From NCBI GenBank assembly GCA_965603825.1, contig CBFDEM010000060.1, positions 1 through 64,000 of the forward strand: 64,000 nucleotides of DNA, written 5' to 3'. The DNA is from Blepharisma stoltei ATCC 30299. Its lineage: Eukaryota; Protista; Ciliophora. Below the pieces are notes generated by a model that saw only the letters and a list, made by a program, of their open reading frames with translations, was not told where the DNA came from and made no database searches. The first letter of the stretch is position 1. Each line of letters begins with the position of its first letter. This document shows, piece after piece, positions 1 through 64,000 of the stretch. Both the position numbers and the translations under genes were made by a program.

Positions 1-2917
1 TAACACCCTAACACCCTAACACCCTAACACCCCTAACACCCTAACACCCTAACACCCTAACACCCTAACACCCTAACACCCTAACACCCTAACACCCTAA
101 CACCCTAACACCCTAACACCCTAACACCCTAACACCCTAACACCCTAACACCCTAACACCCTAACACCCTAACACCCACCCCTAACACCCTAACACCCTA
201 ACCCAACCCTAACACCCTAACACCCTAACACCCTAACACCCTAACACCCTAACACCCTACACCCTAACACCCTAACACCCTAACACCCTAACACCCTAAC
301 ACCCTAACACCCTAACACCCTAACACCCTAACACCCTAACACCCTAACACCCTAACACCCTAACACCCTAACACCCTAACACCCTAACACCCTAACACCC
401 TAACACCCTAACACCCTAACACCCTAACACCCTAACACCCTAACACCCTAACACCCTAACACCCTAACACCCTAACACCCTAACACCCTAACACCCTAAC
501 ACCCTAACACCCTAACACCCTAACACCCTAACACCCTAACACCCTAACACCCTAACACCCTAACACCCTAACACCCTAACACCCTAACACCCTAACACCC
601 TAACACCCTAACACCCTAACACCCTAACACCCTAACACCCTAACACCCTAACACCCTAACACCCTAACACCCTAACACCCTAACACCCTAACACCCTAAC
701 ACCCTAACACCCTAACACCCTAACACCCTAACACCCTAACACCCTAACACCCTAACACCCTAACACCCTAACACCCTAACACCCTAACACCCTAACACCC
801 TAACACCCTAACACCCTAACACCCTAACACCCTAACACCCTAACACCCTAACACCCAACACCCAACACCCTAACACCCTAACACCCTAACACCCTAACAC
901 CCTAACACCCTAACACCCTAACACCCTAACACCCTAACACCCTAACACCCTAACACCCTAACACCCTAACACCCTAACACCCTAACACCCTAACACCCTA
1001 ACACCCTAACACCCTAACACCCTAACACCCTAACACCCTAACACCCTAACACCCTAACACCCTAACACCCTAACACCCTAACACCCTAACACCCTAACAC
1101 CCTAACACCCTAACACCCTAACACCCTAACACCCTAACACCCTAACACCCTAACACCCTAACACCCTAACACCCTAACACCCTAACACCCTAACACCCTA
1201 ACACCCTAACACCCTAACACCCTAACACCCTAACACCCTAACACCCTAACACCCTAACACCCTAACACCCTAACACCCTAACACCCTAACACCCTAACAC
1301 CCTAACACCCTAACACCCTAACACCCTAACACCCTAACACCCTAACACCCTAACACCCTAACACCCTAACACCCTAACACCCTAACACCCTAACACCCTA
1401 ACACCCTAACACCCTAACACCCTAACACCCTAACACCCTAACACCCTAACACCCTAACACCCTAACACCCTAACACCCTAACACCCTAACACCCTAACAC
1501 CCTAACACCCTAACACCCTAACACCCTAACACCCTAACACCCTAACACCCTAACACCCTAACACCCTAACACCCTAACACCCTAACACCCTAACACCCTA
1601 ACACCCTAACACCCTAACACCCTAACACCCTAACACCCTAACACCCTAACACCCTAACACCCTAACACCCTAACACCCTAACACCCTAACACCCTAACAC
1701 CCTAACACCCTAACACCCTAACACCCTAACACCCTAACACCCTAACACCCTAACACCCTAACACCCTAACACCCTAACACCCTAACACCCTAACACCCTA
1801 ACACCCTAACACCCTAACACCCTAACACCCTAACACCCTAACACCCTAACACCCTAACACCCTAACACCCTAACACCCTAACACCCTAACACCCTAACAC
1901 CCTAACACCCTAACACCCTAACACCCTAACACCCTAACACCCTAACACCCTAACACCCTAACACCCTAACACCCTAACACCCTAACACCCTAACACCCTA
2001 ACACCCTAACACCCTAACACCCTAACACCCTAACACCCTAACACCCTAACACCCTAACACCCTAACACCCTAACACCCTAACACCCTAACACCCTAACAC
2101 CCTAACACCCTAACACCCTAACACCCTAACACCCTAACACCCTAACACCCTAACACCCTAACACCCTAACACCCTAACACCCTAACACCCTAACACCCTA
2201 ACACCCTAACACCCTAACACCCTAACACCCTAACACCCTAACACCCTAACACCCTAACACCCTAACACCCTAACACCCTAACACCCTAACACCCTAACAC
2301 CCTAACACCCTAACACCCTAACACCCTAACACCCTAACACCCTAACACCCTAACACCCTAACACCCTAACACCCTAACACCCTAACACCCTAACACCCTA
2401 ACACCCTAACACCCTAACACCCTAACACCCTAACACCCTAACACCCTAACACCCTAACACCCTAACACCCTAACACCCTAACACCCTAACACCCTAACAC
2501 CCTAACACCCTAACACCCTAACACCCTAACACCCTAACACCCTAACACCCTAACACCCTAACACCCTAACACCCTAACACCCTAACACCCTAACACCCTA
2601 ACACCCTAACACCCTAACACCCTAACACCCTAACACCCTAACACCCTAACACCCTAACACCCTAACACCCTAACACCCTAACACCCTAACACCCTAACAC
2701 CCTAACACCCTAACACCCTAACACCCTAACACCCTAACACCCTAACACCCTAACACCCTAACACCCTAACACCCTAACACCCTAACACCCTAACACCCTA
2801 ACACCCTAACACCCTAACACCCTAACACCCTAACACCCTAACACCCTAACACCCTAACACCCTAACACCCTAACACCCTAACACCCTAACACCCTAACAC
2901 CCTAACACCCTAACACC
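1..2917 (+). repeat. Telomeric tract (CCCTAACA)n, C-rich strand on + (left chromosome end)
   Basis: Near-perfect 8-bp tandem repeat from base 1 to 2917, with a few variant units near 30, 175-260 and 855-865. CCCTAACA is the known telomere repeat of heterotrichs (Stentor, Blepharisma). Confidence 0.98.
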
Positions 2918-3690
2918 AATTCTAGTCTTTATGATCTACCACTAGTGCAAGCTTACCAAGATTATCTCAAAGCTTATCAACTCAAAACATCTCTTTATAA
3001 TATTAAACGAGATTTATTAATTTATAGCACTGAAACTGAAACCAGAGAAGAAACCGAAATCTTATAGACTCCAAGACCACTCGGAGGTAGTTGCATAACT
3101 CAACTTCCAAATGGAAAGCTATTCTGTTTTGGTAATAATGAACGTTTTGATGATGGAAATTCTAGAATGGATGAAATCTGATTTGGTAATAATATACCTT
3201 CTGGAATTTCAGTGTTAATTGATGTAGATGGTGGAGTCGAAGTGCTGCCCTCAGGAACTCCTTGTAATAACTCATCATGCATCTATTTCAACAATAGCAT
3301 CTATTGCTTTTGAGGAAAACGCGGAATACATTCAACTCAATCTAGTAGATTTGATTTGGATTTAAATCGATGAATTAAATTAACTCCAATGCCAAAGCTT
3401 GATTATAGGTGCAGTAGTATAATATTTAATGGAAATATTTTGATTTCTGGATATTGAAATAGAAATCTTTGGTTATACTCAATTGATATTGACTCTTTCT
3501 CGACAATTCCTTATGAGTTTAAAGAGGATAAAAGAAAGATCCTGATAAATGCAGAGAGGCTATATTTGATTGAATGCCCTGGATCAATCTATGAAAGCGA
3601 AGTTGGAAGTTACTCGAATTGGAAATGAGTAGGAAAATCAACAATCGGTAATAAGTGTATTGTTCATATAATAAAGGAGGAATATACATT
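2918..3690 (+). pseudogene. Kelch-like beta-propeller family-1 copy, 5'-truncated by the telomere
   Basis: Reads ...QLPNGKLFCFG...IYFNNSIYCF..RFDLDLNRWIKLTPMP...LYSIDIDSFS, as do the paralogs at 48.9-64 kb. It has no ATG, an in-frame TAG at 3065-3067, and a frameshift near 3655. It ends abruptly at the piggyBac fragment. Confidence 0.85.
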
Positions 3691-4008
3691 CAGGAAGTTT
3701 AACAATCCCCATCATGATGATAACTCCAATGCATTTTACAACTCAATTTCACTCAATTCATGCCAATATTCATCTCTTTCCTTAAGTTTTCCACGACTTC
3801 TTTTGCTTTCAAATGTTTGGTTTGTATATGATACAATATCCTGGAGCACTTCACTTGTAAAAAACAAATTGAATATTTCAGTGATTGAATAATTATCTGG
3901 AACTCTTATATTTGGCTTCTCGCATTCAACCTCCATTTCTTCAAAATATTCAGGCTGCACTTCATTCCAGCCTTGAAACCCACTATCTGTTGGCTGCATG
4001 CAGCCCAT
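3691..4008 (-). mobile_element. piggyBac (DDE_Tnp_1_7-type) transposase N-terminal fragment, frameshifted
   Basis: SITEIFNLFFTSEVLQDIVSYTNQ...YWHELSEIEL, then after a frameshift near 3737 KCIGVIIMMGIVKLPE. This is the F-x-LFF...IV..TN...W...E..K..G...MG...LP signature of piggyBac transposases. A TTAA lies at 4010-4013. Confidence 0.75.
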
Positions 4009-4012
4009 TTTA

Positions 4013-4528
4013 ATGAGATATGCATCTCTTTTTATAAAATACCTATGAGGCTACTATGCATTTTTTTCAAACGATGGTGATTCTTACTATGAAAAAGGAT
4101 ATGCTTTAAATAAATTAGGAAGATACTCAGAAGCACTAGAAAGCTATGAAAAAGCTATCAGCATCAATCCAAATAATGCCAGGTTTTATAATCGTAAAGG
4201 CGATAATCTTTATGTTTTAGAGAGATATCAAGAAGCAATACAATGCTATGATGAGGCAATCAAACTTGAACCCAATAATCCTTTGCATTTCTGCAGCCGA
4301 GCTAGAATATTTAATAGTCTCAGACAAGAAGAAGCAGCTTTGCAGGACTTTAATAGGGCTTATAATTTGAAGCAAGAAAATCAAGTAAGTGGCGTTTTCA
4401 CTGGGGATGAATGGAAACTTTCTGAAAAAGACATAAATTTTATTAACGACGCATTACGCCGATCCCTAAAGAACTATTCCAAAAAATGCAGATTTAAAAT
4501 AAAATTTGATTCTAATACTCTTTTGTAA
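4013..4528 (+). CDS. TPR-repeat protein (~171 aa, 3 TPRs)
   Basis: ATG 4013, one UGA=Trp, TAA 4526-4528. Translates to YYEKGYALNKLGRYSEALESYEKAISINPNNARFYNRKGDNLYVLERYQEAIQCYDEAIKLEP. Confidence 0.75.
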
Positions 4529-5035
4529 AAAATCTAAGAATTGTAATTTTTGTCACTTTTCTTGCTAAAAGTCCAGTTTATTATTTTTGCACCTTTTCTT
4601 AGTTTTATGGATTTTAGAAAATTTGGTCAATTTATCAGCTTTATTTGCATAGAATTCAGCTTCTCTCTACTTATCGTTAATATTTTAATTTTTTTAATGC
4701 TTTAAATAATATATTTGTAAAATATAGGAGCATATCTCTGACTTTGGTATGTGCTCACACCTAATAGTAATATGTGTTTAGATATAACTTTACCTTACAT
4801 TATTGGCTTGCTAAGAATGATAAGAGAGCTTGAAGAAGCAATTTTGGCTAAGCTTAAAAAATATAAATATAGATAATAAGCCCAAAATCCGCAGCATTAA
4901 TAGGCCAAATCGCTTAATTTTCCACAAATAAAGCTATTCATTTATTTAATTTTTAACACTATCTTGCATTAAATTATAAAATTTAAAAAATTGAATCAGA
5001 TAGTAAATATTTCATCAGAGGTTTTAGGTTAAATC

Positions 5036-6039
5036 TTAACACCCCCTTAGAATTAAAACTAGATGGATTGTACTCCCATCGCGAATATTATAGTCCCTTA
5101 AGCTCCATTCATCTTCTGTTTGCCTACCTGCATAAATCAGCCTTTGAGATGGCACTGGAGTTCCCTCAGCATCTTGAATTTTTTGTTTCAAACTCTTAAT
5201 GGAATCGGATGAGCTAACTTCGAATTCGTAATACTCTCCCCTCAAATTTTTAACTGTAATTAAAAAGTTTTCAGTAATGCAGCTTCATGTTTCCAAACGA
5301 AGGAGTATCAGAGCGCCATCATATATATTAAACTCAGACATAATTTCGTTGTCAAATAACTCTCTTCCATTAAATATTAATCTTTGTTGAATTTCTGGGA
5401 TACATTTTCTATTAAATATTTTAGTTTTTAACTCTGCTACTGAATCAGTGGATTCAACTTGGAGGCGAAATCAACGATTTTCTGATGTCTTAAAAGTTAA
5501 AGAATAACTGCTAGGGCGTTTCGAAGTTTCAATTATATCTGAGCTTTCCTCTACATCAATAAGAATTCTTTGACTGAGTTCTTCAATTCTATTTTCAAGG
5601 ATTGCGGATCTAACTCTATCTTCAGTTAATGCATTTTCAAATGTTTGAGTTCGGCCATTATTTATTTCTATTGCTTGCTTCATAATTTCTTTTTTAAATC
5701 TTGCTAAATCTTTGGTCTTGATTTGACTTTTTCTATATTTAAGAGGCAAATCACTTTTAAATTTGTTTATCATCCTTCTCAGTATATAATTAGGAGTTAA
5801 TAATCTATGACGAAGCTTTTCGTTAGTCATTGGACTTTTGTGATGACCTTTTTCTAATCACAAGGTCTAAGTTTAAGTTAATAATTGTAGCTTTATCATT
5901 ATTTTAATACTAATCAAAAGGTGATTGCTGATCTTTCATATGTAAATCCATCAGCTGCGACGACAGGGTTTTCCATTAAATCTCGAGTGATTGGGCACAA
6001 ATACTCATCAGGAGGATTGAGATTTTCCTCAACGATTAT
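5036..6039 (-). pseudogene. U-box + two ubiquitin-like domains; interrupted by a 56-bp insertion, no in-frame ATG before the U-box
   Basis: [34 protein letters not shown] | insert | EKGHHKSPMTNEKL...PNYILRRMI forms the U-box. Reading through UGA at 5471 gives two Ubl domains (QQRLIFNGREL; [10 protein letters not shown]...[10 protein letters not shown]). It could be functional if the insert is spliced or excised. Confidence 0.7.
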
Positions 6040-6291
6040 GAATACTGTGAAAATAAGTAACTGGAAATTAATTTTAGGGGGCTATTTTTATCTTTCGATA
6101 TTTTAAAATATAAATCCAGAAATCCTGCTAAGAGATTTTTTACATGCAAATAAATATTTTTTAATTATTAGTCCAATTATTATCTGCTTTTAATTCAGAT
6201 TTAATTTAATTAATAATCAATATCTGAGTTAAATTAAATTTCAGCAAAAGCGTCAATTAAAATCATATAATAATTTTTAAGAAATATTACC

Positions 6292-7764
6292 TTATAGCTC
6301 TTCTGTGAACAACGTTTGGCTGCTTGCCGAAACAACTCTTGCCTCAATATCCTGTCCTAATTTCCAGCTTCCCTTTCCAAAAGTCCTCTTATTCTGTTCT
6401 GTTCTCCCAGTCCAGTCCCAGTTCCCTTTCAATGCTGGCCCATCTACCATTACCTTCACAGTCTTCCCAATTTCCTTTTGATTTATTTCCTTTTGTATTT
6501 CTTTTACAACCTCAATAATTTCTGCCAACCTTCCTTTCTTTACGTCCTCTTTTACATCATCTTGCATCGCATTAAATGCATGTGTTTTACTTCTCATTGA
6601 GTAGGCAAACATATAAGCTTGCTCGAACCTTACAGTTCTCAATACTTTAAGCGTCTCTTGATGGTCTTCTTCAGTTTCTCCACAAAATCCTGCAATTACG
6701 TCTGTAGACAAAGCGACCCCAGGCAGCTCATTTCTGATTCTTTCAGCTAAATCTAAATAGGCTTGTTGTGTATGGTATCTCCGCATTGAATATAAAATCC
6801 TGTCACTTCCACTTTGTAAGGGTAAGTGAACCTGCTTACAGAGGTTTGGATAGGCTTTCATAACGTCGAGGACTTCTTGGGGAAAATCTTTGGGGTGAGG
6901 GGATGTAAACCTTATTCTCGAATTTGGGGCTTCTTCTGCCACATTGGCTAGGAGCTGGGCAAACCTGGCGCCTGATGGTCGGGATTTGAAAAGCTCAGAA
7001 AAACCTGGGGTGTTTTCGTGAGAATTTACAGAGTCCGAAGTGGTGTCACAGTAAGAGTTAACGTTTTGACCTAGTAAGGTGATTTCTTTGATTCCTTTGC
7101 TGTGCAAAAGCTTTACTTCTTCAAGTATTGAAGCCATCGGTCTGCTTCTTTCCCGTCCTCTTGTGAATGGGACCACGCAGAAGCTGCACATATTGTTACA
7201 GCCTCTCATAATAGAAATAAAAGCTGAAATTTCATTGTTTCTAACTGGGGTTATATCAGCATATGTTTCTTCAAGAGAAAGTTGGACATCTATAGCATTC
7301 TTTTTGCCATCACACATTACAGCTTCTACTAATTTTGGAAGAGCTCTATATGAATCAGGCCCTACCACAATATGTGCAAGTTTTTCTTCTAAAAGAGAAC
7401 TTTTAAGCCTTTCAGCCATGCATCCTAAAACTGCGATTTTTGCCCTTTTGTTTTGCTTTAAAAGCTCATGGAGCCTTTGTTTTACTTTTTGCTCTGCCTT
7501 TTCTCTAATAGAGCAGGTGTTGATTAGTACTAAATCGGCCTATTTGGATGTTACTTTGTCTGATGTGTCTGTTGATTTAAGCCCAGCAGAATGGAGGATG
7601 CTGCTAACTATTTGTGAATCATTCTCGTTCATGGCGCAGCCATAAGTCTGCAAATAGTATTTAAGGTCTGTCAATTTTTCAGGAACGGGGATAGCAGAAT
7701 TGAGGACTGGATTGATAAATTGAGATAGGGGTGGGATGTGTGAAATTCGCGAAAAATGACGCAT
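6292..7764 (-). CDS. CDK5RAP1: MiaB/CDK5RAP1 tRNA methylthiotransferase (radical SAM), probably mitochondrial
   Basis: TYGCAMNENDS, INTCSIRE, VLGCMAE, CNNMCSFC (CxxxCxxC), RFTSPHP and a C-terminal TRAM domain. A 15-nt intron at 7540-7554 joins the two supplied ORFs. Confidence 0.95.
7540..7554 (-). other. 15-nt spliceosomal intron GTAACATCCAAATAG
   Basis: Removal fuses TSDK|ADLVLINTC in frame and removes an in-frame TAG. Confidence 0.92.
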
Positions 7765-8026
7765 GGTTTATTATTTTTTGTGTTATCATAATTATAAAGA
7801 ATAGGAATTTGATGACTGTAAAGCATAAAAAGTTATAAGAATTAACGATTTATTCGCTTAAAAAATTTATTTTTTAAAGGTTTTACAATAAGGTTATTAT
7901 TGAAGACCTAATAATTTAGTAATAAAAGATGTGGGATATAATTTTTAATTCAGGCGCAATAAGGTATTTTAATAGAAATAAAATACTTATGAAGATATAT
8001 TTAAAGCACCAGAAGGATTAATTCTC

Positions 8027-8145
8027 GTTGTCGGCCATACTATGCCTAACGCACCAGATCCCATCCGAACTCTGAAGTTAAGCGGCATAAGGCGAGGTTA
8101 GTACTTGGGTGGGGGACCGCCAGGGAAGCCCTCGTGCTGACAGCT
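8027..8145 (+). rRNA. 5S rRNA
   Basis: GTTGTCGGCCATAC...GATCCCATCCGAACTCTGAAGTTAAGC...GGTTAGTACTTGG...GGGAA...TGCTGACAGCT, 119 nt, with a complementary terminal helix and eukaryotic 5S internal control boxes. Confidence 0.97.
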
Positions 8146-8149
8146 AAAC

Positions 8150-8160
8150 TTTTTATTTTT
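8150..8160 (+). terminator. RNA polymerase III oligo-T terminator of the 5S gene
   Basis: TTTTTATTTTT a few bases after the 5S 3' end. Confidence 0.7.
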
Positions 8161-8363
8161 ATGAAAAACCTAATTTTCTTAAATTCTTATTAATATTCCC
8201 ATAAATTTGCTTAATTATTTTATATCTATACTAATTATATATTCAATATATAAATTTAGGGTCAATAAATAGAATACAGCTTAAAACTTTGGAGATAATT
8301 GTCATGATCTCATAATTAATTGTAATTATAAATAGATAAACGCGAAATCGAGGGTTCAAATAA

Positions 8364-9854
8364 ATGGAAAATGAAATTGAGTTTCTTAAACAGACTTATC
8401 AACAATATAAATTAAACCAAAAATATTTATTGTTCACAGGAAACAGAAATAGGTATGAGCCCACAGTTGTCATTCTCAAGCCTTTATCTCCTTCAAAAGA
8501 AATCACAGTACTTGAATTCCCTCAAAAACTATTGCACGGCAAATCTCTTCATTACCAATTAACACCTAAGAATATTTTTACAAAATCTCCTAGTGCTCCC
8601 CAGACTGATAGAAAGGCTAATTTTTGCAATAAATGCTATATCTACTCATGCAGAACTCATTTATTTGAAAGATATCATAAAAAGAGCGCAAATGGGCAAA
8701 ATACACTTTACAATGATACGTTTGTACAAGAAATCGACCCAACCTTCTGAAAGCAAACATGGCGAGCCCAAGAAAAGCACTTATTGAAGACAGGAAGATG
8801 GCTAATAAATTTCCAATGCAAAAATCCAAGCCAATGTGGAAAAATTACAGGCTCAGACCATAAGCCTCATTCCAATGAAATTGTCGACATCGTTATCCGA
8901 TTTCTAAAAAACGGAATCAGCAACCCTTGCAGCATTTCTTTATTTTTAGCTATCCCCTGCAATGAAGCCTGGGATCTTATCAAATTATTAAAACCAATTT
9001 ATTTCATATACCCAGAAACCCCTCAAAAGCTTCCAGAACTCGTTTTTACCGACAAAGAGCCTGCCCAAGTCCAAACACAAAACATTGTAGGCTGCAACTG
9101 CAATTGCAAAACTCCGTGCAACGTCACAAATTCGTGCCCTTGCATGATAGGCGACCCCATTTCTCCTGAAGAGCAGCCCAACGTGATTCCAGGTCGACAA
9201 TTTTGCGAAAAATTCTGCCTATGCAATTCTGACTGTAAACAAAGATTTTTAGGCTGCAACTGCGAACTCGGCGCGTGCAACAGCACAAACTGTGTCTGTT
9301 TTGCTGCCAAAATGGAATGTGATCCTGATCTTTGTAAATTTTGTAAATGCAGCTCTATAATCCAGCATCCAGAAAATTTCGGGGAAAATTGTAAAAATTT
9401 GACGATTCAGCTTGAAAAATGAAAGAGGACGGCCCTTTCCCAGTCCACAATAGAAGGGGCAGGATTAGGGCTTTTTATATTAGAGTCTTGCAAAAAAGGA
9501 GAAATGATTGTAGACTATAAAGGAGAAATGTTGGAAGATGCAGAAGCTGACCGGAGAGGGTTGGAATACGACAAAAAGCAGCATTCTTTTATTTTTAATA
9601 TAGATTCAAGGTATTCAATAGATGCGACTTTTTATGGGAATAAAATGAGATATGTAAATCACAAAAGTCAAGGGGAACAAAATTGTATGACGAGTATATG
9701 GAGGTCTTTAGGAAATACAAGGATCGTCCTTATTGCACTAAAAGATTTAGAGGCCGGGATGGAGCTGTTTTTTGACTATCAGTACCCGAAAGATGTCCCT
9801 TACGATTGATATCAGAATTATACAAAACAATTAACGAAGAAGAGGTCGAAATAA
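8364..9854 (+). CDS. EZL: Enhancer-of-zeste-like histone methyltransferase (PRC2 catalytic subunit; MCSS-SANT-CXC-SET), ~496 aa
   Basis: A single frame through UGAs at 8748, 9420 and 9807 to TAA 9852. FCNKCYIYSCRTH (MCSS-like), a Cys-rich CXC (FCEKFCLC...FLGCNC...ECDPDLC), and SET motifs GAGLGLF, DYKGE, EADRRG, RYVNH, ELFFDY. Confidence 0.92.
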
Positions 9855-9931
9855 AATTAAAAGGTCTATTAAATTGAAAATTAAGGAATAATTGAGCAGT
9901 TTTTATTAGAAAATTCGTAGATATATTAATA

Positions 9932-11743
9932 ATGGCAAACTCTAATAGATACCTAGCAGAAGTGCAACTTTTCATCAGCTGCAGAAAACTCAAAGACATG
10001 GACACTTTCAGCAAGTCTGATCCCTTCGTCGAAGTCTACGAAAAAAACAGCACGACAAACAAATGAAAAAGAGTCGACAGGACCGAAGTGATATGAAATA
10101 ACCTCAATCCTGATTTCGTCAAAAGCTTTAAATTTCCTTTTCAATTTGAAGAGCAAAAATATTTTCAGTTTAAAGTCTACCACGCTGGCGACGACAATGC
10201 AAAGATCGAAAATGATAATTTCATTGGAGAAGCTGAGTGCTCACTGGGAGAAATCATAGGCTCTCAAGGCCAGCAGCTTATAAAAACTTTAAAACTTCCA
10301 GGAAAACACGAGAGCAGAGGAAATATTATATTAAGAACTGAAGAAGTCAGCGCTAATAAAGATATGGTTTGTATTGAAATGGGTGCTAGAGGCCTTAAAG
10401 ATATATCAAGCCTATTCGGGACTTTTAAGCCATTTTTCTGTATATCTAAAGCTATGGAAAATGGTGCTTATCAAAGAGTTTATATGTCGGAATACAAAAA
10501 AGGTAGAAATGTGTCATGAAATAAAATTGAAAAATCTTTACAGGACATTTGTACAGGGGATTTAGATAGACCACTTTTATTTGAGGTTTACGATCATCAC
10601 AAAAGCGGAAATCACAAAAAATTCGGGGCTGCCCAAGTAAGTATAAAAAGTATGACTGAAGGTTCAGAAAAATCTTTCCAGCTTAAAGATTCATTTGTAG
10701 ACAAAAAAAGTGGAAGATGTGCATCCAGACGAGGCAAAAAAGAGGAAAAAACTGTCGGGACTATGGTAGTAAGATCTTTGGACATCGTAAAAGTCCACAG
10801 CTTTATTGACTATATTGCAGGAGGATGCCAAATCTCGCTTATCGTGGCTATTGATTTTACAGCTTCTAATATGGATCCAAGAGACCCCCAGTCTTTGCAC
10901 TATCTAAATCCAAATAATATGTTCAACCAATACCAATCCGCCTTATTTTCTGTAGGAGAAATCTTACTGAATTATGACAGTGATAAGCTCGTTCCATTTT
11001 ATGGCTTCGGCGCTAAGCTAAATGGAGCCATAAATCACTGTTTCCCTATAAATTTCAACAACTCAGACCCAAATGTCCAAGGTCTCGACGGTTTAATGCA
11101 CTCCTACAGTGAAGTCCTAAATGTAATTGAGTTCTCAGGCCCTACTCTCTTTGCCCAGGTAATCCAAAAAGCAGTCCTTGAAGCTGAAAGGGCTCAAGTC
11201 CATCAGGGAAATCAGCAATATTTTGTACTTTTAATTTTGACTGACGGAGAAATCCATGATATGCGGGCCACAATTGACTGAATTGTAAGGGGCTCTGCGT
11301 CGCCCATATCAATTGTAATTGTAGGGATTGGGAATGACAGTTTTTCTAATATGGTTGTATTGGACGCAGATGAAGAGCCTTTAATTGATTCTAATGGTAA
11401 ACGGATGGAAAGGGATATTGTGCAGTTTGTGCCTTTTAGGGAGGTAGGAAATTCGCCTGTTTCACTGGCTAGAGAAGTTTTGGACGAAATTCCGAGAGAA
11501 ATTGTGAACTTTTTTAATAAAAAAGGGATTTTTCCAAATCCGCCGGTCAGTGCGCCGGAGTTTGATTTTAGTAGAAGTTATAGTACGGAAAGGCAGGGGA
11601 TTGCAGTGGAAGATGTGACCTTTCAGGTAGGCGGGAACCAGCAGTCACTTCCACAGAATATATATCCTTACAACCCGAATACTGTGAATTTTGGAAGAGC
11701 AGTTGTAGGCAGACAATTGAGCAGCCATAATAGTCGTAATTAA
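9932..11743 (+). CDS. Copine (C2-C2-vWA)
   Basis: One frame through four UGA=Trp. DMDTFSKSDPF, TEVIWNNLNPDF, AIDFTASN, LILTDGEIHD, SIVIVGIG, RDIVQFVPF. Confidence 0.95.
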
Positions 11744-12196
11744 ATATATAAAAATAATAATTTTTGTTGTAAATGTGAGATATTCGGTATAATTGATGAA
11801 AATAAGCTGCGATGATAGATTATTATTAATTGATTGGCTTAAGTCAAGATTGAATACAAAAAGCTATTATGTCTTGAAGAGGAATAGTTTTGAATACTGT
11901 TAAAATAGGCACAATGGACATATAAATAAAAATTATTTAAATCCTATTTAAATTTATAGTTCATATTAATTATAGTTATAGATGCTTCATGCTTGTTTTT
12001 CAAATAAAAGCTTGCTTTAAATCTTCTATTTTTCGCTCAACAATAATCTTTCTCAAAACTATCATAATTTTTTTTAATTTTTAAATTGGCAGTTTCCATT
12101 CGATCACCCACAATTTGCATACTTATTTCAAAAAATGAATTAAATTAAAGCCAGCTGCAAAGATCTCTCTCTCAAATATAAGTTAATTTTAGAAAT

Positions 12197-12607
12197 ATGA
12201 ATGAAGAACAAAAAAGAGAAGAGTTAGGCTCCGGCGATAAAAGTAGCAGCATAGAAGACGCAGATTCTGAAGTTGGAGAAGAGCCTAAAGTGAACGCAAT
12301 TTATGGGAAATCTATGAATCTATTTGGCAGAGAAAGCTTTAAAGTTGAAATTTTTGACGAAGATATCCCTGATATTCTCCCAACAATTTGGCGAAAAAAG
12401 AGCCAAATTGCCACCTGCACGCATTGCAAGCTGACAATTGAGACGAAAACTAAAAAGGAAGCGGGATTCGGCTGCTTGCTATTTTTCTCAAGCTTTTTGG
12501 CGATCGGAGGATGTTGCTGAATTCCTTGTATTTTTCCGATGTTCAGAGATACGGTCCACTATTGTCCAAAATGCAAAAATCGATTGGGATGCCGTAGTTT
12601 CTTATAA
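12197..12607 (+). CDS. LITAF-domain (zinc ribbon) protein
   Basis: CTHC, a hydrophobic segment, then CCWIPC (W = UGA 12518) and DTVHYCPKCKNRLG. TAA 12605. Confidence 0.9.
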
Positions 12608-13207
12608 TAGAGCTTCAATTATATATTATTTATCAAACATCTAATGTATAAACTAACCCTTTAATTCTTCTGCAATAATTTTCTTATTGCTAAAGATTTT
12701 ATTCAAAAAAAGGCTTATAAAGGCTGCTTTCTATTAATTAATTTTAGAATTTTGTTATTTTGCTTGATAAAATATAGATAGAAATATGTTTAACTAATTT
12801 CAAATTTATTTATTTTCTAAATTGCACCACATTTCTAAGTAATTCAAGAGAAAGGAGCTAATACGACAATGATTAGACCTAAATATTGAGGATAGATAAA
12901 GTTAAACAAATGAGCCTTTTAAACTTATTGCTATTAATTTGACTATTTTGCTTGAATTGGAGTTTAAAATTCCCAATCGCTAATTTGGCAGTAGTCTCTT
13001 TTATATCAAAATTCTCTTTTTCAATAACCCTTATTGATGATCAATTACTTGAAAGATAAATAATCCCAACTTTAAATTTCCCATTTTTATGTTACACTTT
13101 CCTATAATTCTGCACATATTTCATTCACTATCAATTTAATTTTTTTCTCTAATTCTTCTCTCTAATATCCCCTTCTTTTGTCCTCAGAATTTCTTGTTAT
13201 ACTAAAA

Positions 13208-15082
13208 ATGGAAGACTTTGAGAATCGACCCAAGGCTGAAAAATACTTTCCTCAAGCAGATGCCACCCTTGAAGGTGCCCAATCCAAGATGCAATTTCTC
13301 CAAGAAAACACAGAAATTGCTATAGGAATCCCTCTTCGACACCAAATTTATTCCCTTTTGCAATTATCTGACCAAGGTGGTCTCACAGTCCAAGAGGTCT
13401 CAAAGAAGCTTTGTTTAAATACAAAAACTTGTGCAAAGGTCCTAGACGAAATGGTCAGCAAATACCCTGATATCAAAGCAACTGCCCATCGTTATGGAAG
13501 AGTCTTCGTCCACAAATATCACATCAGTCAAAAACAAGAAGAAAAACATGAAAAATTACTAGAAGATGAAGAGTATTTGACCCAGGTGAACCAAGATACC
13601 CTCGATTTAATAAAAAAGACTGAATGTGACTATGGGAAAACGATCCTTAAAGCTATTGAAGTCAATGTCAAAGCTGATAGGCGGCCTACAAACCGCCAAA
13701 GGGTAACTCATCAAACCTATATAAGATCGTTATTTATAGTGTCAAGAATCCAGACATTGAAAGTCAGCTCTATTTATGAGATGAAAGAAATGATAAAAAG
13801 TGACTTAGAACCTAACGCAAAATGGAGCCTTGATAAGAAAACGGTCCTTAGGATTGTGTGGAAACTACAAGGGGTAGGGCTGATAAGGCAAATGTGCTTT
13901 AGAATTACCTTGAAAAAAAATGATGAACATGATTTGCAGTATTTGGGGGATGAGTATGGGTGTATTGAAAAAGATAAAAAAGTGATAAAACTTAATGGAA
14001 CAACCGACGCGCGAGGAAATACAGTTCTTTATAAAGTTATTATAGCCCTGCCGAATATGTGTGAAAGTGACCCATTAGTGTTGGCCTATCCCCTATTGCA
14101 AAATCCTACTAATAGAAAGCCTATAGCAACTCCTGGCTATAAATTACCATCATCAGTTCCTATATTTTCAAAATCTATTTATTTGAAGAAGTTTTATCAA
14201 GAAGACCATAAATATTTTAAAAAAATTAAAGAAATTAGCGCAGAGAATTTTATAGAGATCGTCAAAACTTTATATAAATGCAAGGGAGAACTAGAAAAAA
14301 AAGATGAAAAAATAGAAGATGATGGGAGCATGCAAATTGAGGATGAAGAAGTGCCTGAAGTTGCCAGAAAAGCAATTAATTGCTCCGTATTTATTAAATG
14401 GGCTGAAGAATTTCATAGAAAATGGATACTAAAATGTTATGAAATATTCATCGGAAAATTCAGAGTATCATCAACTTATCTCGCCCTTAAATCAATTCAA
14501 AATTCTCAGAAAAAAGATACGCAAATAAACAATAAATTGAGCCTGGCATATGGAAATATCAGCTTTAAGCCAGCCAATATACACTCTTTTACAAGTATCC
14601 CAGAAAAATTATTCAATAATCCAATTGACGAAAAAATGGATATAGATGAAAAATTGCTTTGCTCTTCAACTTCTTCAGATGCAAATGAAAATAATGGTGA
14701 TGGAGAAATTTTTGAAGAGCAGCTCAAAGAGATTAGGAAAAATATTGACGAATTGAATTTCCTTAAACATAGAAAATTACCTAAAAAGAGAAAAGGAGGT
14801 GTAGTTGATGCAGCTGCGACGATTAAGAAAGTGTTTTTGACATTGGAGAATAAGCCTATGATGATAACTATAGAGCAAATTGATAGTTTGACCAAGAAGT
14901 TAGACGTCGAGCCTACCCATTTCCTTAGCTATCTTCAAATGCTTGGGATTATTAGTGAGTGCTTAGGAAAATTCAAAGTTAACCCGCCGTGAATGTGAAT
15001 GTGATGAGGTCTTCATAAATTTATCATAAATTCACTTTTAAAAAACTTAACCTTTAACTCTATGGTTCAGCTCCCAATATAA
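13208..15082 (+). CDS. Winged-helix protein resembling the central part of the TFIIIC B-block-binding subunit (GTF3C1/Tfc3)
   Basis: PLRHQIYSLL...GGLTVQEVSKKL and R..FIVSRI...SLDKKTVLRIVWKLQGVGLI resemble the tau138 winged helices. The 3' end is uncertain: four UGAs at 14990-15007, first TAA at 15080. Confidence 0.6.
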
Positions 15083-15187
15083 TCAAAATCATGGATAATT
15101 CCATCATATTTTGAGAGTTTATAACAATCAATTGCCAAACTCTTATATGATACTACATTTTATTTAAACCATAAAATAATCTATTAT

Positions 15188-15817
15188 TTACTCTGTTTTT
15201 TGCTTATTTCCTATCCTCTTACTCAAAACCCTATACATAAATCCTATAACAATTGTTGCTGCAAACCCTATCCCAAACGCACAAACGTCACATTCTCCTA
15301 ACAGCTTAACAATTTTTTCCCAATTAGTCCTGCTCAAGGTAGGTAATTTATGACTTGTGTAGTTCTGATAAGTCTTATCCTTTACAAGTGAAATAACTGG
15401 GTCTAATTTAAACGGTTTTGTAATATTATAATAATACCCTTCATGTATATAAACAGCTGCAGGGTAGTCGTACAGCCCAAACTTATGGAAACTCCTCTTA
15501 TTTTTCCTTAAATCGACCTTACACACCGGGACCTTCATATTTTCTTTTTCAAAGAGATTCCGGGCTGCAAAATTCCAGGTCGCAATAAGAAGTCCTGAGC
15601 TGTTTAGTTCGGCGTCGTAAAAGAGAATAAGTCAGTCGTTGCTGGTATTGTAAACTAAGTATTCAATTTCGTTGTCCGTGAGCTCTATTACGGCGGCCCC
15701 TGACTCCTTGCTGAGCTTACCTTGGATTTTTTCGAGTTTTGCCTCGAGGGATTCTTTGGCTGACTTGGAAAAAACGCAGGACAGAATTAAGAGGGAAAAG
15801 AAGATTTTTGTAGTCAT
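15188..15817 (-). CDS. TMX-like thioredoxin-fold membrane protein lacking CxxC
   Basis: Signal peptide, VIELTD...NDWLILFY (W = UGA 15632), VCKVD...RSFHKFGLYDYPAAVY, a C-terminal TM segment and a Lys-rich tail. Confidence 0.8.
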
Positions 15818-15943
15818 GGGAATAATTATTATAAAATCCAGAATTTTCTAATTATTAATCTATATTATTCGGACAATAAACACCACCCTTAAACTACTAT
15901 AAAAAATCAAACTCATAAGAAATCCACATTTTTATATTATTAA

Positions 15944-17266
15944 ATGGGAAATTTGCCATCAGGCGGAGGTGACCAACAAGGTAATGAAAACCGCAAAGAA
16001 GAGTACAAAAAGCGGCGCCAAGAACAGCGTATCCCAGCTCGCGTTGGGAAAAAGAAAAAGGTCCGGGGTACTGAAGGCGCCTCCAAGCTTCCTACAGTCA
16101 CCCCCTCCCTAAAATGCCGTCTCAAGCAGCTCAGACTTGAAAGAATCAAAGACTATCTGATCCTCGAGCAAGAATTTATCAAAAACCAAGAAATCCTCCG
16201 CCCGCAAGCTGAAAAAAAGGAAGAAGAGCGTGCTAAGGTTGACGAATTGCGAGGATCTCCTTTATCAGTCGGCTCTCTTGAAGAATTCATAGACGAAAAT
16301 CACGCTATTGTATCTACCTCAGTTGGGCCTGAATATTATGTATCTGTATTGTCCATTGTTGATAAGGACCAATTGGAGCCTGGCTCAAGCGTCCTTCTAC
16401 ATCATAAGTCTCATAGTGTGGTAGGCATTTTACAAGATGAGGTAGACCCACTTGTGAGCGTGATGAAGGTAGAAAAGGCACCTTTGGAAAGCTATGCAGA
16501 CATAGGAGGTCTTGAAGCACAAATACAGGAAATTAAGGAAGCTGTAGAGCTGCCTTTGACCCATCCTGAGCTGTATGAAGATATAGGGATCAAGCCACCT
16601 AAAGGAGTCATTTTATATGGAGAGCCAGGGACTGGGAAGACTTTGCTTGCCAAAGCAGTGGCTAATGAGACTTCTGCGACCTTTTTAAGGGTCACTGGGT
16701 CTGAACTTATACAAAAGTACCTAGGAGAAGGGCCAAAGCTTGTAAGAGAACTATTCAGAGTCGCAGAAGAGCACGCCCCTTCTATAGTATTTATTGATGA
16801 AATTGACGCAGTTGGGACTAAAAGATATGACAGTAATTCTGGCGGAGAAAGAGAAATCCAGAGGACCATGCTTGAGCTGCTTAACCAATTAGACGGATTT
16901 GACTCTAAAACAGACGTAAAAGTCATTTTGGCGACAAATAGGATTGAGACACTAGACCCAGCTTTAATTAGGCCTGGAAGAATTGACAGAAAAATTGAAT
17001 TTACCATGCCTGACATTAAAACTAAAAGAAAAATATTCCAAGTCCATACCACGAAGATGTCACTTGCCACTGATGTAGACTTGGAAGCGTTTATTATGGC
17101 TAAAGATGAGCTGAGTGGGGCTGACATTAAGGCAATTTGCACAGAAGCAGGGATGCTGGCTCTTAGAGAGCGCAGAATGCAGGTATGCCAAGAAGATTTC
17201 CTGAAGAGTAAAGAAAAAGTGCTGTATAAGAAAAAAGGGAATATTCCAGAAGGGCTTTACATTTAA
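15944..17266 (+). CDS. PSMC1: 26S proteasome AAA-ATPase subunit Rpt2
   Basis: 440-aa ORF with [33 protein letters not shown] and the C-terminal PEGLYI typical of Rpt2. Confidence 0.98.
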
Positions 17267-17489
17267 CTAATAGGTAGGTCTTCTTAATTTTGCGTTTAAA
17301 TTTTCCTTAAACAATGCCCAAAATGAAGGCCAGTAAAAGCTTTATCGTTTTTGACCTCAAAAACGCTTTTAATCATTCAAAATTTATTATTAAAAATATG
17401 AAAATGCTATATTTACCCAAAAAAGAATTCAAAGGCTTTCCGAAAAAAGGAAAAAGAAGGGAGGAAGGCATTTTAGTACGAAAAAATGA

Positions 17490-18158
17490 TTATTTATAAT
17501 TAGGTTTATGTTTATTCTGTTTATTTGGCGAATTTCCTTTCTTACTCTGTGTATAGTTGGGTGAATTGCCTTCTTGTGGGCCTTTACGCTTATGCGCAAG
17601 TTCGTTTCCGCAGATACGACAGACTCTAACTAGAGTTGAATAGCCGAGGTGTGGCAACGTAGTCATGACTGGAGAGCATTCAGAGCAGACTGACCTTCCG
17701 CACGCCCGACAATGGTGTCTGCGTGTGATGACACCAAATTTGGTGTGGCAGCACATACAAAAGTCTTTCAAAGACCACTCAGCTCGCAAAGACTGCTTAA
17801 CAAAAGACGTCCACTTTTCGAACTCTTCAGGCGAGCTGGCCCTAAGTTTTCATTGCTGGGATGAGTTATCTCTTGTTGCAAATTTTACAGTGAAAATCAG
17901 CGAACTGCCTTGCTCATTTAAGACTTCGAAGTTGTTGTCGAGTAGAATTGTTTCTACTGTGCTTTCTGAAGTGCTGCATTCTAAGGTCGAGCCTTGCAGC
18001 TTGAATTTGCAGTGGACTCAATCTTTCTGGTCAAAGCTGTAGGAACGCTCTGAGTTGTCAAGGATTGTGGGGAATTGGACGTCTAAGCTTCCCTCAAACA
18101 CCAATTCGCTTTGAAGCATCACGCTGGATCGATCAATTTTGGACGAAAGGATTCCCAT
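17490..18158 (-). CDS. PH + FYVE domain protein (~222 aa)
   Basis: ATG 18158 is in frame through two UGA=Trp. PH C-terminal helix LRASSPEEFEKW; FYVE W...C..C...F...RRHHCRACGRSVCSEC...RVCRIC. Confidence 0.88.
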
Positions 18159-18700
18159 TTTATTGTATTAGCTTGACCACGAATATCATCAGGAGATGAA
18201 ATCCTCATTGGCAGGCTTTTAGTTATTTATAAGGATCCTGATGGATTTAATTTCATATTGGATTTGAATTGACCATTAGAGACCAGAAATAATAGAGATT
18301 AGGAATATAAGCAATATATAGCAATTTATATGAAAACCTGTCTAAGATCAAGGATAGAGCGATTAATGTAGAGTAAAGCCATGCTATTGTCGACTTAGAC
18401 TTTTTTATATATTTTTTGGATTTTAATTTCCTTAGAGAATAATAGAGCGATCTTTAATTCTCCAAATCTAATTTAAATGCTTGACATAATTGCGGTCTAA
18501 GAAATAAATCGTCATGGCTATTTATAACAAAAACCGCGAAATTTATAATATTAATTACTTATTCCCTTAAAATATAGCTAATTATGCATTAAACTCATCT
18601 TGTTTTATTGATAGATTAAATATAAATGATAAAAATCGTTTAATATTACTTTTATCATAAAAGAAATTACGCATTAAACAGTTTTACATATTGTGATACT

Positions 18701-19882
18701 CTAATTCATTTCAAGCTTAGAATCTTTAATAAAAACCAGCCTAGCTATCTCTTGAGCATGATCCAATATTGGCTCCCCAATATTCAATTTCAATGCTTCA
18801 ATGATTCTTGCTGCTTCGACTTTAAGCTCATATTTCTCTGTTGAGTTGAACGCAATAATCAAATATTCTTGCTTTGCAATATAATCTAACTCATATATTT
18901 TAATAAAATACGCATTGCAAGTTTTTAGCTTCCCTCTGCCTTTATAAATTAGTCTTTTCCTTTCCCTTCTATCGTTTTTGCATATGTTAAGAAATACTGT
19001 GTCTTTTGCTATATCAATCACATTTAATACCTCACTTTGTGGAATCGCCAAAAGGTCCTCTACAGAATTTAAGCTCAATATTGAGCATAATTCAGCCGTC
19101 GAATAAATCGTCCACTTTGGCTTAGGAATTCCACTTTTTAATGGGTAAGCTTCCAATATAACATTTAGCTTTTCTAAATTCCCAGCATCAGCCCCTACCA
19201 TGGTCCTCAGTTTTTTAGAATCAAAGCCATGCCTGCTGATACAGACAAAGTACTCCTCCCCATTGATATTTTTTTTCCCATGCAAAATATACCTTTGAGT
19301 CTCTTTTTTGTGTTCTTTTATCATCGTATATTTTTTAGTTTCTTTTTTTGACCTAAAAAATGCCTGGATTTTGTAGGCAGCCTTGACCGCTTCATCTTCA
19401 GAAGTTTTTGCAGCGGAAGAAAACGCTGTAAATACCATGGCTGTAGAGTGTGGGGTGAGCTGATCTACTTGTGGCTCAGGAGGTGGGAGCAGAAGAGAGT
19501 TAGAAACTGAAGGATTGGCTGAGTGATTAGCTGATCTAGCAAGTTTTGGCATCTTGAAATGTTTAGGCAAACTCACGTCCATCAGTGCTTTTGAGTTTTC
19601 CAACGACCCGTTATTTGACGAATAGGTGGATTCTGGATTAATGAATTGTAAGTTTCGTTCAGATTTAATAGACTTCAAAATGAATAGTTTTCTAGAGGTT
19701 TCTTCTTGAATAGGGAGAGTTGTGTTTTTAAACGGAGCTGGCAATTTTTGAGGCTTCATGCGAATATTTTGGGGGAGTAAAGCACCAAGCTTTTCTCTGA
19801 ACCTTCTTTTATTGGGGTCTGGAGTTGCACTGGTTGATTTAACTGAAGAAGAAAGCAGATTAGCCTTATCTTGAGTTAGCAT
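18701..19882 (-). CDS. Uncharacterised protein with one IQ-like motif
   Basis: Long open frame, first ATG at 19882. AAYKIQAFFRSKK resembles an IQ motif. Confidence 0.75.
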   Translation of the reverse strand: MLTQDKANLLSSSVKSTSATPDPNKRRFREKLGALLPQNIRMKPQKLPAPFKNTTLPIQEETSRKLFILKSIKSERNLQFINPESTYSSNNGSLENSKALMDVSLPKHFKMPKLARSANHSANPSVSNSLLLPPPEPQVDQLTPHSTAMVFTAFSSAAKTSEDEAVKAAYKIQAFFRSKKETKKYTMIKEHKKETQRYILHGKKNINGEEYFVCISRHGFDSKKLRTMVGADAGNLEKLNVILEAYPLKSGIPKPKWTIYSTAELCSILSLNSVEDLLAIPQSEVLNVIDIAKDTVFLNICKNDRRERKRLIYKGRGKLKTCNAYFIKIYELDYIAKQEYLIIAFNSTEKYELKVEAARIIEALKLNIGEPILDHAQEIARLVFIKDSKLEMN

Positions 19883-20520
19883 ATTATTGATATAATCATA
19901 CAAGATATTAAAAAAAATTATTTACAAAGATAGACCAAAGCTTCAAGAAGCACGAATTTAATGAGAGGAGCTTAAACAGAATAGCTCAGGGTCTGGGAGT
20001 GCGAGAAAGTCAGTTGGTATTATAATTAGCCTTAAGAGGGCTGAGAAGATCAAGTCATATACTTCATGCACTCATAAGAGATGGCATATGATTTTGCCTT
20101 ATAAGATTATCAAGATGGAATACCATATTGCCATCCACTTCTTTCTAACAGAGTTTCTGGTAGTCTCTGAGTTTCTATCTCCATTTAACTATTATTCCTT
20201 AATTAAAGCAACTTTTTCAACGACTTGTTATTATTCAACCATATTTTAGAGTTAATCAAATATAAAAAATAAGCTAAATATATCATTAAAGCCAGGATAC
20301 CTATTGATTTTTTTGCAATTAGTAAAAATTTTTTGTTTTTAACGCTTGAATTTTTATAAGAAAAGCTAAAATCATTATTAATTGATACGATCAAGATAAT
20401 TTTTCCAAAAAAATATTTTTCAATAATTTACTGCAAAATACTTCAATTTTTGTTTAAATCCTTGAGTAAATCCTCAGATTTATTTATAGAATACATAAAA
20501 TTTCTTAATAAAAAATAGAA

Positions 20521-21402
20521 ATGGATTCTGAAAATCATGATCACGTGAAAAGACAACTCGGAGATCTCTATAGTTTTAATTTTTCAAATATTATATTGAT
20601 TAGAGAAAACTGAGAAATAATTTTTTGCTATATCAAATTAGCGATTATTCATAGGCTTCACAATTGTAATATATTTAGTCCCAATGTCTGAGAATTTTTA
20701 AGAACAAATGAAATTGAATGTTCCTCTGGAGAGAACATAGATTACCAATATTCTGAACAAAACTATCAAATCATCAAAAAGCGTTATTCTAGTCCATGTG
20801 AAGAGTTAATGAGTTTGTGCAACAGAGATCGAGATAGAAATCAAATTAATAAAGAAGACTACAAAGAGATATTAAAAGAAATTGCAAACTGATGCTTAAA
20901 AAATATATACGAAAATTCACAACCTTTAGCAATCTTCCGGGCATTTTATAAATATCTTGGCATTGGCTTTGGATTGATTAGCATTGCAGACTCTATTACT
21001 CAGATGGACTTTTTTGAATTCCATGAGGCAATTTGTGTTTTTGCTATTTTTAATCAGTCAATCTATAATTTGATACCTAGCACAAGTAGCACCAATGAAT
21101 TTTTAAAATCCTTATTTAAAGAAAAACTCGTTTCACACATTGATGAAAAAATAATCGACAAAAAGTCTCAAATACTATTACATTGTGGCTGCAGATTTGA
21201 TATTTTTGATATAAAGGATTTAACCCGAAATTGCAAATGCAATGAAAAACTTTATGAATTTGAAATTGATCTGATTAAAAAATTAAAGAAGGAATATGAT
21301 TTATGCAACCAAAAAAATAAAGCAAAAAAGAAAAATAGATCATGTTATGAATATAATGTTTATGGAAATGAATTCTTGCTACTATGAATATGAAGGCCCT
21401 AA
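20521..21402 (+). CDS. Hypothetical protein (~293 aa) with a degenerate Cys/His cluster near the C-terminus
   Basis: ATG 20521 stays open through five UGAs to TAA 21400. Contains LHCGCRF...NCKC. Confidence 0.65.
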
Positions 21403-21477
21403 TAAATCTCTAAAATTAGATAATTTATAAGTAGATATTATAGAAAATAATAGCATTTATGACGTTTTTAAATTACA

Positions 21478-23109
21478 TTAAACACTTACCTGCCTATGAT
21501 GATTTCGTGGCGAATTTTGGCCAACATTAGCAGCCGGTGGAACTTCTAAGCCTTCTGGCTGCTCATCTTCTTCATGAATTGAGTGGTTATTGCTATTTCC
21601 AGAGCTATAGCTATTCGAATCTCCACCATGTGACGAATCTCTCTCAATATCTTCTTCTTCGCTCTCATCAATCCCTCTAACGGAGTCTCCATTTTCTAGC
21701 TCTTTAATTTCCGGGAGCTGCCTATTATGGGTAAAATCAAACATTTCACTCCCTGAAACAATCGACCCAATTTCTGGACTTTCACTACCAGTTTCCTCTG
21801 ATTTATTTTCTTTTTTTTCATTTTCATTCTCAAATTCTCCAGCAGGCGAGCTTTCCCCATCTCTAAAAAATCTCTTAAAAAGTTCTCCTTTATTGACCTT
21901 CGTCTTAATCATCTCATGAGCCAGCTTACTTGACCATATATTTTTCGCCACAAAATTAAATTCTTCATGCACAAGGACAGTTTGCTTTCTTTCCAAATCA
22001 TATATGCTTGATCCATTACAAACCTGTCTTAAGCATCTTACAATAGTAGCATGGCACAGCCCTAAAGATCTATCAAGATTACTAGTATCAACCTTTGGGA
22101 TTAAGCACTCGTCAGCTTTTAATATAAATCGCTTTTGGATTTCTCTGATATTCGGGTAGCTCGCTACATATTTATTTAATTTTGGGTCAAGGGTCATGCA
22201 TTTGCTGCGAACTGCAAATCTTTCTTTATGTTTTTTAGTGTTTTTTATCATTATAATGAAAGGGATGCAGGAGTCGTATTTTTTCATTAGTTTTTTAATT
22301 GCACCTACATGGAGATGGACACCTTCAATCACAATGCTTTCTCCTCGACGGTGGTAGTCTTCTATTACGCTATCAAGGTAGCTTATAACTTTATCTGACT
22401 GCTCTAAATATCCTTGAATGCAGGCTTGCTTAGGTGTAAGCCCTTCAGCCTTAACTAAACTCCCTGCCTCATATGTGGAGCAAAACAAAATCGGATCCTG
22501 GTCCCTATGCAGCACATTTCTCAGTATATGTCTAATTGAATCTGTCGAAAGCATGCTAGAAATTCCTAATCGGCTTGCCAATAAAGACGATAAAGTGCTT
22601 TTTCCAGTCCCCGATGCCCCGCCTAGCAGCACGATCACAGGTCTCCTCTTAGAAACGACCTCACAGGCAATTCTAAAATCAATAATATGCTGCTCTCCCA
22701 AATACTCTTGAGAATATAAGGCTTCTTTTGCAAACCTTTCAAATGCTGAATTCGATAAAGTCAAAGCCGGAATTATCTGATAAATTTCTCCTTCCCTAAT
22801 ACGTGTTTTTGATTTTATATGTGACGAAATTAAGCTAAAAATTTGGGTTGTAATAGTATGCGCATCGTGGATTTTTACACCCATAAATTTGCAGGCGTCT
22901 CGAAGCTGCTGGCGATTGTACTTAAATGTTTGTTTTAGAGATGGAGGGTAGCTTAAATAGCATTCTGAATGGCTTTCGCAAAGCGAAAGCTGTAGGTCAT
23001 TTGCAAGCTGGGAAAAGATGGAATCTTCAAGGACGTATACAGATTCGATGAAAAAATTGTTTTGCTGGCATCTTTCGTCCCCACATACTGAGCAGGAAAT
23101 CCGATTCAT
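21478..23109 (-). CDS. P-loop NTPase, LPA1 / 2-phosphoglycerate-kinase-like
   Basis: VIVLLGGASGTGKSTLSSLLASRLG, STDSIRH, ESIVIEGVHL, KHKERFAVR, and an acidic Ser-rich tail. Probable start is MNRISC at 23109. Confidence 0.88.
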   Translation of the reverse strand: MNRISCSVCGDERCQQNNFFIESVYVLEDSIFSQLANDLQLSLCESHSECYLSYPPSLKQTFKYNRQQLRDACKFMGVKIHDAHTITTQIFSLISSHIKSKTRIREGEIYQIIPALTLSNSAFERFAKEALYSQEYLGEQHIIDFRIACEVVSKRRPVIVLLGGASGTGKSTLSSLLASRLGISSMLSTDSIRHILRNVLHRDQDPILFCSTYEAGSLVKAEGLTPKQACIQGYLEQSDKVISYLDSVIEDYHRRGESIVIEGVHLHVGAIKKLMKKYDSCIPFIIMIKNTKKHKERFAVRSKCMTLDPKLNKYVASYPNIREIQKRFILKADECLIPKVDTSNLDRSLGLCHATIVRCLRQVCNGSSIYDLERKQTVLVHEEFNFVAKNIWSSKLAHEMIKTKVNKGELFKRFFRDGESSPAGEFENENEKKENKSEETGSESPEIGSIVSGSEMFDFTHNRQLPEIKELENGDSVRGIDESEEEDIERDSSHGGDSNSYSSGNSNNHSIHEEDEQPEGLEVPPAANVGQNSPRNHHRQVSV

Positions 23110-23386
23110 TTTTTGATTGAATTGGTTATTAAAAATGTGGAAATGAGATTTCAAGATAATGCAAATTGGGAGATAGGCTGAAAGAAATGAAATAGGAATT
23201 CTGTATTGAAGAGGATAGGTTAAATACATACTAAAATAATTAATTGGCTATCTAGATAGCGATTATCAGATAATTTTATTTTTTAATGTCATTTTTCATA
23301 AAAAAGTTAACTTTCTGTTATGCATATGAAAGAAAATTTGTTAAAAAATTTTAAGCCAATTTACAAATTATTTTTTATATGGAAAA

Positions 23387-24337
23387 TTAGTCTTCTAGGT
23401 CCTTAGTCATAAAATCAACGATTTCAGTCGGCAGTGGCACCTTTCCATTATACCACGGGTCTTCTTTTATATCGCTAATTTTAATTCTCTGGCCTGGATC
23501 AGCTTTCAACATTTTCTCTATTAAATCCATAAACTCATCTGTAAACTCCACCTCAGGGTGTCTTCTTTGAAAATACTTCCAAAACATTATAGATGTGTCT
23601 TCGCTAGCCAGGCACCTAAAAAAGTGATCATTTAAATCAGCAAAATTAAAAGGTGGAACTCCTACAAACATAATAAACAAAATAATTCCAGCAACAAAAA
23701 TATCAGAGGTTTCCCCACTGTAAGCTAAATGCTGCCTTATTTCAGGAGGCATATAGCATTCTGTTCCTTTGTATTCGTGTAGGTTGCTGATATTATTATA
23801 ATCTGATGACCCAAAATCGGCGAGCCGCAGATTAAATTGGTCATCAAAAAGAATATTTTCAGGCTTTAAGTCGCCATGGTAAACGCCTGCTTTGTGACAA
23901 GCTTCGATTACGTCTATTATTTGTTGGAAAAAGAATCTTGTAACAGTTTCTGAAAAATTGCCTTTAGCTTTTATAAGATCATAAAGTTCGCCATTGCTGC
24001 AATACTCCATCAGAATATACATGCATCTATAGCTCGTATGACCGTTTTTTGTGTAGTAGTTTCCGTTTTCATGGTGCGAAAAAATTTTTATGACAGATTT
24101 ATGTCTGATTCTTCCAACGCATTCAATTTCTGTCAGTAAAAGGTTTCTTTGCTCTAAAAAATTATTATGTGAAATTTTAAAAATTTTGGCTGCATAAAGT
24201 TGTTCAGTAGTAGGGTCTTGCACAAGCTTTACTTTTGAAGTAGCTCCATGACCCACAGTTTTAATTACTTGATAGTGGTCAAGTAGACTCCCTTCAAATT
24301 CTTTTTTATTTCTAAACGAACAGTAAGATAGGTGCAT
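23387..24337 (-). CDS. Ser/Thr protein kinase, CAMK-like (non-RD, HGDLKPEN)
   Basis: GHGATSKV, AAK, HGDLKPEN, DFG, GTECYMPPE. Confidence 0.95.
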   Translation of the reverse strand: MHLSYCSFRNKKEFEGSLLDHYQVIKTVGHGATSKVKLVQDPTTEQLYAAKIFKISHNNFLEQRNLLLTEIECVGRIRHKSVIKIFSHHENGNYYTKNGHTSYRCMYILMEYCSNGELYDLIKAKGNFSETVTRFFFQQIIDVIEACHKAGVYHGDLKPENILFDDQFNLRLADFGSSDYNNISNLHEYKGTECYMPPEIRQHLAYSGETSDIFVAGIILFIMFVGVPPFNFADLNDHFFRCLASEDTSIMFWKYFQRRHPEVEFTDEFMDLIEKMLKADPGQRIKISDIKEDPWYNGKVPLPTEIVDFMTKDLED

Positions 24338-24796
24338 TTTTAAAGTTTCTTAAGCTTTTATTATAAATCGTGAGGTAATATGGTAGTTCAGCGTAAAACG
24401 TTTTAATTTCTATGAATATGAAAGATATAATTATTGAATAAATTCTTTAGAAATTCAGCCTTATTAAGGTTTTTCAGAGTGGGCCTTTCTTATATGCATG
24501 TCGTTAAATATTATATACAATTAGACTAATCTCGAAAAAAAATAAGGCGCAATAAAATCTGCATTTAAAATAAATTTCAGCTTCCAAAACCTAAAATATA
24601 AGCTCAAACCAACGACTGGGTTTATTTTGCAAATTATCACAAATAATGACACCAATTCACTCATTTTCCTATGATTCTATGAAAAATCAAAATAAATAAA
24701 TTAAATAAAATTCGATCAGAAATATGGAAATTTATTTTAAAAATTCCCCTTTATACTATAATTCATAAATCATATTAATAAAAGCATATTTATATC

Positions 24797-25708
24797 TTAA
24801 GACTCCAAGACTTCATACTCCTCATCAATCCCATTCACATACCCCAAAGGACTCAGTAGTGTTGTTATATAAAATTCATCAAAGCACTCCTTTACAAACT
24901 GCCCATTAAAATAAATTACAAGTTCCTCGAATTTCTTCCTCAAGATTTTTTCTTTTTTCAAAGACAGCATTTTCAATAACGAGGAAAAAATTATTTGTTC
25001 CCCTTCGCACAAAAACATATCCATAATCCTCACGCTGAATTCCAAAGGAGCTTTACATATAAAAAGTGTAATAAAACACCACGAAAAAATGGTCATTTCT
25101 ACTCCTTCTTTTTGAATGTGCTCATAAACGTCTCCTAAGCTTCTCTGTAAATCCCCTGCGAAGGTATCAAGCATTTTTATAAGTTTTGGAGTCCCAGTCT
25201 TGAACACGCTTCTTCAATCCTTATCAACCATGATATTCACAAAGGTCCAAAACGCCAATTCTGGATTTTTTATATTCATAAGTAATAATCCAACAATAAA
25301 AGACATTCCTTGGCAATATCCAATTTCTTCGTCAAATACTGAGTAAGCTCTTAATATATTTAAAACCCCTTTTTGGCCTGGTCCTTCAGTTTCTTTGAAC
25401 ATTTCTATAGTTGGGAAAGTCCTAGCGAGATCTTTTTGAATCATTGTTTCGTTTTCTGAATTTGACTGTTCAGCAAGGATTAAATACTGATCATCATGAA
25501 TTCGGTTGCCTCGGGATATAAAAGTTCAGATTTCTCCACGCAGACTGGCAGGGATCCCGACAAAGAGAGATTGCCGTAATCGGTCAGGATCAGTATAGTG
25601 AAGATCATTTTCTTTTAAAATAATCGATCATTCGTTGGGAGAGAATTCATTAATAGGTGGATCAATAATTAACACATAATCCTCACTAAAGCGTCGAGAT
25701 CTTGACAT
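24797..25708 (-). CDS. TBC-domain Rab GAP
   Basis: One frame through three UGA=Trp. GIPASLRGEIW, IQKDLARTFP, IGYCQGMSF, WCFITLF. Confidence 0.93.
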
Positions 25709-26330
25709 TCTTCGGGGAAAAGTTGTATTTTAATAGAAAAATAATTAGAAAATGGAAAGAAAAATACAAATATTTGAAGGAAAAATTAAATAGATGAAGG
25801 GTGGTGATGATAAAAATTGGAAAATAAGGTAAAAAAATTATTGGTAATAAATAAAGGATATTTTTTGAAAAGGTTCTAAAGTATGGGAATATTGATTAAG
25901 CTTGTAAAAAATCAAAAAAAAAAGCGAATAGTAAGAAAAGATTAAAATTCTATTAAAATTTAATGATAAATTGGTATAATTATAAAATATGGAAGCAGGA
26001 TGATGATTCTTTAGACTTTGATCCATGAAATTTAATCTTCCTTAGATGTCTGAAATAGCTTCCTTTATTCACCTTTCTATTGTTTTCATCAAATTAGCCA
26101 TAAACCCCTCTTTCCCTTGGCTCTTCACTATTCATAGAACATAATCCCAATCTTAAAAATTTCCCATAAATCCTCAATAATCCTAACTATAATTTCTCAC
26201 AAAATACCAAAATATCATAATATCAAAATATAATAATACCTTACTTTTAATAACACTTAGCCAATTCTCTTATCACAAAATTCCATAAGAAATGTTTTAA
26301 ATCTTAAAACTCAATTACTAGAAAATATAA

Positions 26331-26828
26331 TTAACGCCTTAAGCCTATTTTATTGAATCCCGCATCACAGCTTTTTGTAAACTCATTATAAGCCTTAGGC
26401 TTCAGCATTTCCTTTCCTGTATTAGCTGCAATACTCTGAGGTCTTGGGACTGGTGGAGGAGGGATAAAATGGCTTTCGATGGTCTTGTGGGCTTGAATTT
26501 TATTGGCAGTTGTAAGTTCATAAGTGGTTCGGAAATCTCGCTGTTCAAAATCCTGCTGATCTGGGCCGTGGCCAAAAAAGATGTGACGGTCAACGCCTCG
26601 TTGGGAAACTTGGTTAGGAATAAACACATCGTCGCCTATTAAAGGGCTTGGTTCTGAGTAATGAGCTGTGCTTCGTTTTGAATGAACTGCTTGGGTTGTT
26701 GTAAGTAATGGAATGTGGGCTTTTGGCTTTTGAGATAACTCAGTTGCGTATCTTTCTTCGACCCAGTTCCCAATGAGAACTCCAAATCTATAAGGGTTTT
26801 CAACGTTTCGGTCTTGGACTTGGCTCAT
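26331..26828 (-). CDS. Probable ciliary microtubule inner protein (CFAP107/CFAP95-like GNWxEER motif)
   Basis: YRFGVLIGNWVEER, plus TT..A.H and FRTTY repeats typical of axonemal MIPs. Confidence 0.6.
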   Translation of the reverse strand: MSQVQDRNVENPYRFGVLIGNWVEERYATELSQKPKAHIPLLTTTQAVHSKRSTAHYSEPSPLIGDDVFIPNQVSQRGVDRHIFFGHGPDQQDFEQRDFRTTYELTTANKIQAHKTIESHFIPPPPVPRPQSIAANTGKEMLKPKAYNEFTKSCDAGFNKIGLRR

Positions 26829-26866
26829 TATTGCTAATAGAAAAATATTTATAAGTAACTTACATA

Positions 26867-28678
26867 TTAACATATCAATAAACTTTTTAAAATCGGCTTT
26901 TTTAATTGTGTGCTTCTCAGCCTCGTATATAAATTTCCTTCTACGTTTATTCTATGAGGCTCAAGCTTGCGAACTTTCATAATACTGCTAGTTTCAAGCA
27001 TAGAAGGGTATATAGGAACCCAAGCTTTTTTTTCTATTTTTTTCTGTGTAATCATGGTTTCTGAAAACGAATGATTTATTTTTGAAGGATTTGAGCTTCT
27101 CGTAAAGGCTCTTTCGTATAGTTTTGATCTGATACCAAATATTTTCAAATTTTTGGGACAGTCAAAATGAATGGATTTATTCGAAAAACATCGAGAAAAG
27201 TTGGAATTTGCGTGGGTAAATGAAAATTTTCGGGACCCTTGTCGGCTGAGAGGGCTATCTTGAGTGTTGAAATAGATTTGGGAAAAAATTGGATTACTGT
27301 CAAATGAGACATTAAATTGCTTGGAAAGAATAACTTTTCTTGGATTCCCATTATCTTTATTCGAAATTATTTTCTGCTTAAAATACCTTGCTGCTGGCTT
27401 CTTTTTTAGAGTATTCTCATTTTCATTACTATGAGAAGAATCTTCACTTTGGTTTTCCTGATCAGTTTCATATTTAACACTCTCAATCCTTGTTATCTCC
27501 TTTATTTTGGGTATTTTTTGATTTTTTTCTGAGTCCAAGGTTTCCCAGCCAGCCATTTTTGGAGATTTCAAAAAAACTGTAGGTGTTCTTGGCTCTGTTG
27601 TATTTAAAAAGCTCCCTCTAGACGATACTTCTGGAGAATTTATAAAATTTATCCCTGTGTATGAGCTCCTCCTAGAAATATCAGCAGGATTCAAATTATT
27701 TGTAAATGAGCTCCTCCTAGAGATATCAGCAGGATTCAAATTATTTGTAAACGAGCTCCTCCTAGAAATATCAGCAGGATTTAAATGAATTGGTGGCGAA
27801 CTTGGAGAAATCGGCGAAACTGGGATTTGTAATAAATTTCCTGAAGAAACCATCATTGATCTCCTCCTGGGCGCGTCATTATATTCATCTTTATTAGCCT
27901 CTCTTCTAGCAGATGACACCGGTAAATATTTTTTTGCACTGCCCATAAAATTGGATTTATTTTTTTTAGTTGGGGTCGGCTCATCTCTGACTTCTTCAAT
28001 TATAGTGATTTCAGGGTTAATATCTTTTTTAGGCAAAGCAGCAGAGCACAGCCTTGAAAGGATTGGCATGACAGTGCTTGATCTCCTTTTAAATCTTGGC
28101 TTTACGTTTTCTTCGTCTTCTTCATTAGAAGAGTCGCTGCTAGAGGAAGATGGGGATTCTGAAGGATTGGCAGAAAAAGTCAAGGTTTTTTGGCTTTCGT
28201 ACATTTTTTGGGAGCTTGTTAAGCTTTCTAGAAGCCTTTGTTTAAAAAGATTAGCAACGACTGTATTGTCAACTATTGTAGATGATCTTAACAGTTTGCC
28301 TGAAACTTCTGTTCTTCTACCACTGCCAGCTGAAAACAAGGACTCTTCGTCCTGGATATTTTGATTATTTTTTACAGTTTCCCAGAATTTTCTTATTGTG
28401 TGTTCCCCATCGATGTGGATTTCTGTTTTTTCCTTTTCTCTGTCATTTTCTGAAGTTTCCAACTTTTTCTGCGGCTTTTTCAGTTTTTTATAAATATCAC
28501 TAAGCTGGATATCCCTCAATATTTTTACAGGTTTTATCTTATCAATTGCATATAAAGGATAATATTGCTGCTGCAGCTGTGGTATCACAATCGGCGATGT
28601 ATCTTCTGTAATAGACGAGTCCGTCCCTTTCGTATCCTGACTAAAGCTAATCTTCTTAGTCCCAGACCTAACAAACAT
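26867..28678 (-). CDS. Ser-rich, likely disordered hypothetical protein (603 aa)
   Basis: Long uninterrupted ORF with many RRSS motifs and an internal 15-aa tandem repeat. Confidence 0.8.
   Translation of the reverse strand: MFVRSGTKKISFSQDTKGTDSSITEDTSPIVIPQLQQQYYPLYAIDKIKPVKILRDIQLSDIYKKLKKPQKKLETSENDREKEKTEIHIDGEHTIRKFWETVKNNQNIQDEESLFSAGSGRRTEVSGKLLRSSTIVDNTVVANLFKQRLLESLTSSQKMYESQKTLTFSANPSESPSSSSSDSSNEEDEENVKPRFKRRSSTVMPILSRLCSAALPKKDINPEITIIEEVRDEPTPTKKNKSNFMGSAKKYLPVSSARREANKDEYNDAPRRRSMMVSSGNLLQIPVSPISPSSPPIHLNPADISRRSSFTNNLNPADISRRSSFTNNLNPADISRRSSYTGINFINSPEVSSRGSFLNTTEPRTPTVFLKSPKMAGWETLDSEKNQKIPKIKEITRIESVKYETDQENQSEDSSHSNENENTLKKKPAARYFKQKIISNKDNGNPRKVILSKQFNVSFDSNPIFSQIYFNTQDSPLSRQGSRKFSFTHANSNFSRCFSNKSIHFDCPKNLKIFGIRSKLYERAFTRSSNPSKINHSFSETMITQKKIEKKAWVPIYPSMLETSSIMKVRKLEPHRINVEGNLYTRLRSTQLKKPILKSLLIC
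27663..27785 (-). repeat. 45-bp coding tandem repeat (~2.7 copies; NLNPADISRRSSFTN)
   Basis: GAGCTCCTCCTAGA recurs at 27663, 27708 and 27753. Confidence 0.9.
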
Positions 28679-28723
28679 CAGATAAATGGTTTTTACATCA
28701 TTGTTTCAAATTAATTAGAAATA

Positions 28724-29173
28724 ATGCTCAGCATAATAAACTCCATCCCTGTACGATTTTTTAGGATGAGATTGCGGGATCCCCGTATCAGGAGTTTCTT
28801 AAACCCTCCAATTTCTCCATGCCCTGGTCTAGCCCTCAAAGCCCCTGAAGACTGGACCGTCGAAAAATACTTTACCAAAATCGGCGGAGATTTATCAGAA
28901 TATGTTGACAAATTCTCCACAGTTCAAGAAGTCCTAGACGCCCACAGGTTCGAATTAAAAGGAAAAGGCATCCCAGCAAGGAAAAGGAAATACATTATGA
29001 TGGTCAATGAATATTTCCGAAGAGGATTTTTGAGCTTTGAGCATATAGAAAAAAGAACAGCCACACCCAAAAAGCCATGGTCTAAGAAAAAATCAGCAAA
29101 AGCTCCAGCTAAGAAGGCAAAACCTGATGATAAAGCAGGGGATAAGGGAAAGAAAGAGGCAGCTAAGAAATAA
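28724..29173 (+). CDS. Mitochondrial ribosomal protein mS41/Fyv4-like (IGR motif)
   Basis: WTVEKYFTKIGG..SEYVDKF...ELKGKGIPARKRKYI...EYFRRG, with a basic N-terminal presequence. Confidence 0.8.
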   Translation: MLSIINSIPVRFFRMRLRDPRIRSFLNPPISPCPGLALKAPEDWTVEKYFTKIGGDLSEYVDKFSTVQEVLDAHRFELKGKGIPARKRKYIMMVNEYFRRGFLSFEHIEKRTATPKKPWSKKKSAKAPAKKAKPDDKAGDKGKKEAAKK

Positions 29174-29198
29174 GAAAATCTTAATAGTAAGCTTATAG

Positions 29199-29696
29199 TT
29201 ATCGAGTATAATATCCTCCTAATGCATTGCGAGCGAACCCAGGGTTTGTTTCACGAATATGAAAATCGTTCATGACAGCGCGGCCTGCACCTCCTTTGTG
29301 GCACAAAATTTTGGGCTGGGCTGAGGATGCACGTAAGGGTGCTTCAACTGCTTTGATAAACAGCTCTTTTTTCTTCTCAGGGCTGATAGAGAAGCTCTCA
29401 TCAAATAGGTCTCTTACAAGTCTTACTTTAGGGGAAATGTCAAATTTATAGCCTGGCTTATGGTGTTTTCTGCTAGACTTAATAGGGGTTCCACATCTGT
29501 TAGGGTAGTTTTGATATAGGTTAACATTGTAATTTGCACTGTTATATCTAGTCACGTCATCAAGCTTGTCTATTTTATTATACTTGGGATTTATTGATCT
29601 GGAGACTTGGTGAAGTGGTTTTGATGACTTGCTTGATAAGTAGAATTCTAGTTTTTTATAAGCATCAGATGAAAGGAAATTATTTAGTTTTGCCAT
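29199..29696 (-). CDS. Hypothetical basic protein; C-terminal TNPGFARNxxGGYY resembles the end of CFAP276-type ciliary proteins
   Basis: Open frame from ATG 29696. The motif similarity is from memory only. Confidence 0.6.
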   Translation of the reverse strand: MAKLNNFLSSDAYKKLEFYLSSKSSKPLHQVSRSINPKYNKIDKLDDVTRYNSANYNVNLYQNYPNRCGTPIKSSRKHHKPGYKFDISPKVRLVRDLFDESFSISPEKKKELFIKAVEAPLRASSAQPKILCHKGGAGRAVMNDFHIRETNPGFARNALGGYYTR

Positions 29697-29710
29697 TTTA
29701 ATATACAAAC

Positions 29711-31282
29711 TTAAATAAAGCTATGACTGGTAGTTGACAAAGTCCTTGTGATGCTGCTAGAGAGTCTTGATTTTGTAGACATAATATCTCGTGAAATAGA
29801 AAGTCTAACCTTAGGTGTATAGCTTCAGCCTTGGGAAGCAACTTTTCGCTTAGAAGCCCTAGGTGGACTATAAGAGGTTTCTATTCTGGTTTCCCTCAGT
29901 TTTACCCTTAAAGTTGACCTGCGGCGCGTTATACGGTCTTCACGGCTATATTTCTGTATTAGCTGGGTCATTTTTTTAGGATCTAAAAGTTCATCGAGCC
30001 TATATGGAGTTAACGGCCTAAGCTTTGCAAAAGCATTATTAGTCAACATATCTGGCTTTGTTGGCTCATAAAGCTTGCTTATTCCGCTGGCTTCTTTAAT
30101 ATAATCAAACTGTTTTGCCATTTGTGTGGATAATTTTTCAGTCCTTTTATTTTTCTGGCCTTTTGCAACAGCCTCAAGATCTTCAATCAGCCTATTTCTT
30201 GTATTATCAGTAAATGCATCAATTTGTATAGGCTCAGTTTTTTCTTCATTAATAGCAGTCATTTCTCTTACAAAGATATTATTTGCATAAATAATTCAAA
30301 TTTTACCATCATCATCTTTTAAAAATTCAACCTGCATTTTGCATATTAAAATATGAAAATTTGTGGCAATAAAATATACAATTCTTTCACATATAAGTTG
30401 GCAATATTTATCTATACATTGATTAATCATTCTTTCTTCATCTTCCTCATTATCTACTATAGAATATTTTATTTCTTCAATTATCTGGCTGTCTTCTTTA
30501 TTTTTTACCAAAAAATTATACAAAAATGATTCCCCGATTCCTTTGCCGCATTTAAGAACTGTTTGTATATAAGAAATCGTTTTCCAAAAATTGCTACCTG
30601 ACCTCTCTCACATAAGATTCATAAAGTCAATTTCCAGCATAACTCTTATAGGTCCTTCTTCATCTTTTGGAGAAATTTCTGACTGATCGTTGTCTTTATC
30701 TTTGGCCATATGTCTGACAACTGCTATTTCTTTTCCATATTCCTGTGTACTTATTAGGCTTTGGGAATCCCTCGGCCTTGTTGGGGATTCATCTTTTCTC
30801 CGATTTCTAACAATATTTGTGAAACTTTTCATAATTTCGTGATTTTTTAATTTTTCACCAGTTTTTGTGTATTTTATGCTGCTGTCTTTTGAGGACTGGA
30901 TTAGAAAGGCTGCTTTTCCTTTGCGAAAAATGACAGTGTCAGGGATGTTTATTTTGCATAAGTTATCAATGGAAAGCTCACCGATTTTTTCTAACAGCCA
31001 AGAGAAGGATTTTAAGTCTCCAACTGGAGTATCTGGAGGATTTTCAATGGATAAAGGAGTATGGTATTTGCCTTTGATTTGGATTTCACATATATGGCAG
31101 GTACAGGTAAATTTCGCTGTAGAACGCTCTACGTGAAATTTCGCTCTATTTAGAGTAGGATAGCTTGAGGTAGTGTCTTGGTGTTTTAATAAGTCAAAAC
31201 AATGCTGTGTAAGGTCAAATACGACCTCTGTTGTTTGTTTCGCTATTTGTTTGGTGATCTTAAAACTGAGATCAAGTTCCAT
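29711..31282 (-). CDS. Hypothetical protein (~523 aa), possibly a degenerate ATP-grasp-like fold
   Basis: Three supplied ORFs share one frame and are joined by UGA at 30608, 30296 and 29825. TAA at 29711. Contains IPDTVIF and MQVEFLKDDDGKIWIIYA. Confidence 0.8.
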
Positions 31283-31522
31283 TATTTATTAAAATTTTCA
31301 TGAAGAAAGCAGGAGTAATTTTTACAACAACTTTATTATAGAAAAATAAATAAATCTCATAGTAAAATATAATAAAAAAATAAAAAATAAACTAATTATC
31401 ACTAATTTACTATAAAATAATTAAAAATAAATATTTTTCTTTAATATTGATAGATAAATTGGTATTGTTATTAACTTCTTTGGAATTTAAAAGATATAAA
31501 ACTTTATTAAGAATGCTTATAA

Positions 31523-32563
31523 ATGAAAACTGTTAAATCAAGAGCATATAAAGACCGTTTAAAAGGTCACAAAGAAACGATTCTTTCATTATTTTCTCCA
31601 GATGGGCCGCTTGGGAATATTCTTGTAAGCGCGTCTGCTGATGGCATCATAAGAGGCTGGGATTTAATAGGCCGCTCTGTGAGATTTAAAATCCAGATCG
31701 AAAAACCTGAAAGCAAACAAGATATCACTTCCTACCATTTCTCAGGGTCTAATCTCTATGTAGGATTCAGCGAAGGCGAAATAAGAATATTCGAAATGCT
31801 TAATGCAAAGCTCTTAAGTGTTATGCGAGGCCATGAAAAAGCCATCACCTCCTTACAGATCTACGATAACAAACTGATTTCCGCAAGTCTAGATTCCACC
31901 GTCAGAGTTTGGAACCCTAAAACCGCAGAATGCGACTTGATTTATCAGTTCTCTGACCCTATTTCTGACATAAAGATTCTAAAAAATACATTAATTTTGG
32001 CTTCCTGAGACAAAATGTTAAGGGTCCTCGATTTACAAGAAAATACCTTAAAAGAGACTATCCAAGCCTTAGACCAGCCTATAAAATGCATTGATATTTA
32101 TGAAGGAATCATATATGTAGGTGGGTGCGATTCTGTGATAAAAGCTTGGGATCTCGAAAATAACAGCTGTAAAGAGTATAAGGGTCATTCAAGCTGAATT
32201 TTAGGTATGAAAAATCACGGAGATCACATGTACTCATGCTCTGATGATAGGAAAATCAGAGTATGGGACAGAAATACGCAAAAATGTGTTGAGGAATTCG
32301 AAGGGCACGAAGATGGGGTCACCTGTTTGGAGTTTGCTAATGGGACTTTATATTCAGGAAGCTTTGACCACTCTATAAGATCGTGGGATTTAGCTGAAAT
32401 GTATAAAAGAATACAGGAAAGGCAATATATGACCAGAGAAGACATTCTAACCAGAAAAATAGAAACCTATTTTAGACTTTTAAGTGCCAAGAAAAAAGGC
32501 AAAAAAGGCAAAAAAGGGAAAGGAAAAGGAAAAGGAAAAGGGAAGAAAGGGAAAAAGAAATAA
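31523..32563 (+). CDS. WD40-repeat protein with a Lys/Gly-rich tail
   Basis: About 7 GH...WD repeats. UGAs at 32006 (ASWD) and 32195 (HSSWI) fall at Trp positions. Confidence 0.93.
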
Positions 32564-32867
32564 ATAATAAAATATCTGTTAAGTTAAGGACTTAATAATG
32601 ATTATTATAAATAATAGTTATTTTATTACAAATAAATTAAAAAAATTCGCTTTTCATGCGGAAAATAATATTCTGCTGGGATTTTATAATAAATTTTTTA
32701 AATTTATTTCGCATAAGGCAAGACTATCCCGACATTATTTATATCATGCAAAAAATGAAAAAACGAAAATTTTCCTAGCCAATTGCAACCATTTATCAAT
32801 AAACAATATCTAAAAATTGCATATCCCTTGGAATTTGCAAGTGCTTAATTAATAAATACATTGCACG

Positions 32868-33353
32868 CTAAGACAAATCCAAAGATTTGTTTTTGTGGGT
32901 TAAAATTTCTTTGTTCGGTCTGTTTTTCGCTCGACTTTCCCTGATCCCTGCCAGCATGTCTAAGCATGATTCTTTTCGGATAAGAGGCAAAGAAGCGTCA
33001 CTTTTGCGTCCAAAAGACTTTTTGATCAATTCATTTGTCTTTTCGTAACCATTCTGAGCATAGATAAAGGGTAAATAATCTAATGCTTTAGCGGGAGTCA
33101 TAAACGGAAGGATTTGAGTCCTGGGCTGTCCATCTTCAAATCCTTGAATAAGTGAAATATCAAAACTCTGAATTCTCGGCCTCGTTGTGGCACTTGTAGA
33201 AGGACTAAGAATTCCTGACGACCTTCTGGATGAAGGAATAATTGATTTCGCAGAGCTTACTTCTAAATCTAGCTTATTTTTCATCCCCAGGTATGAAGGC
33301 ATGCTCAATGTAAATGATCTGAGCTGAGACGCTGGACTATTTTTTAAATTCAT
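32868..33353 (-). CDS. Hypothetical protein (161 aa)
   Basis: ATG-to-TAG ORF with coding-like composition between AT-rich spacers. Confidence 0.65.
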   Translation of the reverse strand: MNLKNSPASQLRSFTLSMPSYLGMKNKLDLEVSSAKSIIPSSRRSSGILSPSTSATTRPRIQSFDISLIQGFEDGQPRTQILPFMTPAKALDYLPFIYAQNGYEKTNELIKKSFGRKSDASLPLIRKESCLDMLAGIRESRAKNRPNKEILTHKNKSLDLS

Positions 33354-33418
33354 TGCTTTTATTTAAATTCAACTCTTTACTTACTATTTGGTACTTTTTT
33401 ATTATAACGCTTTTATTT

Positions 33419-34717
33419 TTATTCCTCATCCTCATAGTCTTCCTCATCCCCAAAATCCGCCCCATCCATCTCTGAATATTGCGAAATAAGGTCTAATAAA
33501 TCTGACTCAGCCTCCACAAATTCCATTTCATCCATCCCTTCTTGTGTATATCAATGCAAATATGCCTTTTTCCTGAACATCTCGGTAAAGGCATCTACTA
33601 TGTTGTTCAAAATCTTAGAAATATAGGTAGAATTAGTCAGCATTGAAGCACTCATTTTTCAGTCTAATGATGGGGTGTTGCAAATGGCTGTAAAAAAGTT
33701 GTCAGAAATTCAGTCAAAATAGTAGTCGTTTTGGTATTTTATGTTGTTAAGCTCTTCAATGGTTTTCTGAGGAGAAAAATCGCCTCGTAGGATGAGGGCG
33801 GCTGCATAAGTCATTCCTCAATGTAAGTCATGGGAAATTAGCCAGTTTTCGGGATTAAATAATTTTTGGATAATTTCAAATTGGGTAGGTTGGTAATTTT
33901 GAAATTTTTCCAATGGGGACAGAGAAGGTGATAAGAAATTTAACCTTGGGAACGGGATTAAATTGGTAGCGATTTTTCTCAAGCCACCTGAAATTTGGCT
34001 TGGAAATCTCATTGTGCTTGACAGATTAACCATTGAGGCTGATATAATTCTATTTAAATCTGCATAGGTTGGCTTCATGTTATTGAAATTTCTTGTACAA
34101 ATATCATGCAATGCTTCGTTATCGTATAATAAATTGAGCCTGGGATATTCACAAATTTTATGTAAAGCTAAAACAGCATTGTAAGGCTCTATAACAATAT
34201 CAGAAACCTTAGGGGAAGGCAAAACAATTGAGCTTTGGAACAAACACCCAAAATGCTCTTCTTTTAGCACCCTTAAGGCATTTGCACCAATCCCAGAGCC
34301 ACTACCACCTCCTACAGAGAATGCAAGCTGAGCTCCTATAAAAATGTCAGATTTTTCTGCTTCATGTCTTACAATATCAAGAAACGGGTCAATTAATTCT
34401 GATCCGTCAATGTAATATCCTATAGCAAAATTATTCATTCCTCCAGCCTTTCCTGATAAAAAACTACCAGGTGAAAATAAAGACCCTAATGAAGAAGCCT
34501 TAACAGAGTCTTCTGAGCGAGGATCAAGATCGATAAAAATTGTGCGTGGGACATATCGATCTACACCTTCGTTAAAATAGCTGCATATATGTGATAATTG
34601 ATCTTTGGAATTCCCTATATATTGCCCATTTTCATCAATCCCATGCTCTTTTGCTAAAATTTCCCAGAATTTCAGCCCATTTCGGCTGCCACATTGACCT
34701 ACTTGTATAGAAAGCAT
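33419..34717 (-). CDS. Divergent beta-tubulin-like protein
   Basis: [63 protein letters not shown], and [20 protein letters not shown] (W = UGA 33551), with an acidic tail. Confidence 0.93.
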
Positions 34718-34737
34718 AAATATTAATTTTATTAAGA

Positions 34738-34986
34738 TTATCCCCATGGGTCATCGTTTCCTACGTTTAATTGAGGTATTTTTGGAGCATCAGGGCAACT
34801 TTGTAGATGTTTTTCAAACTCATAATATCTAATGTGGTGGATTGTGTTGTAGGGGCAGACTTTGAAGAGATGCTTCATTCTTTGGCTGTCTGGGCAACGT
34901 TGATAATGCCATAAAAGTGTGGACTCAGGCATTGTATGCTCTTCATTGTAAACGCATGTAGCATAACCTTCTTTCTTTGACTGCAT
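34738..34986 (-). CDS. Gtsf1/Asterix-like tandem CHHC zinc-finger protein (82 aa)
   Basis: Two fingers: CVYNEEH-x9-HYQRC and CPYNTIH-x9-HLQSC. Confidence 0.85.
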   Translation of the reverse strand: MQSKKEGYATCVYNEEHTMPESTLLWHYQRCPDSQRMKHLFKVCPYNTIHHIRYYEFEKHLQSCPDAPKIPQLNVGNDDPWG

Positions 34987-35368
34987 AAATTTCTATTAAT
35001 TTATAAAATAAGTTTGATTAGAATTAAATTAATAATTAATTTCAAAAAATAACTGAGGAAGTTATGAAAATTTTGTGTAAATTATAAGAAGAATTAGCCA
35101 AATTAGTCATTTCTGTATTATTTTTTAATTCGGTTGAGCTGGAGATCCAATAATTTAATATAAAAATATGTTCGCAGAATAAATTTAATTATCCAAAATA
35201 TGCTTTGATTTAATAAAACCCATTATAAATCAAAAAGCAATAAATTATTAAGAAATAAATTATTTTTTAAAAATCTTAAACACTTAAAAATCCTTAATCA
35301 TAGATTCCATTTTTCTCTACAGCTACCTAGAGAGCAATCAGCTTTTGGTTCAGTTAATTGCAAATTAA

Positions 35369-36427
35369 ATGGTGAAGCTTTATCTCTTTACGCTCTCCCT
35401 CTTTTTCTGTTCCATTTCTGGTTTAAGCTGCCTAGACAACACTGGAACTGCTGTTCCTTGGTTTACCTTTATCAAGCCACCAAAAACCGCTTATGTGCCT
35501 CCAATGTACGGAAAGTCCTATTCTTTTCTGTCCCCAAATCATATGACAGCTGAAATAAACTCGCTTCCTCTCAACAGCTCTTCCCCAATAACTTATACCC
35601 TAAACCAATTCAACACTGACAGCTCAATTTCCGTTGTATTTTTTAAGTAATTGATATTTAGTGACGAAGTCCCTCCAAATAACACGAATCCTAATCAATA
35701 CTCTGGGCATACTAAAGGAGTCCTGGCTTATACGTCAACTCAAGCTATTTATATTATTCACTCCTTTCCCAATTTCCCTTTTTATAACTCAACAACTGGG
35801 AAAGTTTTATTAGATATATTTGACTCTGAGGTAGAATACGGCCAAAATTTAATGTGTGTCCAAATAACACCTCAGACGCTATTTTATTTGGCAGGAATTA
35901 TGACTATAAATTCACCTAGGGTTTACTATAGCAAAATTGTGACCCCTAATACCAACATTACCCTGATGATCCAGAATAAAACAAACCTCCAAATAACAAG
36001 TGCTACGTATAGTTTTACAGTTGGGACTAATACTTTTACATATATAGCCAGATCAGCTGCTCTCCAAAAGGATTTCTGGGAAGACGTTGTGTCAAAATAT
36101 TATAATGATGGATTTTATGTACAGTCTTGGGGAAGACCTTATATGCCAGGATATTGCCCACCTGATGAGACGTATACAAACCTTAATATTGATAATCTTG
36201 GTATTGGAAAATATTATTGGTATGGGTATAATGACCATTCTAAATGGGGAATTGGCATAACAACCACTGTGCTGTGCTATGCTGATTTAAATAGAATGTA
36301 TAGCCAAGCCAATAGAGGCGGTGGAGGGCTCTGTACGAATTATCCATCTCTTTATGCACTCCATAAAGCATTTGATGAAGGAAATGATGCTTGTGGAAGT
36401 ACTCTTCAGAAAAAATTTAAAATTTAA
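35369..36427 (+). CDS. Deoxyribonuclease II (secreted/lysosomal, PLD superfamily)
   Basis: Signal peptide, SC...G..V.WF..K.P, FNDE, GHTKG, IHSFPNFP, YGQNLMC, DHSKW, DLNRMYSQANRGGG. One 15-nt intron. Confidence 0.93.
35647..35661 (+). other. 15-nt intron GTAATTGATATTTAG
   Basis: Removal gives the conserved FFN|DE and removes an in-frame TAA. Confidence 0.92.
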
Positions 36428-36641
36428 TCGATAATTAAAGATTATTTATTAATTTAATTTTTTATTAATGTACTCTAAATTAATTAATATTTTATATATA
36501 TTTTTAAATTAAAACGATCACTAATTATTTCTGTTCTTGCAACAAAAAACCTAACCTATTAAATTCCTCTTTTTTATCATTTTATAATTATCCGTTGTAT
36601 AGTATTTCCACAAAAACTCCTATTATTTTTATCAAGTTAAT

Positions 36642-38210
36642 ATGGGTTGCGTGGATTCAAAACTTTCATGCTCAAGCGTAGAAAGGTCTATAATGAACGC
36701 TGAAGCAGAATTAGGCTATGAGAAGAAGAACTGCTGATATATTGACTTTATTCACAGAAAATACTCAATTGGAGGCTGGGTGAATCATGAACAGTGAAGA
36801 GATATCTCATGCTCCCTTTTAATTCAAACAAAAAACACCTCATCTAATACAAAAATTGAAAGATTTTTTAGCAGCATTGCAAATTTCAATGGAAAACTTC
36901 CTCTCAAATCTTTGCTTATTATTGGCTTTCTCCTCGGTGAAGGGACATATCAGGAAAAATCTCAGCTTTTTTTCGATATTTATGACACAAATAACTCAAA
37001 AATTATTTTTAAATCAGATATTCATGCACTAGTTGAAGAAATGCTCGATATAGCAATTAATAAAATTCCTATCCTTGCATGTAAGCCCCAAGCTTCAAAT
37101 GAAGAAGACTTCCAAAAATACTTGCAAGAACTACATCAATTTAAAGAGGCTGCTCAAGAATTAATTGTAAGGAAATTCATTGGAGCTGACAATTCAGAAC
37201 ATTCAATTACCCTATCAGAATTTCAAGCAAATTTTCAAGATATTTCGACTGCTGAGTTGCTAAGTTCTCATGGATTAAGATCATTTGTGTATAGCCAGAA
37301 ATCTGCCTTGAAGTCAACAAATTTTAAACAAAAAAAGAAAAAATCAAATTTTTTATCGTCTGAAGAAAGTGAAAATGCAGAAATAATTAATGAAGAAACC
37401 GTTGAAAAAACAGAGCAAGAAAGCAATGGCACTACAATAGAAACTGACCGAATTATTTTTGTAAAAAATTTTACAAATCAAATAGTCACCCTGAGCTTAA
37501 AATGTAAAACAAAATCCTCAATGTCCTCGATAGATTTTTTCAGTGAATTAAAATTATATGGGTCTATATGCATTCCAAATCAAAGGGTATTTTTTTATGG
37601 TGGAATCTTGCCTGGAAATAAGACTTCAGCTGATGCATTTATAGTTGATAAAATGGGCTATCTGACAAAACTGGTATCATATCAGCCTACTTGTAAAATT
37701 GATTTGGCTCATTTAAATAATAGTGTCTATGCTTTTGGGGGAGACCCACATATTTCTTGTAGGTATAATTTATCAATGAATAGGTGAGAAAATTGCTCAG
37801 AATTGCCAATTGGGAATTTTGCTAACTCGAATCTCCTAGCTTTTAAGGATAATATTATGCTAACTAGCAAATTCAGTGATAGGTTGTTTTATTTTGATAC
37901 AAATCAAGGCTCTTTCTATGAAATTGTGGGTTTGAAATTGAATGAAAATGCATTAAAATTAATGTTTTCAGTAAAAAATAGAGTTTATATTGCAGAATTG
38001 TCAGGGAATGTATATGAAAGTGAAATTAATGGGTTCTTAGCATGAAAGAATATTGGGAGGATGAAAAAATACGATTTTGATTGTGAAATCGGCTCTTATA
38101 TGGCCATCTATCGGAATAATTTATTTTTCATTAATAAAATCACAGGCAAAAATGAACTGATGGAATTCAAATTGCAAGAAAAGATTTTGAGAAAGATCCG
38201 CACACGATAG
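36642..38210 (+). CDS. N-acylated EF-hand protein fused to a Kelch-like propeller (~522 aa)
   Basis: MGC start; EKSQLFFDIYDTNNSKII (EF-hand-like); C-terminal VFFYGG, NNSVYAFGG, RYNLSMNRW, VYESEI. One frame through four UGAs to TAG 38208. Confidence 0.8.
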
Positions 38211-38406
38211 AAAATCAATAATGCCTCTTGCATTACTGAGTAACTTGGCTTTTCCAATATGATTTATAACACTCTCTAATAAATAATGCGTAAACGCATG
38301 ATTATCTATTTATTTTCTATAAATACCCATTTTATAATTCCATTGCATAATTTTCATATAAACCTTTACCTAATTAAAAATTTTTGTTAAATAATTTCCT
38401 TATAAA

Positions 38407-38937
38407 ATGGTCCGAGGCATGGATAGAGGATTTCGTCGTGGAGGGGGACCTCCACGATTCCAAAGAGAAGAAGGCCCACCAGACCAAGTCATCGAAGTCG
38501 GCGAAGTTATTCACTCTTCTGAAGGTAACCAGCTTCTCTGCAAAGCCACAATTGACCAAGTCCCATGGTTTTCTAAAGGCGTCTACCTAGAAAACAAAGC
38601 ACAAATCGGCAAAGTAGACGAAGTCCTCGGGCAAACTTTTGACTTTGTAAGCTTTATTTAGATGTTTAGCGTGCAACTGGACGAAAATATGAAGGCAGAG
38701 AGCTTTGAAAAGGGCACAAAAGTCTATATGAGTCCTGCATTTCTGTTTCCAATGGCAAAATTCACCAGTCCGCCTACAGCTAAAGCTGGTGGAGGCAGAG
38801 GACGTGGCGGAAGAGGCGGCAGAGGTGGAAGAGGAGGATCATTCAGAGGAGGTGACAGAGGTGGAAGAGGAGGATCATTCAGAGGTGGAAGAGGAGACTC
38901 AAGAGGAGGAAGAAGAGGAGGGTTTAGACGATTTTAA
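38407..38937 (+). CDS. GAR1: H/ACA RNP subunit Gar1
   Basis: GPPDQVIEVG, VPWF...VYLENKAQIGKVDEVLG, and an RGG tail. One 15-nt intron. Confidence 0.96.
38647..38661 (+). other. 15-nt intron GTAAGCTTTATTTAG
   Basis: Removal joins FDF|MFSV and removes an in-frame TAG. Confidence 0.93.
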
Positions 38938-39005
38938 AGAATAAAATTTTCTTTATAGGAGAGTTTGATATAAATTCATATAAATTAGGATATGAACTAT
39001 AAATT

Positions 39006-39596
39006 TTATGATTCCGAATTTTGGGTCAAGGACTTTTTTTTGATGATAATTCTGCCTTTCCCTAAACAAACCACCATAATTACTGCAAAAAGACCAGAAC
39101 ACCCACATACGATTAGCATAAAATACTGTACTGCAAGAATTGCAATGGTTAATGCCCAAGCAGTTCAAAATTCTAATTAGAAATTACTTTCTTGGCAAGA
39201 GTCGTCCCATCATATCCAGATTGTCCCTAAAATCAGCCAAGTAATAAAGAAAAGAATTGACAGTGTATAAAATGAAACATATAGAATATGAACTCAAACC
39301 CTTTCCAGCAGTTTTTCATGAATAATCAATTCAAATAGCAGTGCAAACGATGTCCCAAATCCTGAAAACGCTGCATATACTATCAGCCACGCACGAATAG
39401 GCTGATCACATTCATCCCCTCAATGCGACACCAAAATCACAATAATTGCAATAATTAAAGCTCAATGGCAGCACGAGTTCACAGCCGCAGTCAAAACTTT
39501 ATGTTTTTTCCTTTGCATATACAATGCTTCTTTATCCATTTCATCCTTCGTCAGTGCTTTCTCAAAGGATTCAGGGTTTTCTTCTTCTATACTCAT
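39006..39596 (-). CDS. Four-pass membrane protein (CDQPIRAWL type, like the TM module of plant/protist RING E3 ligases, but with no RING); missed by the ORF track
   Basis: ATG 39596, five UGA=Trp, a 15-nt intron, TAA 39006. HWGDECDQPIRAWLIVY...WLILGTIWIWWDDSC. Confidence 0.82.
39173..39187 (-). other. 15-nt intron GTAATTTCTAATTAG
   Basis: Removal eliminates an in-frame TAA and opens the last TM segment. Confidence 0.88.
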
Positions 39597-39639
39597 ACTA
39601 AGTTATAATTATGTTATAAAAAGATGAATTATTTTGAAA

Positions 39640-40059
39640 CTAATATTTTTTGTCCTTCTTTTGAGGCTTCCACTCTTCTGGCTTGAAAGGTTCATTTGGT
39701 TTGGAATTTGCTGTCTTCTGCATGACATCTCTGAACTCTTTCATTTTTTCTTCATCTACTTTGTCGGCTTCTTCTCCTATTTTTTTGCGATATAAATAGG
39801 AATCTTGAGAGGATTTGACGTCTTCAGGTTTTGGCGGGTTTCGATCTCTACCACAAAGCCATCCAGCCCATATTGGGTCCATGGTTGGATTTCTGATTCC
39901 TTCTTTATACTCGACTTCACGCTTAAAAGGTCTTCCATCCTCATCTAAAATCTGGTAATATTTATTTTCGTACATGTCAGTCCCGACTAGTTTTCTGCCG
40001 TCTGTATTCCTTAGGAAGTTGCGTAGATTTTTTAAAAACCCGAATCTTCTTATTATCAT
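39640..40059 (-). CDS. NDUFA12-family protein (NDUFAF2-like complex I assembly factor)
   Basis: LVGTDMYENKYY...REVEY...PIWAGWL...R.PP, ending in PEEWKP. Confidence 0.82.
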   Translation of the reverse strand: MIIRRFGFLKNLRNFLRNTDGRKLVGTDMYENKYYQILDEDGRPFKREVEYKEGIRNPTMDPIWAGWLCGRDRNPPKPEDVKSSQDSYLYRKKIGEEADKVDEEKMKEFRDVMQKTANSKPNEPFKPEEWKPQKKDKKY

Positions 40060-40174
40060 TTTTATTATTTGAATGGATTTTTAGAGAAAATTGATAAATA
40101 ATAAGAAGGTTCTAGATTCGATTCATGATATTTAAATAAATTTAATTCATTAATTATACTCTTCAATTTTTAAG

Positions 40175-40895
40175 TTAAATTATATCGAAATACCACTCTG
40201 ATTTCATTTTTTCCCAAAATCTTCGAAGTACGACTGAGCATGGTCGATTCCGAAATGTTTCATCCCCAGCAGTAATGAGACCAAGTATTGATGTAGCCCT
40301 AATACTTTTCAAAGTTTCATTTCATGATTATTTTGGCCATATTAGGTGGGCTTTGAAAATATTCATAAAATGGGAATTTAAGATCTACACAGCCGTCTTC
40401 TAGTACTTTTTTTCTTCATCAATAAATTCTTTGAAACTTTCCAATTTATCTCATAAGCAATTCGCCAATTTTGCTATCAACGTGAGGAACTCTTGGGTAT
40501 GCTCACATCTCTATAGCTCCTTCTTTATCTAAAACCTTATAAATAGTCTCATTACATTGTTCTAACTTAAAACAATGCAAAACTTGCAATATTATAATCA
40601 AATCCATGCTTTATGAGCTAAATATGGATGGGTATCTATATATTGTCAGAAAGTTTTGCTAGTAACTACTGAAAAATAGGGAAATTAATTGACTGAAGCA
40701 TTGTTCATCTGCTTTTTACTGATATCAGTTCTCCAATAGTTACATAAAAGAATAACAATGGCCATTTCCAGTGTTAAAATCATAGGTAACTGAATGCTTT
40801 ATAGTGAGGGAAGAAGGAATGAAAAAGACTGGTCCGAATAGCCAGGAAGGTATTTGGCATAAACAGAAGAGTGCCCAGAAAATAAATCACTTGAA
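40175..40895 (-). pseudogene. Decayed class I SAM-dependent methyltransferase (Methyltransf_11-type)
   Basis: Colinear fragments in shifting frames: DLFSGHSSVYAKYLPGY, YDFNTGNGH, TDISKKQMNNA, SMDLIIILQVLHCF...KVLDKEGAIEMWAY, DLKFPF, GYINTWS. Several TAA/TAG stops. Confidence 0.72.
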
Positions 40896-41635
40896 AAATA
40901 TCTATTGATTGAAATGAAAATGCTTTTAATATTAATTACTAATGAGAAGAATTTACGAATAAAAATGTTTGAGAAATTGCAAAGATTTATTTTTTTAAAA
41001 AATTTCATTGATAAGAGTACTATTTAATCATCAAAAAATGGCTCTCTAGTCGATTTTTAAAGCCTTATTTAATCATAATATTTAAATTATGGCTCTATTT
41101 AGGCGATTCCTCATTAGCTTGGATTTTAAGTTACAAATTTAGCAAAGCTTTTAAAGGTCCCATAGAAAATAATTTAAATATAAGCAAGCCAACTCGAAGA
41201 TATTGCATAATTATTCTTCTCTCTATGTCTTTAGATCATTATAAGTATATTTTTTGATTTATTAATTAGTTCGTGTCCCATTTTCTTAAATAACCGAACT
41301 TAAAGTATATTTAAAGCCTTTTAAAGAAGGCTAAATTATTTTTACTTATAAATATTATAATTGTTTTCATCATGAACTATTTATATTATTGCTTTATTTA
41401 TTTCCAAAATAGCTTGATTAGCACGAGTTGACTTATAGATAAACAACTGTTGATATTTAAGCTAACTTCTACCTATATCTACCTTATCAAAAAGAGTGCC
41501 TTATATAATTCTCTTATTAGTTGTTTGCCTAATAGGAATTCCTTTATAAGGATAAACCGGTATAGTTCACAAATCTGAAAACGACAGCATAAATTATCAG
41601 TTCATGTCTTTTTATGAGCTTAATTAATTTTATTT

Positions 41636-42358
41636 TTATTCATCTAGCCATCTAACCCTTCTCCCATTTTCCCATTCTCCTTCTCTTTTTGTTCCATCTT
41701 GTGCTATATGCACCCCTTTTCCATGCTGTTTCCCCTCATGCCACTCTCCTTCATATCTTCTTCCATCAGGCCATTTAAAAATTCCAAAGCCTTCCTTTAC
41801 GTCATCTACATAGTTTCCTTCATAACATCTGCCATCTGGAAACTTAAAATTCCCTTTTCCATGCATTTTGCTATAATTTCAGCCTCCTGTATAGTTTCTT
41901 CCGTCTGAAAAATTATATGTCCCTTCTCCATGGAGTTTGCTGTCTTTAAAGCCTCCATCATAGCTGCTCCCATCTGGAAAGCTTATAGTTCCATGGCCTT
42001 CTTTGACGCCATTTGCAAAATCGCCTTCATATTTAAACCCATCAGGATAGGTTTCTATTCCTCTTCCGTGTTTTGCGTCATTTAGAAAATAGCCTTCGTA
42101 TTTGCATCCGTCCTCGCTTTGGTAGACTCCGAAGCCAGATTTTTCGCCGTTAAAATAATTGCCTTCATACCAGCTGCCATCTGAGTTATTATGCTTTCCT
42201 TTTCCACTTGGTTTGTCATTTTCTCAATTTCCTTCGTATCTTGAACCGTCTGGCCACGTTAAAATGCCATACCCATGACATTGATGCAAGCTGTTTCACT
42301 CTCCTTCATATACATTGCCACTTTCGAGCGTTACAGGCTCATATCTTGGTTTATCCAT
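41636..42358 (-). CDS. MORN-repeat protein (~240 aa)
   Basis: ATG 42358 in frame through UGA=Trp (YEGEW, YEGNW). Tandem YEG...HGxG repeats. Confidence 0.93.
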
Positions 42359-42820
42359 TAATTCTTTATTAGAAGTAAATGGTTTTTTTTTATTGGAATT
42401 TTATTTATATTTTTTTATAAATATACATAATGCTTAAAAATATAGGAATAAAGGTATTTCAAATATAGAGAAGGGGTTTTTGTAATAAAAATATATTTAA
42501 TTGGTCATTACTTGAATTTTTATTATCTTCGCTTTTTCGAATTTTAAATTAAAAGTAATTTAATATTAAAATTATGGCATACAAATTTAAGCATTTGAAT
42601 AAATTAAAAATCGGAAAGAGAGTAGTCTAATTTTTTATAATAAATTCAAATTTTCTAGCAGATTATTATAAATATAAAGCTCTTATAATAAAAAATTATT
42701 AGTCAATAAATCCCCTTTATAATATCTTCTTCTATTTCTTAAATTATTTTCCATGCTTTTCTATCATTAAAATTTTCCATAATTTCTCATATTAATTGCA
42801 TTTATCAGAACCAAAAAAAT

Positions 42821-43432
42821 ATGGAAAGTGAATGGCCAATTAAAGGACAGCAAGTCATAGAAAGTGGTCTAGAAGAGTTCAAGGTCCTTCTAAGTAACTC
42901 AGGCTGGTCTACTGTAGAAGACAAACAAGGGGTTTTAACAACCTCTCAGACCTATGAACGAACTTTTTACACAAAATCAATCGCCGATGTCAATGCATTC
43001 CCAGACACAATTATCAATTTTTTCAGCGACCCTGCCAATATAAAGCTCTGGAATCCCAAAGTTTATAATCAGCAGGTCTTATTAGAGTCTGGCAACCTCA
43101 AGCTTATTAAATTCCAAATAAAACATAAATGGCCTATAGAAGATCGGGAATTTTTATATGTCAGCAAAACTTTTACTATGCCAGAAGGGCCTGTTTATTT
43201 AATTGAAAAAAGTATTGATTTGCCGTCAATTCCAGTAGCTAAAAAGCATATACGAGGATTTTATCATTGTGGGTATTTATTTGAGCCAAAAGACGAAGAA
43301 ATGACAAGGGTAACGTTGATTTCTGGAATAAATCCTATGGGAAGTGTCCCGTCTGCAATAAAGAATAAAATAGCTAAGAAATGGGTGGATCGGCTGAAAA
43401 TTGCAAAAGAAAAATTTGATAAAAAGGAATAA
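42821..43432 (+). CDS. START-domain lipid-binding protein
   Basis: GWSTVEDKQGV, KLWNP, WPIEDREF, HIRG, TRVTLI...NPMGSVP. Confidence 0.9.
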   Translation: MESEWPIKGQQVIESGLEEFKVLLSNSGWSTVEDKQGVLTTSQTYERTFYTKSIADVNAFPDTIINFFSDPANIKLWNPKVYNQQVLLESGNLKLIKFQIKHKWPIEDREFLYVSKTFTMPEGPVYLIEKSIDLPSIPVAKKHIRGFYHCGYLFEPKDEEMTRVTLISGINPMGSVPSAIKNKIAKKWVDRLKIAKEKFDKKE

Positions 43433-43461
43433 TTTTAAAATGGCTTTATCTAAATTAAATA

Positions 43462-44688
43462 ATGATCACTGATAGTAAAGAGTTTTCAACTTTCCTTGAA
43501 AATTTAAAAGGCAAAAGTTCAGCAGAAATAGGCCTCTTTATAGGCTACACCAATTTAGAAAAATCATACATTTATATGCAAGCAAATGCTCCTACCATAG
43601 AAATCTCATCCCATAAGAATATCTCCCCACTGTTGTCATGCCCACTGACAGTGCCAGAAACGACATATGCAGACTGAATATTAGAATATGCCAAGCAGCT
43701 TTCAAGGGTTCTGCCTGGAGGGCTTGAGATTTTGGGTATTTTCCTGGTATCTGAAGATGACATCAGCTTAGAGAGTTTCCTTGGATTTCCTGAAGGCTTG
43801 TTAAACCTATTGGTTGACCTTAATTCTGAAGTCTTAGAAAAGGACAGCTTGATTGTTTTTCACTTCGCAATCCAAAGCCAAAAAACCACTGCAAAGATAA
43901 TCGACTTGAAAAATAAAATTATCAGCTCACCTGAACTAAAGCTAGCAACAGTCCCAAAGCTTGAAGAAGTCAGATGCTTTATAAAAACGTCCTTAGAAGC
44001 AGCTGAAGAAGAAAATTCTCATATCATTATCCAGCAAATTATAAGAGAATGAGGCAACCAATTGAAAAATAATGTTTTTTCAATAGATGGCCAAACTAAA
44101 GCAGATATTGCTATAGGAAGTTTAAAAACAGTAAAAAATATATAGGAAAAAAATTACCATGTAGCTGAAATCTACTCATCGGCCCCAGGATTTTGTACAA
44201 ATTCTAATGCTCCTAGAATTAGGGTCCAGGGTTATATAGAAAGCAGGGTACTAGTTCATCCTAAAAGCACGATAAAAGAAGCTAGAGAAGTTGTCATTAA
44301 GGATTTATTATTTTCATTGAAAAATAGGTTTGAAATAATTTCTGAAGAAATACCATTACAAGAAAATCCATTTTTAAATACTCCAGTGAAGTTTGTAAGC
44401 CAGCTGCCTAGAAGAGCATTTTTTAATTTAAATAACGGCTGCATTCTGAGTAGCTATGGCACAACTTCACAAGATAAAGATTTTATTCAAGCTTATGCGA
44501 CTGCAATTTCATCAGCAAAATTAAGCTATACAGAATCAAGGGAATTTCACTTAAAAGTTGACTCGCCGCTGGAGATAGAGAAGGCGGAAGAAAAAAAAGA
44601 CCAAATAGAAAATATGAGATTTATGATCATTTTAGCCGTTATTTTTGCAGTGCTGTTGGTATCGTTCTTAATAAAAGCATATAGATAA
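43462..44688 (+). CDS. ODR-4-like tail-anchored ER protein
   Basis: DWILEYAKQLSRVLPGGLEILGIF (W = UGA 43675), IKDLLFSLKNRF, QLPRRAF, and a C-terminal TM. One 15-nt intron. Confidence 0.85.
44131..44145 (+). other. 15-nt intron GTAAAAAATATATAG
   Basis: Removes the only in-frame TAG in the ODR-4 frame. Confidence 0.88.
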
Positions 44689-44819
44689 TGTAATTTACAC
44701 AAATTAATTGCTAAGAGATTTGCTAAAATTTATTTCAGTATATATTTTAAATACTGAACAAATTATCTGACTTTGCAATGGTTTCTCAGATAAGATGGGT
44801 AATATTTTATTAATTAGAT

Positions 44820-45887
44820 ATGTGTTCCACCGAAGATTACCCAAATCCTACAAATGAATCAGAAACCAGTTTCTCAGAAGTTATCGAGGATTTTACTAGT
44901 TTTACCCACGAGGATAATAAACGAAATCCGTCTTCTTTATCATACCTGATCCCTTCTAGTTGTGGGAATTCCTTACCCATCAAAAGTGGGTGACTTCGTA
45001 AGCGCACCAGTGGTTTGATCCACAGATGGGTAAAACGATTTTTCGCTCTAAGAAATAAAGTTTTAACTTATTGCTATGCTGAATCTGACAAAAAATTTGC
45101 AGGAATAATCAATTTTGACCTAGTCACTTCTGAAATCCAAGTGAATTCAAATATCATAACGCTCACAGCTATTGGATGCAAGAAATTATTAATTCTTAAA
45201 GCAGACAGTGAAAAATCTGCAAATTCTTGGGCGAATGCAATATCTCTCCACATCCAAAGCTCACAAGGCCAAAAAGTGAATTTACCAGTATCAAGTAAAA
45301 ACTTTTGAAAATTCGGAAGAATCTCAGAAAAGCAGTTTCTATCGGTCGCCTCAACAGGAGATATTTTGCTATTCAAAGCAAATAATTTTGTTTCTAAAAT
45401 GCAAAGGGTCATTACGCATAGCGAATATGACCATGTTGCGATTATTTTGAAATATACGTCAGGAAGAATTGGGATTTTAGAAGCGACTTCTGAAGACGGG
45501 GTCTCTGTAGTTATGTGGGATGATTTTAAATATTACCAATTTCACAAACTTTATAATAGACTCGTATATAGGCAGCTGCATACAGAGAGAAGCAATGAGA
45601 TGCTTATGGAGGTTGAAAGTTTCATTAAAGCTGTCAAAGGGAAGAAGTACAATATTTCACCAAGAAAATTGATAAGGAACAAAGAAGATAACAGTAAGCA
45701 GCAAGGATTTTTCTGCTCAGAGCTGGTTGCTGCTGCTTATAAATCTATTGGGTTGCTGCCAGAAAAGCCGCCAGCAAGCAAATATTGGCCAGGAGATTTT
45801 TCAGAAAAGAAAAAAATACAGCTGCTAAAAGGAGCGAGATGTGGAGAAGAGCTTATCATTGATTTTGACCTAGACTCAAGAGATTAA
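44820..45887 (+). CDS. PH domain + permuted papain-like NlpC/P60 (YiiX/C92-type) protein
   Basis: KSGWLRK...RWVKRFF...SANSWANAI (PH); GDILLF...YDHVAI...FFCSELVAAAY (His before Cys). Two UGA=Trp. Confidence 0.88.
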
Positions 45888-46004
45888 TATACTACTAATT
45901 TTATATCAGTATTTTATAATTTTTTCATTTTTCCACATTTATTGAAATTTATTGCCTATTATCAATTATCAATAAAAATTATTTAGCTTTGTTTTAAGAC
46001 ACTA

Positions 46005-46943
46005 TTAAGTAAGTTTAGAATCAAGCCATCTGATCCTTTTCCCTAGCTGCCACTCTCCCTTTCTTGGAGGAGAATCATTCGAAGACGCCCATCCAATTCC
46101 ATGCTGTTTTCCATTTAGCCAGCTTCCTGAGTACATTTTTCCATCTGGCCACACAAAAGTTCCTTGTCCTTCTTTCTTATCAAAATTGTAATCCCCTTCA
46201 TAGACTCTTCCGTCAGGCCATTCGAATCTTCCAAAACCATGCATTTTGTTATCGACCCATTCTCCAGTGTATACTCTTCCGTCAGCCCACTTATAAGTCC
46301 CTTTACCATGGATGTTGTTATTTAAATATTCCCCTGTATAAGAGCTTCCATCAGCCCATTTGAAGACTCCGTTACCATTTTTGGCCTCATCTTTGAAATC
46401 CCCAATATACTCAGCTCCATCAGGCCACGTTTCTTTTCCCTCCCCATTTTGCTTATTATTTTTCCACTGCCCACTATAAACTGCACCTTCGCTATTTATA
46501 AGTGTTCCATACCCTTCAACGATCCCATTCACATAATCCCCATAATAAAAATCACCATTTGAGTATATTGCTCTTCCTTTCCCATGTAAAGCACCGTTTA
46601 ATCAGGTGCCTTCTAGCAAACTTCCATCTTCTAAAACACGCATTCCAAATCCATTTGGAATATTATTTTTGGCTTCTCCTCTATAGATTCTGCCATCAGA
46701 TTCCTTTACTTCTTTTCACGTCGTTGAAGGCGGCGGCAAAAGTGGCGGCTGCGAGTTTCATATAGAAAGAACACTTTGAGATATTGGTAGCCCTGCAATG
46801 TTATCATAATAAGATTTGGACTGATACAGCTCATCTGGCATGGTCGCTTCTAATTTTTCGATTTTTCTATTGCCAAGCTTCTCCACTACAATTCCGGCGT
46901 CGCGTTCTTTTTCGTCAGTGCATTTACAATCAAGATTCCCCAT
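46005..46943 (-). CDS. N-myristoylated MORN-repeat protein
   Basis: MGNLDCKC start, in frame through UGAs (46758 and others) with the MORN ORF. Confidence 0.9.
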
Positions 46944-47047
46944 AAAGATGAATTGAAATTATTTAATTTATTTAAAACTTGACAGTATACTGTAAAGATC
47001 ATTATTTAAAGCAAAAAATAGCTTTTTAGAGCTGTATAATGAATTTT

Positions 47048-47689
47048 TTAAACAAATACAAAATTTACCTTAGTTTTCTTCATGATATTTCCTATGTCGA
47101 ATTCTTCAGTGTCTTCTTCATATCTATCTGTTGGCTTATAGGATTCTTCGAGCATTTGCAAATATCTAGCTTTTATAGCTTCTAAGTCTTCATCTTCTTC
47201 GTTTTTTGTGGAGTTTCTTTCTCTTTTATCGATTCCGGAAAACCCATCTTCCCATTCCTCACTTCCTATTGGTGTGACTGGACCGCCTTTAGGAAATAGC
47301 AAATGGTTGTTTTTCTTGGAAATTGTGAGGGATTCTCGCAATGGAGATATGCTGCGGGCTTTGCGTTGGAATGGAAGGCCATTGTCTTTTCTGGATCCTT
47401 GGACCTTTGGTGAGAGCCTTTGATTTTTTAGTGGGTTTTTGTCTTTGATTGAGGTTAGTGAGGGTATTTTTGAGAGCTCTAAGGAAAAACTGGAGTTCGA
47501 TTTTGTGCTATTAGCATTTTCTATGGTATTTTCTTGTGTCAGCAAAGCTTGATAAGAGCTGTTGGTTGAGACCGCATCGTCATCAAGTGGATTTATTAAA
47601 AACGAAAAAGGTAGGTTTTGCTGCTTAGTTGATGGCTTATGTAGCTCTTCAGCTCTTGATTTTGTGATTGGTTTATATTTTTCTCTCAT
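47048..47689 (-). CDS. Hypothetical low-complexity protein (213 aa)
   Basis: ATG-to-TAA ORF with coding-like composition. Confidence 0.7.
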   Translation of the reverse strand: MREKYKPITKSRAEELHKPSTKQQNLPFSFLINPLDDDAVSTNSSYQALLTQENTIENANSTKSNSSFSLELSKIPSLTSIKDKNPLKNQRLSPKVQGSRKDNGLPFQRKARSISPLRESLTISKKNNHLLFPKGGPVTPIGSEEWEDGFSGIDKRERNSTKNEEDEDLEAIKARYLQMLEESYKPTDRYEEDTEEFDIGNIMKKTKVNFVFV

Positions 47690-48229
47690 AGTTTTTAAAT
47701 TATAATATCACGTAACAGAATAGACCTTTTTTATTATTTGATTTTAAGAATTCTAAACGATCTTTGGTTTTATTTAATTATTTTATTAGATTTCGATGAA
47801 ACACATTATGAAAAATTAAAAGATGTGCAATATAAACTAAAATTATAAATAAATGAAACGTTTTAATAAAATTTGAACTGTTATATTTTAGTAATGGCTT
47901 AACAAGGCATATTATAAAATCTTATAAATCTAAAATTTAGTTTTTAATTTTTTAGCTGATTCCCGCATTGCATTGGAATATTGATAGTAAATTATGGCTG
48001 GCTTATTTTAGTTCCAATACTTGTAGAAAAATGTTTGCAAGTTAAATCCTTAAAATTCATGCAAAATACGATTTCATGAGAGATTCAAATAGAAAAACCC
48101 TTTTGATGGTAAGCTTTTATTGAGTTTATTCTAGAATTCAGACTTATATATTTATTGCTTTTGAAGTCGTTAAGATGGCAATCTGATAACTATTTCTCGT
48201 AAATTCGGCATAAGCAAAATTTGTTAAAT

Positions 48230-48510
48230 TAATTTGGCTCGATTGCCAGCAGCTGATTGAAATCGCCATATCGTATATTAAATGAGAATATCTTATTTGG
48301 TGGGAAACATTATGGAAAATTTGCGGTATTCAGTTGAGAGCAACTCTTTACGACTATTAATCGTCAATTTTTGGATTTTAGAACAAAGATTCTGATAATG
48401 CAGAAATCAAACTTCATTTAATTTAATGCTATAATGGATCATTCTATGAAAGCATATTGAAGCGAGTTCTAGACTTAAAAATCAATCAAGTTAGTTACTG
48501 ATATAATGAA
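48230..48510 (+). pseudogene. Highly decayed Kelch-like family-1 relic
   Basis: Residual LARLPAAD, NILFGG, YSVESNS, KILI, NGSFYES segments with many frameshifts. Confidence 0.55.
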
Positions 48511-48944
48511 GGGGAAATATATAAAGCTATTTATATCTTGTAATTAGACCTTTAAAATTGTGAGCTATTTCTTACTCCTCTCTCTGTGAGCAAAGTATGT
48601 TTTGAATTTTTTTTCAAATTTTAATGTAAAAGTATAACTTAGAATGCAAGCTGCAACATTTAAGGAGGTTTTTTTCGCTTTCTACCTCCAAAAAACTTTA
48701 TAAAAGATATTTCCAAGTATGTTTTTACATTGGAAAACATGAATCAGCTCATTTTTGATATTAATTAAAGCTTCTAAGAGAAACACGCTTAATTCTAAAA
48801 TGCCAATATACCAGCTGAATAAGCAAGTATTTATATAGTGCTTATGGTTATTAAAATTTGTTTTTTCTCGAAAATGATGTGAAAAAATCAAAATTAAGCA
48901 TAGATGTAATTTAGCCTTTTTATAAATATCATTATAATAAGCAT

Positions 48945-50558
48945 ATGGAGGACAAGAAAATTTTTGAGTCTACCTGCTCGCAGTCAGCATTTCCGAGCTA
49001 TTCCAATGAGTCCATACCAAAACTTATGCAGGCTTATCAAGACTATAAGAACATTTTGGATAAAAAATCAGCACTTTATCTAATAAATTTCGATACATTA
49101 TTTATTTATAGCACTGAGAATGATAGCGAGCAAACCATAATAATAAAAACTCCCGAACCTCAACGCTATAGCACCTGCAGCATATCTCAACTTCCAAACG
49201 GCAATTTATTCTGTTTTGGTAATTATCCAAATTCTTGAGAAGCATTGATAATTGACGAAAAAGGCGAGAGCCAACAACTGCCATCTGGACCACCTCTTAA
49301 ATTTTCATCATCTATACCTCGCATAAAGAATGGTAAATTGTTTATATGTTTGTTTATTAAAATTGATATTATAGCTGTTTGTCTATTGATCAAGTAAATC
49401 ATATAGTCAAATTATAGCTCTGCAAAAGCCTGCTGAATGGCAAATTATTATTTCAATTAAAAATATAATATTTTAAATTATTATGAAAGAGAACTCTTCA
49501 ATGATTCAATGGTTTATATAAAACGCTGCATTTTTTGTTAAAGCTTCTTCAAAGTATAAGCTCTTTTATTTCAGACACATAGTCATGCAGATAAATGCTT
49601 TAGTTTATAATAAGCTTGAAATTAATTAATTAAAGGGCTTTAAAGTATATAGGTTTGAAGCCTCAACTAGCACAAACTGTTTGTCTGAGGAAATTCAGCT
49701 TCAGCTTGGAATAGTAGTCTTCTATAAGGACAGAGCTTACTCAGCGACCTTAAGGATATCAACTGGTTAGAAAGACTCTTCCATCACTTTCCTATTGGCT
49801 GCTATGGAGACGCTGACCAGTACGATACCTCCTAACCGCCCTCCACAATATAATGAAAGCACCCAGGAAAATACGTCACACCTCTAGAGACCGGAGTAAC
49901 TCCCAAAAGCCATATTTGATTCAAGAGTAACCACCAGCTTCGACATAAGGTTAATTTACCATACGGCCACTCAGGCAAGCTATTTAGTCTGCACCTATTT
50001 TAATATAAGAAGATTGAAAGGAAATGTCAAGGGCTCTATATTTATTTCAACAATAACGTCTATTGTTTTGGAGGAGCAGATCCAGACAGTAATCCTTTAA
50101 CTCTATCTAGTAGATTTGATTTGGATACAAAACGATGAATCAAATTAACTCCAATGCCACAAGCTGATGCAAAGTGCAGCAGTATAATATTTGATGGAAA
50201 TATTTTGATTTCTGGGTATATCAATAGAAATCTTTTGTTATATTCAATTGATATTGACTCTTTCTCAATAATTTCTAGTGAGTTTGCAGAGTATAAAAGA
50301 AAGATCCTGGCAAATGCAGAGAGGAGATTGTATTTGATTGAGTCTAAGAATGGATCAATTTATGAGAGCAAAATTGGAAGCTTCATTGATTGGACATGAG
50401 TTGCAGACTCAACAATTGATTTTAATCCTCCTCAAGTATATTGTTTATACAATAAAGGAGCAATATATATCGGGTGCATTGACGAAGATGAAGTCTTATA
50501 CTTCAAGCTTAATCTAGATACAGAAAGGTCGATTGCTTTAGAGAGTATCTACTTTTAA
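48945..50558 (+). CDS. Kelch-like family-1 copy A, interrupted by a 726-bp TA-bounded insert; complete ~295-aa ORF if the insert is excised
   Basis: ATG 48945 to TAA 50556. Deleting 49313-50038 gives KFSSSIYFNNNVYCFGG with no TAA/TAG left in frame. Confidence 0.75.
49313..50040. mobile_element. TA-bounded IES-like insert (726 bp plus one TA) with nested inserts
   Basis: tcTAtacctcg...gggctctaTAtttatttc. Homologous to the 197-bp insert in copy B, plus extra segments of ~115 and ~398 bp. Confidence 0.75.
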
Positions 50559-50795
50559 TAAATTATTTAAGATTTATTTCTTATTTAATATTTAGTATAA
50601 ATAAAAATAAACTTCATTTTAATTTCAAAATAGTTTTTATCTATTGTTTTGCTAATAATTATGAAAATATTTTTAATGATAAGCATGAAGCTCGAATATC
50701 AAAGCTAAAATTTACAATTGAAGAATTTTTTTCTTGCCCCATTTAGAAAGTGATAATTTTGTGGCAAAATGGTTTAGGACCAAATTTATAGAACA

Positions 50796-51738
50796 ATGGT
50801 CCAACCACATCCTTCAATTTCAAAAATCAAACAATGAAATCCAGGAAAAGTACTTTTTAAATCAAGACACATTAAATCAAAAGACAAATTATTTATAAAA
50901 TATAAAAACTCATTAAGTGTAAAAACAGCTCCAAAAAGAACAGAATCGGCTCGATGAAACCTGCAATAATAATTAATCAGCAAATAGTAATTCATGTCTC
51001 CAAAATGACGGTAATCTTGTGTTCTCTTACGAGTTTAGCATTGTTAAGATAGATCTAAAAACCATGAAAACTACTCACAAAAATTTTCCTCAATATCCAG
51101 AATATGGCAAAAGTATATCTATATGTGTAATCACCAATAATAATTTTTTTTGTATTGATTTTGGGAATAGTTTGGCATTTGCACTTAATAAAAGGCTCAA
51201 AATTTTAGGAAGCAAATATATTGGGCCGAGATTATATGGAAGTATCATATATCTCGATAGGCTAATTTATTTATTCGAGAATACAAGTGGTTTCATAACT
51301 ATAGAAACTACGATGTAGATAGGAATAGAGAAAAAAAAAGGCGGATCTATTAAAAAGTATAATTCGATTTTAACAGCTTTTGAGGGAAAAATTATAATTG
51401 CTCCACATGGCAGCGGTAGTGTGAACGCTTTTGACCCTTTTTGTAATAGCGCATCAAAGATATTAAAGCCTCATCCAAATTACGGAGCAATTCTTTTGGC
51501 TGCCAATGATAAATTGTATTGCATTTAATCTGAATATATGCCTATAAGAGTTTTTCCAAGAGACTGCACACAATGGATGTGCATCAGCAAAACTCTTATT
51601 GCAAGAGGAATTTATGGGCTGCCTTTGTATTCATTGTATAATGATTCAGTTTATTTCGTAGTTGTTCCACATTGCATATCATTGTATGAGTTTAATTTGA
51701 AAACCCGGAGCATGACATTTATTGATCACTTACATTAA
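50796..51738 (+). pseudogene. Kelch-like family-2 copy with several frameshifts and stops
   Basis: Colinear with 59691-60644 but carries indels near 50910, 50980, 51310-51360 and 51540, and a TAA at ~51526. Confidence 0.85.
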
Positions 51739-52053
51739 GTTTAATATAGTTAATTAAAAAACTAAGGGTCATTAAATTAATGATATTATAAAAGGCTTTG
51801 GATACGTTGTGAATTTGGTGAAATTCAAGTTTTTGAAAGAATTAACTAAAATATGTAGTTATTATATGACTTCTAAATTTTTCGTTGCCAATAACATAAA
51901 ATTAATTCCGCTTAATTTTATATCTTTTATCAATTTTTTTAGTCAAAATTTTGTATTTGCATCAAATTATGGCTCTTTAAAAATTTAAGATAAATATGAC
52001 TGAGAGTTTTAGATTGCTGTAATTAGCTATTAAGCCATCATTATAATACATAT

Positions 52054-52917
52054 ATGGGTAATAAGCAATCAAAAAAGCCAGGCCGTAGGCGTGCAAAAAT
52101 GCTGACTCCAGAACTTATGCAGCCTTACTACAACATAACTGATACTTACTATCAAAATAAATCACTTTATTTAATTGATAATGAGGACAACAAGACTAAT
52201 TTATTGATTTATAACACTGAGAGTGATACCAAAGAAAAAAAAGTTATAAAAACTCGATATCCGCTAGACTGGGGCACATGCATAGCTCAGCTTCCAAATG
52301 GTAAATTATTTTGTTATGGTAGAAGAGATCCACTTTCTGGGATCACGCTCATTGTTGATGAAAATGGTGAAATCGAGAAACTGCCATATGGATGGCATTG
52401 CTCCTTTTCTTCAGCTATCTATTACAACAACAGCGTCTATTGCTTTGGAGGGTTTGATTATAATCAACTTTTCTTAAAATATTCCAATAGATTTGATTTG
52501 GTTCAAAAAAGATGAATCACATTAAATGATATTCCAAAAGCTGATGCATCTTGCACTGGCATAGCATTTAAAGGGAATATTTTGATTACTGGACATTGAA
52601 ATACATATCTTTTGTTGTATTCGATTGATATTAACTCTTTCTCTAAAATTCCTTTTGACTACCCAAAAATGGAAAATAAGATCCTGGTAAATGCAGGAAG
52701 GAGATTGTTTTTGATTGGAAGATTAGTGATTTATGAGAGCGATACTGAAAGATACACTCATTGGAGATGAATTACTAGAGCATCAGCTGGTTTTGATTTT
52801 CATCAAGTTAACTCTACATATTGTTCAGGAGCAATATATACAGGGTATATAACTACGAAAAAAAACTTCTACTTCAAGTTTAACCTGGACGAAAAAAGGA
52901 TAACTGAACTCCTTTAA
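52054..52917 (+). CDS. Kelch-like family-1 protein, intact (~287 aa), MGNKQS myristoylation-like start
   Basis: Open through three UGAs to TAA 52915. Carries the empty site SSAIYYNN with a single TA. Confidence 0.85.
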
Positions 52918-53247
52918 CTTAGATAAATATAAATTATTAAGAGAAATAAATTAAGAGATATTATTTCATATCCTAACTAATTGAATTTATTACTTCCAAA
53001 CTGTGCTTCATAAGCACCAACAGCTCATAAGCCTACTTTGATGAGATTTAAGTAATGGGGAGAATATTTAGCATTTGAATATTATGCATAGCTTAATGCT
53101 AAAATGCTAATATATAAGTATTTATATAGTGTCTAATTAAGCACTTATGGGCTATTAAAATTTGCTCTTTCTAAAAATGACGTAGAGAAATCAAAAATAA
53201 GCATAGATGTAATTTAGCCTTTTATAAATAATCGCTATAATAAACTT

Positions 53248-54335
53248 ATGGAGGACAAACAAATTTTTGAGCCAGCCTGCTCGCAGCCAGCATTTCAGAG
53301 CTATCCCAATGAGTCCATACCAAAACTTATGCAGGCTTATCAAGACTATTAGAACATTTTTGAGAAAAAATCAGCACTTTATCTAATAAGTGACGATAAG
53401 TTATTTATTTATAGCACTGAGAATGATAGCGAGCAAACCATAATAATAAAAACTCCCGAACCTCAACGCTATAGCACCTGCAGCATATCTCAACTTCCAA
53501 ACGGCAATTTATTCTGTTTTGGTAATTATCCAAATTCTTGAGAAGTATTGATAATTGACGAAAATGGTGAAGTCCAACAGCTGCCATCTGGATCACCTCT
53601 TAAATTTTCATCAGCTATGCATTTTCTAAAGCATGGTTAAATTGTTTGAATGCTTGCTTTAAGAATTGATATTTACCAAATAAATCATATAAGATGCTGC
53701 ATTTTTTGTTAAAACTTCTTCAAAGTATAAGGTCTCTTATTGCAGACACATTAGTCATGCAGATAAATGCTTTAGTTTGTAAGAAGCTAGAAAGGAAATG
53801 TCAAGGGCTCTATATTTATTTCAACAATAACGTCTATTGTTTTGGAGGAGCAGATCCAGACAGTAATCCTTTAACTCTATCTAGTAGATTTGATTTGGAT
53901 ACAAAACGATGAATCAAATTAACTCCAATGCCACAGGCTGATTCACGGTGCAGCAGTGTAATATTTGATGATATATTTTGATTTCTGGGTATATCAATAG
54001 AAATCTTTTGTTATATTCAATTGATATTGACTCTTTCTCAATAATTTCTAGTGCATTTACAAAGTATAAAAGAAAGATCCTGGTAAATGCAGAGAGGAGA
54101 TTGTATTTGATTGAGTCTAAGAATGGATCAATTTATGAGAGCAAAATTGGAAGCCTCATTGATTGGACACAAATTGCAAACTCAATAATTGATTTTAATC
54201 CTTCTCAAGTATATTGTTTATACAATAAAGGAGCAATATATATCGGGTGCATTGACGAAGATGATGCCTTATATATACTTCAAGCTTAATCTAGATACAA
54301 AAAAGTCTATTGCTTTAGAGAGTATCTATTTTTAA
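53248..54335 (+). pseudogene. Kelch-like family-1 copy B (recent duplicate of A) with a 197-bp TA-bounded insert
   Basis: Highly similar to copy A. In-frame TAG at 53350, frameshifts near 53970 and 54272. Confidence 0.85.
53616..53814. mobile_element. TA-bounded IES-like insert (197 bp plus one TA)
   Basis: gcTAtgcatttt...gggctctaTAtttatttc. Removal gives TCA GCT ATT TAT TTC AAC (SAIYFN). Confidence 0.8.
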
Positions 54336-54647
54336 TAAATTATTAAGATTTATTTCTTATTTAATATTCAGGATTAAATCGCTTGAGGTAAATGAGAGTA
54401 TGAAGGATGATTACGCCAACAAATATTAAATATTCGAAAAACTGGCTTTGGGGACTTTTTTGTCAGGAACTTACTAAATTAGTTTGCAAAGCATCTATTA
54501 GCATTTACAGCGTCGATATACAAAATAGATAAATTAAATTATTTGGATTAAATAGCATCAGTTTGGTGTCGGCAAAGAAACTTACAGCCAAAAATTGGTA
54601 ATTTATATTATAATTACGCTTTATAAATCAATTATTATAATAAATAT

Positions 54648-55523
54648 ATGGAGAACAACCAACACCCCTTGCTTTTAACATATCAGAATGACCCAAACAA
54701 TCATTCTTCAAAGCTTCCACAAGATTATCAAAACTCTGCTGATACTTATAATCAAAATAAGTCGCTTTATTTAATAAATATAGTGAAGAGCAAAACTAAT
54801 TTATTGATTTATAAAACTGAGAATGGTAGAAAAGAAAGGAAAATTTTGAACACTCCAGAACTACTAGACTATGGAACATGCATAACTCTGCTTCCTAATG
54901 GAAAATTATTTTGCTATGGTAATATTCCCTCATCAAATTCTGGGATCACACTAACCATTGATAAAAATTTCGAAATCCATCAACTGCCATCTGGACCACC
55001 TTGTGGGTTGTCTTCAGGTATCTATTTCAGTAACAGTATCTATTGCTTTGGAGGATTTAATCAAAGCGATCCGAATTTTATTATATCTTGAAGATTTGAT
55101 TTGAATGAAAATCGATGAATCAAATTAATGCCAATGCCAAAAGCGGATAACCTTTGCGCTGGCGTCGTATTTAATAGGAATATTTTGATTTCTGGATTTC
55201 ATGAAAAAAATCTTTTGCTGTATTCAATTGATATTGACTCTTTTTCTAGAATTCCTTATAAGTTTTCAGAGTTCGATTTAAAAATCTTGATAAAAGATGA
55301 AAGAAGATTGTATTTGATTGGAAGAAAATTAATTTATGAGAGTGACATTGAAAGCTACACTGCTTGGAGTCAAATTGGCTATTCAAGAGTCATTAATGAT
55401 CCTAGTCAATTTTATTTAGCATACAATTTAGGAACAATATATATAGGGTGCAATTATTCACTTCAGAGCAGATACTTCAAATTTAGCCTGAAAGAGAAAA
55501 AAATAACCGAGCTCTTTAAATAA
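54648..55523 (+). CDS. Kelch-like family-1 protein, intact (~291 aa)
   Basis: Two supplied ORFs in one frame, joined by UGAs at 55089 and 55116. Empty site SSGIYFSN. Confidence 0.85.
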
Positions 55524-56082
55524 ATTCACTTTTTAATAAAATTGTTTGGGAGTCCTAAAATAATCCAATCATTTATATCTATTTATTGCTTTAGAGGGTT
55601 TTCTCCAAATTAAAATTTTTAGCTCTATCTCTTAGATTTGATTAAAATGATAATTGATGAATAAAATAACTCCAATGCCACAAGCGGATTCCCGTAGCAA
55701 TAGTGTAATATTTAATTGAAATATTTGGTTTTAGTTATTATAAAATAAACTTTTTGTTATATTTAACTGATATTGACTCTTTCTCAGCAATCCCTTATAA
55801 AATGGGATTTAAGTACTGGAAAGATAATAATTAGCAATTTTATGTAGGCTAGCTTAATGATTATGCTGCCTTTGTGTAATTGAGAAGGCTCCCTTATTAC
55901 CCTGTCACATTTAGTTGATGCTGCATAATATATTAAGTCTATCACATAGATAAATGTTTTTTCCTTAGATTTAATCTCAGAAACCCAAAAAGCAAAGCGT
56001 TTAATCAACATAAAGTGCTTTATTTTATATATTTTAGGAGTTTTGCTTTAATAAATAAAGGTCATTAATAATATATAAAACA

Positions 56083-57040
56083 ATGGGCCGATCAAACCCT
56101 TCAATTTCAAAATTCGAACAATGAATCCAGGAAAGGTACTTTTTAAATCAAGGCACATTAAATCAAAAGACAAATTCTTTATAAATATAAGAAACCAATT
56201 AAACGTCAAAACAGCTCCAAAAAGAACAGAACCGACTCGATGAAGCCTGCAATAATAATTAAATCAGCAAATAGTAATCCATGTCTCCAAAATGACGGTA
56301 ATCTTGTATTCTCTTACTACTTTGACATTGCTAAGATAAATCTAAAAACTATGTTCACAACTCCCAAAAATTTCCCTCAACGTCCAGAATTCGACAAAAG
56401 TATATCTATATGTGCAATTCCCAATAATAATTTTTTTTGCATTGATTTTGGGAATAGCTTGGCATTTATTATTGATAAAAGCCTCGAAATCTCAGAAACC
56501 AAACATATCAAGCCAAAAAATTACGGTAGTATGATATATCTTGATGGGCTAATTTATTTATTTGCGATCAAGCCTGGTCTAAGGACAATAGAAACATATG
56601 ATTTAAATAGAAATAGATGAAAACAAGCTGCATCTATTAAAATACGTGATCCATATTATGATTCGATTTTAGCATCTTTCGAAGGAAAAATTATAATTGC
56701 TCCAAATGGCAGCGGTAGTGTGAAGGCTTTTGACCCTTTTTGTAACAGTGCATCAAAGATATTAAAGCTTAAACCAAATTACGGAGCAATTCTTTTGGCT
56801 GCGAATGATAAATTGTATTGCATTCAATCTGAAGGGTATGCTTATGAGAGTTTGCCAAGAGACTGCACACAATGGATGTGCATCAGCAAAACTCTTATTT
56901 CAAGAGGAATTTATGGGCTGCTTATGTATTCATTGTATAATGATTCAATTTATTTCGTAGTTGTTTCACATTACATATCATTGTATGAGTTTAATTTGAA
57001 AACCGGAGCATGAAATTTATTGATCACTTATATAAAGATA
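56083..57040 (+). pseudogene. Kelch-like family-2 copy with three single-base homopolymer deletions
   Basis: MGRSNPSISK start. 1-nt losses near 56124, 56184 and 57003 relative to 59691-60644. These may be sequencing errors. Confidence 0.7.
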
Positions 57041-57868
57041 AATATAGTTGATAAAAATTAAGGGTCATTAAATTAGTATAATTTTAGAGAGGAGATCTTT
57101 CTAATTCGACTATATTTTGTTCATACAGATTGAACTTGAAGAAGTCTAGCATGCTTGACTTAATGCTTCCTATATAGGGTGCAATTATTAACTTGAGAGC
57201 AGATACTTCAAATTTAGTCTGGAAGAGAAAAAAAATAACCGAGCTCTTTTAAATAAATTCACTTTTTAATAAAATTGTTTGGGAGTCCTAAAATAATCCA
57301 ATCATTTATAAAAGCTACAAGAAGCTTGAAGGAAGCATCGGTAGCACTGTATTTATTTCAACAGATGCCTATTGTTTTAGAGGGTTTTCTCCAAATAATA
57401 ATTTCTTAGCTCTATCTCTTAGATTTGATTAGGATGGAAATCATGAATAAAATTAACCCCAATGCCACAAGCGGATTTCCGTAAGAATTATTTAATATTT
57501 AATTGAAATACTTGATTTCTAATTATTATAAAAGAAACCTTTTATTATGTTCAATTGGTATTGACTCTTTCTCAACAATCCCTTATAAAATGGGATTTAA
57601 GCATTGGAGAGATAATGATTAGCAATTTTATGTAGGCTAGCTTAATGATTATGCTGCCTTTGTGCAATTAAGAAGGCTTTCCTTATTACCCTGTCACATT
57701 TAGTTGATACTGCATAATATATTAAGTCTATCACATAGATAAATGTCTTTTCCTTAGATTTAATGTCAGATACTCAAATAGAAAACATTTAATCATCATA
57801 TAGTGTATTATTTATATATTTTAGGAATATTGTTTAATAAATAAAGGTCATTAATAATATATAAAACA

Positions 57869-58824
57869 ATGGGCCGATCAAACCCTTCAATTTTAAAGAT
57901 CGAACAATGAAATCCAGGAAAGGTGCTTTTTAAATCAAGGCACATTAAATCAAAAGACAAATTCTTTATAAAATATAAGAAACCCATTAAACGTCAAAAC
58001 AGCTCCAAAAAGAACAGAATCGACTCGGTGAAGCCTGCAATAATAATTAAATCAGCAAATAGTAATCCATGTCTCCAAAATAACGGTAATCTTGTATTCT
58101 CTTACTGGTTTAGCATTGTTAAGATAGATCTAAAAACCATGAAAACTACTCACAAAAATTTCCCTCAACGTCCAGAATTCGACAAAAGTATATCTATATG
58201 TGCAATTCCCAATAATAATTTTTTTGCATTGATTTCGGGAATAGCTTGGCATTTATTATTGATAAAAGCCTCGAAATCTCAGAAATCAAACGTATCAAGC
58301 CAAGAAAATACGGTAGTATGATATATCTTGATGGGCTAATTTATTTATTCGCGATGAAACCTGGTCTAAGAACAATAGAAATATATGATTTAAATAGAAA
58401 TAGATGAAAACAAGCTGCATCTATTAAAATACGTGATCCATATTATGATTCGATTTTAGCAGCTTTCGAAGGAAAAATTATAATTGCTCCACATGGCAGC
58501 AGTAGTGTGAAGGCTTTTGACCCTTTTTGTAACAGTGCATCAAAGATATTAAAGCTTAAACCAAATTACGGAACATTTCTTTTGGCTGCGAATGATAAAT
58601 TGTATTGCATTCAACCTGAAGGGTATGCTTATGAGAGTTTGCCAAGAGACTGCACACAATGGATGTGCATCAGCAAAACTATTATTGCAAAGGGAATTTA
58701 TGGGCTTCCTATGTATTCATTGTATAATGATTCAATTTATTTTGTAGGTGTTCCACATTGCATATCATTGTATGAGTTTAATTTGAAAACCCGGAGCATG
58801 ACATTTATTGATCACTTATATTAA
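57869..58824 (+). pseudogene. Kelch-like family-2 copy with one frameshift in a poly-T run
   Basis: T7 instead of T8 near 58220, otherwise intact. May be a sequencing error. Confidence 0.65.
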
Positions 58825-59690
58825 GTTAATAGCAAAATAAGGGTCATTAAATTAGTAATATTATAAAAACTCTGGATAGATTGTAAATTTTGTGAAATAA
58901 TTGAGCCTTATAACTTTCAAACTGTGCTGCATAAGCGCTAAACAGTTGATAAGCTATCTCTTATGAAATTTAAGCACGGGAGAGAATATTTAACAATTTG
59001 TATATCAGGCATAACCAATGCTTATTCTACCTTTGTGATGTTGAGAATAGAGAACTTGCAAATATGATCAAAAACCTTAAAATTCAAAAGCAAATCTTTT
59101 TGCAAAAATGGAAATGTGCAAAAATTAAATGCAAATTCGCAAAAATTTTTTTAATGGTATGTGTTTAATCTGCTCTCAATCTAAGCATTGCCCTTAATTT
59201 TTCCGCCAAGCGCTTGATTTTCTTTTTCTCGCTTTCAATGCATAATCCACACCTATGCCCTTGAAAAGAGTGATTCTTGCCTTTTCTCAAATGTGCCCCA
59301 CAGAGATTTCCATTCAGTAAGAGTTTTAGGCGTCTAAATGTCTATCTTCAAGTTTCAGTTCAAATTTATTATTTATCTTTATATTATCTTCAAATTTAGC
59401 TTAAAATTCATATTTATTTTCAGATTAATCTTCATATGCATTTTCATGTCCTTCTTATATATGCCTCTATACACATCTTCATATGAATCTATATATGCAT
59501 CCTCGTATTCGTAGTTATCTGCATGCCTATAATAGTAGCCAGGTTTGAGATTGTAGCACATCATGGTCCCCACTGTACCGGTGCGTAATCTGAAGCTTTA
59601 GCAAGCGTTCAATCATCATAAAGTTCATTAATTTTTATATTTTAGAAATATTGCTTTAATAACTAAAGGTCATTAATAGTATATAAAACA

Positions 59691-60644
59691 ATGGGCCGAC
59701 CACGTCCTTCAATTTCAAAAATCAAACAATGAAATCCAGGAAAGGTGCTTTTTAAATCAAGGCACATTAAATCAAAAGACAAATTCTTTATAAAATATAA
59801 GAAACCCATTAAACGTCAAAACAGTTCAAAAAAAAACAGAATCGACTCGGTGAAGCCTGCAATAATAATTAAATCAGCAAATAGTAATCCATGTCTCCAA
59901 AATAACGGTAATCTTGTATTCTCTTACTGGTTTAGCATTGTTAAGATAGATCTAAAAACCATGGAAACTACTCACAAAAATTTCCCTCAACATCCAGAGC
60001 TCAACAAAAGTATATCTATATGTGCAATTCCCAATAATAATTTTTTTTGCATTGATTTCGGGAATAGCTCGACATTTATCATTGACAAAAGCCTCGAAAT
60101 TTCAGAAGCCAAACGTATCGAGCCAAGAAAATACGGTAGTATGATATATCTTGATGGGCTAATTTATTTATTCGCGATCAAGCCTGGTCTAAGGACAATA
60201 GAAACATATGATTTAAATAGAAATAGATGAAAACAAGCTGCATCTATTAAAATACGTGATCCATATTATGATTCGATTTTAGCAGCTTTCGAAGGAAAAA
60301 TTATAATTGCTCCACATGGCAGCAGTAGTGTGAAGGCTTTTGACCCTTTTTGTAACAGCGCATCAAAGATATTAAAGCTCAAACCAAATTACGGAACATT
60401 TCTTTTGGCTGCGAATGATAAATTGTATTGCATTCAATCTGAAGGGTATGCTTATGAGAGTTTGCCAAGAGACTGCACACAATGGATGTGCATCAGCAAA
60501 ACTCTTATTGCAAGAATTTATGGGCTGCCTATGTATTCATTGTATAATGATTCAATTTATTTTGTAGGTGTTCCACATTGCATATCATTGTATGAGTTTA
60601 ATTTGAAAACCCGGAGCATGACATTTATTGATCACTTATATTAA
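59691..60644 (+). CDS. Kelch-like family-2 protein, intact (~317 aa)
   Basis: ATG 59691 open through UGAs at 59730 and 60228 to TAA 60642. YLDGLIYLF...ETYDLNRNRW is a degenerate Kelch blade. Confidence 0.85.
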
Positions 60645-61091
60645 GTTAATAGCAAAATAAGGGTCATTAAATTAGTAATATTATAAAAACTCTGGATAGA
60701 TTGTGAATTTTGTGAAATTCAAATTTTTGAAAGAATTAACTAAAATGTGTAATTATTATATGACTTCTAATAAGTGGCTTTTTGTATATGAAAGACTTAA
60801 TAGATGACGCAGCTTCACCTAAATGTAGCAAGGTTCAAAGGGTAAGATTTCTCAACTATACAGTGGTAGCATAAGTATTAAACTAGTCTGGTATGAAAAT
60901 TGCTGATTATGATCCCCTAAACGTTTAAATTCCATTTAATAATCATTGGTTTATTACTGTTTGAGATTTATGCTGAACAGCGTGAAACTAAATAAATTTT
61001 AATTAATCAATCACTTCTTAAAAGAATTTGCAATCTTATAACATTAATGAGCAGCATAATATCAATAATCTATTAGATGCCTTAAATTTCT

Positions 61092-62089
61092 TTAAATATA
61101 GATTCTGGTTATCTTTTTCTCTTTCAGGCTAGACTTGAAGACCTGGTAAATTTCAATATGATTGCACCCGATATATATTGTTCCTGACTTATACAAGCAA
61201 AACGCTTGATAAACATCAAAAGAGCATGTTGTCTTGGAAATTGGGCTCCAAACAGTGTAGTTTTCAATTTCACTTTCATAAATGAGTCCATTGAAGCATT
61301 CAAACAAATAAAATCTTCTTTCTGCATTTGCAAGTACCTTAGTTTTATACGGTGCAAAATCATAAGGAATCGTAGAGAAAGCGTTAGTATCAATTGAATA
61401 CAACAAAAGATTTCCGTGAAAATTTCCAGAAATCAAAATATTCCTATTAAATATTACACTTTTACAAAAATAATCCTGTTTTGGCATTGGAGCTATTTTA
61501 ATTCATCGATTTCTTTCCAAATCAAAACTATGAGATACTGCTAAAATCCTATAACGTTTATCGGTTCCTCCAAAGCAGTAAATATAATTGTTGAAATAGA
61601 TATAGTGCCCTTTTAAATTCCTTCAAACACAACTTTTAACCCCTTAAAAGTATAATAGCTTCAATAAAGAAGTATTTGGTTTGCAGAAGCTTGAAGAAAA
61701 GATTCAATTGTCTATAGCTGAAGAAGATATACAAGCTGGTCCAGATGGCAATTCTAGTACTCCACCATTCTCATCAATTATCAAGGCTATCCCAGTAGGT
61801 GGATAAGTTCCACCAAAGCAGAATAATTTACCATTTGGAAGTTGAGCTATGCATGTGGTACAGCCTAATATTTCTGAAGTCTTCAAAATTTTTGTTTCTT
61901 TACAATTACTCACAGTATTATAATGAATAATCTGCTTTCTTCGTTCTTTTTTACTATTGAATAAAGTGATTCTCCTTGGTTATTAGTGATCTCGTAGTTT
62001 TTATTATCCTGCATAAGTTTGGGAATATGCTTACTAGAAACGTTCTGACAGGTCGTGCATTCTGGCTTTAAACATAAATTGTCCCCCAT
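61092..62089 (-). pseudogene. Kelch-like family-1 copy C (inverted) with a 114-bp TA-bounded insert and one frameshift
   Basis: ATG 62089, 1-nt deletion near 61925. The insert sits at SSA^IYFNN. Confidence 0.82.
61601..61716. mobile_element. TA-bounded IES-like insert (114 bp plus one TA) with TATAG terminal inverted repeat
   Basis: + strand reads TATAGtgccc...tgtCTATA. Removal restores TCA GCT ATC TAT TTC AAC on the minus strand. Confidence 0.82.
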
Positions 62090-62532
62090 GTAATTATTAT
62101 TATGATTGATTTATAAAGACTAAATTATGCTATTATAAGGGTATTAATGTACCTAGCAGTAAGCTCTTCAATAATTCTAAATAGCATTAGAGATAACGTT
62201 TAATCTGAATATATGCAAAAAGAACCCAAAAAGTCGATAATCTATTTGTATTTGAGCCCCTTACTTTTAGTATAGGGTAACTTCACATTTCCAGGATTTA
62301 CAATTTCCCTCGTTTTGAAAGCCATGTGAAATTTAATTTTAGCTTAGACTTGAACTAACAAAGTCTACTATCTCAGCTTTCCTGATAATTTCCATTATAA
62401 ATTCTCTTGCCTAGCCTCTTCTAACTCTACTCAGTCTTTCAGCATCTGTACATTTTTGCTGTCCAAACTATATTATCAGCATAAAGAAGGGCTCAGGTGA
62501 ATCCCTAGTTTTAGTTCTTCATTTCTTCACGA

Positions 62533-62643
62533 CCGTACATTTGCTTGAGATGATTTTTCAATTTTTTAGGACAAGTTTTGATTAGAGTGAAACCGTCCAT
62601 TTGCTTGAGATGATTTTTCAATTTTTTAGCAAAGTTTTGATTA
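62533..62643. repeat. Two-copy direct repeat, 60-bp period
   Basis: CATTTGCTTGAGATGATTTTTCAATTTTTTAG at 62538 and 62598. Confidence 0.9.
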
Positions 62644-62679
62644 TTGTTTTCAAAATACAATAATCACTATAATAATTAT

Positions 62680-63069
62680 ATGGGTTTTGGTCAAAGTTTC
62701 ATGTCATGCAGGAATAAGTCAGCATATCAAAAAGATCATAGTAAACGAAGTCTGAAACTTAGGCAGGCCTGTCGAGACTATGCGAATACTTTTAATACAA
62801 AAACTTCACTTTATTTATTATGTGGAATGAAAGATCAAAGCAGTTTATTTATATATGATACTGAGAGTGATAGTAAAAAAACTCTAATTTGAAAAATTAT
62901 AGAGCACACACACTATTATAGGTAATCTATAGAGATAAGTATTTTATTTTTATGGAATTTCAATGCTGCGCTATAAGTGGCAGTCATATATAAAGGGTGC
63001 AATGATTGTGATGTCAGCAAAGCCTTCAAGTTTAGCCTGAACGAGAAAAGGTTAACCAAAATCTATTAA
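62680..63069 (+). pseudogene. Kelch-like family-1 copy with a large internal deletion
   Basis: A family-1 N-terminus (KLRQACRDY...SLYL...IYDTESD) is joined to a C-terminal remnant (FKFSLNEKRLTKIY*). The central blades are missing. Confidence 0.72.
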
Positions 63070-63406
63070 ACTTTTTTTAATGATAATTGTTTCAGACTTC
63101 TTGATTTTTATATATTATGTTTATATAACTCAAGGCATCTAATAGATTATAGATATTATGCTCATTAATATGTAAATTTCAAACAGTAATAAACAATGTT
63201 TATAATTAAATGGAATTTAAGCATTTAGGGGATCATAATCAGCAATTTTTATATCAGAATAGTTTAATAGTTATGCTGCCACTGTATAGTTGAGAAGCTT
63301 ACCCTTTTAAACTTGCTAAATTTAGATGAAGTTGCATCATCTATTAAGTATAAAAGCTACTTATTTAAGCAGAATGCTATTAAAATAGTATCATTATAAT
63401 AACTAA

Positions 63407-64000
63407 ATGGAGTATCAGCAATATTTAAAACCAGACTGCATGGAATATCAAAATGATTCTAGTAAGCATGTTCCAAAACTTATGCAGACCTATCAAAACT
63501 ATGCTAGCACTCTCAACCAAGGCGATTCGCTTTATTTAATAGATAGATGAAACAATAGAACGAATTTATTGGTTTATAACACTGTGAGCGATAGCAAGCA
63601 AACTAAAATTTTGAAGACTCCAGAACCGCTTGACTGTAATACATGCATAGCTCAACTACCAAATGGTAAATTATTCTGCTATGGTAAGAATTTTCCAATT
63701 TCTGGCATCACATTGATAATTGATGAGAATGGAGGAGTACAAAAACTGCCATCTGGAGTGTCTTGCTATTGGTCGTCAGCTATCTATTTCAACAACAATG
63801 TCTATTGTTTTGGAGGAATAGGTCGGCATATGAACGCTTTAGCTCTATCTCGTAGATTTGATTTGGATAGGAATCGATGGGTCGAATTAGCTTCAATGCC
63901 ACAAGCTGATTGCAGTTGCAGTAGTGTAATATTTAATGGGAATATTTTGATATCTGGGAGCTGCTATAGATCTCTTTTGTTGTACTCAATTGATATTGAC
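63407..64000 (+). CDS. Kelch-like family-1 protein, intact so far, runs off the window
   Basis: ATG 63407, one UGA. CIAQLPNGKLFCYG, empty site SSAIYFNNNVYCFGG, RFDLDRNRW. Confidence 0.85.

Follow-up and report, generated by a model that had tools for sequence, protein, structure and literature searches.

A Kelch-motif gene cluster on a somatic contig of Blepharisma stoltei

The window analyzed here is a 64,000-nucleotide stretch of DNA from Blepharisma stoltei ATCC 30299 (contig CBFDEM010000060.1, positions 1 to 64,000). Its left end is 2.9 kb of CCCTAACA telomere, as read from the sequence, and the assembly behind it (41.46 Mb, 64 contigs) is that of the somatic (MAC) genome. The initial annotation had taken the window for somatic DNA, and on these grounds, together with protein names that read Blepharisma stoltei, that view holds. 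The window contains a tandem cluster of related genes that is rich in pseudogenes and fragments. Four neighboring Kelch-motif copies in this cluster (A, B, C and D), all within 13 kb, carry extra DNA at one identical codon, bounded by TA. The gene copies and inserts are as follows.

48945..49312, plus strand: N-terminal half of copy A, 122 codons, open with TGA read as Trp
49313..50040, plus strand: insert A, 726 nt plus the second TA
50041..50555, plus strand: C-terminal half of copy A, frame open through to the stop codon
52054..52914, plus strand: P1, intact paralog, empty site at 52416/52417
53248..54300, plus strand: copy B, pseudogene with insert, in-frame TAG and frameshifts of 1 nt and 4 nt
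53616..53814, plus strand: insert B, 197 nt plus the second TA
54648..55520, plus strand: P2, intact paralog, empty site at 55019/55020
55576..55911, plus strand: D', 5'-truncated C-half fragment, tandem duplicate of D with the insert junction empty
57309..57351, plus strand: insert D, 41 nt plus TA, of the form TATA...TGTA
57352..57592, plus strand: D, C-half fragment with frameshifts and stop codons
61095..62110, minus strand: copy C, pseudogene with insert and one N-terminal frameshift
61601..61716, minus strand: insert C, 114 nt plus the second TA
63407..64000, plus strand: P3, intact paralog extending past the window end, empty site at 63781/63782

Apart from its insert, copy A is an open frame. 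It had been described earlier as an otherwise complete ORF and B and C as carrying further lesions, which matches the TAG and two frameshifts found in B and the single frameshift in C.

The hosts belong to a very large Kelch-motif family that is apparently restricted to Blepharisma. Full-length members exceed the Pfam gathering scores for Kelch_6 (29.8, cut-off 25.3), Kelch_4 (29.1, cut-off 21.6) and Kelch_1 (28.2, cut-off 20.1), while the pieces in the window score marginally; a single repeat is recognizable from sequence. Relatives in public sources are named "Kelch motif family protein [Blepharisma stoltei]". A public-protein search with the 52-aa ORF that spans the left junction of A returned no match, not even the ORF itself, and a contig search with the N-terminal ORF of P1 also returned none, this genome's own records possibly lying outside the scope of that search.

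The inserts share one site and TA boundaries

We confirmed the inserts by direct reading of the sequence and by tblastn with half genes. Inserts A, B and C lie exactly between residues 124 and 125 of the intact paralog P2, that is, between SS[A/S/G] and IYFNN, with 0 unaligned residues. This is the first codon of the recognizable Kelch repeat, where the Pfam Kelch motif begins. Each of the three starts with TAT and ends with CTATA, and all four inserts have TA at the start and at the end. Deletion of insert A, B or C together with one TA yields TCT/GCT-ATT/ATC-TAT-TTC, the junction of the uninterrupted copies; the restored junction is that of about 45 empty paralogs, and D compared with D' and its older relative E agrees. 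The positions of these three inserts, their TAT...TATA ends and the in-frame product of removal had all been proposed in the initial annotation and were borne out.

The inserts are non-coding as far as these searches reach: there is no ORF of at least 70 codons on the gene strand in any of them, and Rfam gave no match to insert A and its flanks. In the MAC assembly we found no second copy of the inserts beyond the related inserts themselves, insert A being unique there except for B.

Removal of the inserts from RNA as non-canonical introns would restore the frame, and this is the one point in favor of such an explanation, which we regard as extremely unlikely. Neither GT...AG nor AT...AC occurs: the three registers of A, B and C begin with TA/AT/TA and end with TA/AT/TA. 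Introns of B. stoltei are tiny, about 15-16 nt, unlike inserts of 114-726 nt, and the intact paralogs have no intron at the insert position.

All four inserts are present in the 41.46-Mb MAC assembly. Germline reads, or a rare retained haplotype, could have been built into the MAC contig, and the repetitive, tandemly duplicated nature of the region would favor such an error. However, the inserts occupy four separate loci, differ in length and lie on a telomere-capped main contig, and published MAC retention (at most 0.02) is too low to win a consensus. We therefore consider an assembly artefact very improbable.

Other family members are empty at the insert site

Inspection base by base and half-gene tblastn of about 45 further family members, in 42 loci, found 0 extra bases at the insert point. 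Among the 150 scored genome-wide matches listed, the match is broken at the site for A and C alone (B is outside those listed), and the remaining site-spanning matches have no extra DNA there. Site D is filled, whereas the junction is empty in D', its recent tandem duplicate, and in E; the length of E is exactly what precise TA excision would leave.

The target motif TCATCAGCTATCTATTTCAAC is nearly invariant in DNA across the family. In the Ala sub-clade a T ends the codon preceding the site at all empty sites, and in the Cys clade seven copies have CA at the site instead. Conservation of the TA was considered as a sign of hidden IESs and discarded as uninformative, synonymous sites being equally conserved over the whole gene.

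The inserts are homologous and modular

The 3' ends of inserts A, B and C share a 19-mer, AAGGGCNCTATATNTATTT, that occurs with zero mismatches only at these three places in 41.5 Mb, far beyond chance; insert D is homologous to the same 3' ends. Insert C, moreover, matches a core of about 130 nt in A and B along its length (shuffle p = 0.0005 against A and 0.0025 against B). The earlier proposal that the 3' ends are homologous is thus borne out and extends to the interior of C. Core divergence is 0.07 between A and B and 0.44-0.51 between either of them and C, and it tracks the divergence of the genes.

Compared with C, inserts A and B have gained modules of 66-86, 115 and 398 nt that are bounded by TA or TAA. 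Insert B consists of m1 and the core, and insert A of m1 (about 86 nt), m2 (115 nt) and a core split by m4 (398 nt).

53616-53681, plus strand: m1 in B, 66 nt, TA-bounded
53682-53814, plus strand: core in B
49406..49520, plus strand: m2, 115 nt, in A and missing from B, flanked by the direct repeat ATATA/TATA
49608..50005, plus strand: m4, 398 nt, in A only, of higher G+C, flanked by a 14-nt imperfect direct repeat starting with TAA

The repeat that flanks m4 is present as a single copy in B, and no other MAC copy of m4 was found. Identification of m4 as BogoMITE or BstTc1 was rejected, as their C-rich terminal inverted repeats are absent.

A search for more carriers by the 3'-end pattern gave 25 further matches with at most two mismatches. 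We read these as chance, because a control gave 15 and the single match that falls in a family gene is off the insert site.

One possibility for these observations is that the inserts were never an inherited IES: a mobile element that targets TA could have hit the paralogs separately, or gene conversion could have spread one insertion, and the hosts were killed by it. The carriers are confined to 13 kb and over 150 copies elsewhere are free of the insert, the target motif is almost invariant in DNA, and the few lesions in the carriers are those expected of recent deaths. We nevertheless think this unlikely. The inserts lack terminal inverted repeats and have no further copy in the MAC, and a 41-nt remnant at D beside a precisely empty D' is hard to make by insertion. 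Furthermore, divergence between the A/B inserts and insert C (0.44-0.51) equals that of the genes, so any transfer would be old, and yet copy C keeps 82% of the family-conserved residues.

Purifying selection on the host genes between A and C

For alignments and trees, the halves of each copy were joined without the insert. Copies A and B group with two insert-free copies, S1 and S2, with support of 100/99. A single clade of A, B and C appeared in 0 bootstrap trees, and since the AU test does not reject that clade (p = 0.154), the non-monophyly of the three is a matter of bootstrap support alone.

On the path from A to C, dN/dS is 0.515 (CI 0.35-0.74) and 0 of 1000 bootstraps reached 1. Of 79 residues conserved in the family, A keeps 90%, B 91% and C 82%, comparable to the intact copies. 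The host coding sequence on this path therefore stayed under purifying selection, and the non-coding inserts are compatible with it. Since the split of A from B, on the other hand, dN/dS is 0.97, which is neutral, and the A lineage has accumulated 11 nonsynonymous changes and 1 synonymous change. On known neutral pairs the same method gives values near 1 (0.97 for A-B and 1.04 for S1-S2).

These data bear on the possibility of an ordinary insertion, fixed in one ancestral pseudogene that was later duplicated, present in both nuclei and never removed. The location of the inserts in a MAC assembly, the AU test, which permits a clade of A, B and C, and the abundance of pseudogene fragments in the cluster are all consistent with it. 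However, the dN/dS well below 1 between A and C and the retention of conserved residues exclude that the copies have decayed neutrally since they shared an ancestor, and S1, S2, D' and E are precisely without the insert. We judge a fixed insertion of this kind quite improbable.

Another possibility is that the inserts are functional IESs that are partly excised, so that the MAC is mixed and the assembler recorded the retained form; retention that depends on clone or condition may then vary which paralogs can be expressed. The authors of the B. stoltei germline genome described a continuum of excision and assemblies that conceal partly retained IESs. Copy A is open on either side of its insert, and excision of inner TA-bounded modules, if it occurs, may have left B and C shorter than they are in the germline. 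Set against these points, A and B are neutral (0.97, and 11 nonsynonymous to 1 synonymous in A) and B, C and D have lesions at other places as well, and we hold partial excision to be a doubtful explanation.

An ancestral IES probably retained in dead paralogs

On balance, we think it somewhat probable that a single old IES was inherited through gene duplication and is now retained in the MAC in dead paralogs. Five observations favor this reading: the homology of the inserts, the insert-free sisters of A and B, purifying selection between A and C, filled and empty sites in near-identical duplicates, and the TA-bounded modules. Retained relics of this sort are already known from ciliates.

The inserts of A, B, C and D would be descendants of one old, non-coding, TA-bounded germline IES in a sub-lineage of the Kelch family. 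For most of its history it would have been excised with precision as the macronucleus developed, presumably by an excisase of the PiggyMac type, and the sites that are empty in the MAC would be occupied by it in the germline. Precise excision would have kept the host genes under selection while the interior of the IES drifted, and in the line leading to A and B the IES may have acquired additional modules with TA or TAA at their borders. Removal of the IES would then have been lost or become incomplete in four copies of the 13-kb cluster, so that it appears in the MAC reference. The carriers would be paralogs that are dying or already dead: B, C and D are lesioned further, and A is open but drifting neutrally. 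Either failed excision killed these copies, or the decay of redundant copies lifted the pressure to keep excision going. Maternal protection of MAC-resident sequence, mediated by small RNAs, could have fixed the retained state. All carriers lie within 13 kb, and there may have been old gene conversion among them.

The initial annotation had proposed that an ancestral IES was amplified with the gene family and that some copies stopped excising it. This part fits the indirect evidence best (homology, tree, selection and empty duplicates). It had also suggested that the inserts act as a DNA-splicing on/off switch, a role that found no support: A has been neutral since its split from the pseudogene B (0.97; 11:1) and the carriers sit in a pseudogene-rich cluster.

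It could be speculated that the same ancestral IES occurs in many germline copies of the family and is excised unequally in near-identical copies (D and D'; A and B compared with S1 and S2), the short MAC forms of B and C being leftovers after excision of inner modules. We consider this improbable. If it were true, unequal excision would provide a natural series from which to define what excision in Blepharisma requires in cis, for example in minimum length or end sequence; if, in addition, retention were inherited via the maternal MAC, it would amount to clonally variable silencing at the DNA level in a variable gene family.

The current picture of ciliate genome editing is unchanged by these findings, and nothing suggests a regulatory role. 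If confirmed, however, the locus would be a heterotrich case of an IES that was inherited by duplication and then turned somatic in decaying paralogs, which has so far been seen mainly in Paramecium. It offers filled and empty sites that are a few percent apart, which is useful for learning what makes a Blepharisma IES excisable.

Comparison with known elements

The inserts resemble a Tc1/mariner-type MITE with a TA target-site duplication in their flanking TAs and in that removal with one TA restores the host. Unlike such a MITE, homologous inserts occupy one site in diverged paralogs; no terminal inverted repeats of at least 8 nt join the two termini of the inserts (only the 5-nt TATAG is shared, in C), and no dispersed copies were found in the MAC. 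BogoMITE and BstTc1 have C-rich inverted repeats, and the inserts have no similarity to those termini.

In B. stoltei, TA, TAT and TATA are the commonest direct repeats at IES boundaries, nested elements lie inside longer IESs, and duplicated copies of a retrotransposon carry homologous IESs at one place (Seah et al. 2023, PMC9942856, and its preprint). Excision is described there as a continuum, with partly retained IESs hidden by assemblies, and ordinary IESs are retained at no more than 0.02 in MAC-enriched DNA (Seah et al. 2023, PMC9942856). Like those IESs, the present inserts are intragenic, have TA/TAT/TATA direct repeats and contain nested modules. Lengths of 114, 197 and 726 nt fall inside the published range, while insert D, at 41 nt, falls below the published minimum, the first size peak being at about 65 bp. 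In reverse complement the right ends are TATAG, and the left ends are variable; the published consensus is itself weak (TAT rrn tttt, or TATAg...). Unlike these germline-limited IESs, the inserts are in the MAC reference and so lack, today, the property that defines an IES, namely its absence from the MAC.

In Paramecium, the promoter of the mating-type gene mtA is excised as an IES and serves as a gene switch (PMC8354472). Here too, the possibility of expressing a gene would hinge on whether a DNA segment is kept or excised; in contrast to mtA, there is no functional sign, the carriers are neutral or broken and no alternative states were observed.

Paramecium also has IESs at the same position in paralogs with interiors that cannot be aligned (Arnaiz et al. 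2012, PMC3464196; Sellis et al. 2021, PMC8354472). Its IESs have been recruited into exons, losses are tied to pseudogenes, and older IESs are usually shorter (PMC3464196; PMC8354472). Unlike these "ohnologous" IESs, the present inserts are known from a somatic assembly alone, from which we infer germline presence and excision, and the host genes form a tandem multigene family with hundreds of members in a heterotrich rather than a pair from a whole-genome duplication. Like the "ohnologous" or "co-orthologous" IESs, however, they are TA-bounded, lie at the same codon in paralogs and have interiors that diverged like neutral DNA, and in both systems some copies show precise loss while others have the IES in MAC sequence or a loss linked to a pseudogene.

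A tandem cluster of Kelch-family genes in a somatic contig

The 41.46 Mb assembly that holds this contig (C60; 64 contigs in the assembly) agrees with the somatic (MAC) genome published for B. stoltei ATCC 30299. The left end of the window consists of about 2.9 kb of the telomere repeat CCCTAACA (1-2920), and reading frames were open only when TGA was translated as Trp. From 49 kb onward, two interleaved gene families and numerous fragments form a tandem cluster, which looks like a repeated unit with one copy from each family. The Kelch-motif family has at least 153 genomic matches among 495 candidates. In its full-length members a single Pfam Kelch motif exceeds the gathering score; pieces of the family taken from the window scored only marginally. 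The second family (about 300 aa; 50977-51729, 56162-57058, 57845-58821, and 59667-60641) is a distant relative, with 25% identity to the intact Kelch-family paralog P2; some of its copies are intact and others are frameshifted.

Kelch-family members were also found outside the cluster. One copy, whose N-terminal part contains an in-frame TAG, follows the telomere almost directly (2882-3652), and among the genome-wide matches listed many others are located no more than a few kb from a contig end. A lone, more distant member (32% identity to P2) is located at 37542-38057. Pairwise dN/dS among intact members is high (loci L004-L033 and L063-L074), and in conserved columns of these same loci synonymous sites are strongly conserved despite this. 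Possibly the family is young and evolves fast, or else gene conversion has homogenised it.

Three copies are interrupted at the same codon

To map the inserts we combined direct reading with tblastn, using the two halves of P2 as queries; the two halves of A were likewise searched separately and joined for alignment only. Three copies, A, B, and C, were interrupted:

Between 49313 and 50040: insert A, 726 nt
Between 53616 and 53814: insert B, 197 nt
61716 to 61601, minus strand: insert C, 114 nt

All three inserts fall exactly between P2 residues 124 and 125 with zero residues unaligned, bearing out the single codon proposed in the initial annotation. In full-length members this is the exact start of the Pfam Kelch motif. 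Both ends of each insert are TA and, as had been claimed, deletion of the insert with one TA yields the junction of the uninterrupted copies. No GT...AG pair was found in any register of the three inserts. About 45 further family copies at 42 loci had 0 extra bases at this point in the tblastn searches; among the 150 scored genome-wide matches listed, a break occurred only in A and C, B lying outside these matches. The earlier description of the host genes was likewise accurate: the frame of copy A is otherwise open, copy B carries a TAG and two frameshifts, and copy C carries one frameshift.

The inserts share a core and differ in added modules

The 3' ends of inserts A, B, and C resemble AAGGAA...GGGCNCTATA, and a search of 41.5 Mb for a 19-mer from this end gave matches with zero mismatches at these three inserts only, in agreement with the homology of 3' ends first noted in the initial annotation. 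The relationship extends inward. With its last 25 nt left out, insert C still resembled insert B (p 0.0025) and insert A (p 0.0005) in shuffle tests, and it is the counterpart of an approximately 130-nt core present in A and B.

Insert B consists of this core and a 66-nt TA-bounded module, m1 (boundary 53616/53682). Insert A additionally contains m2 (115 nt, 49406/49520), flanked by ATATA, and m4 (398 nt, 49608-50005), an A-only segment richer in G+C than the adjacent sequence, with a 14-nt imperfect direct repeat starting with TAA on either side. This repeat suggests that m4 is a retroelement-type insertion that duplicated 14 nt, or else that B underwent a deletion between the repeats. Within m1 of insert B, away from the module's ends (53620-53668), there is a 14-nt imperfect inverted repeat with arms 79% complementary and 21 nt apart.

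No other copies of the inserts or of m4 were found in the MAC assembly. The inserts had zero Rfam matches and no terminal inverted repeats, and none of their ORFs on the gene strand reached 70 codons. We rejected an identity of m4 with BogoMITE or BstTc1, and the inserts bear no likeness to the C-rich ends of these elements.

A fourth insert and its empty counterparts

A fourth carrier, the C-half fragment D, was identified in the same cluster:

57309-57351: insert D, 41 nt, TATA...TGTA, alignable to the 3' end of inserts A, B, and C

Insert D adjoins a 5'-truncated C-half, upstream of it. The tandem duplicate D' has the same junction without the 41 nt, and its flanks are 86-100% identical to those of D; an additional 12-nt gap leaves this alignment slightly ambiguous. 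The 41 nt are also absent from E, an older relative (C60 about 70.2 kb), and the length of E is exactly that expected after TA-to-TA removal. Empty sites were located as follows:

52416/52417: intact paralog P1
55019/55020: intact paralog P2
63781/63782: intact paralog P3
55575/55576: D' (55576 onward)
C60 68852/68853, beyond the window: insert-free copy S1
C60 about 67011-67015, beyond the window: insert-free copy S2
C60 about 70243, beyond the window: E

A full gene, a flank of about 55 nt, and a 5'-truncated C-half beginning about 30 nt before the insert site were seen together three times (55521-55911; 57171-57700; L077 6130-6330, C60 about 70.1-70.3 kb), suggesting that a composite unit was duplicated. 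Published size classes of B. stoltei IESs begin at 65 bp (PMC9942856); insert D falls below this and may therefore simply be too short for excision.

Host genes stayed under selection with the insert in place

In a tree of 47 full-length copies, A and B are sisters and join the insert-free S1 (304 codons, open) and S2 of the same contig with support of 100/99. Copy C is placed elsewhere, and A, B, and C did not come together in any bootstrap tree. Despite the bootstrap result, a single A/B/C clade was still compatible in the AU test (p 0.154). Core distances were 0.07 for A-B and 0.44-0.51 for A-C and B-C, and coding dS was 0.057 for A-B and 0.745 for A-C. The divergence of the inserts thus tracks that of the host genes.

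Along the A-C path dN/dS was 0.515 (bootstrap CI 0.35-0.74), as compared to 0.38-0.73 for intact pairs; the same estimator gave 0.97 (A-B) and 1.04 (S1-S2) for pairs expected to be neutral. Of 79 family-conserved residues, A keeps 90%, B 91%, and C 82%, where drift since their common ancestor would, as a rough expectation, leave under half. Selection on the host genes continued along this path with the insert in place. Since the A/B split, nonsynonymous to synonymous changes number 11:1 in the A lineage and 8:0 in the B lineage; both have evolved neutrally.

A probable ancestral IES retained in the MAC

Judged from sequence, these inserts probably represent one ancestral IES that was passed on via duplications and is now MAC-retained in four copies of a single cluster, all of them dead or dying. 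The insert dates back to the A-C split, host genes meanwhile staying under selection; sister copies and a near-identical duplicate lack it precisely, and it has grown through TA-bounded additions. Together, these features are the behavior expected of a TA-bounded IES. A version in which the ancestral IES is still partly excised seems improbable. Old gene conversion inside the tandem array, or a mobile element that prefers certain targets, is possible but less likely than the ancestral IES.

Of the two proposals in the initial annotation, an ancestral IES copied with the gene family is the best-supported reading, drawing on homology, tree, and selection. The other, a DNA-splicing on/off switch, is without support, as A has been neutral since its split from B and B and C are further broken.

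Inserts A to D stand in the MAC reference; ordinary B. stoltei IESs are retained there at 0.02 or less (PMC9942856). Failed excision could have led to gene death, or gene death to failed excision, and retention could plausibly have been fixed via putative maternal protection of sequence already present in the MAC.

B. stoltei has about 40,000 IESs, of which three quarters are TA-bound and 70% intragenic; some contain nested elements and some are only partially excised (Seah et al. 2023, PMC9942856). [quoted passage not shown] Known here from the MAC assembly alone, the Kelch-cluster inserts have direct precedents in these Paramecium IESs, and the locus would be a fresh instance of an already known kind of event.
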